Assembly: GCA_964370225.1 (NCBI GenBank) | Contig: CAYJII010000005.1 | Coordinates: 1-44,763, forward strand | Length of the DNA: 44,763 nucleotides | Reading direction: 5' to 3' | From: an uncultured Oscillospiraceae bacterium | GTDB taxonomy: Bacteria; Bacillota; Clostridia; Oscillospirales; Ruminococcaceae | Shown: positions 1-44,763 of the stretch, piece after piece | Layout of the letters: each line of letters starts with the position of its first letter | Numbering within the stretch: the stretch's first letter is position 1 | The notes under the pieces: generated by a model | What the model was told of the DNA's origin: nothing | Database searches by the model: none | What the model saw: the letters and a program-made list of their open reading frames with translations, nothing else | Position numbers and translations under genes: made by a program

Positions 1-53
1 ACAAGGATAATAAAAAAAGAAAAGCTAGTTCAGATAAAATTGATATCTCCCCT

Positions 54-656
54 TTGGGTGAAACTTTAAGCTTAATTGAAAAACTAAATAAAGAGAAGGA
101 AGAAATATTAATACAAATAAATGCATTGCAAACATATGCAATTTCAAGCGGTTCTGATAGTGATGTAGTAATACAAGCTTTTATGAATAGATTAACCGAA
201 ATCGAAGCATTAATCCAAGATGCTCTTTCAAGAGGAAATATGACTGAATATAATAGTGAAAACCAAGGCTGCACGCTTTACAACAAGCCAGTGTACTCGG
301 TAAATAATGATATGCAAAAGCGTAATAATCTCTCTCAATTTTCAGTTAGAATGAAGCAAACTCAGGCTATACTCCCACCTAAAGCAAACTACGATAAACA
401 TAATATTATCGCTGAAAATATCCCCCATAGCGCTAATTTAAGTGTAAGCAAAAATGAACGTGTACGTACTCTTGAAAACAAGCTAACTGCCCTTCTACGC
501 GTATTTGGTGACAAGATGTCACAGTTGTCAGAAAATAATGCTGATGAGATTACTCCATCGACTGATAACTTTACTACAACTCAGATGGTAGAAAATCAAA
601 TTTCAAGCCAAACTATGAAATCCGCTTTAGATAAGTACAAAGAAAAACAAATTTAA
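54..656 (+). CDS. hypothetical protein (serine/acidic-rich, predicted coiled-coil); reading frame is open to window position 3, so N-terminus may lie off-window
   Basis: ORF-track 200 aa ORF with a TTG start. I recognise no family motif. There is no in-frame stop between position 3 and 54. A strong hairpin plus T-run follows immediately downstream. Confidence 0.4.
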   Translation: MGETLSLIEKLNKEKEEILIQINALQTYAISSGSDSDVVIQAFMNRLTEIEALIQDALSRGNMTEYNSENQGCTLYNKPVYSVNNDMQKRNNLSQFSVRMKQTQAILPPKANYDKHNIIAENIPHSANLSVSKNERVRTLENKLTALLRVFGDKMSQLSENNADEITPSTDNFTTTQMVENQISSQTMKSALDKYKEKQI

Positions 657-664
657 TAAATAAA

Positions 665-705
665 AAGAGAATGTGAAAACTTATCTTCACATTCTCTTTT
701 TTTCT
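665..705. terminator. bidirectional rho-independent terminator between convergent genes
   Basis: Perfect 12-bp stem agagaatgtgaa/ttcacattctct with an 8-nt loop, flanked by an A-run on one side and a T7 run on the other. Confidence 0.6.
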
Positions 706-2020
706 AGTTATAGTCATAAAGTGGAGAGACATAAACCCCATTTGCTATTACCCCAAAATGCAAATGCGCACCTGTTGAATAGCCTGTTGTACCGATGGTT
801 CCTATACTATCCCCTATCTGGACATAATCGCCTACCTCTACATATCTTTCGTCCATATGCATGTATATCGTCTTAAGTCCAAAGCCATGTTCTATAATGA
901 TAGCATTACCAGTATTCGCAAAGAAATCTGACATAACTACTCTACCAGAATTGCTTGCAGCAATAGGAGTTCCTATTGCATTTCCTCCAATATCAATTGC
1001 GCTATGCCACCTTGGTGTGGTTCTACCTAGGTCGTAGCGTTGTGTTCCAAACTCAGTCGTTATATACCCATCTACAGGCGCTATAAACGGTTCTGTGGCA
1101 TAAAGCGTGTCGTCAGCTATCTTTATTACTTCAGCGTATGTATTGCTGTATCTTTCTACTTCCTCGGTGTTACCTACACTCGCTGCTGCGACACTTGGCT
1201 CTACCGTAAGATATTGCACCTCAAAGTCACGTGGGAGAACTGAAAACTGTGTTTTTACCACTTCATCTCCTCGTACAATATCAATATAGTAATCACCTGC
1301 TGCTTGCGTAACATCTACTGCTACAAAAGCAGTATGCACATTATCATTCTCAAAAAATATAATATCATGCATTAAATTCGTTTGGACCTCTGCATTCTCA
1401 AAACCTGTTGCTGTTAACGTTATCATATCGCCTTGAAGGTACTCAGTTTTATCCGACACTAGTGTGATTTGTGGGATATATGTTAGTTTTATATTATACT
1501 CCAAATCTAGCGCTATATTGCCAACAATCTCATCTTCATTATCATACGTAGCGTCATACTCATATGTTTTACTAATGCATAAATTGTATTCGGTGGTTTT
1601 ATTCACTTTATCTAACTGCTCAAAATCTTCAATCTGATTAATATCTTGATACTCACCATCAACATCATCAATTCTAAAAGTAACCCCCTCAAGATTACTT
1701 AAGGTTTCTTCTAGTTCATAAAAGCTGTTAATTTCTACTTGCCCCACATTATCAGGATAATGTTCAGAAACTAAAACATCACCACTAATAGGAAAAACAC
1801 GTATCCCATCAATATATTCTGCACCAACCTCATTGCCTAATATATCAATTTTGGTTTCGGTTTCAATCTGCACCATTGATGTGTGTATTAGTAAATTTTC
1901 GCGGTCAATCCTTGATTGTTTTACTTGAATATAAGTGAATACTAGCGATGCTACTATAATAATGGACAGTGCAATAACTATGCTTATAATCATACTACTG
2001 CTTTTTCTTTTTCGTGACAT
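704..2020 (-). CDS. membrane-anchored M23 (LytM-type) metalloendopeptidase
   Basis: N-terminal hydrophobic helix (IISIVIALSIIIVASLVF). C-terminal M23 motifs HSAIDIG (HxxxD) and GAHLHFGV (HxH). Confidence 0.8.
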   Translation of the reverse strand: MSRKRKSSSMIISIVIALSIIIVASLVFTYIQVKQSRIDRENLLIHTSMVQIETETKIDILGNEVGAEYIDGIRVFPISGDVLVSEHYPDNVGQVEINSFYELEETLSNLEGVTFRIDDVDGEYQDINQIEDFEQLDKVNKTTEYNLCISKTYEYDATYDNEDEIVGNIALDLEYNIKLTYIPQITLVSDKTEYLQGDMITLTATGFENAEVQTNLMHDIIFFENDNVHTAFVAVDVTQAAGDYYIDIVRGDEVVKTQFSVLPRDFEVQYLTVEPSVAAASVGNTEEVERYSNTYAEVIKIADDTLYATEPFIAPVDGYITTEFGTQRYDLGRTTPRWHSAIDIGGNAIGTPIAASNSGRVVMSDFFANTGNAIIIEHGFGLKTIYMHMDERYVEVGDYVQIGDSIGTIGTTGYSTGAHLHFGVIANGVYVSPLYDYN

Positions 2021-2039
2021 GGTGCTCCCCCTAAATTAA

Positions 2040-2510
2040 TTAAAACTCCTCTTTTTGCCTCAATTTTCTTAATTCATATCGTTTTTTGCCTGCTTGCCAC
2101 TCATCTTCCTCTTCCTGTGTCAAAAGTTTTAGCGCAGGAACTGTGCAAGGTCTGTCATTATCATCAATCGCAACCATAACAAGATGAGCTTTATTAACTA
2201 GCTTGTTTTCTGAGCTTTCATCCTCAATATATGTCTCTACACTGACTTCCATAGAAGTTTTGCCGACATATGTTATTTTGGCGATAAGCACGATAATATC
2301 GTTAATAAAAACAGCGGATTTAAAATTTAAATTATCTATGCAAATTGTCGTTACATTTTTGCCCGAATGTCTCCTTGCAGCAACAGCAGCGACAATGTCT
2401 ATCCACTCCATCAGCCTCCCACCGAATAAACGTCCGCTCCCGTTAATGTCAGCCGACAATATCATTTGCACCTGTGTTGTAAGCGAATGATTTACAGTTT
2501 TTTCCTTCAT
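2040..2510 (-). CDS. acyl-CoA thioester hydrolase (hotdog fold, YkhA/BFIT-like)
   Basis: 156 aa. The conserved GRLFGGRLMEWIDIVAA core is typical of cytosolic acyl-CoA thioesterases. Confidence 0.7.
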   Translation of the reverse strand: MKEKTVNHSLTTQVQMILSADINGSGRLFGGRLMEWIDIVAAVAARRHSGKNVTTICIDNLNFKSAVFINDIIVLIAKITYVGKTSMEVSVETYIEDESSENKLVNKAHLVMVAIDDNDRPCTVPALKLLTQEEEDEWQAGKKRYELRKLRQKEEF

Positions 2511-2792
2511 TTTACATACCCTCCATGATAAAAAAATGTGAATATATCAAAAAATTACACTAAAATTACTTAAACTTAATTATATCAGATATATGCACTT
2601 AAAAGCAAGGGTAAAACACATTAAAATTTTATCCATTATAACTATTGAATATTTTGCTCAATTGGTTTAAACTATAAATATAGATAATAATTTTTGTTTA
2701 ATATTTTGTCTTGCCATAGTCCAAATTTAAACTTATAAAAATCCTAATCTTTTTTGAGTTAATTTCTAATGAAATAAGAAGGGGTTGAGTGT

Positions 2793-3302
2793 ATGGATTT
2801 TACTAGTGGCATAAAATTAGTTCCGATAGTTTCGGAAGAGCAGATCAGAAAAATGTGTAAGATGGCAAATAAAATCTGGAATGAACATTACTCTCCTATC
2901 ATCGGTTTTGAGCAGGTAGAATATATGCTCAATAAATTCCAGTCGCCGGAAACTGTAAACAGACAGATGATTATCGAAAATTATCGCTGTTATTTTATAA
3001 ATTTTCGTGGAATAGATGCTGGTTATGTGATGTTTAAGATTGGAAACAACTCGTTGTTTTTAAGTAAGATTTACATTGATTCACAATACAGAGGACAAAA
3101 ACTTGGGAAAAGTGTTATAGATTTTTTAGTTGATTACTGTGAAGAATATGAACTGGAAAAAATATGGCTAACAGTTAACAAAAACAATGTAGGCTCTATT
3201 GCAGCATATGAAAAGATGGGGTTTGAAAAGACGCACGATCAAGTAGTTGATATCGGCAAGGGATATGTCATGGACGATTTTATTATGGAGAAAATTATCT
3301 AG
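2793..3302 (+). CDS. GNAT family N-acetyltransferase
   Basis: 169 aa with a Q/RxxGxG/A-like acetyl-CoA motif (YRGQKLGKSVIDFL). An RBS aaggggtt sits upstream. Confidence 0.65.
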   Translation: MDFTSGIKLVPIVSEEQIRKMCKMANKIWNEHYSPIIGFEQVEYMLNKFQSPETVNRQMIIENYRCYFINFRGIDAGYVMFKIGNNSLFLSKIYIDSQYRGQKLGKSVIDFLVDYCEEYELEKIWLTVNKNNVGSIAAYEKMGFEKTHDQVVDIGKGYVMDDFIMEKII

Positions 3303-3404
3303 TCTTTTTAGACAAAATTTAAAAACCGCGCTCTATAACGGAGGATAAGAAATTATCCTCCGTTATAGTGTCGTTTTAAGAAATAAATTGAAGGGAAAAT
3401 AGCA

Positions 3405-4004
3405 ATGTTTAATAGGCTTTTTCAAAAGAAATCTGGAGTGGAATTTTTAATCGTAGGGTTGGGTAATCCTACACCAAAATATGATAATACGAGGCATAAT
3501 GTCGGTTTTGAGGCTATAGATAGTATATCAAAGAAACTGTCTATCAACACTGATATTTTTAAGTTTAAGGCTAAAATAGGTAAAGGCGAAATTAACGGGA
3601 AAAAGTGCATGCTAATAAAACCCACTACTTTTATGAATTTGAGTGGTGAGGCTGTTTACGCTGTAATGCATTACTATAAAATCCCAATAGAAAATGTTAT
3701 AGTAATTTTTGATGATATATCACTTGATGTTGGCAAAGTAAGGATTAGGCGCAAAGGCTCGCATGGTGGGCATAACGGCATTAAAAGCATAATAGAACAA
3801 ACTGGTTCTGACAATTTCCCAAGAATTAAAGTTGGCGTGGGTAAAAAACCTCATCCTGACTATGATTTAGCTGACTGGGTTCTCTCTAAATTTACTAAAA
3901 AAGAAAAACCTTTCATAGATGAAGCTGTGGACAATTGTAGCGATATAATCAAATATATCATCGACGATAAAATAGATAAGGCTATGGCACTTTATAATAA
4001 GTAG
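3405..4004 (+). CDS. pth: peptidyl-tRNA hydrolase
   Basis: FLIVGLGNPTPKYDNTRHNVGF N-terminal signature and catalytic His region. Length is 199 aa. Confidence 0.9.
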   Translation: MFNRLFQKKSGVEFLIVGLGNPTPKYDNTRHNVGFEAIDSISKKLSINTDIFKFKAKIGKGEINGKKCMLIKPTTFMNLSGEAVYAVMHYYKIPIENVIVIFDDISLDVGKVRIRRKGSHGGHNGIKSIIEQTGSDNFPRIKVGVGKKPHPDYDLADWVLSKFTKKEKPFIDEAVDNCSDIIKYIIDDKIDKAMALYNK

Positions 4005-4130
4005 AAAAGCATGGAATTAACGCTTCATTTTTTAAAATGCTTCATAAATTTGGATATATACCGCCTATTTTCGGAGAAATGGCGATGCTTTGCATTTTCA
4101 AACCATGGTTTTCTGGGGAGCATGAAATAA

Positions 4131-4166
4131 AACCCCCGATGTGAAAATACACATCGGGGGTTTATT
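4131..4166. terminator. bidirectional intrinsic terminator (pth / gpmI convergent)
   Basis: GC-rich stem cccccgatgtg/cacatcggggg with a 6-nt loop, flanked by an A-run and a T-run. Confidence 0.6.
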
Positions 4167-4372
4167 ATATTAGTTTTAGTTCACATTTTCAGGAGAAATA
4201 GTCTTGTATTTCCCTTTTTAACAATCCACTAGAGCGTTAAATTCAGCACTTTTCCGTCTTTGCACCACTTAGGAAGTTTCATTCGTCTGCAGACAAATAT
4301 CTAAGGCTTCGTCTTTAGATACGACGATTTTTTAAAAATCAAGTAAAACTTCACTAGGGGAACTAGCGATTA

Positions 4373-5887
4373 TTACTTAATTAAAGAAATTCCATCCATT
4401 TCAGCTGGAATTTCTAATCCTAGTAGAGTCAGCATAGTTGGCGCTAAGTCAGCTAGTTTACCGCCTTCCACAAGTTCACAATCTTTCCCACACACGATAA
4501 ACGGTACAGGATTTGTTGTATGAGCTGTGAAAGCAGAACCATCATCTTCGTACATACGGTCAGCATTGCCATGATCAGCAGTAATCAGCGCAACGCCACC
4601 TTTTGCAAGGATAGCATCAACAGTTTTACCAACGCATGTATCCACAGCTTCAACTGCTGTTTTAGCAGCATCAAATACGCCTGTGTGTCCTACCATGTCG
4701 CAGTTAGCGTAGTTTAGAATGATAACATCGTATTTGTCCGAGTTGATTCTCTCAACTACTTCATCACACACTTCAAACGCACTCATTTCTGGTTTTAAGT
4801 CATAAGTTGCAACTTTTGGAGATGGAATAAGTGCTCTTTCTTCGCCTGGGAACACTTCCTCAACACCACCGTTAAAGAAGAATGTTACATGTGCATATTT
4901 TTCAGTTTCTGCAATTCTAAGTTGAGTTAAACCTTTGTTGCTGATGTATTCGCCAAAAGTATTAGCTAGTGACTGTGGTTTGAATGCTACTGTAACATTT
5001 GGCATAGTAGCATCATATTGAGTCAAACAAACAAATGTTAGGTTTAAGTTAGCGTTAGTACGAGCAAAACCATCAAAGTTTTCATCAACGAAAGTTCTAG
5101 TGATTTCGCGAGCTCTGTCAGGTCTAAAGTTAAAGAATACTACACTATCCCCTGTGCTAATATTTGAGTTATCAGCACAAACTATTGGTTTAACGAATTC
5201 ATCAGTAATATTTGCATCATATGAAGCTTGCATGGATGCAACAGCATCATCGCTTTTCACGCCTATTCCGTTTACCATTGCGTTGTAAGCTTCCTCAACT
5301 CTTTCCCAGCGATTATCTCTATCCATTGCATAGTATCTTCCGATAACAGTTGCAATTTCCCCAACACCAATGCTATCCATTTGTGCTTGAAGCTCCTCAA
5401 CAAAGCTTTTGCCTGATGATGGAGGCACATCGCGTCCATCCATAAAACAATGTACGAAAACTTTTGTTAAGCCAGCATCTTTTGCTAGTTTAAGTAGTCC
5501 ATAAAGATGTCCATTGTGACTATGTACGCCGCCATCGGACAATAATCCCATAAAATGTAGTGCAGTATCGTTTTTCTTACAATTATCAATCGCTTTAGCA
5601 AAAGCTTCGTTTGTAAAAAAGTCGCCATCTTTAATTGATTTGGTAATTCTTGTTAGCTCTTGATAAACAATTCTACCAGCACCGATATTAGTATGTCCAA
5701 CTTCACTATTACCCATTTGTCCTTCTGGCAAGCCAACTTCCATTCCAGAAGCGCCTATTAAAGTGTTAGGGCATTCGTTGAATATTTTATCCATATTAGG
5801 AGTACTAGCAGCTATAACAGCATTACCATACTCATTTGGATTATAACCATAACCATCTAAAATGATTAATGCAACAGGTTTTTTCAT
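4373..5887 (-). CDS. gpmI: 2,3-bisphosphoglycerate-independent phosphoglycerate mutase
   Basis: 504 aa. N-terminus MKKPVALIILDGYGY, and the metal-binding and phosphoserine regions typical of iPGM. Confidence 0.93.
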   Translation of the reverse strand: MKKPVALIILDGYGYNPNEYGNAVIAASTPNMDKIFNECPNTLIGASGMEVGLPEGQMGNSEVGHTNIGAGRIVYQELTRITKSIKDGDFFTNEAFAKAIDNCKKNDTALHFMGLLSDGGVHSHNGHLYGLLKLAKDAGLTKVFVHCFMDGRDVPPSSGKSFVEELQAQMDSIGVGEIATVIGRYYAMDRDNRWERVEEAYNAMVNGIGVKSDDAVASMQASYDANITDEFVKPIVCADNSNISTGDSVVFFNFRPDRAREITRTFVDENFDGFARTNANLNLTFVCLTQYDATMPNVTVAFKPQSLANTFGEYISNKGLTQLRIAETEKYAHVTFFFNGGVEEVFPGEERALIPSPKVATYDLKPEMSAFEVCDEVVERINSDKYDVIILNYANCDMVGHTGVFDAAKTAVEAVDTCVGKTVDAILAKGGVALITADHGNADRMYEDDGSAFTAHTTNPVPFIVCGKDCELVEGGKLADLAPTMLTLLGLEIPAEMDGISLIK

Positions 5888-5933
5888 CAGTATATTTTCC
5901 TTTCAAACGGTATAAAACCGAAATTACGTGTAA

Positions 5934-6701
5934 TTATTTTGAAGCCTCATCAACTAATACTGCAAAATCTTTTGCAACTAGTGAAGCACCGCCGATTAAA
6001 CCACCGTCAATGTTTTCTTTTGATAGTAGACCTGCACAGTTTTTAGCGTTCATAGAACCACCGTATTGGATAGTGATTGCATCAGCAGCAGCTTTATCGT
6101 ACATTTTTTCAATCACGCATCTAATCATAGCGCATACTTCTTCAGCTTGCTCGTCAGTAGCAGTAACACCAGTACCGATAGCCCAAACTGGTTCGTAAGC
6201 GATGATGATATTTTTTAGATCGTCTTTGCTAACGCCGTTAAGAGCAATTTTAGTTTGCATTGCTACAAGCTCATCTGTAATACCTAGTTCTCTATCATTT
6301 AGCATTTCGCCAACACATAAAATAACAGTTAAACCTGCTTCTAGTGCAGCTTTAGTTCTTTTGTTTACAGTTTCATCTGTTTCAGCAAAGTATTGTCTTC
6401 TTTCTGAGTGACCGATAATTACGTAGTTTACGCCCATTTCTTTTAGCATATCAGCAGCAATTTCGCCAGTGAAAGCACCTGATTTTTCAAAGTGGCAGTT
6501 TTGTGCGCCAACTTTAATATTTGTGCCTTGAGTTAAATCAAGAGCAGTTTCTAGATTAGTGTAAGGAGTACAGATAACAACATCACAGTCAGCGTTTTCT
6601 ACAACTGGGATAAGCTCGCTAATTAAAGTTTTAGCCTCTTCCCTATTTTTATTCATTTTCCAGTTACCAGCAATTACAGCTTTTCTTAGTGTTTTATTCA
6701 T
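5934..6701 (-). CDS. tpiA: triosephosphate isomerase
   Basis: AGNWKMN, IGHSERR and AYEPVWAIGTG motifs. Start is trimmed to the ATG at 6701 (MNKTLRKAVIAGNWKMN), which has GGAG 8 nt upstream. The track ORF starts 24 nt earlier without an RBS. Confidence 0.9.
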   Translation of the reverse strand: MNKTLRKAVIAGNWKMNKNREEAKTLISELIPVVENADCDVVICTPYTNLETALDLTQGTNIKVGAQNCHFEKSGAFTGEIAADMLKEMGVNYVIIGHSERRQYFAETDETVNKRTKAALEAGLTVILCVGEMLNDRELGITDELVAMQTKIALNGVSKDDLKNIIIAYEPVWAIGTGVTATDEQAEEVCAMIRCVIEKMYDKAAADAITIQYGGSMNAKNCAGLLSKENIDGGLIGGASLVAKDFAVLVDEASK

Positions 6702-6803
6702 AATAAAATCTCCATTCTTCCGCATTTGCGAATTATATAATGTTTTTCTTTATGTACAAATTCCGCCATCGCAAACACGATGACGGAAATTTTTATATAA
6801 GGC

Positions 6804-7994
6804 TTATTTTTCGTTTAAGCAATCAATACCAGGTAGAACTTTACCTTCCATATACTCTAGTGAAGCACCGCCACCAGTAGAAATATGGCTCATTTTCTCA
6901 GCATAGCCTAGTTTTACAACTGCTGCAACTGAATCTCCGCCGCCAATGATAGAAACTGCACCGCTATTAGCAACAGCGTTAGCAACTTCTAAAGTGCCTT
7001 TTTCGAAGTTAGGGAATTCGAATACACCCATAGGTCCATTCCAAATTACAGTTTTAGCATCTTTAATTGCATCGCAGAATAATTTAATGGATTGTGTACC
7101 GATGTCCATACCCATCCAACCATCTGGAATAGTGTCAGAAGGAATTTCTTTCCACTCAGCATCAACATCAAATTTATCAGCAATTTTATTGTCAACAGGG
7201 ATTAGGAATTTAACACCTTTTTCTTCTGCTTTAGCCATGATAGATTTTGCAAGCTCAACTTTATCATCTTCGCAAATTGAGTTACCAATTGTGTGGCCAA
7301 GTGCTTTCATAAATGTGTAAGCCATACCGCCACCAACGATTAACACGTCTACTTTATCAAGTAGATTTGTGATAACGCCGATTTTATCAGAAACTTTTGC
7401 TCCACCTAGGATAGCAACAAAAGGTCTTTTTGGATCTTCTAAAGCTCCGCCGATGAACGCGATTTCTTTTTGCATTAAGTAACCACAAACTGCTGGTAAA
7501 AACTCAGCAACACCTGCAGTTGAAGCGTGTGCTCTATGTGCAGCACCAAATGCATCATTAACATAAATTTCAGCTAAGTTTGCAAGTTCTTGTGCAAACG
7601 CTTTATCATTTGCAGTTTCTTCTTTGTGATATCTCACATTTTCTATTAACATAACATCGCCATCGTTTAATGCGCTAGCTTTTGCTTTTGCATCTTCTCC
7701 GACAACATCTTTTGCTATAACAACATCTTTACCTAATAGTTCAGATAATCTTGCAGCAACCGGTGTTAATGAAAATTCAGGTTTAAACTCACCTTTAGGT
7801 CTTCCTAAGTGTGAACATAAAATCAATTTAGCATTATTTTCAATCAAATATTTGATTGTTGGAAGTGCAGCTACAATTCTTTTATCATTTGTAATGACAC
7901 CATCTTTTAGTGGTACATTGAAGTCACAACGTACTAAGACAGTTTTACCGCTAACATTGATATCCTCAATAGATTTTTTATTAAGAGCAGCCAT
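6804..7994 (-). CDS. pgk: phosphoglycerate kinase
   Basis: RCDFNVP, SHLGRP and GGGASLE motifs. Start is trimmed to MAALNKK, which has an AAGGA/GAAG RBS. Confidence 0.93.
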
Positions 7995-8183
7995 TTTCTT
8001 CAATCCTTTCAAATTAACAAAGTTGGATATTTAATATTTTTTCTCTAAATTTAATTTTGAATGTTAAATATAAAACAATCCTTATATATTTTACCCCAAA
8101 AAGTTAATTATTGCAAGCGTTTTGCTACATAAAAAGAAAAAAATTACTCTTAATATTGTAGCAAAAACTGTTAAATATGACCA

Positions 8184-9065
8184 TTAACTTTTTCGGTTTA
8201 CACCTTTAACAATTATTCCAACGACTTTAGGGCCCGCATTTATAGCAATTGCTGCCCCAACAGGATAAACTGTGTCGATTTGACATTTAAATTGTTTTTG
8301 AGTTTTTTCCTTTAGTTCTCTAGCTTCGTCTTCTAGCATTCCTTTTACAAGCACAATTGGTGTGTCTGGAATACGCTTTTCTTTTGCAATTTCAAGCAAA
8401 GTGGGTATAATCGCTTTATTCCCTCTTACCTTGCTTACAATTTTAGTCTCGCCATCTATAATAGAAATAATCGGTCTCAAACCTAATAACTCGCCTACAA
8501 AACCTGCGGCAGCGCTAACACGACCGGATTTTTTTACAAACTCCAATGTGTACGGCGCAAAATATATCTCTAAACTATCAAACCAGTCTTCAAGATACGA
8601 TACAATTGCAGCGGCATTTATGCCCTTTTGAGCTTTATATGCAGCCTCAATTACTGCATATCCATAAGCCATAGTATAAGCTTTTGAGTCGACAATATGT
8701 ATATTAAATTTACCTTGAGCATCTTTAAATTTCTCATAAAAACCTTTTACAGCGATTAAAGCTTGTGAATAAGTACTAGAACCTTTTGAGTTAATCGCAA
8801 CATATATAATGTCAGTATATCCTGCTTTGTATGCTTCCTCAAATTTCTCAATAAAAATAAAACTGGTTATCTGAGCAGTTGTAGGGATTGATGGCTCATT
8901 AATAAGTATTTGGTAAAATTCCTCATTAGTAAAATCAATGCGTTCTGTATAACTATTTCCTCCCACTGTCAGCGGAAAACAGAAAATTTCAATTTCAAGC
9001 TCCTCTTGTATCTTAAGTGGTATGTCTGAAGCTGAGTCAGTCATTATTTTTATTTTTTGTCTCAT
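8184..9065 (-). CDS. DegV family fatty-acid-binding protein
   Basis: DegV/EDD-fold N-terminus (IKIMTDSASDIP). Length 293 aa. GGAG lies 13 nt upstream. Confidence 0.85.
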   Translation of the reverse strand: MRQKIKIMTDSASDIPLKIQEELEIEIFCFPLTVGGNSYTERIDFTNEEFYQILINEPSIPTTAQITSFIFIEKFEEAYKAGYTDIIYVAINSKGSSTYSQALIAVKGFYEKFKDAQGKFNIHIVDSKAYTMAYGYAVIEAAYKAQKGINAAAIVSYLEDWFDSLEIYFAPYTLEFVKKSGRVSAAAGFVGELLGLRPIISIIDGETKIVSKVRGNKAIIPTLLEIAKEKRIPDTPIVLVKGMLEDEARELKEKTQKQFKCQIDTVYPVGAAIAINAGPKVVGIIVKGVNRKS

Positions 9066-9143
9066 AATAATAAAATCTCCAATCTACCGTTAATTTTTCA
9101 TCTTAAGCTTTATTTTGGCTTAACATCAGTATAAGATTAAAAT

Positions 9144-9644
9144 TTAATCGCTCCATGTAAATTTTGTGAGCTCGCCTTTAGTAAGTAAGTTCGGATAATC
9201 CCACTGTCTTAGCACTTCATAAGTGCTAAGTGCAACCGTGTTAGATAAGTTTAAGCTTCTGGCTCCCTCAATCATCGGAACTCGTAAACATCCATCAGGA
9301 TTTTCTTTTAACAAATCTTCTGGAAGCCCTGCGTCCTCACGACCGAATATTATATATACACGTTCGCCAAAATTAACTTTTGTGTATATTTTTTGCGCCT
9401 TAGTTGTAAAAAAGTAATACTCACCTTCGTTTTTTTCAAAAAACTCAGCAATATCCTCATAGTATGTAATATCGAGCAGATGCCAATAGTCAAGCCCTGC
9501 TCTTTTTAGTTTTCTATCATCAATCTCAAAACCCATCGGCTTAATTATATGAAGTCTTGCCCCTGTCGCCGCACAAGTTCTTGCAATATTTCCAGTGTTT
9601 TGAGGAATTTGCGGTTCTACTAAAACTATATTTAATTCTTTCAT
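9144..9644 (-). CDS. trmL: tRNA (cytidine/uridine-2'-O)-methyltransferase, SpoU/TrmL family
   Basis: IVLVEPQIPQNTGNIARTCAATG start and an SPOUT knot C-terminal region. Length 166 aa. Confidence 0.85.
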   Translation of the reverse strand: MKELNIVLVEPQIPQNTGNIARTCAATGARLHIIKPMGFEIDDRKLKRAGLDYWHLLDITYYEDIAEFFEKNEGEYYFFTTKAQKIYTKVNFGERVYIIFGREDAGLPEDLLKENPDGCLRVPMIEGARSLNLSNTVALSTYEVLRQWDYPNLLTKGELTKFTWSD

Positions 9645-9655
9645 AAATCCCTCTC

Positions 9656-10987
9656 TTATCTTTTCGCGCTATTTTTTTTCTTTTTCTTGTTATAATTTAC
9701 AGCATAAAAAATGTAAAGTATAATTATAACAATTATCGCTATAAAACTAAACTGAATATATCCGTTTGAGAAAAATTGTCCTAACCTATCCAAAGTGTAC
9801 AACATCGCACTTCGCTGCACATCATCACTTGCTACTAACGGTACTGTTGCAATAACTTCACCATAAAGCGATAGTTCAAGTGAACCTAACACATCACCCT
9901 TTTTAACAGGAGCTTCTACTGTTTCAGTTGCGAATATCTCTTTTTCGATAGTATCCAAATCAATGTCATACGGCAAAAACGCACTCATAGTTTCTTGCGG
10001 TGTAATAATGACATAATTTTCATCTGCTGCAGCTAAGCTTACTGGTATTTCCCTTGCTAAAAAAGAACTATCAATTATATTCACCATTTGAAAAGTGTCA
10101 AATGCCCATTCATAAATATTTGAAGTATCAACATACGAATTTTGCACAGTATGCCCTGTTTCATCTTGATATATCGGCGACGCAAGCACGACTAATAAAT
10201 AGTTGTATCCGTCGTCAGAAGCAATAGTTACCAAATTTTTCGTGTTTATCCCTGTAGTTCCAGTTTTAAGCCCTATTACAGTAGAGTCGTAATATCTACC
10301 ACCCAAGTTTTGCGATAACATAAAATTGGTATGAACTACATTGCGTGGTTGCGAGTGCTTGTTTGTTACAGGCATCTCATAGATTTGAGTTGATGCTATC
10401 TCAGTAAAAAATGGTAAATCTAAAGCATATTGTGTAATCAAAAACATGTCATATGCAGTTGTGTATTGATTAGTGTCATCTAGACCATGCGGATCGGTGA
10501 AATATGTGTTATTTGCACCAATCTCTTTCGCTTTTGCATTCATCATATCGACGAAATCAGCTTGATTTCCACCCGCAACATGCTCTGCGATGATGCCTGC
10601 AGATTCACACGCAGACTGCAGTATTAGTGCGTAAAGCAAGTCAATCATTCGCACTTCTTCCCCGACTCTAATATCGGCATTAGATGCATTCTTGCCATAA
10701 ATATCGTTAAATACAGTCACATTTGCTGTGACTAAAACTTCTAAGTCCGGTGTATTTTCGATAGCGATTATAGCAGTCATTATCTTAACTAGTGACGCTG
10801 GTGGAAGCGCTTTGTCGGAATTTTTTTCATACATAATGTTATTCGTATCAAGATTGTATAAAAGTACCGCATCACTCTTCACTTCAAAATCCGGTTCAAA
10901 TGTTGGTTGTGCAAATATTTTTGTCGAAAAAGAAAATATAATTGTCATCACTACCATTAAAGCGACAATCTTCTTCATAAAATGCAA
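9656..10987 (-). CDS. D-alanyl-D-alanine carboxypeptidase (serine-type, PBP5/DacB-like) with C-terminal membrane anchor
   Basis: SxxK active-site motif ASLVKIM, a signal peptide, and a C-terminal hydrophobic segment with a lysine tail. Confidence 0.8.
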   Translation of the reverse strand: MHFMKKIVALMVVMTIIFSFSTKIFAQPTFEPDFEVKSDAVLLYNLDTNNIMYEKNSDKALPPASLVKIMTAIIAIENTPDLEVLVTANVTVFNDIYGKNASNADIRVGEEVRMIDLLYALILQSACESAGIIAEHVAGGNQADFVDMMNAKAKEIGANNTYFTDPHGLDDTNQYTTAYDMFLITQYALDLPFFTEIASTQIYEMPVTNKHSQPRNVVHTNFMLSQNLGGRYYDSTVIGLKTGTTGINTKNLVTIASDDGYNYLLVVLASPIYQDETGHTVQNSYVDTSNIYEWAFDTFQMVNIIDSSFLAREIPVSLAAADENYVIITPQETMSAFLPYDIDLDTIEKEIFATETVEAPVKKGDVLGSLELSLYGEVIATVPLVASDDVQRSAMLYTLDRLGQFFSNGYIQFSFIAIIVIIILYIFYAVNYNKKKKKNSAKR

Positions 10988-10996
10988 AATCCCTTC

Positions 10997-11932
10997 TTAA
11001 TCGAGTTTAAAATAAATTTTTGATATGTCTATTGCCATTTTTATGCTGTTTGACAATTCAGTTAAATCAGAAAATTTTTGTTCTTCTCTGATGAATTTTT
11101 TAAGTTTTGTTTTTATTTTCTTGCCATATAAATTTCTGTCAATTCCAATTATATGTGTCTCAGATAAAGGTGCACCATCACTATCCACCGTAGGTTTTAC
11201 CCCAATGTTTGTAATGCTTGGGTATTCAACTCCGTCTAAGATAGCGGCTGAAATATATACCCCATATTTGGGTACGACTACATCAGGCGAAAATCTTTGG
11301 TTTATTGTAGGACAATCAATTGTGCGCCCTAATTGCTTACCTTTCACAACTTCCTCAAATACGAAATAATCAAAACCAAGCAATTTATTCGCAAATTCGA
11401 TGTCCCCATTTAATAATGCATTTCTAATTTCAGTCGAGCTTACTTTGTTATTATCATCATAAAGCAAAGGTTTTGTAATTCGGACTTCTATCCCAAAGTC
11501 ACTACACACTTCTTTTAAGTATTGCACATTACCTCGTGCTTTATTCCCAAATTTAAAATCTTCACCGCAACATAAAACTTTAGCCTTAAGCTTTTCATGT
11601 AGCACAGTTTTAATAAAGTCATACGGTGCTATTGATTTTATCTCATCAAAATCTGGCATATAAATGCCGTCAATCTCAAATTCTGAGAGTATATCAAGCT
11701 TAACAGATGTGGTGAAAATATCTTTTTGTGCAATCTTTTTTTGTGGTCTGTCATTTTTTGTCGTAAACGTAAAAATTAGTGCATTGTTATCGCCTTTATT
11801 ATCTATCGCATAGTCAATAATTTTCTTGTGCCCTAAATGTACACCGTCAAAGAGACCAAGCGCTACAATGCTATTTTTTTTGCTATCATAATTATTTGAA
11901 ATTACCTTAAAATCCTTAGTATCTTCCGCCAA
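10997..11932 (-). CDS. ribF: bifunctional riboflavin kinase / FMN adenylyltransferase
   Basis: GLFDGVHLGHKKII nucleotidyltransferase motif plus a C-terminal riboflavin kinase domain. Conserved position downstream of truB. Confidence 0.9.
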   Translation of the reverse strand: MAEDTKDFKVISNNYDSKKNSIVALGLFDGVHLGHKKIIDYAIDNKGDNNALIFTFTTKNDRPQKKIAQKDIFTTSVKLDILSEFEIDGIYMPDFDEIKSIAPYDFIKTVLHEKLKAKVLCCGEDFKFGNKARGNVQYLKEVCSDFGIEVRITKPLLYDDNNKVSSTEIRNALLNGDIEFANKLLGFDYFVFEEVVKGKQLGRTIDCPTINQRFSPDVVVPKYGVYISAAILDGVEYPSITNIGVKPTVDSDGAPLSETHIIGIDRNLYGKKIKTKLKKFIREEQKFSDLTELSNSIKMAIDISKIYFKLD

Positions 11933-11948
11933 AATCTCACCTCGAAAA

Positions 11949-12842
11949 TTATCTGTTAAATATCTTTTCTATTACTAATTCCATTTTTTCTAAATTAAGC
12001 TTTGCTAGTCCTAAAAAAACATTCTCATTGTCATAAACTGCATAGCTTGAATCGTATTCTTCATATATCACTCGATTTAAATCAAGTTTAACTCCATTTT
12101 TAAACTTATGCGATTGTACTTCATTTAGCTTTATTCGTGGCAATGAGCTAAACACTGAATGTGTCGGATGTAAAACTTCTTCGATTGTGCCTTTATCCAT
12201 GTAGCTTTGTAGTTGCTCCATGGTGTAACAATCATCTAATGTAAAATCCCCAACTTTATTGCGCACAAGCGAAGTTAGTGTTGCACCTACCCCGAGCTTT
12301 TCCCCAATATCATTGCAAATAGTACGGATATAAGTTCCTTTTGAGCACAACACCTCTATGGTGCATAGCTGATTTTCTTCGTCAAACTCAAGTATATCAA
12401 GTTTATGTACTGTCACATCTCTAGTTTTTCTCTCAACCTCAACTCCAGTGCGAGCTATGTCATAAAGTCTTTGCCCATTAACTCGAACAGCCGAATACAT
12501 CGGCGGTAGTTGCTTGATATTTCCTAGGAAATCTTTCGCTACTTCTTCTATCTCATTTAAAGTAGCATTACTTTCGCATTCATTTTGTACTTCCCCGGTT
12601 ATATCTAAAGTATCAGTAGTCAAGCCAAGCTTAAATTGCGCAATATACCCTTTGTTGTCATTAGGCATAATGTCGCAAACTTTAGTAGCATTGCCTAAAA
12701 ACAGTGGCAATACCCCTGTAGCCATTGGGTCGAGTGTTCCTGCGTGTCCCACTTTTCTAGTTTTTAGTATGCCTCTTGACTTTGCAACCACATCAAAAGA
12801 TGTCCAATCTGTGGGTTTGTTTACACAAATAATCCCATTCAT
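11949..12842 (-). CDS. truB: tRNA pseudouridine(55) synthase
   Basis: GHAGTLDPMATGVL catalytic Asp motif. Length 297 aa. Confidence 0.9.
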   Translation of the reverse strand: MNGIICVNKPTDWTSFDVVAKSRGILKTRKVGHAGTLDPMATGVLPLFLGNATKVCDIMPNDNKGYIAQFKLGLTTDTLDITGEVQNECESNATLNEIEEVAKDFLGNIKQLPPMYSAVRVNGQRLYDIARTGVEVERKTRDVTVHKLDILEFDEENQLCTIEVLCSKGTYIRTICNDIGEKLGVGATLTSLVRNKVGDFTLDDCYTMEQLQSYMDKGTIEEVLHPTHSVFSSLPRIKLNEVQSHKFKNGVKLDLNRVIYEEYDSSYAVYDNENVFLGLAKLNLEKMELVIEKIFNR

Positions 12843-13795
12843 TATTTACTCTCCATTGCTTTAATTACTTGTGTGATAATCATGTTTTTGACTTCATCAT
12901 ATTTTCCCTCTAACATGCAACCTGCGGCTCTTTTATGCCCACCGCCACCAAAGCTTCTGCACACCTCAGAAGAATCAATAATATCAGAACTTCTTAATGA
13001 AATTTTATAAGAGCTCTCATCACGTTTTTTTATCGTAATTCCAACTTCTGCTCCTTCAACTTGTCTAGAAATTGCAGCTATTCCCTCGAGTTCTCCTTCG
13101 TCAATACCAAGTTCGCTAATTAAATCAGTTGGCATTTGAAGTACCACAATTTGGTTATTATGGTAAAATTCTAGATTATCCAGTACAGAGCGCTCTACCA
13201 AAATTCTATTTTTAGTCTTAACTTCAAACAATAGTCTGTTTATCATCTCATATTCACAACCATGCTCAAAAAGCTCAGCGGCTATGCGATGAGTTCGTGC
13301 GGTTGTGTTTGAAAATTTAAACAGTCCGGTGTCCGAAATTACGCCTGTATATACTGAATTTGCTATCAAGCTGTTCAGCTTTACATTCATTAATTTGAGT
13401 AAATCGTACATAATTTCACAATTTGACGCTGATTTTATGTCAACATAGTTGTGTTTTGCAAAAGAAGCTCCAGTAAGGTGATGATCAATCCGTAAATCAA
13501 TTTTTTCCTTTAGATGTTCAAATTTACTTCCAATTAAAGCTAAATCTGCAACATCTACAGTTACAATAAAGTCAAAATCAATCATTTGTTGAGCTTCTTC
13601 CATTTGCATGTACGAGTATTTTTTCGGAAATTCATCAGCGCACCCTACGCACGCATTTTTCCCTAAGGATTTTAATGCGTGGTATAAAGCAAATGCACTT
13701 CCGGTAGTGTCGCCGTCAGGAGATTTGTGAGATAGTATAAGTATATTGTCATTAGAAAGCAAAAGCTCAGCAACTTGTTTTAAACTAATATCCAC
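12842..13795 (-). CDS. nrnA: DHH/DHHA1 phosphoesterase (NrnA-type nanoRNase / pAp phosphatase)
   Basis: DHH motif (RIDHHL) and DHHA1 GGGH motif (FGGGGHKRAAG). Conserved position between rbfA and truB. Confidence 0.85.
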   Translation of the reverse strand: MDISLKQVAELLLSNDNILILSHKSPDGDTTGSAFALYHALKSLGKNACVGCADEFPKKYSYMQMEEAQQMIDFDFIVTVDVADLALIGSKFEHLKEKIDLRIDHHLTGASFAKHNYVDIKSASNCEIMYDLLKLMNVKLNSLIANSVYTGVISDTGLFKFSNTTARTHRIAAELFEHGCEYEMINRLLFEVKTKNRILVERSVLDNLEFYHNNQIVVLQMPTDLISELGIDEGELEGIAAISRQVEGAEVGITIKKRDESSYKISLRSSDIIDSSEVCRSFGGGGHKRAAGCMLEGKYDEVKNMIITQVIKAMESK

Positions 13796-13807
13796 AATAA
13801 TCCCCCT

Positions 13808-14155
13808 CTATTTGTCCTTATTCATATCAACAAAAATTTTATTTATTTTAGCACCGTATTCAATTGAATCATCTGCTTGGAAAATAAGCTCAGGGCATTT
13901 TCTTAGCTTTAGATTGCGAGAAATCTCTCTTTTTATAAAACCAGAAGCACTTTTTAAGCCCTCAACAGATTTTTTCGCAGCATCAAATCCTTCTATAGTA
14001 CTAACATAAACGGTGCAAAATGATAAATCATTTGTAACATTTACTTTTACGATGCTCAGCATGCTTGATATTCTAGGATCTTTTAGTTCCCTAATTATAT
14101 TGCTAAGCTCTACTTGCATTTCATGTGTCACTCTACCAATTTTATAACCTGCCAT
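13808..14155 (-). CDS. rbfA: ribosome-binding factor A
   Basis: 115-aa KH-like protein directly downstream of infB. Confidence 0.9.
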   Translation of the reverse strand: MAGYKIGRVTHEMQVELSNIIRELKDPRISSMLSIVKVNVTNDLSFCTVYVSTIEGFDAAKKSVEGLKSASGFIKREISRNLKLRKCPELIFQADDSIEYGAKINKIFVDMNKDK

Positions 14156-14185
14156 TGTGACCGCCTTTCATTATATTAACATGAA

Positions 14186-16777
14186 TTAATCTCTGTATTC
14201 TTCAATGATGAATGATTCTAGCTCATCACCATCTTTAATATCATTAAATCGCTCAAGACCAATACCGCACTCGTATCCTTGTGCAACTTCTTTTGCGTCT
14301 TCTTTAAATCTTTTTAGTGAGTCAATTTTATCCTCAGCAATTACGATACCGTCACGTACTACACGAATAAGCGCACTACGCACAACTTTACCTTCAGTAA
14401 CATAACAACCAGCGATAGTACCAACATTTGTAATTCTATAAACTTGACGAACTTGTGCGCGACCAAGCTCAACTTCTCTTTTCTTAGGATCAAGAAGACC
14501 TTTCATCGCTTGTTTAACATCATCAATTGCATCATAAATAATTCTGTATAGTCTAATTTCAACATCGCCTGACTCAGATAATTCTCTAGCTGTGCTATCA
14601 GGTCTTACGTTAAAGCCGATGATGATAGCGCCAGATGCTTGAGCTAGCATAACATCAGAACGGTTAATCGCACCAACACCGCCATGGATAACTCTTACAC
14701 GCACTTCTTCTGTTGTAAGTTTTTCTAGTGATTGTTTAACTGCTTCAACAGAACCGTTAACATCTCCTTTTACAACTATAGGAAGTTCTTTAACTTCACC
14801 TTGAGCAATTTGGCTAAATAGATTATCTAAAGTAACTTTTTGGTATTGGTTAAATGTTTCTTCTTTTTCTTGATGTTTTCTTTGCTCAACAAGCTCTCTT
14901 GCAAGACGCTCATTTCCAACAGCTGCAAAATCATCCCCAGCAGTTGGTACTTCTGCAAGACCAGAAATTTCTACAGGTACACATGGTCCAGCTACTTGAA
15001 TTTCTTCGCCTTTATCGTTAAGCATCGCACGTACTCTACCTACTGTAGTGCCCGCAATGATAACATCCCCAACTTTAAGTGTACCATTTTGTACAAGCAT
15101 AGTTGCAAGTGGACCTTTACCAACATCAAGTCTTGATTCGATAACTGTACCTTTAGCAAGACGATTTGGATTAGCTTTTAACTCAAGCATATCAGCAGTT
15201 AATTGCACCATATCAAGCAAATGCTCCATACCCTCACCAGTGTGAGCAGATACAGGGCAACAAACGATATTTCCGCCCCATTCCTCAGCAACAAGCTCAT
15301 GCTCTGTAAGCTCTTGTTTAACTCTATCTGGGTTTGCAGTTGGTTTATCCATTTTATTAATCGCAACGATAATTTCAATTCCAGCAGCTTTAGCATGGTT
15401 AATTGCTTCAACTGTTTGTGGCATTATACCATCATCAGCAGCTACAACTAGTATTGCGATATCAGTTGCAAGCGCACCACGTGCTCTCATCGCTGTAAAC
15501 GCTTCGTGTCCAGGTGTATCTAAGAAAGTGATGTTTTTGCCATTGATATTTACCATATAAGAACCGATGTGTTGAGTAATACCACCAGCTTCTCCAGAAG
15601 TAACATCAGCATCTCTAATTTTATCAAGGATAGAAGTTTTACCATGGTCAACGTGTCCCATTACAACAACGATAGGACCTCTATCTTCTAACATATCCTC
15701 TGTATCTTCTTCTTCAACGAAAAGTCTCTCTTCAATCGTTACTACGATTTCTCTTTCAACTTTTGCTCCTAATTCTTCTGCAACTAACGCACCTGTATCA
15801 TAGTCGATAACTTGATTTTGGCTAGCCATTACGCCTAAAAGCATTAGTTTTTTGATAACTTCGCTCACGTTAACTTTAAGTCTAATAGCAAGTTCGCTAA
15901 CAGTAATTTCTGGAGGAATAGAAACCGTAAGTTGTTGTTTTCTTGCTTTTTGTAAAGCAAGTCTATTAAGCTTTTCTGCTTCTGTTTCTCTTTTATTAGA
16001 AAACTTAGCTTTATTTCTTTGAACTGATTTTTGATTTAACTTTTGTTTTCTAGTGCTGTTTTCGTATTTTTTTGCAGGAGCAATTTGCTCGTATCTCTCA
16101 TTGTATTTATCCAAGTTTATTTCAACCGTTTTAGTATCAACATGGCGTACGTTTTCTTCGTACTGACGTGTATTCTCTTCCATTTTTGAATGCATAATTG
16201 GTTGGTTGTTAGCTTTAGGTTGTGGTTTTACTGGATGTTTTGGTTTTTGCACTGGGTTAACAGACGCATTTTTTGCAGCTTCAAATCTTGATTTGTCAAT
16301 AACATGCTTAACATTAGATTTTGGTGCGGCATTATTATTTGGAGCATTATTTGGTCTTCTGTTATCCACTCTTTGATTTTGATTTCTATTTTGGTTTTGG
16401 TTTTGGTTTTGGTTTTGGTTTTGTTGTGGTGCTCTATTAGCATCCTTTTTGAATGGTTTGTCTTTATTTGCGTTTGCATTTGCATTAGGTGCAGCTGGAG
16501 CAGGTTTTTCACTTTTAGCTGGAACTTCAGCCTTAGGTTTTGCAGCTACTGCAGGAGCTTTTGCAATTGCTTGTTTTTTCTGATTAAAGTATTCATTTAA
16601 ATCACTTACTTGATTTTTTTGTGTGAAGTGCTCAAATACTACATTAAGCTCCTCATCAGTTAAAGCAGTCATATGCTTTTTAGTTTCTTTAAAATATTGC
16701 TCTAGTAGAGAAATAATCTCTTTATTATCAACATTTAAATCTTTTGCTACTTCGTGCAAACGATATTTTATATTCAT
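14186..16777 (-). CDS. infB: translation initiation factor IF-2
   Basis: [10 protein letters not shown]1 motif, DTPGH, NKMD. 863 aa with a low-complexity N-terminal region. Confidence 0.95.
16389..16423. repeat. hexanucleotide tandem repeat (TTTTGG/CCAAAA)x~5.5 inside infB, encoding [10 protein letters not shown]
   Basis: Directly visible microsatellite. A GCATTTGC x2 unit nearby encodes NANANA. Confidence 0.75.
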
Positions 16778-16830
16778 TCACTAACCTCCGTTATTATAAT
16801 CCGACTTGAGTTAAACTATTGTCATCTGTA

Positions 16831-17115
16831 TCATAAAAATTTTTTTGCAAAATTTTCGTCCGAGATAGCCAGCACACCCACACGCTTACCTAGCGCATGT
16901 TCAAACTCTGACATTGCGATATCAGTTTTCTTATGTGGTATCTCATATTTGTCACATAAAAACAGCATTTCTTTGACTGTTTTTTCGGATAAATCATTCG
17001 CTAAAATGATAACAAAAACCTTTTTCTCTTGCATAGCAAGCTTTACTAGGTCAAACCCCATCACAAGCTTATTTATTCGCCTACAAAATGTGATGCTCGA
17101 TAAGTCATTATTCAT
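16831..17115 (-). CDS. ylxQ: L7Ae-family RNA-binding protein YlxQ
   Basis: 94 aa located between ylxR and infB in the conserved nusA-infB operon. Confidence 0.8.
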   Translation of the reverse strand: MNNDLSSITFCRRINKLVMGFDLVKLAMQEKKVFVIILANDLSEKTVKEMLFLCDKYEIPHKKTDIAMSEFEHALGKRVGVLAISDENFAKKFL

Positions 17116-17383
17116 TCTCGCTCATTTCCTTTTCCATGTTATCATATACTTCTTGAGGTATCTTGCATGATAACCCACGCTCAAAACCTCTACTTTTAAT
17201 TGCTTTTTTTAAACATTCACTACTTTTGCAAACATATGCGCCCCTACCGGATTTTTTACCCGATAAGTCCAGTGAAACTTCATCCTCAGGGCTTTTCACT
17301 ACACGAACTAACTCTTTTTTAGGAAACATCTGATTGCAACCAGTACATTTTCTAAGAGGAATTTTTCTTTTTTTATTTTGCAT
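17108..17383 (-). CDS. ylxR: YlxR/DUF448 RNA-binding protein
   Basis: 91 aa with the CxxC...GRGAYxC motif, immediately downstream of nusA. Confidence 0.8.
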   Translation of the reverse strand: MQNKKRKIPLRKCTGCNQMFPKKELVRVVKSPEDEVSLDLSGKKSGRGAYVCKSSECLKKAIKSRGFERGLSCKIPQEVYDNMEKEMSENE

Positions 17384-17406
17384 GTAATTCCCTCCAAACT
17401 AAAAAA

Positions 17407-18462
17407 TTATTCTTCTCCGTAAAATCCGCTTTCAGGTTTAATATCAATTTTAAATCCTGTAAGTCTCGCTGCAAGTTTTGCGTTTTGCCCTTTATTACCA
17501 ATAGCTAGTGAAAGCTGATTGTCAGGAACAGTTACTTTGCACACTCTAGCTTCTGGGTCAAGGATTTCTACGCTCACAACATCAGAAGGAGAAAGTGCTT
17601 GTGCAATAAACTCTTCTGGACTTTCGCTGAATTTTACAACATCAATTTTTTCGCCATGTAATTCATTTACAATATTAGCAACCCTCATACCTTTAGGGCC
17701 GATACACGAACCAACTGGATCGATATTCTCATCTTTAGAGAAAACTGCTATTTTTGTTCTCGAACCTGCTTCTCTTGAGATTGATTTTACTTCTACATTG
17801 CCATCATATATTTCAGGCACTTCGTTTTCAAACAATCTTTTAACCATGTCTTTATGTGTGCGAGATACTTTTATTGAGCATCTGCGCTCAGTGCTTACAA
17901 CATCGTTTACGTAAACTCTTATTCTTTGGCCTTCTACTAAAGTTTCACCAGGGATCTGCTCATTTTTAAATAGGATAACTTCGTTTTTATCGATTTCAAT
18001 AGTAGCATTTCCTGTTTTTGGTTCAATTTTTTGCACCACAGCTGGTACTACTTCAAATAGTTTTGATTTGTATTGCTCTAACATTTGAGCTTTTACAGCT
18101 TCATTGATTGCTTGGTGAATCAAGTTTTTGCCAGATTGTGCTGCTATTCTTCCGATTTGCTTAGTATCAAGTTTTGTGGTTAATTTGGAGCCAACTTTAA
18201 CGCGCTTGTTTTTAAGCAGTGCATCTTCTAAGCTGATTTGTGAAGTTTCGTCTTCTACTTCTTCAACAACATCTCTAACAATCGCAACCTTAAATTTCTT
18301 ATCATCTTGGTCAATTTCAATTATTACATTGTCATCGCCTACATTATAATACTTTTTCACAGCAACAGTAATTGCATTTTTAATGTGATCAAGTATACTC
18401 TCAACTGTTATTCCTTTTTCAACCTCTAATAAGTGCAAGGCATCAAAAAAATCATTGTTCAT
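17407..18462 (-). CDS. nusA: transcription termination/antitermination factor NusA
   Basis: N-terminal domain followed by S1 and two KH domains (GxxG motifs IGPKGMRV, IGNKGQN). Confidence 0.93.
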   Translation of the reverse strand: MNNDFFDALHLLEVEKGITVESILDHIKNAITVAVKKYYNVGDDNVIIEIDQDDKKFKVAIVRDVVEEVEDETSQISLEDALLKNKRVKVGSKLTTKLDTKQIGRIAAQSGKNLIHQAINEAVKAQMLEQYKSKLFEVVPAVVQKIEPKTGNATIEIDKNEVILFKNEQIPGETLVEGQRIRVYVNDVVSTERRCSIKVSRTHKDMVKRLFENEVPEIYDGNVEVKSISREAGSRTKIAVFSKDENIDPVGSCIGPKGMRVANIVNELHGEKIDVVKFSESPEEFIAQALSPSDVVSVEILDPEARVCKVTVPDNQLSLAIGNKGQNAKLAARLTGFKIDIKPESGFYGEE

Positions 18463-18499
18463 CTTATTATTCTTCCTTTCAAACTACTAAAAACAACTG

Positions 18500-18976
18500 C
18501 TACATGGTATCGACATCATCATTAAGTCTGACATTTGAGCAATCTGTAAAATTAAAACTTTGCTCGCCACTCTCTGACTCTATGGTAATAACATTATCTA
18601 TAAAAGATACTAACACGCCAAAAAACTCACGTTCTCCATCAACTGGTCTTATCAGTTTTATTGCGATATCGTCGCCAATGCATACTTCAAAATGGTTTGG
18701 CTTTTTCAGCTCACGCCTCAAGCCCGGAGAAGCAACTTCCAAACTATAGCTTTGTTCGATAAAGTCGTGTTCATCAAGTTTTGAACTCAGTGGCCTACTT
18801 AATGCTTCGCAATCATCAAAAGTGATACCGTCATCTGCATCGATGATTACTAGCACCACCCAGTCAGCTCCCTCTTTTTCAAAGCGAACGTCCCATAAAT
18901 ATAAACCTAAATCATCTGCAATAGGTTTTGCTAAGTCATAAACTAAAGCCGCTGTATTTTTCTTTTGCTTTTTCAC
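18500..18976 (-). CDS. rimP: ribosome maturation factor RimP
   Basis: 158 aa immediately upstream of nusA. The LEVASPGL motif is present. Confidence 0.9.
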   Translation of the reverse strand: MKKQKKNTAALVYDLAKPIADDLGLYLWDVRFEKEGADWVVLVIIDADDGITFDDCEALSRPLSSKLDEHDFIEQSYSLEVASPGLRRELKKPNHFEVCIGDDIAIKLIRPVDGEREFFGVLVSFIDNVITIESESGEQSFNFTDCSNVRLNDDVDTM

Positions 18977-19109
18977 AGTTTTAAAAACTCCTCCTTAAAC
19001 TAAACGAAAGACCGGGCTTAAAACCCAGTCTTTCCTTTCGTACAAATATTTACAGTATATAGTATACCATATCCGTTTTGCATTTGTCAAGCTATTATTA
19101 AAATAAAAG

Positions 19110-20213
19110 CTATACTAACTCAGCGATTTCTTTTAATCTATCAATGATTGGCAAATGTTGTGTACATAGCTTTTCACATTTTTTACAGCTTATGCACTCA
19201 CTCGCTTTTTCAGCAGGAATACCCCAGTGAAATTTTAGTCTGCTTAGCATATCGTTGCCCAAGATTTTTTCGTTGTATGCGTCCATGTATTTTGGTATTT
19301 CTATTCCTTTAGGACACATATCACAATATCCACAGCCCGTACATAGATCGTTTAGCGCAATCCCTTTGTTTTCATATTCAGTAGTAATTTCTGCAGCTGT
19401 TTTCTCAGTTAGGTTTTCTACCGCTTTTACCGCATCATCAACATGCTCTTTTGTAGTAAATCCAGCAAGAGTAATTGTAATCTCTTTATGAGAAGCTACA
19501 AATCTTAACGCTGCTTGAGCAACATTTAAGTCTTCGCCTTCTGTTAAGTATGCAAAATGATCTGGATTTTTCGGAATAAGCCCACCACCAAGAGGATTCA
19601 TTACAACAACACCCATACCATTATCGTATGCTGCTTTTATTCCACTTTGTCTAAATTTATAGTTAAGCGCATTGTATCCTATAAGCATACCTTTAAACTT
19701 ATTAGAGTTTACAATATCTTCAATCCCATCACCTTGCATATGTGAAGAAAATACAATATTTTTTATCAAGCCTTCTGATTTAGCTTGCTCAAAATGTTTA
19801 TATAATAACCCACATTGTTTTTCATAAGAATCGAGACTTAACATACACCATAAATGATAAAAATCAAGGTAATCAACCTTTAGTCTTGTAAGTGTTTGCT
19901 CTAATCTTCTTCTAAAAGCATCACCGGATGAATCGTTGTCCACTGTTCCTAAATTCATTTTGGAAGATACATAGTAGCTATCTCTTTTTAGCTGAGATAA
20001 AGCAATCCCTGTTATAATCTCGCTTTGGTCATCGCAATAAAATGGAGCTGTGTCAAAATAGTTTATACCTTTTTCATGAGCATAAAGCGCTACTTCAGCA
20101 CATTTTTCTAAATTGCCTGCTTTAATGTCGTCTGCATCGTATCTCATACAACCCATTCCGATAGCAGAAACTTTGATTCCTAGGTCACCATACTCTTTTA
20201 AATACATAGTCAA
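19110..20213 (-). CDS. aldo/keto reductase fused to C-terminal 4Fe-4S ferredoxin domain
   Basis: AKR TIM-barrel N-terminus (GMGCMRY, DTAPFY). C-terminal CTGCGYCDMCP and CISCKKCEKLC cysteine clusters. Confidence 0.8.
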   Translation of the reverse strand: MTMYLKEYGDLGIKVSAIGMGCMRYDADDIKAGNLEKCAEVALYAHEKGINYFDTAPFYCDDQSEIITGIALSQLKRDSYYVSSKMNLGTVDNDSSGDAFRRRLEQTLTRLKVDYLDFYHLWCMLSLDSYEKQCGLLYKHFEQAKSEGLIKNIVFSSHMQGDGIEDIVNSNKFKGMLIGYNALNYKFRQSGIKAAYDNGMGVVVMNPLGGGLIPKNPDHFAYLTEGEDLNVAQAALRFVASHKEITITLAGFTTKEHVDDAVKAVENLTEKTAAEITTEYENKGIALNDLCTGCGYCDMCPKGIEIPKYMDAYNEKILGNDMLSRLKFHWGIPAEKASECISCKKCEKLCTQHLPIIDRLKEIAELV

Positions 20214-20338
20214 TCTCCTCGTTATAATAACATTGAATTTTAAAAAATGCTTTTATTTTTATTAAGCATATGATATTATTATACATAGTAAAATTATATT
20301 TTGCAATACCTACTAATATAAGAAAGAGTTGATATCAA

Positions 20339-22099
20339 TTGTTAAAGCTAGCGATATATCTAAAAAAATTTAAGAAAGAAACAATTATAGGACCCATTTT
20401 TAAGCTGTTGGAAGCTATTTTTGAGTTGAGCATACCCATAGTTATGGCGCTCATTATCGATGTTGGAATAAAAAATGGAGACTCAACCTACATAATTTTA
20501 ATGGGTGGTCTCATGATATTGCTTGGGCTAACAGGCTTAGGATTCGCTTTAATTTGTCAGTATTGTGCAGCAAAAGCTTCACAAGGATTTGGTACAGTTT
20601 TGCGGAATACTATCTTTGAGCATGTAGGCAAATTTTCATACGCTCAACTGGATAAGCTATCTACTTCCTCGCTCGTAACTAGGATTACTGGCGATGCAAA
20701 CCAGCTGCAACTAGCTGTTGCTATGCTAATACGCTTAGTGGTGCGAGCTCCATTTATCGCGATAGGTTCAATGATAATGGCTTTTGCTATAGACGCAAAG
20801 CTATCCATCATTTTCCTAATCTCCATGCCAATTATCGCCTTGCTTTTATATGTAATCATGTCAAAAAGCATTCCTTTTTATAAGGGGATACAAAAACTAA
20901 TTGACAGACTCACATTAATTACTAGAGAGAACTTAACTTCTGTGAGACTTATCCGCGCACTTAATGCGCAAGAACGTGAGACAAAACGTTTTGAGGAAGC
21001 AAATGATAATATATACCGCTCCACTACTTTTATCGGAAGGATATCATCCTTATTAAACCCGCTCACTACATTAGTTTTAAACGTCGCAATTATTGCAATC
21101 ATCTACTTTGGTGGTATCGAGGTAAACTCAGGCAATCTGACCCAAGGGGAAATTGTTGCGCTCATTAATTATATGACACAAATTTTACTTGCACTTATCG
21201 TAGTAGCTAATCTTGTAGTAATATTCACAAGAGCTGCTACTAGCGCTAGTAGAGTAAACGAAATTTTAGAAATAGTACCAGAAAAAACTACTTCTGATAC
21301 TGATGCTACTTTTAGCAATGATTATGATAATATTGTCGAGTTTAAGAATGTAAGTTTTTCTTACGACACTTCAGATAAAAATGCACTTAAAAACATAAAC
21401 TTCGCAATCAAAAAAGGGGAAACAATCGGGATTATCGGTGCAACAGGTTGCGGTAAAACTACCTTAATAAGTTTAATTCCTGCTTTTTATAACGCAACAA
21501 AAGGCGATGTGCTTATAAAAGGGATAAATGTAAAAAACATTTCCGCCTCCCAACTTAGCAAAATTGTCGGAGTAGTAGCTCAGCATAAATCCGCACTTTC
21601 AGGCACAATAAAAGATAATATCGTAATGAGTCGCCAAAATATCAGTGATGCTGATATACTAAAAGCTTTAGAAATTTCGCAAGCAAAAGAATATGTTCAA
21701 AAATTTGACGATGGACTAAGTCATAGAGTCGAACAAGGTGGTAAAAATTTATCGGGTGGCCAAATGCAAAGGCTTACAATAGCACGTGCTATCGTAACTA
21801 ATCCTGAAATTGTAATCTTAGATGACTCCTCAAGTGCACTTGACTACGCAACCGACTTAAAACTAAGGCGTGCACTTAAAGAAGAGCTTGACTGCGTTAG
21901 TATTGTAGTATCTCAAAGAGTTAATGCGATAAAGGATGCTGACAAAATTTTAGTTTTAGAAGAAGGCGAGCTTATCGATATGGGTAAACATGCACAGCTA
22001 TTTAATAGATGTGATGTTTATAACGAAATTTGCACATCACAATTAAGTGCAGATGAACTGGATAGCATTTTAAGTAAGGCAGGTGCAAACAATGAATAA
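20339..22099 (+). CDS. ABC exporter, fused permease/ATPase (heterodimer subunit A)
   Basis: Six-TM N-terminal half. Walker A GATGCGKTT, signature LSGGQMQR, Walker B ILDDSSSALD. TTG start; the in-frame upstream codon is TGA. Confidence 0.85.
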   Translation: MLKLAIYLKKFKKETIIGPIFKLLEAIFELSIPIVMALIIDVGIKNGDSTYIILMGGLMILLGLTGLGFALICQYCAAKASQGFGTVLRNTIFEHVGKFSYAQLDKLSTSSLVTRITGDANQLQLAVAMLIRLVVRAPFIAIGSMIMAFAIDAKLSIIFLISMPIIALLLYVIMSKSIPFYKGIQKLIDRLTLITRENLTSVRLIRALNAQERETKRFEEANDNIYRSTTFIGRISSLLNPLTTLVLNVAIIAIIYFGGIEVNSGNLTQGEIVALINYMTQILLALIVVANLVVIFTRAATSASRVNEILEIVPEKTTSDTDATFSNDYDNIVEFKNVSFSYDTSDKNALKNINFAIKKGETIGIIGATGCGKTTLISLIPAFYNATKGDVLIKGINVKNISASQLSKIVGVVAQHKSALSGTIKDNIVMSRQNISDADILKALEISQAKEYVQKFDDGLSHRVEQGGKNLSGGQMQRLTIARAIVTNPEIVILDDSSSALDYATDLKLRRALKEELDCVSIVVSQRVNAIKDADKILVLEEGELIDMGKHAQLFNRCDVYNEICTSQLSADELDSILSKAGANNE

Positions 22100-23825
22100 G
22101 ACCACTGCAATTAAGCTTTTAAAATTTATTAAGCCTCACAGACAATTTTTATTTATAGCGCTCATATGTTCATTAATAAGTGCGGGCTTTTCCCTATTCA
22201 TTCCTGTAGTTATTGGTCAAGCAGTTGACCATATCGTTGATATCAATAATGTTGATTTCGAGATGATTTTGCATTATATAAAAGTCTTAGCTATATTAAT
22301 TTTAGTAGGAGCAGTTTTTTCTTGGTTATTTACTTTTTCAATGAATATTGTGGCAGAAAAAACAGTTAAACTTCTACGCACTCGATGCTTTGAAAAGATT
22401 AATAGTTTAAGCATTGGCTATATAGATAAAAAATCACATGGCGATTTGATAGCAAGGGTTACAGTAGACATCGACCAAATCTCCACTGGGATATTACAAG
22501 GTTTTTCGAACCTCTTTAACGGTATCGTTACAATTGTAGTAACATTAATTTTTATGTTAACTGTCAACATACCAATAGCATTAGTTGTAGTTATTCTAAC
22601 TCCACTTTCTTTGTTTGTAGCTTCCTTTATAGCTAAAAGGACATTTAATACATTCAAGTTGCAATCACAAATTCGTGGAGAGATTACTGGATATTCACAA
22701 GAAATTTTTACAAACTTAAGACTCGTTAAGGCGTATAACTGCGAAGAGGCATCAAAAGAAAAGTATCAAGAGATTAATGATAGACTGTACACTAGTGGCG
22801 TTAAATCTCAGTTTTATTCTTCAATCACAAACCCATGCACCCGTTTTGTGAACGCTATTGTATATGCTGCAGTTGGAATTTGCGGTGCTATCATGTGTAT
22901 CTACTCGCCATTTTCAGTTGGACAGCTTTCTGCTTTTTTAGCATATGCAAATCAGTACACTAAACCTTTTAATGAAATTACAGGAGTATTGGCTGAACTC
23001 CAAAATGCGTTTGCAGGCGCGCAAAGAGTATTTGAGCTTTTAGAAGAAGATAAAATAGAGAGCGATAAACAACTGCGCCCTCTTAAATTTGAAAAGGGTA
23101 ATATTATATTTAAACAAGCTGCTTTCGCATATGATCCTAAAAGACCGCTGATTAAAAAACTAAACCTAATTGTAAAATCAGGACAAAGAGTCGCGATTGT
23201 AGGTCCTACCGGCTGTGGAAAAACTACTCTGATTAATCTATTAATGCGCTTTTATGACTTAAATTCGGGACAAATCGATATCGATGGACAGGACACAAGA
23301 TACACCACACGAGCTAGTCTGCGCACACAGTTTGGAACAGTTTTACAGGAGAGCGACTTATTTACCATGAGCATTAAAGACAATATCGCTTACGGTAAAC
23401 CAGACGCAGATATGGACAGCGTCATCGCAGCAGCTAAAAACGCGCATATCCACAATTTCATAATGCGATTACCAGATGGGTATGATACATTAATTAGCGA
23501 AAATTCGGATAATATTTCACAAGGACAAAAACAGCTTTTATGTATAGCAAGAACTATGTTGCTTGACCCACCTATGCTAATATTAGATGAAGCTACTAGC
23601 AATATAGATACTAGAACAGAAATGCAAATTCAAAAAGCATTTACAAAGATGATGGAAGGTAGAACTAGTTTCATAGTTGCGCATAGGCTATCTACTATCA
23701 AGGAAGCAGATATTATCCTTGTTATGAATGATGGCGATATAATAGAGCAAGGTAACCATGAAGATTTGATAGCTAAAAAAGGTTTTTACTGCGAATTATA
23801 TAATTCTCAGTTTGCAAAACAATAA
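22083..23825 (+). CDS. ABC exporter, fused permease/ATPase (heterodimer subunit B)
   Basis: Walker A GPTGCGKTT, signature ISQGQKQL, Walker B ILDEATSNID, H-loop. Overlaps the upstream partner by 17 nt. Confidence 0.85.
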   Translation: MQTMNKTTAIKLLKFIKPHRQFLFIALICSLISAGFSLFIPVVIGQAVDHIVDINNVDFEMILHYIKVLAILILVGAVFSWLFTFSMNIVAEKTVKLLRTRCFEKINSLSIGYIDKKSHGDLIARVTVDIDQISTGILQGFSNLFNGIVTIVVTLIFMLTVNIPIALVVVILTPLSLFVASFIAKRTFNTFKLQSQIRGEITGYSQEIFTNLRLVKAYNCEEASKEKYQEINDRLYTSGVKSQFYSSITNPCTRFVNAIVYAAVGICGAIMCIYSPFSVGQLSAFLAYANQYTKPFNEITGVLAELQNAFAGAQRVFELLEEDKIESDKQLRPLKFEKGNIIFKQAAFAYDPKRPLIKKLNLIVKSGQRVAIVGPTGCGKTTLINLLMRFYDLNSGQIDIDGQDTRYTTRASLRTQFGTVLQESDLFTMSIKDNIAYGKPDADMDSVIAAAKNAHIHNFIMRLPDGYDTLISENSDNISQGQKQLLCIARTMLLDPPMLILDEATSNIDTRTEMQIQKAFTKMMEGRTSFIVAHRLSTIKEADIILVMNDGDIIEQGNHEDLIAKKGFYCELYNSQFAKQ

Positions 23826-23880
23826 AAACTGTGTTATAATACCCCTTATTAGTATTAAATTAAAAAGTGTATGGTGATTT

Positions 23881-24534
23881 ATGAAAGATATAAAAAGAAT
23901 AAGTATTATTTGTGGACATTATGGCTGTGGAAAGACAAATTTTGCTGTAAATCTTGCATTAGATTTAGCAAAGAGCAATAAGTCAGTAACTATAATAGAT
24001 TTAGATATAGTAAACCCATACTTTAGAGTAGCGGATTTTACTGAGTTGTTTTTGGAAAACAATATCAAACTGCTCGCTCCACAGTTTGCTAATACTAATT
24101 TAGATTTACCTGTGCTCCCTCAGGGCATAGTCTCTGCAATAAATAACGAAGATGAGTATCTCATCATCGATGTTGGTGGTGATGATGCAGGAGCAGTAGC
24201 ATTAGGTGGATTTGCAAAAGAAATACAAAAGTATGACTATGACATGTACTATGTTGTAAATGCATATAGATTTTTAACTGGCGAAGTAAGTGATAATCTT
24301 GAGCTTATGAACAATATTAATTTTTCATCTAGGTTGCAATTTACTAAAATAGTCAACAACTCTAACTTAGGTGCAAAAACTACATTGGAGAATATCAAAA
24401 GTTCAACTTTACTAGTTGATGAGCTTGCAACTTTATCAAATTTGCCTGTTGCATTTACTACCTCAGCCGATTTCTTAAATTTACAAAACGAGTATTATCC
24501 TGTAAAGATTTTTGTTAAATCATCATGGGATTAA
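23881..24534 (+). CDS. small P-loop NTPase of unknown function
   Basis: Walker A-like CGHYGCGKTNF and a Walker B-like hydrophobic strand ending in D (LIIDVGGDD). 217 aa. Sits 29 nt upstream of korD. Confidence 0.5.
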   Translation: MKDIKRISIICGHYGCGKTNFAVNLALDLAKSNKSVTIIDLDIVNPYFRVADFTELFLENNIKLLAPQFANTNLDLPVLPQGIVSAINNEDEYLIIDVGGDDAGAVALGGFAKEIQKYDYDMYYVVNAYRFLTGEVSDNLELMNNINFSSRLQFTKIVNNSNLGAKTTLENIKSSTLLVDELATLSNLPVAFTTSADFLNLQNEYYPVKIFVKSSWD

Positions 24535-24563
24535 TTATAAGTATTAACTAAGGAGGTAAAGCT

Positions 24564-24770
24564 ATGCCAAAAGTAACAATTAATTCAGAATTATGCAAGG
24601 GTTGCCAGTTATGTGTAAACGCATGTCCAAAAAAAATCCTTGAATGTAGCAAAGACAAACTAAATGCTAAAGGTTACCACCCTTCACAAGTGTTGGAGCC
24701 TGAAAAATGCATCGGTTGTGCAATGTGCGCGCTGATGTGCCCTGATTGCGTAATCACAGTAGAGAAATAA
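24564..24770 (+). CDS. korD: 2-oxoacid:ferredoxin oxidoreductase delta subunit (2x[4Fe-4S] ferredoxin)
   Basis: Two CxxCxxCxxxCP motifs in 68 aa. RBS AAGGAGG. Leads a four-gene oxidoreductase operon. Confidence 0.8.
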   Translation: MPKVTINSELCKGCQLCVNACPKKILECSKDKLNAKGYHPSQVLEPEKCIGCAMCALMCPDCVITVEK

Positions 24771-24797
24771 TGTATCTAAGAAAGGACTTGAATATAT

Positions 24798-25868
24798 ATG
24801 GGTAAAACATATTTAATGAAAGGTAACGAAGCCTTAGCAGAAGCAGCAATCAGAGCGGGTTGCAAGCATTTCTTTGGCTATCCAATAACTCCACAAACCG
24901 AAATTTCAGCTTATATGTCAAAACGTATGCCTAAACTTGATGGTGTGTTTTTACAAGCTGAGTCAGAAGTTGCTGCTATAAACATGGTTTTAGGTGCTGC
25001 ATCTGCTGGTGTTAGAACTATGACATCTTCCTCCTCACCTGGGATTAGTCTTAAAACTGAGGGGATTTCCTATATTGCAGGCTCAGACTTGCCTTGCGTT
25101 ATAGTTAATGTTATGAGAGGTGGCCCTGGTCTTGGCGGAATTCAGCCTTCACAAGCTGATTACTGGCAAGCTACAAAAGCTTTAGGTCACGGCGATTTCC
25201 ACGTAATTACTTACGCTCCATCAAGTGTGCAAGAAATCGTTGATTTAATCAGCAAAGCTTTTGATGCATCTGATGAATATCGTGTTCCTTCCCTAATTTT
25301 AGCTGACGGTATATTGGGACAAATGATGGAACCTGTTACTTTCCCAGATGAAGATAATGCAAAGAAAGTTGATAAACCTTGGGCTACAAATGGTACTGAG
25401 GGCAAAAGAAAACCAAATATTACAAACTCGCTTATCCTAAACCCACATGGTCTGGAAAAAAGCGTACAAGACAGATTTGCTCGTTACGAAAAAATTAAAG
25501 AAAACGAAACTTTAGTTGAAGAATATAACGTTAGCGATGCTGATATTGTATTAGTTTCATATGGTGCTACTGCTCGAGTAGTGCGTAGTGCTGTTAATGC
25601 TGCTAGAGAAGCTGGTATTAAAGCTGGTATGATTAGACCTATCACAGTTTGGCCATTCCCAACTGACGCTGTAGTTCGTGCTGCTTCAAACTGCAAAAAA
25701 ATGATGGTAGTTGAGATGAGCATGGGGCAAATGGTTGATGATGTTAAAATAGCGGTAGATGGAAGATGTCCTGTTGAATTTTACGGAAGAACAGGCGGAG
25801 TTGTGCCTTCACCAAGAGAAATATTAGAACAAATCACAGCATTAAACGATGCAATGAAAGGAGAATAA
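24798..25868 (+). CDS. korA: 2-oxoacid:ferredoxin oxidoreductase alpha subunit
   Basis: 356 aa with a pyruvate-flavodoxin/ferredoxin oxidoreductase core domain. The specific substrate (2-oxoglutarate vs branched 2-oxoacid) cannot be told from sequence here. Confidence 0.85.
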   Translation: MGKTYLMKGNEALAEAAIRAGCKHFFGYPITPQTEISAYMSKRMPKLDGVFLQAESEVAAINMVLGAASAGVRTMTSSSSPGISLKTEGISYIAGSDLPCVIVNVMRGGPGLGGIQPSQADYWQATKALGHGDFHVITYAPSSVQEIVDLISKAFDASDEYRVPSLILADGILGQMMEPVTFPDEDNAKKVDKPWATNGTEGKRKPNITNSLILNPHGLEKSVQDRFARYEKIKENETLVEEYNVSDADIVLVSYGATARVVRSAVNAAREAGIKAGMIRPITVWPFPTDAVVRAASNCKKMMVVEMSMGQMVDDVKIAVDGRCPVEFYGRTGGVVPSPREILEQITALNDAMKGE

Positions 25869-25872
25869 TGAT

Positions 25873-26625
25873 ATGGCAGTTGTATTTGAAAAAACTATCG
25901 GCTTGACCGAAAAACCTACACATTACTGTCCCGGATGTACTCATGGGATTATACATAGACTTGTAGCAGAAAGCTTAGTTGAGCTTGACCTATTAGGTAA
26001 ATCTGTTGCAGTTGTTCCTGTTGGCTGCTCTGTTATGGCATACGATTACTTTAACTGTGACTGTATCCAAGCTCCTCACGGTAGAGCTCCTGCAGTTGCT
26101 ACTGGTGTAAAACGTGCTTTGACTGACAATATCGTTTTCACATACCAAGGTGATGGCGATTTAGCTGCTATTGGTACTGCTGAAACAGTTCACGCTGCTA
26201 CTCGTGGAGAAAATCTTACTGTAATCTTTGTAAATAACGCTATTTATGGTATGACAGGTGGACAAATGGCTCCTACTACTTTAGCAAACCAAGTAACTCA
26301 AACTACTCCATACGGACGTGATGTTACAAGAGCAGGTTTCCCTATCAAAATGAGCGAAATGCTATCTACATTAGACGGCGTTGCCTTTGCACAAAGAGTT
26401 AGTGTAACAACTCCAAAATACGTAAGAGAAGCTAAAGCTGCTATAAAAAAAGCATTCCAAGTACAAAGCGAGAAAAAAGGATTTTCTATTATAGAAGTTC
26501 TTTCGACTTGCCCAACAAACTGGGGACTATCCCCTGTTGAAGCGATTGACTGGCTACATGAAAATATGTTGCCATATTATCCGCTTGGCGTGTATAAAGA
26601 TAAATCAGAGGAGGGTGTATTTTAA
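25873..26625 (+). CDS. korB: 2-oxoacid:ferredoxin oxidoreductase beta subunit (TPP-binding)
   Basis: CPGCTHG motif and the GDG...NN TPP-binding region (YQGDGDLAAIGTAE...NNAIYGMTGGQ). Confidence 0.85.
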   Translation: MAVVFEKTIGLTEKPTHYCPGCTHGIIHRLVAESLVELDLLGKSVAVVPVGCSVMAYDYFNCDCIQAPHGRAPAVATGVKRALTDNIVFTYQGDGDLAAIGTAETVHAATRGENLTVIFVNNAIYGMTGGQMAPTTLANQVTQTTPYGRDVTRAGFPIKMSEMLSTLDGVAFAQRVSVTTPKYVREAKAAIKKAFQVQSEKKGFSIIEVLSTCPTNWGLSPVEAIDWLHENMLPYYPLGVYKDKSEEGVF

Positions 26626-27161
26626 TGTTAGTTAATATGCTTATTGCCGGTTTCGGTGGACAAGGCGTACTTTTTAGCGGAAAAATTATCGCTTACACTG
26701 GACTTATTGAAAAGAAAAATGTTTCGTGGCTCCCTTCTTATGGGCCTGAAATGCGTGGCGGCACTGCTAACTGCTCCGTTTGTATCGATACAGCAGAAAT
26801 TGGTTGCCCTATCGTGCTTGAACCAGATACTTTAGTTGCGATGAACCGTCCTTCTTATGATAAATTTATTGGCGATGTAAATACTGGTGGTGTCGTAGTA
26901 TATGATAGCTCACTTATCGACATCGACAAAGAGCGTGAAGATATAACTTCAGTTGCAATTCCTGCTTCCTCAATGGCAGTTGAAAACGAGCTTGATGGGC
27001 TTGCAAATATTATCATTTTAGGCGCAACTCTTAAAGCAACTAATTTCACTGATTTTGAAGTTGTGTGCGATGCAATTGAGCAATGTGTTCCTGCTTCTAA
27101 AAAACATTTGTTAGAGCCAAATAAACGCGCATTAAAACTGGGCTATGATTTTGTAAATTAA
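26625..27161 (+). CDS. korC: 2-oxoacid:ferredoxin oxidoreductase gamma subunit
   Basis: 178 aa with N-terminal AGFGGQGV. Start overlaps the korB stop. Confidence 0.85.
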   Translation: MLVNMLIAGFGGQGVLFSGKIIAYTGLIEKKNVSWLPSYGPEMRGGTANCSVCIDTAEIGCPIVLEPDTLVAMNRPSYDKFIGDVNTGGVVVYDSSLIDIDKEREDITSVAIPASSMAVENELDGLANIIILGATLKATNFTDFEVVCDAIEQCVPASKKHLLEPNKRALKLGYDFVN

Positions 27162-27211
27162 GATTAATCCATTATATCTATTTTCAATAAATTTTCGAAA
27201 AATTTCGAAAA

Positions 27212-27245
27212 AAATATAGCATTTTTCATTAAGTTGTGTTATAAT
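27212..27245 (+). promoter_or_regulatory. putative extended -10 promoter (TGtTATAAT) for darA-holB-ricT
   Basis: gtgTTATAATg at 27237-27245 with a weak -35. Tandem TTTCGAAA palindromes lie just upstream. Confidence 0.4.
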
Positions 27246-27351
27246 GTAATTGAACCTATCGTTATTGTAAATAGCGGTAGAAGCCCCATTATCAAACATA
27301 TAATGGGAAAATAAATTTAAGTCGACGTAAAGCGGCAGATAGGAGCTTTTT

Positions 27352-27675
27352 ATGAAACTGATTTATGCAATAGTTAGCGATGATGACAGTATGGTAGTAT
27401 CAAAACAATTAACAAAGAATGGCTTTTTTGCAACAAAACTTGCGAGTACTGGTGGATTTTTAATGTCCGGAAACACAACTTTTATGGTCTGCGTTGAAGA
27501 CGATAAAGTTGATGAAGTTATCGAAGTCATTAAAAACAACTCCAAGAAAAGAAAACAAATGGTTCCATCTTCAGCAACATATGGTCTGGGGTCATATACA
27601 CCATTCCCTGTTGAAGTAACTGTCGGCGGCGCTACAATTTTCGTTTCAAATGTAGAAAGATTTGAAAAAATTTAG
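27352..27675 (+). CDS. darA: cyclic-di-AMP receptor protein DarA/PstA (PII-like, DUF970/YaaQ)
   Basis: 107 aa with a PII-like fold. Conserved GFFATKLASTGGF T-loop region. Synteny with holB and yaaT as in Bacillus yaaQ. Confidence 0.85.
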   Translation: MKLIYAIVSDDDSMVVSKQLTKNGFFATKLASTGGFLMSGNTTFMVCVEDDKVDEVIEVIKNNSKKRKQMVPSSATYGLGSYTPFPVEVTVGGATIFVSNVERFEKI

Positions 27676-27678
27676 TTT

Positions 27679-28653
27679 ATGAAACAAAATCTAATTGGAA
27701 ACAAGACAGCAAAACTTTTGCTTAATAATTTAAAAAACACCGCTAATTTTTCTCATGCATATTTAATTCATGGCGAAGATGGTATCGGAAAAAAAACTTT
27801 TGCTGATATGCTCATTTTAAGCTTGTTGTGCGAAGATACTGATTCTAAGGACCCATGCTTTAACTGCGCATCGTGTAAGAAATTCTTAAGCGGTAGTCAT
27901 CCAGATGTATTTATTTTGCACGGCAAAGCCGTGCAAAATTCTATTCGTATAGACCAAATCAGGAATATACGAAAACTTTGTTATATAAAGCCTAATGAGT
28001 CACAAGTGAGCATTTATTTAATAACAAATGCTCATTGTATGACTATTGAAGCAATGAATGCTTTCTTAAAAATTTTAGAAGAACCACCGAAACATGCTGT
28101 TTTTATTTTAACAGCTTCTTCAAAGTATGCTTTGGCTCAAACTGTAATTTCGCGTTTAACATGTTTAGAGCTCTTCCCTATTTCAAATGATGAGATTAAA
28201 ACTTATCTTATAGAAAACTATCCCGATAAAAGTTTAGATGAAATAAACTTAGCAGTCGGTTTTTCTGACGGTGTTTTAGGTAAAGCTATAGCATTTGTCA
28301 CTGATGAAAGTTATGCTAATAGCGCAAATAAGGCGCTTGACATTTTGACCGCCTTAGCTAGTAAAAATGAGTATGAAGTTTTACGGCTATTAAACGAATT
28401 TGACAATGATAAAAAGAAATTTGTTATATGTCTTAAGATAATTAGTTATGAGCTGAGAAACATACTTCTATATAAAGAAAAAATATTGACGCAAGATGAT
28501 GTTAATATAAAACTTGCAAATACTATTACAAAAATGCAAACTACAAATTTACTTGATTTTGTGCAAGAGGCAATGAATATTTTTAACACGAATGCTAATT
28601 ATAATTTGACTGTTGCGCATATATGTGCTAAGATGCATATGATAGTGGATTGA
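27679..28653 (+). CDS. holB: DNA polymerase III subunit delta'
   Basis: AAA+ P-loop GEDGIGKKT and zinc module CFNCASCKKF. Length 324 aa. Confidence 0.88.
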   Translation: MKQNLIGNKTAKLLLNNLKNTANFSHAYLIHGEDGIGKKTFADMLILSLLCEDTDSKDPCFNCASCKKFLSGSHPDVFILHGKAVQNSIRIDQIRNIRKLCYIKPNESQVSIYLITNAHCMTIEAMNAFLKILEEPPKHAVFILTASSKYALAQTVISRLTCLELFPISNDEIKTYLIENYPDKSLDEINLAVGFSDGVLGKAIAFVTDESYANSANKALDILTALASKNEYEVLRLLNEFDNDKKKFVICLKIISYELRNILLYKEKILTQDDVNIKLANTITKMQTTNLLDFVQEAMNIFNTNANYNLTVAHICAKMHMIVD

Positions 28654-28690
28654 TTATATATACTTTTGTATCGTAAGAATGGAGATAATT

Positions 28691-29560
28691 ATGCCGGAAA
28701 TAATAGGAGTTAGATTTAAAAGTGTGGGCAAAGTTTATTATTTTGCTCCCAATAAAAAATCTTACAGTTTAGGCGACAAAGTCATCGTTGAGACTTCAAG
28801 AGGAGTTGAATGCGGTGAAGTTGTTATGGAAAATAAAGAAGTCGGCGAAGATAAAATTTCTTCTCCTTTAAAGCCAGTTATCAGGCTTGCTAGCAAAGAT
28901 GACTTACAGACTATAAAGCGTAACGAAGGCAAAGAAGATCACGCATTTAAAGTTTGTGCGGAAAAAATAATAGAACATAAACTTGATATGAAACTAGTAG
29001 ATGTGGAATACACTTTTGATTCCAACAAAATTTTATTTTACTTCACCGCTGACGGACGCATCGATTTTAGAGAGCTTGTAAAAGACTTGGCTTCCATGTT
29101 TAAAACAAGAATTGAGCTTAGACAAATTGGTGTGCGCGATGAATCAAAAATGCTTGGCGGTCTTGGTGTTTGTGGCAGACCATTTTGCTGTCACACCTTC
29201 CTAGGTGAATTCCAGCCAGTTTCAATAAAAATGGCCAAAGAGCAAGGTCTTTCGCTCAACCCTACTAAAATTTCAGGCACATGTGGCAGGCTTATGTGTT
29301 GTTTGAAGTATGAGCAAGAGGGCTATGAGGAATTGCTAAAAATTACACCTAAAAATGGGGCTTATGTTAATACTCCAGATGGTAAGGGAAATGTTATCGA
29401 TGTGAATTTATTAACAGGCGAGCTTAAAATTAAGCTTTCTGATAAACAAGACGCTGCGCCTCGCACATTTAATAAAAAAGACATCAAAGTGATAAAAGAT
29501 GGGCAAATAAGACTAAACAAACAAGAACTTGCCTCATTAAAAGAAATAGAAGATAAATAA
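28691..29560 (+). CDS. ricT: RicT/YaaT (PSP1 C-terminal domain) regulatory iron-sulfur protein
   Basis: PSP1 domain with the conserved GVCGRPFCCHTF and GTCGRLMCC cysteine motifs. Start moved to the ATG at 28691, which has GGAG 6 nt upstream. Confidence 0.85.
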   Translation: MPEIIGVRFKSVGKVYYFAPNKKSYSLGDKVIVETSRGVECGEVVMENKEVGEDKISSPLKPVIRLASKDDLQTIKRNEGKEDHAFKVCAEKIIEHKLDMKLVDVEYTFDSNKILFYFTADGRIDFRELVKDLASMFKTRIELRQIGVRDESKMLGGLGVCGRPFCCHTFLGEFQPVSIKMAKEQGLSLNPTKISGTCGRLMCCLKYEQEGYEELLKITPKNGAYVNTPDGKGNVIDVNLLTGELKIKLSDKQDAAPRTFNKKDIKVIKDGQIRLNKQELASLKEIEDK

Positions 29561-29567
29561 TTTATGC

Positions 29568-29596
29568 TTGATAAATAAATATTTATGTGATATACT
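29568..29596 (+). promoter_or_regulatory. sigma-A type promoter (TTGATA-17-TATACT) for ferredoxin gene
   Basis: Hexamers at 29568-73 and 29591-96 with a 17-nt spacer. Confidence 0.5.
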
Positions 29597-29641
29597 TGTA
29601 CTTAATTAATAATCTAGTTTAATCTTTACCTTACAAAAGGT

Positions 29642-29670
29642 TTAGATTAATATTTTGGTTATTAATCTAA
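29642..29670. promoter_or_regulatory. perfect 10-9-10 inverted repeat TTAGATTAAT-N9-ATTAATCTAA in ferredoxin 5' leader (candidate operator or leader hairpin)
   Basis: Perfect 10-bp arms seen directly in the sequence. Located between the predicted -10 and the RBS AAGAGGAGG. Confidence 0.4.
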
Positions 29671-29691
29671 AATTAAGAGGAGGTGTATTAA

Positions 29692-29862
<171 letters not shown>

Positions 29863-29883
29863 TTAATATTTCAATTTAGTATT

Positions 29884-29911
29884 AAACGCTGCAATTTATT
29901 TTGCGGCGTTT
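29884..29911 (+). terminator. hairpin terminator after ferredoxin
   Basis: aaacgctgcaa/ttgcggcgttt stem with one G-U pair and a 6-nt loop. The trailing T-run is interrupted. Confidence 0.45.
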
Positions 29912-29934
29912 AGTCTATTTATTTAAAAAATGTT

Positions 29935-29963
29935 TTGACAAAAATTAAATTTTATGTTAGAAT
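29935..29963 (+). promoter_or_regulatory. sigma-A promoter TTGACA-17-TAGAAT for rpsO
   Basis: Consensus -35 at 29935-40. 17-nt spacer. -10 TAGAAT at 29958-63. Confidence 0.6.
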
Positions 29964-30062
29964 ATATCTGTTATGCCACGGTTTATGGGATACGCCGATG
30001 TATTTCGGAATTCGCCTAGCCATTTACTGTGACATTAACGAAAAAATAATGAGGTGAAAACA

Positions 30063-30329
30063 ATGTTAAGAAAAGAAGAAAAAAACGCAATTATCGAACA
30101 AAATCGTGTTCATGAGACTGATACTGGCTCTCCTGAAGTACAAATCGCAGTGTTGACTAAAAGAATCAATGATTTGCAAGAGCATTTCAAAAAACATCAC
30201 AAAGATCATCACTCAAGAAGAGGTCTTTTAAAAATGGTTGGACATCGTAGAAACTTGCTTAAATATCTAAAAAATACTGATATTGAGCGCTACCGTGCAA
30301 CTCTAGCTAAATTAGGCTTGCGTAAGTAA
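30063..30329 (+). CDS. rpsO: 30S ribosomal protein S15
   Basis: 88 aa ending LGLRK with a conserved [15 protein letters not shown] helix. Start set at the ATG 6 nt after RBS GAGGTG. The track ORF uses an upstream GTG. Confidence 0.92.
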
Positions 30330-30339
30330 TTTTGTTTGT

Positions 30340-30376
30340 AAGGCAGATGTTTTTCATCTGCCTTACAGTGTTTTTT
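30340..30376 (+). terminator. rpsO terminator hairpin / pnp leader processing element
   Basis: 10-bp stem aaggcagatg/catctgcctt with a T5 loop, followed 6 nt later by T6. Confidence 0.55.
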
Positions 30377-30553
30377 AAAAAAGCAAAAAATCATGTTAAA
30401 ATGGTAGGAGATTAGCATTAAATCGTATATTCAAGCTAAAATTTTGTTTGAAAATAGGATTTATTGCTAAACCTGCCATCGGATATTTGCAGAAAATTTA
30501 TGCAGTCGATATCTGCAAATAGATTTAAGGCAGACTGCTTTAAGGAGAAAATT

Positions 30554-32668
30554 ATGTTAACAGAAAAAAGAACATTTGAAACCACATTTGGTGGACGTAA
30601 ATTTATCGTTGAAACAGGCGAAACTTGTGAATTATCAAACGGAAGCTGTTGGGTAAGATATGGCGAAACTGTTGTTATGGCAAACGTAACTGCATCAGCT
30701 AAACCTCGTGACGGGGTTGACTTCTTCCCTCTTTCAGTTGATTACGAAGAAAAATTATATGCAGTAGGCAAAATCCCTGGCTCTTATTTAAAAAGAGAAT
30801 CAAGACCTAGCGAAAACGCTATCCTAACTTCAAGAATGGTTGACAGACCAATGCGCCCTTTATTCCCAAAAGATATGCGCAATGATGTTTCAATCGTTAT
30901 GACAGTTTTATCATCAGATGTTGACAACTCACCAGAAATTGCTTCAATGGTTGCAGCTTCAATAGCAGTTGCTATCTCTGATATTCCTTTTAATGGCCCA
31001 ATCGCAGGCGTTAACGTAGGTTTAGTTGATGGCGAACTTATTATCAACCCTATTACTGCTCAACGTGAAAAATCCGATCTTCAACTAACTGTTGCTGCTT
31101 CAAAAGAAAAAGTAGTTATGATCGAAGCTGGCGCTAACGAAGTTGAAGATGAAACAATGCTAAAAGCTATCGAATTAGCTCATGACGAAATCAAAAAAAT
31201 GGTTGATTTCATCAGCGAAATTCAAAAAGAAATCGGTAAAGAAAAATTCACTTTCGAGTCACAAGAACTTGATGCTGATATGTTTGCTGATGTAAAAGCA
31301 ATTGCTTATGAAGATACTAAGCTTGCTTTAGATACAGACAATAAACTTGTTCGTGATGAAAGACTACTTCCTATCTACGATAAAGTATATACACAATTAG
31401 AAGAAAAATATCCTGATAGCCAACTAAAACTTGGCGAGTGCATGTACAAACTACAAAAATACATCGTGCGCGATTGGCTTTACGAAGGCAAACGTGTTGA
31501 TGGTCGTGGCATGGATGAAATCAGACCACTTGCTTCAAAAGTAGCTATGCTGCCTCGCGTACACGGTAGCGGTCTATTCACTAGAGGTCAAACTCAAGTG
31601 CTTTCTATTGCAACTTTAGGTCCTGTTAGAGATATTCAAAACCTAGATGGAATTGACGAAAACCTAACAAAAAGATATATGCATCATTATAACTTCCCTT
31701 CATATTCTGTTGGCGAAACTAGACCAAGCAGAGGCCCTGGACGTCGCGAAATCGGACATGGTGCGCTTGCTGAAAAAGCATTAGTTCCTGTACTTCCTTC
31801 ACTAGAAGAATTCCCATATGCAATCCGCGTGGTATCAGAAGTTTTATCTTCAAACGGTTCTACTTCACAAGGTGCAATCTGTGGTTCTACTCTTGCTCTT
31901 ATGGATGCTGGTGTTCCACTAAAAGCTCCTGTTGCTGGTATTTCTTGTGGTCTTATCACAAAAGAAGATGGAAGCTATGCTACAATGGTTGACATCCAAG
32001 GCTTAGAAGATTTCTATGGCGACATGGACTTCAAAGTTGGCGGTACTCATAAAGGTATAACAGCTATCCAAGTTGATATTAAAGTTGACGGTCTGACAAT
32101 GGAAGTTATCAGAGAAGCATTTGAGAAAACTAGAAAAGCTAGACTTTATATCCTAGACGATATCATGTTAAAAGCTATTCCTACTTCAAGAGAAAACGTT
32201 GCTGAGTATGCACCAAAAGTGTTACAAACTAAAATTCACGTTGACAAAATCCGTGAGGTTATTGGTGCAGGCGGAAAAGTTATCCAAAAAATCTGTGCTG
32301 AATGCGACGTTAAAATTGACATTGACGATACTGGTAGCGTAGTAGTTATGGGAGTTAGCCTAGAAAACACAAAACGTGCTCTTGATGTTATCGAAACTAT
32401 AGCAAACGATCCAGAAGTTGGCGCACTTTACAAAGGTGTTGTTACAAGAATTCTTAACTTCGGTGCATTTGTTGAAATTGCTCCAGGTAAAGAGGGTCTA
32501 GTGCACATCTCTAAACTTGACGAACAACGTGTTGCAAAAGTTGAAGATATCGTAAATGTTGGTGACGAGTTAGTTGTTAAAGTAATCAAAATAGACGAAC
32601 AAGGCAGAATTGACCTTTCAAGAAAAGATGCGATTGCTGATTTAGCTGCTAAAAAAGAAGCTGAATAA
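30554..32668 (+). CDS. pnp: polyribonucleotide nucleotidyltransferase (PNPase)
   Basis: Two RNase PH domains, KH (GxxG: IGAGGKVI) and C-terminal S1 (GVVTRILNFGAFVEI). Start set at the ATG with AAGGAG RBS (MLTEKRTFE). The track ORF begins 90 nt upstream in the leader. Confidence 0.93.
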   Translation: MLTEKRTFETTFGGRKFIVETGETCELSNGSCWVRYGETVVMANVTASAKPRDGVDFFPLSVDYEEKLYAVGKIPGSYLKRESRPSENAILTSRMVDRPMRPLFPKDMRNDVSIVMTVLSSDVDNSPEIASMVAASIAVAISDIPFNGPIAGVNVGLVDGELIINPITAQREKSDLQLTVAASKEKVVMIEAGANEVEDETMLKAIELAHDEIKKMVDFISEIQKEIGKEKFTFESQELDADMFADVKAIAYEDTKLALDTDNKLVRDERLLPIYDKVYTQLEEKYPDSQLKLGECMYKLQKYIVRDWLYEGKRVDGRGMDEIRPLASKVAMLPRVHGSGLFTRGQTQVLSIATLGPVRDIQNLDGIDENLTKRYMHHYNFPSYSVGETRPSRGPGRREIGHGALAEKALVPVLPSLEEFPYAIRVVSEVLSSNGSTSQGAICGSTLALMDAGVPLKAPVAGISCGLITKEDGSYATMVDIQGLEDFYGDMDFKVGGTHKGITAIQVDIKVDGLTMEVIREAFEKTRKARLYILDDIMLKAIPTSRENVAEYAPKVLQTKIHVDKIREVIGAGGKVIQKICAECDVKIDIDDTGSVVVMGVSLENTKRALDVIETIANDPEVGALYKGVVTRILNFGAFVEIAPGKEGLVHISKLDEQRVAKVEDIVNVGDELVVKVIKIDEQGRIDLSRKDAIADLAAKKEAE

Positions 32669-32688
32669 TTTATATCGATAAAATAAAA

Positions 32689-32727
32689 GCGAAAAGTTAG
32701 AGAATATTCTCTAACTTTTCGCTTTTT
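32689..32727. terminator. bidirectional intrinsic terminator (pnp / downstream convergent gene)
   Basis: Perfect 15-bp stem gcgaaaagttagaga/tctctaacttttcgc with a 4-nt loop, then T5. Confidence 0.7.
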
Positions 32728-33348
32728 CTATTTAAGTATAAACTCATCGAAAAACTCAGGTCGGTGGAAGTCTGGGAATTCCGTACCAATCGGCGCAAAT
32801 GAACCATAATGTTCTATCTCTGTCTTATCTCCACATTTATAGAAATTTCCGCAGATAATATCTCCTACTTCGTAAGCAATCTCTTTTCCATAAATCTTAC
32901 TTATTACCTCAAGTTTCACTATATACTCTACTTGCCAGCATTCCTCGCCAATAGTTACTACTGGCTTTGGTGAAATATTTGCATCAAACTGAAATCTATC
33001 CCCTCTCCCCTGTCCAAATTCGCAATGAGTGGCGCCATTGGCATTCACCTCAATATTTATGTAACCACTACTCAGCAATGGGGCAAAATCTGCAAAAAAC
33101 TCTAAACAACTATCTTCATGCACTGGGTCATTAATTTCATAAAAGCGAGCAATTGGATTTTTCTCAAAACAAGTCATTCTTACCCAAAAGCCAACATCCC
33201 TGACAAAATAAATTTCCGCATATGTCTTCGGACGATATTCCCCTCCCCAAACATATTTGTCAATGTTAAATTTATACTTGGTCGGACACTCATTCTTGAT
33301 TTGTTTAAGCTCATTTTTGTCGATTATTCTTATAATATTTTCTCGCAT
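32728..33348 (-). CDS. conserved hypothetical cytoplasmic protein (206 aa)
   Basis: ORF-track ORF with no signal peptide. I cannot assign a family with confidence; it may be related to CBM9-like/DOMON-like beta-sandwich proteins. Co-oriented with the downstream AraC gene. Confidence 0.5.
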   Translation of the reverse strand: MRENIIRIIDKNELKQIKNECPTKYKFNIDKYVWGGEYRPKTYAEIYFVRDVGFWVRMTCFEKNPIARFYEINDPVHEDSCLEFFADFAPLLSSGYINIEVNANGATHCEFGQGRGDRFQFDANISPKPVVTIGEECWQVEYIVKLEVISKIYGKEIAYEVGDIICGNFYKCGDKTEIEHYGSFAPIGTEFPDFHRPEFFDEFILK

Positions 33349-33371
33349 ATATGCACTCCTTTAATTGAAAA

Positions 33372-34229
33372 TTAAATTATCATTTCTTTTTTAAATCGAT
33401 TAGGAGTAATTCCCTCGATTTTTTTAAAGGTTGAAATAAAATTATTAGGACTTGAAAAACCGCATTGTTTTGCTATTTGAGCGATAGACATATTACTCAT
33501 CAGCAGTTTTTTCTTGGATTCCTCAATTCTAATTTTCGTCATATATGCATATGGCGAAATATAGTATTGTTTTTTGAACAGAGAGCATAGATAATTCTTG
33601 CTTACATAAAACTTATCCACTAAATCCTGTAATGTAAATTTCTCTGCGTAATGATCGCGCATGTATCTTGTAATATCGACTATCATAGGGTTTGGGATAA
33701 ATGTATCCTTACTTCTCTCAAGCAGTAGATGCACTACTTTTGATATTATTGAGGAGCATTTAAAGTCAATATCCGTATAAAAATTATTTTTTATATCGAT
33801 GATATTTTGTATTTGGTCAGCAATCTCATATGCTCCATGTATATGCTGTACCAATTTTTCATTTTCAAGTAAATAATCATAAATTACGTCCATATTCGGT
33901 ACAGTGAAATGCAAAAAATAAAATTCCCATGTGCAGTTACGCTGAGTGTAGTATATATTGGGGTTCACCGCTTTAATCAAAGCGCTACTGTTTTTAGTAA
34001 GAGTATATGTTTGCCCATTCATTTGAAGCACACCTGTCCCAGATATCGTAACAAGCAATATATACTCATTTTCAAAAGCGAAATTGTTACTGATACGGTT
34101 AACATTGTATAAATCGTTGCACTCATGCCACCCTGCCACAGTAAAAGTGGACAAAGCTAATGCAATCTCTGTTTCACATTTATGTGTGACTAAATTGACA
34201 AGCCCAAAATCTCCGCTTTCATCATACAT
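33372..34229 (-). CDS. AraC/XylS family transcriptional regulator (cupin sensor + HTH)
   Basis: C-terminal double HTH (IAQIAKQCGFSSPNNFISTFKKIEGITPNRFKK) and an N-terminal cupin-like ligand domain. Confidence 0.8.
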   Translation of the reverse strand: MYDESGDFGLVNLVTHKCETEIALALSTFTVAGWHECNDLYNVNRISNNFAFENEYILLVTISGTGVLQMNGQTYTLTKNSSALIKAVNPNIYYTQRNCTWEFYFLHFTVPNMDVIYDYLLENEKLVQHIHGAYEIADQIQNIIDIKNNFYTDIDFKCSSIISKVVHLLLERSKDTFIPNPMIVDITRYMRDHYAEKFTLQDLVDKFYVSKNYLCSLFKKQYYISPYAYMTKIRIEESKKKLLMSNMSIAQIAKQCGFSSPNNFISTFKKIEGITPNRFKKEMII

Positions 34230-34510
34230 TTTATAACACCTCGTTTATATAATAGATAGATATTAATCTATATCATATTTCCTTCTTTTTACTAAGTATA
34301 CATCACAGCATTATAAAAATCAATAGTAAACACAAAGATTTACAAAGGGTTTATATATTAACAAATGTATAATAATGTTAATATTTACTACAATAAATAA
34401 TTCAAAAATTATAGAATATTAATCAAAACATAAAAATCACTTGCAATAGATTTTTTTATGATTATAATCAAAATATAAGATTAATTATCAGATTTTAAGG
34501 AGATGTTTTT

Positions 34511-35653
34511 ATGAGTACAGCGCAAATGACTAAAAGAGAAAGAGTTCTAGCAGCACTTAATAACAAGGATACTGATCAAATGGTCTGGTCCCCTCTAATT
34601 GACCCATATTTTGCAAATTCACTACCACTGCAAGGCTTTAATTTTGATGTAATTGATTCAATGAAATATATCGGAAACGACATCATTTTAAGACATGTTT
34701 GCAATCCTAAGCCTATTGTTAAAAATGTAGAAAAAAGAGAAGAGAAAAACGGAAACACTACTCGTATTTATTATGATACTCCTGTTGGAAGCCTCTATCA
34801 AGAAAATAAAGATAGCGGTGAAACGCACTACATTTCAAAGCATATGGTTGAGTCCATCGAAGACATGAAAGTTTTCCAATATATCTGTGAAAATACAACA
34901 TTCGAATCACGCGCAAAAGAATTTATCGAAATAGACAAAAGAATTGGTGATGATGGTATCGCTACAATGACTGGTCCTACTAGCCCTGTACAAGATCTAT
35001 TGCAATTTATTTGTGGTGTAGAAAATACAGTATATTTACAAATGGATTATGAAGATGAGATGCAAGAGCTTTTCCAAGCAATGCACGAGAAAAACAAACG
35101 TAGCTATGCTGCTTTAATGGATTATCCTGGGGCTGCAGTGTTTGATTACGAGGATACCTCAACTACAGTTATGAATATTAACATGCTTGAAAATGACTCT
35201 GCTCCTTACTATAATGAATACGCTGATATTTGCCATGCAGCTGGCAAAATTTTCATCACACATATGTGTGGCAAACTTGATGGATTTAAAGAAATTATTG
35301 CTACTGGCAGACAAGATGGTATTGATTCAGTTTGCCCACCTACAACAGGCGATTTATATCCATGGGATGCAAGAAAAGCTTGGGGCGAAGGTAAAGTAGT
35401 AATAGGCGGTATTGAACCTCCTTCCCTAGTTTGGATGTCCGTTGAGCAAACACTTAACACTGTTGTTGACATCATCGAAAAAGTAGAAAGCAAACGTGGT
35501 TTTATACTAAGCACAGGGGATGCTACTCCTTTTGGAACTCCAATGAATAATCTGCTTGCAATCACTGAGCTAATTAATACTTTAGGCGCAAATTCGCTTA
35601 AAAACGAGGTAGACAGAGATATCGTGAAAGCAATCGTAGATAAATACAAATAA
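34511..35653 (+). CDS. uroporphyrinogen decarboxylase (URO-D) superfamily protein, MtaA/CmuA-like methyltransferase fold
   Basis: 380 aa. URO-D-like TIM barrel features with a C-terminal metal-binding region (HMCG, CPP). Divergent from the AraC gene. Confidence 0.65.
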   Translation: MSTAQMTKRERVLAALNNKDTDQMVWSPLIDPYFANSLPLQGFNFDVIDSMKYIGNDIILRHVCNPKPIVKNVEKREEKNGNTTRIYYDTPVGSLYQENKDSGETHYISKHMVESIEDMKVFQYICENTTFESRAKEFIEIDKRIGDDGIATMTGPTSPVQDLLQFICGVENTVYLQMDYEDEMQELFQAMHEKNKRSYAALMDYPGAAVFDYEDTSTTVMNINMLENDSAPYYNEYADICHAAGKIFITHMCGKLDGFKEIIATGRQDGIDSVCPPTTGDLYPWDARKAWGEGKVVIGGIEPPSLVWMSVEQTLNTVVDIIEKVESKRGFILSTGDATPFGTPMNNLLAITELINTLGANSLKNEVDRDIVKAIVDKYK

Positions 35654-35832
35654 ATCTTAATGTGAAAAATTATTTTTTTAATAATAATACATAAAAATAG
35701 CGCATAAACATTAATTGATACAAAAGCTTATACTATGCCGTTTATCACAGTTTAACCTAATATTCACAACTAAACTTCTTACAAATTACACCTAAGTGAT
35801 AGCGCAATCGTGCGAATAAGATAGTCAATGAG

Positions 35833-35877
35833 AACGAGGAATTAAAGAGTAAAATCACCTTTAATTCCTCGTTTTTT
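35833..35877 (+). terminator. strong orphan intrinsic terminator 180 nt downstream of URO-D-like gene
   Basis: Perfect 15-bp stem aacgaggaattaaag/ctttaattcctcgtt with an 11-nt loop, followed by T6. Confidence 0.6.
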
Positions 35878-36011
35878 GTCCAAATCAAACAAATTTTGAC
35901 ATTGTAAAAACAAAAGTGGTGTGCTATAATAAAAACATGGAAGTTAACAAATCCAGCATACATAATTTCAATTGAAATCACAAAGAATTTAGTAACGAAG
36001 GAGGACAGCAA

Positions 36012-36623
36012 ATGATTGAGTGGTGGCAAGGCTTGAGCGCCTTGGGAAACATTTTTTTCACCATAGCTTTTTGCGCAACACTTATATTAGTTATTCAAAC
36101 GGTAATGTTGTTGTTTGGAATGGGATTTTCTGAAGCAGAAGTTGACTTTGAGGCAGACATGGAAGGTGTATCTTTATTTACTGTTAGAGGCTTAGTAGCA
36201 TTCTTCTCAGTAGGTGGTTGGACAGGACTTATACTTGTTAACTTAAATTTACACGGGATTGTAGCTATTCTTATTTCTATAGTAGCAGGCTACTTAGCAT
36301 TAATTGCAGTGGCGTATATTTTCAAATTTGCGATGAAGCTACAAGCGGACGCAACCATGGATATAAACTATGCTGTAGGAAGAACAGGCGAAGTGTATAT
36401 TCCAATACCAGCGCAAAAAACAGGGCATGGCAAAGTAAATTTGCTTTTGCACGACACAGTGGTAGAACTAGAGGCAGTGACCGAAGATGAGCAAATTATA
36501 AAAACAGGCCAGCAAATACGAGTTTTATCAGCACTAGACAATCAAACAGTTTTAGTAACATCAGCAAACACATTTATTAAAGACGATGAAACTAATCAAG
36601 ACGAAGAAGGAGCGATGTCATAA
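36012..36623 (+). CDS. NfeD-family membrane protein (YuaF/YqeZ-like, flotillin partner)
   Basis: N-terminal multi-TM segment plus a C-terminal OB-fold region. The stop overlaps the flotillin start (TAATG). Confidence 0.75.
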   Translation: MIEWWQGLSALGNIFFTIAFCATLILVIQTVMLLFGMGFSEAEVDFEADMEGVSLFTVRGLVAFFSVGGWTGLILVNLNLHGIVAILISIVAGYLALIAVAYIFKFAMKLQADATMDINYAVGRTGEVYIPIPAQKTGHGKVNLLLHDTVVELEAVTEDEQIIKTGQQIRVLSALDNQTVLVTSANTFIKDDETNQDEEGAMS

Positions 36624-38044
36624 TGGAAAATATGTTAATATTAATTTTAGTTACAGTAGTTGTTGTACTATTATTCTCAACACTTATCGTTATACTTACA
36701 AGGTACAGACGATGCCCATCAGATAAAATTTTGGTAGTTTACGGTAAAGTAGGCTCAAACAAAGACGGCTCACAAAGAAGTGCAAGATGTATACATGGTG
36801 GTGCGGCGTTCATCGTACCGGTTATACAATCGTATGAATATTTGGATTTGACTCCTATGTCAATTTCCGTTGACCTTAGAAATGCACTTTCTAAACAAAA
36901 TATCAGAATCGACGTTCCATCAAGATTTACAGTTGGTGTTTCAGTTGAACAAGGCGTTATGCAAAACGCTGCTGAGCGCTTACTAGGTTTAAAATTACCT
37001 GAAATTCAAGAGTTAGCAAAAGATATCATATTTGGTCAATTACGTCTAGTAATCGCAACAATGGATATCGAAGAAATTAATACTGACAGGGATAAGTTTT
37101 TATCAGCGGTTTCAAGCAATGTGGAAACTGAGCTTAAAAAAATCGGTTTAAGGCTAATCAACGTTAACGTAACTGACATTTCTGATGAATCTGGCTATAT
37201 CATCGCTTTAGGTAAAGAAGCAGCTGCAAAAGCTATCAACGACGCGAAAATTTCTGTTGCAGAAGCTGATCGCTCAGGTGCTATCGGTGAAGCGAACGCT
37301 CAAAGAGAGCAAAGAATTTCTGTATCACATGCAGACTCAGCAGCTATCCGAGGCGAAAATGAAGCTAGAGCGCAAATCGCTGAATCTAACGCTACATTGA
37401 GCGAAAAACAAGCTGAGGCACTAAAAAGAACTACTATCGCACAAAAAACTCAAGCTGCGAAAGCACTTGAAGAATCATACTCTGCAGAGCAACAAGCTGA
37501 ACAAGCAAGATATGCAAGAGATGAAGCATCACTTGAAGCTGACGTCATCGTAAAAACTGAAATTGACAAACGTCGTCTTGAGCTTGAAGCTGAGGCTGTA
37601 GCTGAACAAATTAGACGTAAAGCTAAAGGTGAAGCGGACGCAATTTACTTAAAAATGGAAGCGGAAGCTCGCGGTGTATCCGAAATGCTTACTAAACAAG
37701 CTCAAGGTTTATCACAAATTATTGCAGCTACTGGCGGTAACGCTGAAAATGCAATGAAACTGATGATTACAGATAAGCTTGAAACTCTAGTTGCTACGCA
37801 AGTAGAAGCAATCAAAAATATCAAAATTGACAAAGTTACAGTTTGGGATAGCGGTGCTAATGCTGATGGGAAAACACAAACAGCAAATTTCTTATCAGGC
37901 ATGATGAAATCACTTCCTCCACTAAACGAAGTTTTTGATATGGCTGGCATGGAGTTGCCTGAATTTTTAGGCAAAGATAAAGTTAGCGCAATTGCAAACC
38001 CAATAGTTGAACAAGCTGAAACTAGCGATACTACTACTGCATAA
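36623..38044 (+). CDS. floT: flotillin-like SPFH/band-7 protein (FloT/YuaG-like)
   Basis: N-terminal TM, SPFH domain, then a long Ala/Glu-rich heptad region (AEAxAEQ repeats) characteristic of flotillins. Confidence 0.85.
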   Translation: MENMLILILVTVVVVLLFSTLIVILTRYRRCPSDKILVVYGKVGSNKDGSQRSARCIHGGAAFIVPVIQSYEYLDLTPMSISVDLRNALSKQNIRIDVPSRFTVGVSVEQGVMQNAAERLLGLKLPEIQELAKDIIFGQLRLVIATMDIEEINTDRDKFLSAVSSNVETELKKIGLRLINVNVTDISDESGYIIALGKEAAAKAINDAKISVAEADRSGAIGEANAQREQRISVSHADSAAIRGENEARAQIAESNATLSEKQAEALKRTTIAQKTQAAKALEESYSAEQQAEQARYARDEASLEADVIVKTEIDKRRLELEAEAVAEQIRRKAKGEADAIYLKMEAEARGVSEMLTKQAQGLSQIIAATGGNAENAMKLMITDKLETLVATQVEAIKNIKIDKVTVWDSGANADGKTQTANFLSGMMKSLPPLNEVFDMAGMELPEFLGKDKVSAIANPIVEQAETSDTTTA

Positions 38045-38078
38045 TAACGAGAATGTTCCGATAAATCTCTTTGTATAG

Positions 38079-38107
38079 TTGACAATAATGCATATTTGGT
38101 ATATAAT
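38079..38107 (+). promoter_or_regulatory. consensus sigma-A promoter TTGACA-17-TATAAT driving SCIFF precursor
   Basis: Exact consensus hexamers at 38079-84 and 38102-07 with a 17-nt spacer, about 50 nt upstream of the peptide ATG. Confidence 0.65.
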
Positions 38108-38156
38108 AATACCGATAACATAGTAACAAAACTTTAATGTTAATGGAGATGAAATA

Positions 38157-38309
38157 ATGGAAAGAATTAAAACAATTAAAACTCGTGATCTACAAACAAG
38201 TGCTAAAACAGGCGGTTGTGGCGAATGCCAAACATCTTGCCAATCAGCATGCAAAACATCTTGCGGTGTAGCAAATCAACCTTGCGAAAACGAAAGCGAA
38301 AGTAAATAA
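38157..38309 (+). CDS. scfA: SCIFF (six-cysteines-in-forty-five) ranthipeptide precursor peptide, 50 aa; not in ORF track
   Basis: Translation MERIKTIKTRDLQTSAKTGGCGECQTSCQSACKTSCGVANQPCENESESK contains the hallmark GGCGECQTSCQSACKTSC core. RBS GGAG 9 nt upstream. Immediately upstream of an rSAM/SPASM gene. Confidence 0.88.
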   Translation: MERIKTIKTRDLQTSAKTGGCGECQTSCQSACKTSCGVANQPCENESESK

Positions 38310-38333
38310 TTAATATTACAGTAAGATTGACAC

Positions 38334-38368
38334 AAAATGCCGCCTTAACTATTAAGGCGGCATTTTTT
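38334..38368 (+). terminator. attenuator / partial terminator between precursor and maturase
   Basis: Perfect 14-bp stem aaaatgccgcctta/taaggcggcatttt with a 5-nt loop and a trailing T-run, placed between scfA and scfB. Confidence 0.6.
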
Positions 38369-38403
38369 ACAGCTATAATATAAATGAATATGAGGAGATA
38401 ATT

Positions 38404-39777
38404 TTGGTACACCAATATAAATTAAACGGATATAATCTAGTATTAGATTCAGTAAGTGGAGCAATTCATTCAGTCGATGATGTTGCTTACGATATGATAA
38501 AAGATTACAAAAATAAAGATAAAGCTACTCTTATTGGCGAGCTATTATCAAAATATAATGATAGATCTGATGTCACTAGCGATGAGCTTGAGGCATGCTT
38601 TTCTGATATAGAGTATTTAGTTGAAGAAAAACAGCTTTTTACTCCTGATACGTACGAAACACTAGCAAAGAACTACAAAAATAACTCTAATGTTATAAAA
38701 GCTCTCTGCTTCCATATTGCGCATACTTGCAACTTAAACTGCGAGTACTGTTTTGCTTCACAAGGAAATTATAAAGGCGATAGAGCTTTAATGAGTTTTG
38801 AAGTAGGAAAAAGAGCAATCGATTTTTTAATAGAAAATTCAGGTAGTAGAAGAAATCTTGAAGTCGACTTTTTCGGTGGCGAACCTTTGATGAACTGGCA
38901 AACTGTAAAAGACATTGTCGCATATGCAAGGAGCGTCGAAAAAGCACATAACAAAAATTTCCGCTTTACGCTAACTACAAATGGAATTTCTATCGATGAT
39001 GATGTAATCGAATTTTCTAACAAGGAAATGCACAATGTAGTATTATCTTTAGACGGCAGAAAAGAAGTCCATGACCACTTAAGAAAAGACTATAAAAATC
39101 GCGGTAGCTATGATGTCATCGTGCCTAAGTTTCAAGAATTTGTTGAAAAAAGAAATGGTAAGGGCTATTATATGAGAGGCACATTTACACATAATAATCC
39201 AGATTTTACAAATGATATCTTGCACATGCTTGACCTTGGATTTACTGAGCTTAGTATGGAACCTGTAGTAGCTAGCGAAGGCGATGCGTATGCTTTAACA
39301 AAAGAAGATTTACCGATATTGTTCGAACAATACGAATTATTAGCAAAAGAGATGATGAAACGGAAAAAAGAAGGAAAACCATTTTCTTTTTACCATTATA
39401 ACATAGATTTAACAAACGGTCCTTGCGTTTATAAAAGGATTACAGGTTGCGGTTCTGGGACTGAGTACATGGCAGTTACCCCTTGGGGCGAGCTATTTCC
39501 ATGTCATCAGTTTGTTGGTGATGAAAAATATAGTCTTGGAAATATTTTTGATGGCGTGAGCAATCTAGACGCACAGGATGAATTCAGATCATGTAATATC
39601 TACACAAAAGAGGAATGTGTTACTTGCTGGGCAAATTTATATTGCTCGGGCGGATGTCCTGCAAACGCTTTTCATGCGACAGGCGACATAAACGGTATAT
39701 ACGAATACGGTTGTGAGCTTTTTAAAAAGCGCATCGAGTGCGCTATTATGATGCAGGTAGCAAATCAAGAGGATTAA
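38404..39777 (+). CDS. scfB: SCIFF radical SAM maturase (rSAM with C-terminal SPASM domain)
   Basis: CNLNCEYC (CxxxCxxC) radical SAM motif and C-terminal SPASM cysteines (CVYKRITGCGSG...CHQF...CVTCWANLYCSGGCPANA). TTG start preceded by GAGGAG. N-terminus MVHQYKLNGYN matches the family. Confidence 0.88.
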   Translation: MVHQYKLNGYNLVLDSVSGAIHSVDDVAYDMIKDYKNKDKATLIGELLSKYNDRSDVTSDELEACFSDIEYLVEEKQLFTPDTYETLAKNYKNNSNVIKALCFHIAHTCNLNCEYCFASQGNYKGDRALMSFEVGKRAIDFLIENSGSRRNLEVDFFGGEPLMNWQTVKDIVAYARSVEKAHNKNFRFTLTTNGISIDDDVIEFSNKEMHNVVLSLDGRKEVHDHLRKDYKNRGSYDVIVPKFQEFVEKRNGKGYYMRGTFTHNNPDFTNDILHMLDLGFTELSMEPVVASEGDAYALTKEDLPILFEQYELLAKEMMKRKKEGKPFSFYHYNIDLTNGPCVYKRITGCGSGTEYMAVTPWGELFPCHQFVGDEKYSLGNIFDGVSNLDAQDEFRSCNIYTKEECVTCWANLYCSGGCPANAFHATGDINGIYEYGCELFKKRIECAIMMQVANQED

Positions 39778-39779
39778 TT

Positions 39780-41150
39780 ATGGATACGCCTATTTACGAT
39801 TTTATACGCAGATATTCAGCTGAAAATTTCACTAGGCTCCATATGCCGGGGCATAAAGGTGAAAATATTTTTGGGTGCGAAAATTTTGATATCACCGAAA
39901 TTGATGGTGCGGATAATTTATATTCACCTGAAGACGATGGTATCATTAAGAAAAGCGAGGCTAACGCTTCCAAACTATATGAAACAAAAGCGACTTTTTA
40001 TTCGACAGGCGGGTCTAGTCAGTGTATTTTTGCTATGCTTTATCTAGCTAAAATTGCTGCCAAAAAAAAACCATCTGAGGACGTTGTCCTTGTAGCACGA
40101 AATGCACATAAGACATTCGTGTCTGCTTGTGCTCTACTGGATATCAACCCTATGTGGATGTATCCAAGCGACGATGCAACTAGTGGTATTTGTAGCTGTG
40201 TGATAACAAAAACTGACCTTGAAACTAAACTAGCAAATATGAGTAATATGCCTATTGCAGTTTTTATTACTTCCCCCGATTATTTAGGCAATATCGCTGA
40301 CATCAAAGGCTTAAGTGAAGTTTGTGGCAGATACGATGTTCCTCTTCTTATAGACAATGCACATGGTGCATATCTTAAGTTTTTACAGAATGATATCCAC
40401 CCTATTACACTCGGAGCAAGTATGTCATGTGACTCAGCGCATAAGACTCTACCCGTGCTCACGGGAGGAGCTTATCTGCATATAAATAAAAACTCACCAG
40501 CCTCTTACAAAGATAGCGCTAAGGTTGCACTATCTTTGTTTGGCTCAACTTCCCCATCGTATTTAACTTTAACTTCACTGGACTTGTGTAATAAAATATT
40601 AAGTGAAGATTTTCCGAAAAACCTTAATAGGCATGTCAAATCCATAAATGCTCTTAAGGCTACACTTTACGATAATGATATCAAATATTTAGATGGAGAG
40701 CCTTTAAAATTAACGCTATTATGCTCTGAAATGTCCGTTTCCCCTCAAAAGATTGCGCATATTCTAAGGAAAAATAAGATTGAAATTGAATTTGCTGACA
40801 ATGATTTTTTAGTGTGTATGTTCACAGCACAAATTTCTGATGAGGAATTAGCTGATTTTGCATCGTTACTACTTAATATTTTCAGTAAGCGAGAAAATAT
40901 TGCGTCTACCCCATTGGAAAGTATCGCTATACCAACAGCGATACAAGCTATGAGTATACGCGAAGCTATATTCTCACCACAGCAAAAAATCAAGGCGGAT
41001 AATGCTGCTATTGGTAAGATTTGTGCCTCACTTGCTGTATCATGCCCCCCTGCCATTCCCATAGCAGTGAGTGGCGAGATTATTCAAAGCGAGCATATTA
41101 AACTATTTAATCATTATGATATAAATGAAATATTCGTTGTAAGCGAATGA
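39780..41150 (+). CDS. PLP-dependent Orn/Lys/Arg decarboxylase family protein (Bacillus YaaO/SpeA-like)
   Basis: SxHK PLP-lysine motif (SCDSAHKTLPVLTGG) and HMPGHKG N-terminal motif. Start set at ATG 39780 (MDTPIYDF), 2 nt after the scfB stop, with AAGAGGA upstream. The track ORF starts at 39738 in an overlapping stretch. Confidence 0.8.
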   Translation: MDTPIYDFIRRYSAENFTRLHMPGHKGENIFGCENFDITEIDGADNLYSPEDDGIIKKSEANASKLYETKATFYSTGGSSQCIFAMLYLAKIAAKKKPSEDVVLVARNAHKTFVSACALLDINPMWMYPSDDATSGICSCVITKTDLETKLANMSNMPIAVFITSPDYLGNIADIKGLSEVCGRYDVPLLIDNAHGAYLKFLQNDIHPITLGASMSCDSAHKTLPVLTGGAYLHINKNSPASYKDSAKVALSLFGSTSPSYLTLTSLDLCNKILSEDFPKNLNRHVKSINALKATLYDNDIKYLDGEPLKLTLLCSEMSVSPQKIAHILRKNKIEIEFADNDFLVCMFTAQISDEELADFASLLLNIFSKRENIASTPLESIAIPTAIQAMSIREAIFSPQQKIKADNAAIGKICASLAVSCPPAIPIAVSGEIIQSEHIKLFNHYDINEIFVVSE

Positions 41151-41151
41151 T

Positions 41152-41192
41152 AAAAAACAGTGTTTGTTGCGGTTCACAAGCACTGTTTTTTT
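41152..41192 (+). terminator. intrinsic terminator after decarboxylase
   Basis: 11-bp stem aacagtgtttg/caagcactgtt (one G-U pair) with a 10-nt loop, then T7. Confidence 0.65.
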
Positions 41193-41262
41193 ACTTATAT
41201 TATGAGTTTGTTGTTTTGGTATAATTTCACTCGCTGTATTTAAATTTTGCTGTTAAAAAAGT

Positions 41263-41291
41263 TTGACTTATCATCATTAAAGATGTATAAT
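41263..41291 (+). promoter_or_regulatory. sigma-A promoter TTGACT-17-TATAAT for copA-copZ
   Basis: Hexamers at 41263-68 and 41286-91 with a 17-nt spacer. RBS AAGGAGGTG before the TTG start. Confidence 0.6.
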
Positions 41292-41318
41292 TTCATATAA
41301 GACTAAGGAGGTGTAGTT

Positions 41319-43529
41319 TTGCAAACAGATACAATTAGATTAGCGATAAAAGGCATGACTTGCGCTGCATGTAGTGCTTCTGTAGAAAAAGCGTTAGGCA
41401 GAAAAAATGGCGTGGAGACTGCAGTAGTCAACCTTGCAACGAACACAGCAACAATTTATACAGACGGAAGCATCACTGCTCCAGAACTAATTTTAGCAGT
41501 GGAGAAAGCGGGCTTTTCCGCTAAAATAGCAAGCGACTTAATAGAAAATGATAGCTTTAGAATTAGTAATATTCAGCTTGCGATTGCTCTCATATTCGGC
41601 GGGCTGGAGCTGTACATTGGCATGAGCCATATGCTACCAATACCACTGCCACTCCCCTCTTTCATGTCCATGGAAACTAATGCAGCAATATTTTCATTAA
41701 TCCAGCTTATTTTAACTTTAATAGTTCTCTCTGCTGGTTATAAGTTTTTCACGAGTGGTTTTAAAAACCTTGTATTACTCCATCCAAATATGGATAGCCT
41801 TGTAGCTATTGGTACAAGCTCCGCTTTGCTATATAGTATATATAACACAGTTTTAGTGTTTTTGGGCAATCACCACGCTGCACATAATCTTTATTACGAG
41901 TCAGCAGCAGTAGTTGTAGCTTTAGTGCTACTAGGTAAATTTTTAGAAGAACGAAGCAAGAGTGCTGCAAAACGTGCAATCACTTCACTTGCTTCACTCG
42001 TACCTGGTGTCGCTACCGTTGAACGCGATGGTATCGAAAAAGAAATTCCATCCAAGCAAGTGCGCAAGGGCGATATTGTCATAATTAAACCTGGCTTGCG
42101 AATACCTGTAGATGGAGAAATTATTGAGGGAGAGTCAGCAGTAGATGAATCCATGCTAACCGGCGAAAGTTTGCCTGTATACAAAGAATTAGGATGCAAA
42201 GTTTCTGGTGGGACAATTTGTACTGATGGTTACATAAAAATTAAAGCTACTGGTGTTGGCAATAATACTGCAATCTCGCAAGTGCTAAAGCTTGTGACGC
42301 AGGCACAAGAGAGAAAAGCACCAGCAGCTAGACTTGCAGACCAAATCTCTGGTATTTTTGTACCAACTGTTGTTGCGATTGCAGTACTTTCATCTCTAAT
42401 ATGGTTTATTGTAGGCAAGGACATCAACTTTGTGATGAACATATTTGTTTCCGTTTTAGTAGTAGCTTGCCCATGCGCATTAGGGCTTGCAACGCCAATT
42501 GCAGTAATGGCTGGGTCTGGGCGAGGGGCTAATCTTGGGATATTATTCCGAGGTGGGGATGTAATCGAGGCTACCTCTAAAGTGCGCAGTGTATTTTTTG
42601 ATAAAACCGGAACAATCACACATGGTAAGCTTAAGATAACTAAAATTTCGGTTAAATCAATGAATGAAAGCGAATTTATCAAGCTTGTAGCTAGCGCAGA
42701 AAAAGGATCTGAGCACCCAATAGCTGTTGCAGTAGTAAACTATGCGCTTGAAAATGAGTATAAACTAAGTACACCAAAATCGCTGACTTCATTTGCTGGA
42801 CGTGGAGTGCTAGCAGAGGTTGAGGATGCTCATGTACTCGCAGGTACATTAAAGCTGATGGAAGAGAAAAATATTTCACTTCCAGCTAATATTACGCAAA
42901 AAATCCCAACTGGTTGCACCGTAATGTATGTAGCGCTAAATGATGAATACCATGGATTTATCGCATTAAGCGATACGATACGCGATGATGCAAAACATGC
43001 TATCACACGCCTAAACAGCCTGAAGATTGAAACTGCAATGATTACTGGTGATAATAAATCTGTCGCACATAAAATAGCAGATGAAGCTGGGATAAAAACA
43101 ATCCGTGCTGAAGTATTACCTCAAAATAAATCTGAAGAAGTAGAAAAAGCTAAAAATAGTGGCATTAGCGTTGCAATGGTGGGAGATGGAATAAATGACG
43201 CACCAGCATTAGCAGCTGCTGATGTAGGTATCGCTGTCCAAAACTCCACTGATGCTGCTGCAGAATCAGCGGGTATTATATTAATGCGAGATGATATTAA
43301 CGGAGTTGCTGATGCGTTACTATTAAGCAAAAAAACTATGCAAATTATTAAGCAAAATCTATTTTGGGCTTTTATCTATAACTGTGTAGGTATCCCGATT
43401 GCGTCAGGATTATTGTATCCTTTTTCTGAAGTACTTATGTCCCCCGCTTTTGCAGGAGCTGCAATGGCACTTTCGTCGGTTTGTGTCGTAACAAATTCAT
43501 TGCGACTAACTAAATATAATCCAAAATAA
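41319..43529 (+). CDS. copA: copper-translocating P1B-type ATPase
   Basis: N-terminal HMA domain GMTCAACSASVEKAL, CPC transmembrane motif (ACPCALGLATP), DKTGT phosphorylation site, GDGINDAP hinge. Confidence 0.9.
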   Translation: MQTDTIRLAIKGMTCAACSASVEKALGRKNGVETAVVNLATNTATIYTDGSITAPELILAVEKAGFSAKIASDLIENDSFRISNIQLAIALIFGGLELYIGMSHMLPIPLPLPSFMSMETNAAIFSLIQLILTLIVLSAGYKFFTSGFKNLVLLHPNMDSLVAIGTSSALLYSIYNTVLVFLGNHHAAHNLYYESAAVVVALVLLGKFLEERSKSAAKRAITSLASLVPGVATVERDGIEKEIPSKQVRKGDIVIIKPGLRIPVDGEIIEGESAVDESMLTGESLPVYKELGCKVSGGTICTDGYIKIKATGVGNNTAISQVLKLVTQAQERKAPAARLADQISGIFVPTVVAIAVLSSLIWFIVGKDINFVMNIFVSVLVVACPCALGLATPIAVMAGSGRGANLGILFRGGDVIEATSKVRSVFFDKTGTITHGKLKITKISVKSMNESEFIKLVASAEKGSEHPIAVAVVNYALENEYKLSTPKSLTSFAGRGVLAEVEDAHVLAGTLKLMEEKNISLPANITQKIPTGCTVMYVALNDEYHGFIALSDTIRDDAKHAITRLNSLKIETAMITGDNKSVAHKIADEAGIKTIRAEVLPQNKSEEVEKAKNSGISVAMVGDGINDAPALAAADVGIAVQNSTDAAAESAGIILMRDDINGVADALLLSKKTMQIIKQNLFWAFIYNCVGIPIASGLLYPFSEVLMSPAFAGAAMALSSVCVVTNSLRLTKYNPK

Positions 43530-43541
43530 TAGGAGGTAATC

Positions 43542-43742
43542 ATGAATTCTATCACATTAAATGTAGAGGGTATGCACTGCACAAATTGCACTACTAGAAT
43601 AACAAACACACTAAACTCACTCAATTCAGTAGACTCTGTTTTATGCTCACTTGAAGATAAAACTGTAACTGTGGTTAGTGATATGAGTCAAGACGATGTA
43701 ATCGAAGCAATCGAAGACATGGGATTTGACGTAATACTATAA
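43542..43742 (+). CDS. copZ: copper chaperone CopZ (HMA domain)
   Basis: 66 aa with the MxCxxC motif (GMHCTNCTTRI). RBS AGGAGG. Confidence 0.88.
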   Translation: MNSITLNVEGMHCTNCTTRITNTLNSLNSVDSVLCSLEDKTVTVVSDMSQDDVIEAIEDMGFDVIL

Positions 43743-43749
43743 GCATATA

Positions 43750-43791
43750 AAAAAACCAGGAATGGCGATATTGCCATTCCTGGTTTTTTTT
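43750..43791. terminator. bidirectional intrinsic terminator (copZ / GGDEF gene)
   Basis: Perfect 11-bp stem ccaggaatggc/gccattcctgg, flanked by A6 and T8. Confidence 0.8.
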
Positions 43792-44763
43792 AATTTCCGT
43801 TTTTATGCATGCTTTTTTGATCGCTTAACAAGAAAATAGAAATCATTTTAACAGCATACAGGATGCTATTAATTTCCTTCTCATTCCATACACGAGTTCT
43901 AGTGCAATCGTCTAAGCCTAAAAATAGTTTCACATAATCCTTTTCTCGTATCTGAACATGTAAAAATGATTTTATGCCTTGATCATTCATGAGATCATAT
44001 GCACCATCAGCCTTTAAGAGTCTCAAGTCATTGCTGTAAAAAATGCCCTTATCATCAGAATTTGCAAAAAAATCAAACAGTATATCTGCAGTAAGCCCCT
44101 GCAAATTTTCAATCTCTGGGACAATTCCATTAGCACACCACTCATAAGTATTGTCATAAGTTTTTCCATTATCATGTGTCTCGAATATATAGCATCTATC
44201 TGCATTTGCTCGTTTACATATAAATTTCATTACAGCATTAAGCGAGGAGTGTATTTCCCTTGTTTCATACATTAAATCAAACACAGTGGATACAAGTTCT
44301 GTATCAAAATACGAGTTTGCAATTCTACTAGCGTTTTCAAGCGTAGTCCTATTTTTCATAGTACCATCGTAAAGCTCATCAGTATAAAATGTATAACAGT
44401 CTTTCCCACGAAGCTTTGACTGATATAATGCTTTATCTGCTGCTTTGTACAATTCCTCATACGTTTTACCGTCTTTGGGGTAGCATGAAATTCCGATGCT
44501 TCCAGAAATTTTGTAGTCATTATATTCACCTGAGTAAGTGTTTTGAAAAGCTTTTGCTATAATTTTAGCTTTTTGCTCCACTACATTTTCATTTTGAACA
44601 TTCTTAAGTAGGACAATAAATTCATCCCCACCAATTCTACCTATAATATCAGCATTTCTAAAACAGTTACGCAAATTAGCAGCTACTTCACTTAATACCA
44701 TATCGCCAAAATGATGCCCTAGATTATCATTTATCGCTTTAAAATTATCGATATCTATGATGT
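43790..44763 (-). CDS. GGDEF-domain diguanylate cyclase with C-terminal uncharacterised domain; 5' end off-window
   Basis: RIGGDEF motif. The frame stays open upstream of the listed Met to the window edge and reads IIDIDNFKAINDNLGHHFGDMVL (canonical GGDEF A-site/I-site region). About 190 aa of unknown function follow the cyclase domain. Confidence 0.8.
   Translation of the reverse strand, partial: IIDIDNFKAINDNLGHHFGDMVLSEVAANLRNCFRNADIIGRIGGDEFIVLLKNVQNENVVEQKAKIIAKAFQNTYSGEYNDYKISGSIGISCYPKDGKTYEELYKAADKALYQSKLRGKDCYTFYTDELYDGTMKNRTTLENASRIANSYFDTELVSTVFDLMYETREIHSSLNAVMKFICKRANADRCYIFETHDNGKTYDNTYEWCANGIVPEIENLQGLTADILFDFFANSDDKGIFYSNDLRLLKADGAYDLMNDQGIKSFLHVQIREKDYVKLFLGLDDCTRTRVWNEKEINSILYAVKMISIFLLSDQKSMHKNGN

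Follow-up and report, generated by a model that had tools for sequence, protein, structure and literature searches.

A predicted SCIFF ranthipeptide operon with a co-translated PLP-dependent decarboxylase-family gene in an uncultured Oscillospiraceae bacterium

SCIFF systems are near-universal in Clostridia, with no more than one per species (bioRxiv 10.1101/2025.02.12.637840), and among the closest described relatives of the locus analysed here is CteA/CteB of Clostridium thermocellum (thermocellin), in which a precursor is followed by a radical SAM/SPASM maturase (CteB, PDB 5WGG/5WHY). Tte1186a/Tte1186 of Caldanaerobacter subterraneus, the earliest SCIFF system to be examined in vitro, falls into the same families (TIGR03973/TIGR03974) and shares the three-cluster architecture, according to the literature, by way of which only it is compared here (PMC10177961). 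The position of the CteA cross-link is disputed, Cys32-Thr37 being given in some reports and Cys32-Thr34 in another (PMC8326336). Thioethers at non-alpha carbons are also formed by the homologous radical SAM/SPASM enzymes PapB (PapA/PapB, freyrasin) and QhpD, the substrates of which are CX3D repeats and an enzyme subunit, respectively. An earlier, sequence-only reading of the present DNA described the biological role of the family as still unknown; this is not wholly so, since a quorum-sensing role for SCIFF peptides was proposed by Chen et al. (2020), as that work is cited in PMC8326336.

The window, i.e. the whole stretch of 44,763 nt that was analysed (contig CAYJII010000005.1), carries on its + strand, between 38079 and 41191, a three-gene unit made up of scfA, scfB and a decarboxylase-family gene (Table 1). 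Very probably these genes make up a canonical SCIFF ranthipeptide operon (scfA-scfB) with one co-translated gene added to it, and the precursor, maturase and PLP gene were placed correctly in the earlier reading, all three being borne out by open reading frames and family-model scores. Since SCIFF systems are near-universal in Clostridia their location amid housekeeping genes is to be expected, and SCIFF loci of other lineages are also set among such genes. Whilst the scfA/scfB pair is a genuine but ordinary representative of a well-described family, nameable automatically by NCBI's models, the less expected feature is the PLP enzyme gene, which by comparison of loci is kept joined to scfA-scfB across many gut bacteria.

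Table 1. Sequence features of the scfA-scfB-decarboxylase unit and its downstream border (positions in the window).
Feature	Position	Strand	Details
Sigma-70/SigA-type promoter	38079-38107	+	TTGACA (38079-38084), 17-nt spacer, TATAAT (38102-38107); 12/12 match
scfA RBS, GGAG	38145-38148	+	8 nt 5' of ATG
scfA, 50-aa SCIFF precursor	38157-38309	+	TIGR03973, PF13165
Intrinsic-terminator-type hairpin	38334-38369	+	15-bp stem AAAATGCCGCCTTAA / TTAAGGCGGCATTTT, loop CTA, T6 tract
scfB RBS, GAGGAG	38392-38397	+	6 nt 5' of TTG start
scfB, 457-aa radical SAM/SPASM thioether-forming maturase (predicted), TTG start	38404-39777	+	TIGR03974, CteB alignment
Decarboxylase-gene RBS, AGAGGA	39768-39773	+	inside last scfB codons; scfB TAA at 39775-39777
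PLP-dependent Orn/Lys/Arg-decarboxylase-family protein, 456 aa	39780-41150	+	PF01276
Terminator-like hairpin (16 pairs) + T-run	41152-41191	+	closes the unit
copA promoter	41263-41291		11/12 match; copA is the next gene after the unit, with its own promoter

The 153-nt scfA ORF encodes the Cys-rich peptide quoted in the earlier reading, which is composed of a leader (M1-G20) ending in GG (positions 19-20), a core (C21-E44, CGECQTSCQSACKTSCGVANQPCE) and an acidic tail, NESESK, longer than that of CteA. Following the GG, its six cysteines (positions 21, 24, 28, 32, 36 and 43) are spaced CxxCxxxCxxxCxxxCx6C, as they are in 47 distinct relatives, among which (47 aligned, of 48) the core shows little or no variation. 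When run against the family models the peptide scored 82 bits with TIGR03973 (cut-off 50), matching through residues 3-45 nearly the whole model, and 82.1 bits with PF13165 (cut-off 27), which upholds its assignment as a SCIFF precursor. A spacer of 94 nt separates scfA from scfB on the same strand. The order scfA to scfB is kept in all related loci that hold both genes, and scfA was found 5' of scfB in all sampled loci with a complete scfB and upstream sequence, except in orphan or contig-edge cases (L003, L027-L029 and L103).

The SCIFF maturase proposed for the downstream gene was likewise supported by its family model, with ScfB scoring 747.8 bits against TIGR03974 (cut-off 425), and ScfB aligned to CteB (PDB 5WGG) over residues 1-451 with 564 bits; the start of this alignment at residue 1 supports the TTG start codon. 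The TIGR03974 and CteB alignments begin at ScfB residues 1-2 and cover the region of the RRE in the CteB structure, and a leader-binding (RRE) domain of ~100 residues is predicted at the N-terminus of ScfB as in CteB. The radical SAM motif CxxxCxxC (C109/C113/C116; nt 38728-38751) aligns with CteB C104/C108/C111, and PF04055 (radical SAM) gave 54.6 bits. The SPASM domain spans residues 349-437 (nt 39448-39714) and scored 63.7 bits with TIGR04085 (cut-off 27) and 21.4 bits with the Pfam SPASM model, just below its cut-off of 21.5. Using the list of CteB ligands in PMC10177961, the AC1 ligands C349/C367/C418 correspond to CteB C344/C362/C413 and the AC2 ligands C405/C408/C414/C437 to CteB C400/C403/C409/C432, so that all ten Fe-S cysteine ligands are kept, and the twin-cluster SPASM architecture claimed earlier is matched in all seven auxiliary-cluster cysteines. 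We gave virtually no credence to, and rejected, the reading that the small ORF arose by chance, or that ScfB is in fact an orphan enzyme or a maturase of another kind (a sactisynthase, PapB, QhpD or an anaerobic sulfatase maturase). ScfB does match related families more weakly, with 570 bits for NF040492 ('not_ScfB', the exception model for orphan look-alikes), 276 bits for PapB and 249 bits for QhpD, but none of these reaches its own cut-off (855, 340 and 453 bits, respectively), whilst that of TIGR03974 is exceeded by more than 300 bits; moreover, ScfA has no CX3D repeats, and it is 64-89% identical to the products of scfA genes adjoining scfB in more than 80 loci.

The promoter 5' of scfA, also named in the sequence-only reading, is the sole perfect TTGACA-17-TATAAT match when both strands of the 44.7-kb window are scanned, for which 0.02 matches would be expected from shuffles, and its -10 hexamer ends 49 nt 5' of the scfA ATG. 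Promoters matching at 10/12 positions or better were present in 66 of the 77 distinct regions upstream of related scfA genes (shuffle mean ~8.2), and we infer that the promoter is active. The ribosome-binding site stands as it had been described, and the GGAG motif occurs at the equivalent place in most scfA relatives.

Beginning 24 nt past the scfA stop codon is a perfect 15-bp inverted repeat (38334-38348 / 38352-38366) with a 3-nt loop, which was absent from the output of a simple terminator scanner. When the 111 nt around it (38300-38410) were folded, the result was -25.2 kcal/mol (z = -4.1), a stability reached by none of 200 shuffles. All of the 81 related loci have a comparable hairpin and T-run in this spacer, and from the hairpin to the start of scfB there are 45 nt or fewer in 54 of 64 distinct spacers (median 22 nt), in which a promoter of its own would hardly fit, if at all. 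Because the hairpin is kept in every one of these loci, usually without space for a second promoter, it is best read as a leaky terminator that would set the peptide:enzyme ratio and not as a regulated attenuator; alternatively or additionally, it may be read as a 3' stabiliser of the short scfA transcript. The earlier label 'attenuator' holds in that a terminator-type hairpin with a T-run is present, but regulated attenuation finds no match in the folding of the hairpin, for which no alternative fold was detected. Were the hairpin a complete terminator, scfB and the PLP gene would be transcribed from a promoter of their own 3' of it, and a perfect TATAAT (38374-38379) does precede the TTG start by 24 nt. 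This we consider quite unlikely: the best -35 hexamer matches at only 3/6 positions and lies inside the hairpin, the promoter scan did not list it, and in most relatives the interval given above is too short for a promoter plus RBS. A weak independent scfB promoter may nonetheless exist at this locus.

In other RiPP operons, such as nisA-nisB and sboA-albA, a strong promoter and a very short precursor gene are followed by a stem-loop and by enzyme genes that are reached by read-through, with precursor mRNA in excess. The present unit resembles them in its promoter, short precursor gene, stem-loop and downstream enzyme genes, whilst for SCIFF this layout is known here from sequence conservation alone, in the same 81 loci. 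We propose that the near-perfect housekeeping-type promoter would give a short, abundant scfA message, that the strong hairpin and T-run would end or stabilise most scfA transcripts, and that the fraction reading through would carry scfB together with the PLP gene, the signals of which overlap. As only read-through transcripts would carry these two genes, far more precursor than enzyme would be made; partial termination, and with it such a scfA:scfB transcript ratio, is suggested by the short interval between hairpin and scfB, which could scarcely accommodate a second promoter.

The N-terminal recognition domain of ScfB would bind the ScfA leader (M1-G20), and ScfB with SAM and its radical SAM [4Fe-4S] cluster would abstract a hydrogen atom from a side-chain carbon of the core; assisted by the two auxiliary [4Fe-4S] clusters, the sulfur of a cysteine would then be joined to that carbon as a non-alpha thioether, as in CteA/CteB. 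This chemistry is drawn from the CteB and Tte1186 literature (PMC8326336, PMC10177961), and by analogy both it and the site of the cross-link would be those of the ranthipeptide class, with a thioether at a beta or gamma carbon. The ScfA core CGECQTSCQSACKTSC (Cys32, Thr34) matches Lachnospiraceae peptides that have the Cys32/Thr34/Thr37 positions reported for CteA, the comparison being made via those peptides and not with the CteA sequence. Thr34 is invariant. Position 37 of ScfA is Gly, and Thr37 therefore cannot be the cross-link acceptor here; a bond between Cys32 and Thr37, as reported for CteA and Tte1186a, is thus precluded.

The product of the third gene scored 124.9 bits with PF01276 (cut-off 27). 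Its closest solved relative is 2X3L, an uncharacterised YaaO-type family member from S. aureus; both belong to PF01276, are ~450 aa long, lack the wing domain that the large enzymes of enterobacteria possess, and have the PLP motif S-x-H-K. The predicted PLP lysine, K222 (nt 40443-40445), lies in S-A-H-K (S219-K222), aligned to SFHK of 2X3L, and H221, K222 and D192-x-A-H-G do not vary among 12 orthologues. The match to 2X3L is only 96 bits, however, the scfB-linked proteins forming a group of their own, and a second, more 2X3L-like paralogue (~30% identical) is found in some of the scfB-decarboxylase loci. No cut-off was reached among the NCBIfam models of characterised decarboxylases (LdcC, CadA, AdiA-type arginine decarboxylase, MfnA and others), the best being LdcC with 36.7 against 968 bits. 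We took ATG 39780 as the start codon rather than GTG 39738 because orthologues align from residue 1. This ATG is 2 nt past the scfB stop codon and its RBS falls within scfB, and the gene, called coupled in the earlier reading, is predicted to be translationally coupled to scfB, in which the locus may differ from CteA/CteB.

The coupling proved more conserved than the one sequence could tell, the distance from scfB to the gene that follows lying between -20 and +5 nt in 80 of 89 related loci. In a biased sample, the best 80 metagenome loci by similarity to this PLP enzyme out of at least 581, all 26 informative lineages (clustered at 70%) had scfB directly 5' of the decarboxylase-family gene. 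In pairwise comparison the scfB-linked PLP enzymes are as little as 39% identical, and all other neighbouring genes vary from one of these loci to another. Cultured Anaerotignum propionicum has the triad too, as does a MAG labelled Eubacteriaceae. Loci with scfAB and no PLP gene exist in two close relatives (L003 and L005), in Bacillus and in Lachnospiraceae, and the PLP enzyme is therefore dispensable for SCIFF maturation in general.

The PLP enzyme may form an amine and be co-expressed with the SCIFF genes, or its substrate may be a product derived from SCIFF. Probably, though with considerable room for doubt, it is an ordinary housekeeping YaaO/SpeA-type amino-acid decarboxylase that shares the scfB transcript, comparable to secDF and recJ, which come after scfB in Lachnospiraceae. 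The relationship to 2X3L is in keeping with this, as are the database names of its orthologues ('amino acid decarboxylase' or 'arginine decarboxylase') and the setting of SCIFF amid housekeeping genes in other lineages. In B. subtilis the genes yaaO-tmk precede darA-holB-ricT; the window has darA-holB-ricT (27352-29560) without yaaO-tmk upstream, an arrangement that would fit relocation of a yaaO homologue. Against a housekeeping role, the protein reached none of the cut-offs for characterised decarboxylases, and passenger genes seldom stay coupled through overlapping signals over 26 lineages as other neighbours change.

The same linkage raises the possibility, which we regard as tentative, that the gene is not a mere neighbour but a dedicated third SCIFF component in this clade, the substrate of which would be the modified peptide or a piece of it, or which would supply an amine used with the peptide. 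In favour are the near-universal translational coupling, the constant position behind scfB despite divergence of the enzyme to 39-54% identity, the unrelated flanking genes and the finding of the triad in families from two NCBI orders. ScfB is 70% identical to that of A. propionicum and 53-56% identical to Lachnospiraceae ScfBs without the enzyme, so that PLP-linked systems form their own sequence group, and three loci (L013, L042 and L057) carry a second paralogue of the enzyme family just 5' of scfA. On the other hand, conserved adjacency speaks for co-expression and not for common chemistry, the gene is absent from the SCIFF loci listed above, and we found no paper tying SCIFF or ranthipeptides to a PLP enzyme. 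To our knowledge, fold-type-I amino-acid decarboxylases require a free alpha-amino acid, and a residue within a peptide would not be a substrate. It is rather improbable, in our estimation, that SCIFF is a three-gene unit throughout a broad gut and anaerobe Clostridia group (Acutalibacteraceae, Oscillospiraceae, Anaerotignum and the MAG labelled Eubacteriaceae) with the PLP enzyme working on a SCIFF-derived molecule, for which a proteolytically released thioether-bridged di-amino acid, cystathionine- or lanthionine-like, is a speculative substrate. If it were so, SCIFF would be the precursor of a small metabolite or cofactor, like PQQ or mycofactocin, and not a secreted peptide signal.

In the relatives examined the conserved genes are scfA-scfB only, plus the decarboxylase gene in the present clade. 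The cassette contains precursor and maturase but no protease, exporter or immunity gene, and 'complete', as it had been called, therefore applies to precursor plus maturase only. Two ABC exporters are encoded ~14 kb upstream, both without a peptidase domain. A 70,867-bp NCBI contig already carries a gene call, without a name, for the exact 50-aa ScfA product.

The 50-aa product of scfA, which the sequence-only reading had put forward as the precursor of a SCIFF cassette at 38079-41150, passed both family models, scoring 82 bits against NCBIfam TIGR03973 ('six-cysteine ranthipeptide SCIFF'; cut-off 50) and 82.1 bits against Pfam PF13165 (cut-off 27), and the coordinates of its ORF proved correct. 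The identification of the next gene as a radical SAM/SPASM SCIFF maturase held equally well, with ScfB scoring 747.8 bits against TIGR03974 ('thioether cross-link-forming SCIFF peptide maturase'; cut-off 425), whilst falling below the cut-off of NF040492, the exception model for orphan look-alikes (570 bits; cut-off 855), and below those of the PapB and QhpD models and of every other model for radical SAM peptide maturases. ScfB also matched the solved Clostridium thermocellum maturase CteB (PDB 5WGG/5WHY) with 564 bits across residues 1-451, an alignment that takes in the N-terminal region, the leader-recognition domain of CteB. The CteB ligands for the radical SAM cluster (C104/C108/C111) and for the auxiliary clusters AC1 (C344/C362/C413) and AC2 (C400/C403/C409/C432) (PMC10177961) align with C109/C113/C116, C349/C367/C418 and C405/C408/C414/C437 of ScfB, respectively, so that the predicted Fe-S cluster ligands, including the SPASM auxiliary-cluster cysteines, are all present. 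The closest ScfB relatives in the genome collection show 73% identity, and the products of all three genes are on record as NCBI-derived entries with one member each. The locus is thus a new SCIFF operon in a thoroughly described family, whose scfA and scfB genes standard annotation models would name, and taken alone it is one further SCIFF operon from Clostridia. The coupling of scfB to the pyridoxal phosphate (PLP) enzyme gene behind it is the sole element with some novelty, and is a lead, not yet a result.

Features of the scfA-scfB-PLP gene locus and the housekeeping gene content of the window
Feature	Position	Strand	Description
scfA promoter	38079-38107		TTGACA-17-TATAAT; 12/12 in promoter scan
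scfA ribosome-binding site			GGAG, 8 nt 5' of ATG
scfA	38157-38309	+	153-nt ORF encoding MERIKTIKTRDLQTSAKTGGCGECQTSCQSACKTSCGVANQPCENESESK
scfA-scfB hairpin	38334-38348 / 38352-38366		perfect 15-bp inverted repeat, 3-nt loop, then T6 tract
scfB	38404-39777	+	TTG start; GAGGAG 6 nt 5'; 457 aa
PLP gene	39780-41150	+	ATG 2 nt after scfB TAA; 456 aa; ribosome-binding site AGAGGA inside scfB end
terminator-like hairpin	41152-41191		3' of PLP gene
housekeeping content			pth; gpmI-tpi-pgk; 2-oxoacid:ferredoxin oxidoreductase
housekeeping content			rimP-nusA-ylxR-infB-rbfA-nrnA-truB-ribF operon
housekeeping content			darA-holB-ricT; rpsO-pnp; NfeD-flotillin; copA-copZ

By homology with CteB and with Tte1186 of Caldanaerobacter subterraneus, ScfB would bind the ScfA leader (M1-G20) (PMC8326336, PMC10177961), cleave SAM reductively and abstract a side-chain hydrogen atom in the ScfA core, and would then bond a Cys sulfur to the carbon concerned, with the thiol and the second electron being dealt with by the auxiliary clusters. 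Reports on the acceptor in the C. thermocellum peptide CteA conflict, two placing the link between Cys32 and Thr37 and a third between Cys32 and Thr34 C-gamma (PMC8326336). Residue 37 of ScfA (nt 38265-38267) is Gly, and the Cys32-Thr37 link is therefore impossible in this peptide. Among 47 aligned distinct peptides position 37 was Gly in 41 and Thr in six, with Thr37 restricted to Lachnospiraceae-type peptides (compare loci L020-L026), which, on the numbering used for CteA and Tte1186a in the literature, have here the Thr reported to accept the Cys32 cross-link. Across the same 47 peptides Thr34 was invariant and the whole CQTSCQSACKTSC block invariant or nearly so. Natural variation at position 37 thus bears on which residue accepts the Cys32 cross-link, and the alignment speaks for Thr34, or else some other conserved residue, being the general acceptor.

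The scfA gene has the good ribosome-binding site and consensus promoter that had been claimed for it, and the perfect TTGACA-17-TATAAT is the single instance on both strands of the 44,763-base window (0.02 expected from shuffles). Of 77 distinct relatives, 66 had a promoter matching at least 10 of 12 positions within 200 nt 5' of scfA, mostly with a 17-nt spacer and typically 36-110 nt ahead of the ATG, against a shuffle average of ~8.2 of 12. Rfam at gathering thresholds returned no RNA family in the whole window, nor was any tRNA detected, and therefore no known riboswitch or leader RNA precedes scfA or scfB. Upstream, genes for an NfeD-like membrane protein (no Pfam match) and a flotillin/SPFH protein occupy 36012-38044, their reading frames touching at 36623. 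The pair ends 35 nt 5' of the scfA promoter and, since no terminator was detected in between, some read-through from NfeD-flotillin into scfA is possible. Three minus-strand ORFs (37702-38121, 37967-38254 and 38203-38415), being antisense to conserved genes and signals, were rejected as spurious.

The hairpin between scfA and scfB begins 24 nt past the scfA stop codon, and the 111 nt around it (38300-38410) fold at -25.2 kcal/mol (z = -4.1), a value equalled or bettered by none of 200 shuffles. It was overlooked by the built-in terminator scan and recovered by folding, an inverted-repeat search and a custom scan. All 81 loci containing both scfA and scfB carry a strong spacer hairpin (-13 kcal/mol or stronger) with a T-run behind it, with stem sequences that vary from clade to clade, and this universality provides a simple rule by which these small genes can be found and delimited. 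Many Oscillospirales-type hairpins have the common stem core TGCCGCC...GGCGGCA with varying loops and flanks, whilst those of Bacillus have a CCGCCCA...TGGGCGG stem instead; beyond its structure, the stem may be subject to further constraint.

Across 64 distinct scfA-scfB spacers the median length was 72 nt, and the hairpin lay a median of 22 nt from the scfB start (no more than 45 nt in 54 of the 64). This gap is too short for a promoter and a ribosome-binding site, so scfB, and here also the PLP gene, would be expressed mostly via read-through. Because most spacers have no room for a second promoter, the hairpin is best read as a putative leaky terminator and/or 3' stabiliser that would leave precursor mRNA in excess, and a precursor-hairpin-enzyme layout with this outcome is familiar among other RiPP operons. 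Of the 'attenuator' proposed from the sequence, the hairpin and T-run stand, but regulated attenuation is not supported, no competing structure being visible in the minimum-free-energy or centroid folds. A minor internal scfB promoter 3' of the hairpin is a low-probability alternative for this locus: a perfect TATAAT does lie downstream of the hairpin (38374-38379), but its -35 element matches at only three of six positions and sits within the hairpin, and in most relatives the spacer offers insufficient room.

The 456-aa PLP protein, proposed from the sequence to be a decarboxylase, is a member of the Orn/Lys/Arg decarboxylase family (PF01276 major domain, 124.9 bits), and it reached no NCBIfam cut-off for characterised decarboxylases. 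The solved structure closest to it is 2X3L (96 bits), from an uncharacterised member of the family in S. aureus, and both the PLP lysine motif S219-A-H-K222 and a D-x-A-H-G motif are invariant across 12 orthologues. Since the orthologues align from residue 1, the start is taken as ATG 39780 and not the upstream GTG 39738. The close coupling to scfB noted from the sequence recurs among relatives, the scfB stop and the PLP gene start overlapping or lying no more than 5 nt apart in 80 of 89 loci; beyond the terminator-like hairpin the following gene has a promoter of its own (11/12).

A genome-collection scan queried with ScfB gave 33 loci from close relatives. The nearest were MAGs of Clostridia (62-73% identity) with labels such as Acutalibacteraceae, Oscillospiraceae, Oscillibacter and 'Eubacteriales', followed by the Bacillus cereus group at ~61% and then Lachnospiraceae at 53-56%. 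The scfA gene precedes scfB in 29 of the 33, that is, in all non-orphan loci with upstream sequence. Of the 14 closest loci, 11 have a decarboxylase-family gene 3' of scfB; the gene is missing from the close relatives L003 and L005, and within the 33 is absent after scfB in the Bacillus and Lachnospiraceae loci; in the latter, scfB is followed by secDF- and recJ-like genes (translations inspected by eye). Metagenome contigs were searched with a decarboxylase alignment and the best 80 of at least 581 matches taken, many of these loci resampling the same species. Among these best 80 the enzyme was 44-51% identical to that of the window, and scfB (62-75% identical) lay directly 5' in every locus with sufficient upstream sequence; in the 14 loci without a scorable scfB match of >100 residues the enzyme gene starts no more than 330 nt from the contig end. 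The scfA gene preceded scfB in the 52 metagenome loci reaching far enough, the exception being L103, with 127 nt upstream of scfB. When the enzymes were clustered at 70% identity, the scfB-enzyme arrangement was found in 26 of 26 informative lineages, between which pairwise enzyme identity fell as low as 39%. The triad was also present, with unrelated flanks, in a MAG labelled Eubacteriaceae and in Anaerotignum propionicum (GCA_900129165.1; Lachnospirales, Anaerotignaceae), whose ScfB is 70% identical to that of the window.

None of the other neighbours of the window triad recurred beside scfAB in the 33 genome loci. As candidate members of the unit, flotillin/NfeD (5') had homologues in none of the loci sampled, and the copA/copZ pair (3') did not recur beside scfAB in them; a homologue of copA, on the opposite strand and ~1.7 kb past the decarboxylase gene, was seen in a single metagenome lineage that had been sampled repeatedly and in 0 of 33 genome loci.

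We consider the PLP enzyme probably to be a housekeeping enzyme that shares the scfB transcript, given that SCIFF systems elsewhere manage without a PLP enzyme and, in other lineages, share their transcript with housekeeping genes. That it is instead a dedicated SCIFF partner is possible but rather unlikely: the coupling is retained over many lineages with all other neighbours changing, the linked systems form a separate ScfB sequence group, and three loci have a second enzyme-family paralogue 5' of scfA, whereas the known decarboxylation substrates of enzymes with this fold are free amino acids, not peptide residues. A three-component pathway, with a SCIFF-derived molecule as substrate of the PLP enzyme, seems improbable. 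No title or abstract linking SCIFF or ranthipeptide with decarboxylase or pyridoxal was found in a search whose scope left out most subscription papers. One carrier of the triad, A. propionicum DSM 1682, is culturable.

The second paralogue lies directly 5' of scfA on the same strand (L013:3236-4678, L042:1548-2957 and L057:1774-3183), such that in L042 and L057 two decarboxylase-family paralogues flank scfAB. It is ~30% identical to the scfB-coupled enzyme (40% between the L013 and L042 copies), and its motif VVQS(A/F)HKTLP is nearer to 2X3L. In B. subtilis, yaaO (Orn/Lys/Arg decarboxylase-family) and tmk precede the darA-holB-ricT group. In the window darA (c-di-AMP receptor), holB and ricT (PSP1) are grouped at 27352-29560 and preceded by neither gene, the sole decarboxylase-family gene being that behind scfB, 10 kb away. 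The PLP gene may represent a yaaO homologue that has moved.

Extreme core conservation, a distribution of one per species and housekeeping neighbours all speak against an antibiotic function of the peptide, which others have also doubted for SCIFF (PMC8326336; bioRxiv 10.1101/2025.02.12.637840). A quorum-sensing role has been proposed in solventogenic clostridia (Chen et al. 2020, as cited in PMC8326336). Genes for a protease, an exporter or immunity are lacking beside scfA-scfB, and the two ABC exporters at 20339-23825, 14 kb away and with no peptidase domain, were rejected as SCIFF partners. The gene content of the window agrees with its earlier description as otherwise housekeeping, its G+C is even (33-39%), and no sign of a mobile element was seen around the scfA-scfB locus.

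Several related loci depart from the common layout. In L032, from a complete-genome MAG in which all ORFs are short, two tandem scfA-like reading frames (4662-4918) precede a single scfB; the assembly looks to be of the frameshift-rich long-read type, so tandem duplication and artefact are indistinguishable. Three large plasmids of Bacillus toyonensis GXUN31-2 (L027, L028 and L029; ~5001-6334) carry ScfB-like genes, 56% identical, that have no scfA upstream and whose tblastn match consists of two overlapping pieces; these may represent the 'orphan ScfB-related maturase' type or else be copies that have been disrupted.

At the window start, a 200-aa ORF (54-656, + strand) matched no Pfam family at E <= 1e-5. 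Towards its other end, residues 1-100 of a 303-aa ORF (43790-44701, - strand), which starts 62 nt from the window end, match GGDEF from profile position 58 onward, and ~200 further residues are without a Pfam match. The GGDEF domain looks N-terminally truncated by the ORF start, which could reflect wrong placement of the start, a frameshift or degeneration of a GGDEF protein.

Follow-up and report, generated by a model that had tools for sequence, protein, structure and literature searches.

The scfA locus described here is an ordinary member of a large subclass of SCIFF precursors in which residue 37 is glycine, and with the adjoining maturase gene it is best read as a standard scfA–scfB ranthipeptide cassette whose likeliest cross-link would join Cys32 to Thr34, a reading to which we assign a probability of roughly 0.55. 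The locus lies in a window of 44,763 nucleotides (the whole stretch of DNA that was analysed), with a GC content of 35.8%. The original prediction had singled out the peptide because glycine stands where a cross-linked threonine had been described in a characterised homologue; across the sampled sequences this glycine turned out to be a common state of single origin.

The scfA gene and its peptide

For characterisation of the precursor gene, the open reading frame was translated and its product, MERIKTIKTRDLQTSAKTGGCGECQTSCQSACKTSCGVANQPCENESESK, was scored against protein family models. It reached 82 bits with TIGR03973, the 'six-cysteine ranthipeptide SCIFF' model, for which the cut-off is 50, and 82.1 bits with Pfam PF13165, for which it is 27. 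Because both scores exceed their cut-offs, and a consensus promoter and a GGAGA ribosome-binding site precede the ATG (Table 1), scfA is a genuine gene and no chance open reading frame. Translation places its cysteines at residues 21, 24, 28, 32, 36 and 43, and both the six cysteines typical of these roughly 45-residue peptides and the conserved core of the SCIFF family, GGCGECQTSCQSACKTSC, are found in the peptide; among the matches listed, this core is the same as in the 120 genome and 107 metagenome peptides sampled below. The gene sits directly 5' of a TIGR03974 maturase gene, scfB, the start of which lies 95 nt past the scfA stop.

When the DNA between the two genes was folded as RNA, a hairpin with a T run behind it emerged, at −21.8 kcal/mol and z = −5.4; 0 of 200 shuffled sequences folded equally well. 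A simple terminator scan reported nothing between scfA and scfB, although folding finds this strong hairpin there. The hairpin is probably a leaky intrinsic terminator and would probably keep the peptide well in excess of the enzyme.

A search of the PDB with the peptide missed the CteA leader chain of 5WGG, and a match to an epoxyqueuosine reductase was rejected as chance. Full-text literature searches with the motifs CKTSC, SCQSAC and GGCGECQ returned irrelevant papers only.

Table 1. Positions in the window of scfA, its signals and the neighbouring genes
Feature	Position	Strand	Basis or remark
Gene pair just 5' of scfA	36012..38044		stop and start overlap by one base
Putative promoter upstream of scfA, TTGACA-17-TATAAT	38079..38107	+	12/12 consensus positions, match only
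Ribosome-binding site GGAGA, 7 nt 5' of scfA ATG	38145..38149	+	direct sequence reading
scfA, 50-aa SCIFF precursor	38157..38309	+	ORF and translation, TIGR03973, PF13165
scfA leader, residues 1–20	38157..38216	+	
scfA core, residues 21–50	38217..38306	+	
Cys32 codon; donor Cys in characterised homologues (PMC8326336, PMC12164859)	38250..38252	+	translation
Thr34 codon ACA; invariant Thr, acceptor candidate	38256..38258	+	
Gly37 codon GGT; position flagged by the original prediction	38265..38267	+	translation
scfA stop codon	38307..38309	+	
Hairpin with 15-bp stem, then T run, between scfA and scfB	38334..38368	+	RNA folding
scfB, radical SAM/SPASM SCIFF maturase, 457 aa, TTG start	38404..39777	+	TIGR03974
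PLP-dependent Orn/Lys/Arg-decarboxylase-family gene, 456 aa	39780..41150	+	PF01276, E = 5.4e-36

Register and frequency of glycine at residue 37

The claim that residue 37 is glycine was borne out by translation, and the leader length and cysteine register on which the numbering had been based (C21/C24/C28/C32/C36/C43, as in the characterised type) were confirmed against the SCIFF of Acetivibrio straminisolvens (locus L073), MKHIKVLNGSTLKDGLKKGGCGECQTSCQSACKTSCTVANQSCEKK. This peptide, from a congener of the CteA host, has an equal leader of 20 residues and carries a threonine exactly opposite Gly37 of the window. An alignment offset as the source of the glycine was rejected, as the leader length and all six cysteines are in register with Thr37 peptides.

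What did not stand is Gly37 as a peculiarity of this locus. Glycine was found in 120 of the 120 nearest 90%-identity clusters, with the motif CKTSCG[VI]ANQxC, and several of these already carry the NCBI name 'six-cysteine ranthipeptide SCIFF'; at the 50% identity level, 141 of 142 cluster representatives had it as well. Since both cluster lists are ordered by similarity to the scfA peptide, two arbitrary samples were drawn with DNA patterns that leave position 37 free. The genome sample comprised 120 species-representative genomes with the core CQTSCQSACKTSC, among the matches listed, and is no census. The metagenome sample comprised 120 contigs with 107 distinct peptides, again among the matches listed, and here residues 33–35 were also left free.

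Tabulation of residue 37, which the original prediction had proposed, confirmed the glycine as real and showed it not to be rare. Among the matches listed, the 121 peptides of the 120 species genomes divided into 62 with Gly and 59 with Thr (51% Gly), and 105 distinct metagenome peptides into 26 with Gly and 79 with Thr (25% Gly); a further 2 of the 107 metagenome peptides end before position 37. Position 37 was strictly Thr or Gly in 226 distinct sequences among the matches listed. A change from GGN to ACN takes two nucleotide changes. Gly37 was paired with Ala39 in 87 of 89 cases, and Thr37 with Gly39 (114) or Ala39 (23), among the matches listed. Because Thr and Gly are the sole residues found despite the two-change path, and because Gly37 comes nearly always with Ala39, residue 37 is not neutral and does something; its role could be that of an acceptor in the Thr class, or it could belong to a turn. 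No characterised SCIFF of the Gly37 class was found in the searchable literature.

The tail past Cys43 (ENESESK, 7 residues, net charge −2) had also been called unusual. A survey of tails places it at the long, acidic end of the family range yet inside it: the median length in the Gly37 class is 5 residues, with 7 or more in 21–25% of tails and a charge of −2 or lower in 3–15%, and the same ...ESK ending was present in 13 of 59 Gly37 peptides of the genome sample (among the matches listed).

The ScfB maturase

ScfB of the window scored 747.8 bits against TIGR03974 (cut-off 425) and 570 against the exception model NF040492 ('not_ScfB', cut-off 855), and it is therefore not of the orphan type. 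It aligned end to end with CteB (PDB 5WGG, E = 2e-168). The CX3CX2C motif was located at C109/C113/C116, the cysteines of auxiliary cluster 1 at C349/C367/C418 and those of auxiliary cluster 2 at C405/C408/C414/C437; their counterparts in CteB are C104/108/111, C344/362/413 and C400/403/409/432 (numbering of PMC10177961). These cluster-ligand cysteines are conserved in 99% of 90 aligned ScfB sequences. Enzymes of the ScfB type fall together with QhpD and PapB, which act on side-chain carbons, and not with the sactisynthases (PMC11002830), and the window maturase is of this QhpD/PapB-like type and not of the AlbA type. For Tte1186, selenium spectroscopy on a selenocysteine variant of its peptide Tte1186a places the cross-linking residue at auxiliary cluster 1 (PMC10177961, PMC12164859).

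The two ScfB classes differ at a number of positions. Gly37-class enzymes have Thr108, just before the first radical SAM cysteine, where the Thr37 class has Asp; at positions 175, 309, 330 and 332 they carry Ala, Gln, Tyr and Tyr, against Gly, Glu, Phe and Phe in the Thr37 class. CteB agrees with the Thr37 class at 108, 309, 330 and 332 but has the Gly37-class Ala at 175. Co-adaptation as an explanation of these class-specific residues was rejected, because in a class that arose only once such residues are confounded with phylogeny.

The Gly37 subclass as a lineage

When 157 ScfB proteins from the sampled loci were placed in a neighbour-joining tree, the Gly37-class enzymes formed one pure clade (60/60) with one state change, and a first tree of 88 proteins had placed 42 of 43 of them in one clade. 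Mean ScfB identity was 52% between classes, against 68% among Gly-class and 54% among Thr-class enzymes. The window enzyme falls in the Gly37 clade, where it shares about 71% identity with those of Acutalibacteraceae and uncultured Clostridia. Named carriers of Gly37 are mostly of Oscillospirales type (Gemmiger formicilis, Faecalibacterium, Acutalibacter, Ruminococcus and Oscillibacter), with Anaerotignum propionicum as a further carrier; among the Thr37 carriers are Lachnospiraceae, Clostridiaceae, Peptoniphilaceae, Veillonella, Dialister, Peptococcaceae and Acetivibrio.

A reading of the Gly37 class as decaying or pseudogenised was rejected, as scfB is intact and kept. Among loci with sufficient downstream DNA, scfB was complete at 37 of 38 with Gly37 and 38 of 39 with Thr37, and this retention shows that the Gly37 subclass is maintained and not decaying.

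Two full leader-plus-core SCIFF units fused in tandem were seen at L019 (approximately 5560..5840), L112, P0001, P0003, P0006, P0074 and P0121, all with Gly37. P0001 has Ser for Cys32 in both of its units, and P0121 has Ser for both Cys32 and Cys36 in each; with Cys32 replaced in both units, these two peptides are without the known donor cysteine. A few SCIFF contigs were found in bins labelled Bacteroidota, Bacteroidales, Bacteroides or Ectobacillus (L049, L057, L083 and L090), and either misbinning or lateral transfer of an otherwise Clostridia-typical cassette may account for them.

Gene context and the decarboxylase-family gene

The decarboxylase-family gene, which is conserved as the third member of cassettes of the Gly37 class, has an ATG 3 nt past the scfB stop. 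A GTG at 39738 opens the mechanically called open reading frame, which shares 40 nt with scfB; the ATG at 39780 is supported as the real start by homologues and by an alignment with 2X3L. The nearest solved structure is 2X3L (E = 1.3e-26), an Orn/Lys/Arg decarboxylase family protein of Staphylococcus aureus, which matches the product over nearly its whole length and with which its HK motif aligned. We take this HK motif to be the site of the PLP-binding lysine. No NCBIfam model matched the protein at cut-off, and its close homologues are named 'amino acid decarboxylase' or 'arginine decarboxylase' in their sources.

The distribution of this gene was then compared between classes. A decarboxylase-family gene adjoins scfAB at 46 of the 60 Gly37 loci and at none of the 97 Thr37 loci: in 35 Gly37 loci the homologue lies directly 3' of scfB, with a median gap of −1 nt, so that stop and start mostly touch or overlap, and in 11 further ones a PF01276 paralogue of about 29% identity lies directly 5' of scfA. 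Anaerotignum propionicum and an Oscillibacter sp. have the same three genes in unrelated flanks, both with a Gly37 peptide; the decarboxylase-family gene occupies 4501..5835 at L241 (A. propionicum) and 2422..3762 at L242. Within the Gly37 clade the arrangement changes at least three times. Because the Gly37 class has a single origin, its association with the decarboxylase-family gene amounts to about one event; because the adjacency has been kept through complete turnover of the flanks and through changes of arrangement, selection for it is suggested.

General synteny as the cause of the adjacency was rejected, since the other neighbours are unconserved across 238 related loci and A. propionicum and Oscillibacter have other flanks. 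None of the URO-D-like, NfeD-like, flotillin and CopA neighbours of the window recurs in those 238 loci, with one weak match for CopA. The pair 5' of scfA encodes a membrane protein of 203 aa without a family match, presumably NfeD-like (assigned by eye only), and, as its second gene, a 473-aa flotillin-like protein of the SPFH/Band 7 type.

At Thr37 loci the precursor and maturase genes are part of a conserved housekeeping block, tgt-yajC-DUF3792-scfA-scfB-secDF (representatives L109, L164, L111, L017 and L163), and secDF comes after scfB in 52 Thr37 loci and 0 Gly37 loci. A gene that often follows secDF in this block is, as judged by eye, presumably recJ-like. Gly37-class cassettes have left the block, and in the window scfAB is flanked instead by the NfeD-like and flotillin genes on the 5' side and by the decarboxylase-family and CopA genes on the 3' side. 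No paper tying SCIFF to a decarboxylase was found in the searchable literature, nor was any description there of a Gly37 subclass with its own maturase clade and decarboxylase-family partner.

Comparison with characterised systems

The window shares its two-gene layout with CteA/CteB (thermocellin, Acetivibrio (Clostridium) thermocellus) and Tte1186a/Tte1186 (Caldanaerobacter subterraneus). Its peptide has the 20-residue leader and the cysteine spacing 21/24/28/32/36/43 of CteA and Tte1186a, and the core GGCGECQTSCQSACKTSC, including Cys32 and Thr34, is identical; ScfB can be aligned with CteB over the full length with all three cluster sites kept. It differs in having Gly37 with Ala39, whereas the CteA/Tte1186a type has Thr37 with Gly or Ala at 39, and in a maturase that belongs to a clade separate from the CteB/Tte1186 type. 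The gene order is scfA–scfB–decarboxylase family and not the tgt-yajC-DUF3792-scfAB-secDF of the thermocellin type, and the tail is slightly longer and more acidic than those of CteA and Tte1186a.

PapB (freyrasin, Paenibacillus polymyxa) is a homologue of ScfB, and the PapB model NF047865 gives the window enzyme 276 bits, below its cut-off of 340; the maturase scores as ScfB and not as PapB. As in ScfB ranthipeptides, the donor in PapA/PapB is a cysteine sulfur and the acceptor a side-chain carbon. The acceptors in PapA are Asp Cβ carbons of six CX3D motifs (PMC8172795, PMC10177961), whereas the core of the window peptide is without Asp. Residues N40-Q41-P42-C43 of the window peptide form an NxxC motif, a likeness in motif only to NxxcA/NxxcB of Streptococcus orisratti. 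In NxxcA, Cys23 is linked to Cβ of Asn20 (PMC8326336); unlike this residue, Asn40 has not been reported as linked in any SCIFF.

Assignment of the cross-link acceptor

It had been argued that glycine at residue 37 cannot accept a thioether at Cβ or Cγ, which is chemically right, and the scfA peptide can therefore have no Cys32–Thr37 ranthionine. The wider premise, that CteB links Cys32 to Thr37, holds for only part of the published work. In vitro, Tte1186 and CteB each gave a single Cys32–Thr37 link as judged by mass spectrometry (Bruender 2016, Grove 2017; per PMC8172795, PMC8326336). When CteA and CteB were co-expressed in E. coli, a Cys32–Thr34 link was obtained (Hudson 2019), and it was on this in vivo product, with its Thr34 link, that the Cγ chemistry was demonstrated (both per PMC8172795, PMC8326336). 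The premise had thus fused the in vitro position with the in vivo Cγ chemistry, which come from two separate experiments. Both reviews leave the discrepancy between Thr34 and Thr37 standing (PMC8172795, PMC8326336).

Of the two residues assigned in thermocellin-type SCIFF (CteA, Tte1186a), the scfA peptide lacks Thr37, being Gly there, and keeps Thr34. All 107 metagenome peptides, for which residues 33–35 had been left unconstrained, carry Lys33, Thr34 and Ser35 (among the matches listed). A published candidate acceptor is accordingly at hand, because Thr34 is both present here and invariant in that sample. The proposal that a cross-linked peptide must use either a different acceptor or a Cα bond was thus correct as to the first alternative, for which Thr34 stands ready, and exotic chemistry is not required. 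Since glycine occupies residue 37 in a quarter to a half of the members sampled, a side-chain link at that residue is not a conserved feature of the family. Read together, the invariance of Thr34 and the natural variation to Gly37 favour the Thr34 assignment. Against it, the Thr34 assignment is known to us through two reviews and conflicts with two in vitro studies that assigned Thr37. On balance, a link from the sulfur of Cys32 to Cγ of Thr34 is the most likely one.

In the sequence of events that we propose, scfA would be transcribed from its own strong promoter, and the hairpin past its stop would probably pass only part of the transcripts into scfB and the decarboxylase-family gene. The N-terminal peptide-recognition domain of ScfB would bind leader residues 1–20. 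SAM would then be cleaved at the CX3CX2C cluster, a hydrogen would be taken from a side-chain carbon of the core, and this carbon would be joined to a cysteine sulfur (Cys32) held on auxiliary cluster 1. The acceptor would most probably be Cγ of Thr34, as reported for thermocellin made in vivo; residue 37 could not serve through a side-chain carbon, because it is glycine.

Other or additional thioethers to invariant residues further downstream, with residue 37 acting as a structural turn, were considered as an alternative and appear rather unlikely. The candidates would be Asn40 within NxxC, a Cys36-X3-Asn40 pair, or Glu44. In the metagenome peptides, among the matches listed, Asn40 was conserved in 105 of 105, Gln41 in 104 of 105, Cys43 in 103 of 103 long enough to include it and Glu44 in 97 of 103; five of the six cysteines are without an assigned role, and the covariation of Gly37/Ala39 against Thr37/Gly39 resembles a flexible turn that has been kept. 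An NxxC motif with a Cys–Asn Cβ link is that of NxxcA, and CX3D is that of PapB (PMC8326336, PMC8172795), but such resemblance of motifs is an argument by analogy, and Thr37-type peptides gave a single Cys32 link both in vitro and in E. coli (PMC8172795, PMC8326336). The native product in Clostridia may nevertheless carry more than that single link.

A Cα thioether (sactionine) is the sole way in which Gly37 itself could be an acceptor. Here the Gly37-class ScfB would take the Cα hydrogen of Gly37 and form a sactionine-type bond between Cys and Gly, with the ring size of the in vitro Cys32–Thr37 product. The restriction of position 37 to Thr or Gly would fit such a direct role, as would a separate ScfB clade with residues of its own (Thr108, Tyr330, Tyr332), and Cα hydrogen abstraction by related radical SAM/SPASM enzymes is established for sactipeptides (PMC8172795). 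The class-specific residues are, however, wholly confounded with phylogeny through their one origin, and ScfB types cluster with the side-chain enzymes QhpD and PapB (PMC11002830), which makes a Cα bond at Gly37 improbable. That Gly37-class peptides are not cross-linked at all, with the cysteines serving as metal or Fe-S ligands and ScfB kept for another role, could draw on the missing in vitro acceptor Thr37 and on the serines of the rare tandem-fused relatives P0001 and P0121, but is very improbable in view of an adjoining ScfB intact in all catalytic cysteines at 37 of 38 Gly37 loci, a core under extreme purifying selection, and a peptide and maturase that diverged jointly as one clade.

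Implications for the SCIFF family

Few peptide gene clusters are as widespread in Clostridia and in the gut microbiome as those of SCIFF (PMC13289728, bioRxiv 10.1101/2025.02.12.637840), and for the peptides that have been characterised the published acceptor assignments conflict, with Thr37 in vitro against Thr34 in vivo. For the scfA locus itself the outcome is deflationary, as Gly37 is normal; what interest remains is at the level of the family, and is modest. As a speculative and fairly improbable extension, Gly37 SCIFF could be a separate chemotype rather than a silent variant, its single-origin ScfB clade installing a ring topology unlike that of the Thr37 type (Cys32–Thr34 alone, a bond to Cα of Gly37, or one to Asn40 of the NxxC motif), and the decarboxylase-family gene would be a third working part of the pathway. 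Apart from this extension, the partnership of the subclass with a PLP-dependent decarboxylase-family gene offers a tangible and inexpensive way into SCIFF biology, and cultured carriers of the Gly37 class exist in Anaerotignum propionicum and Gemmiger formicilis.
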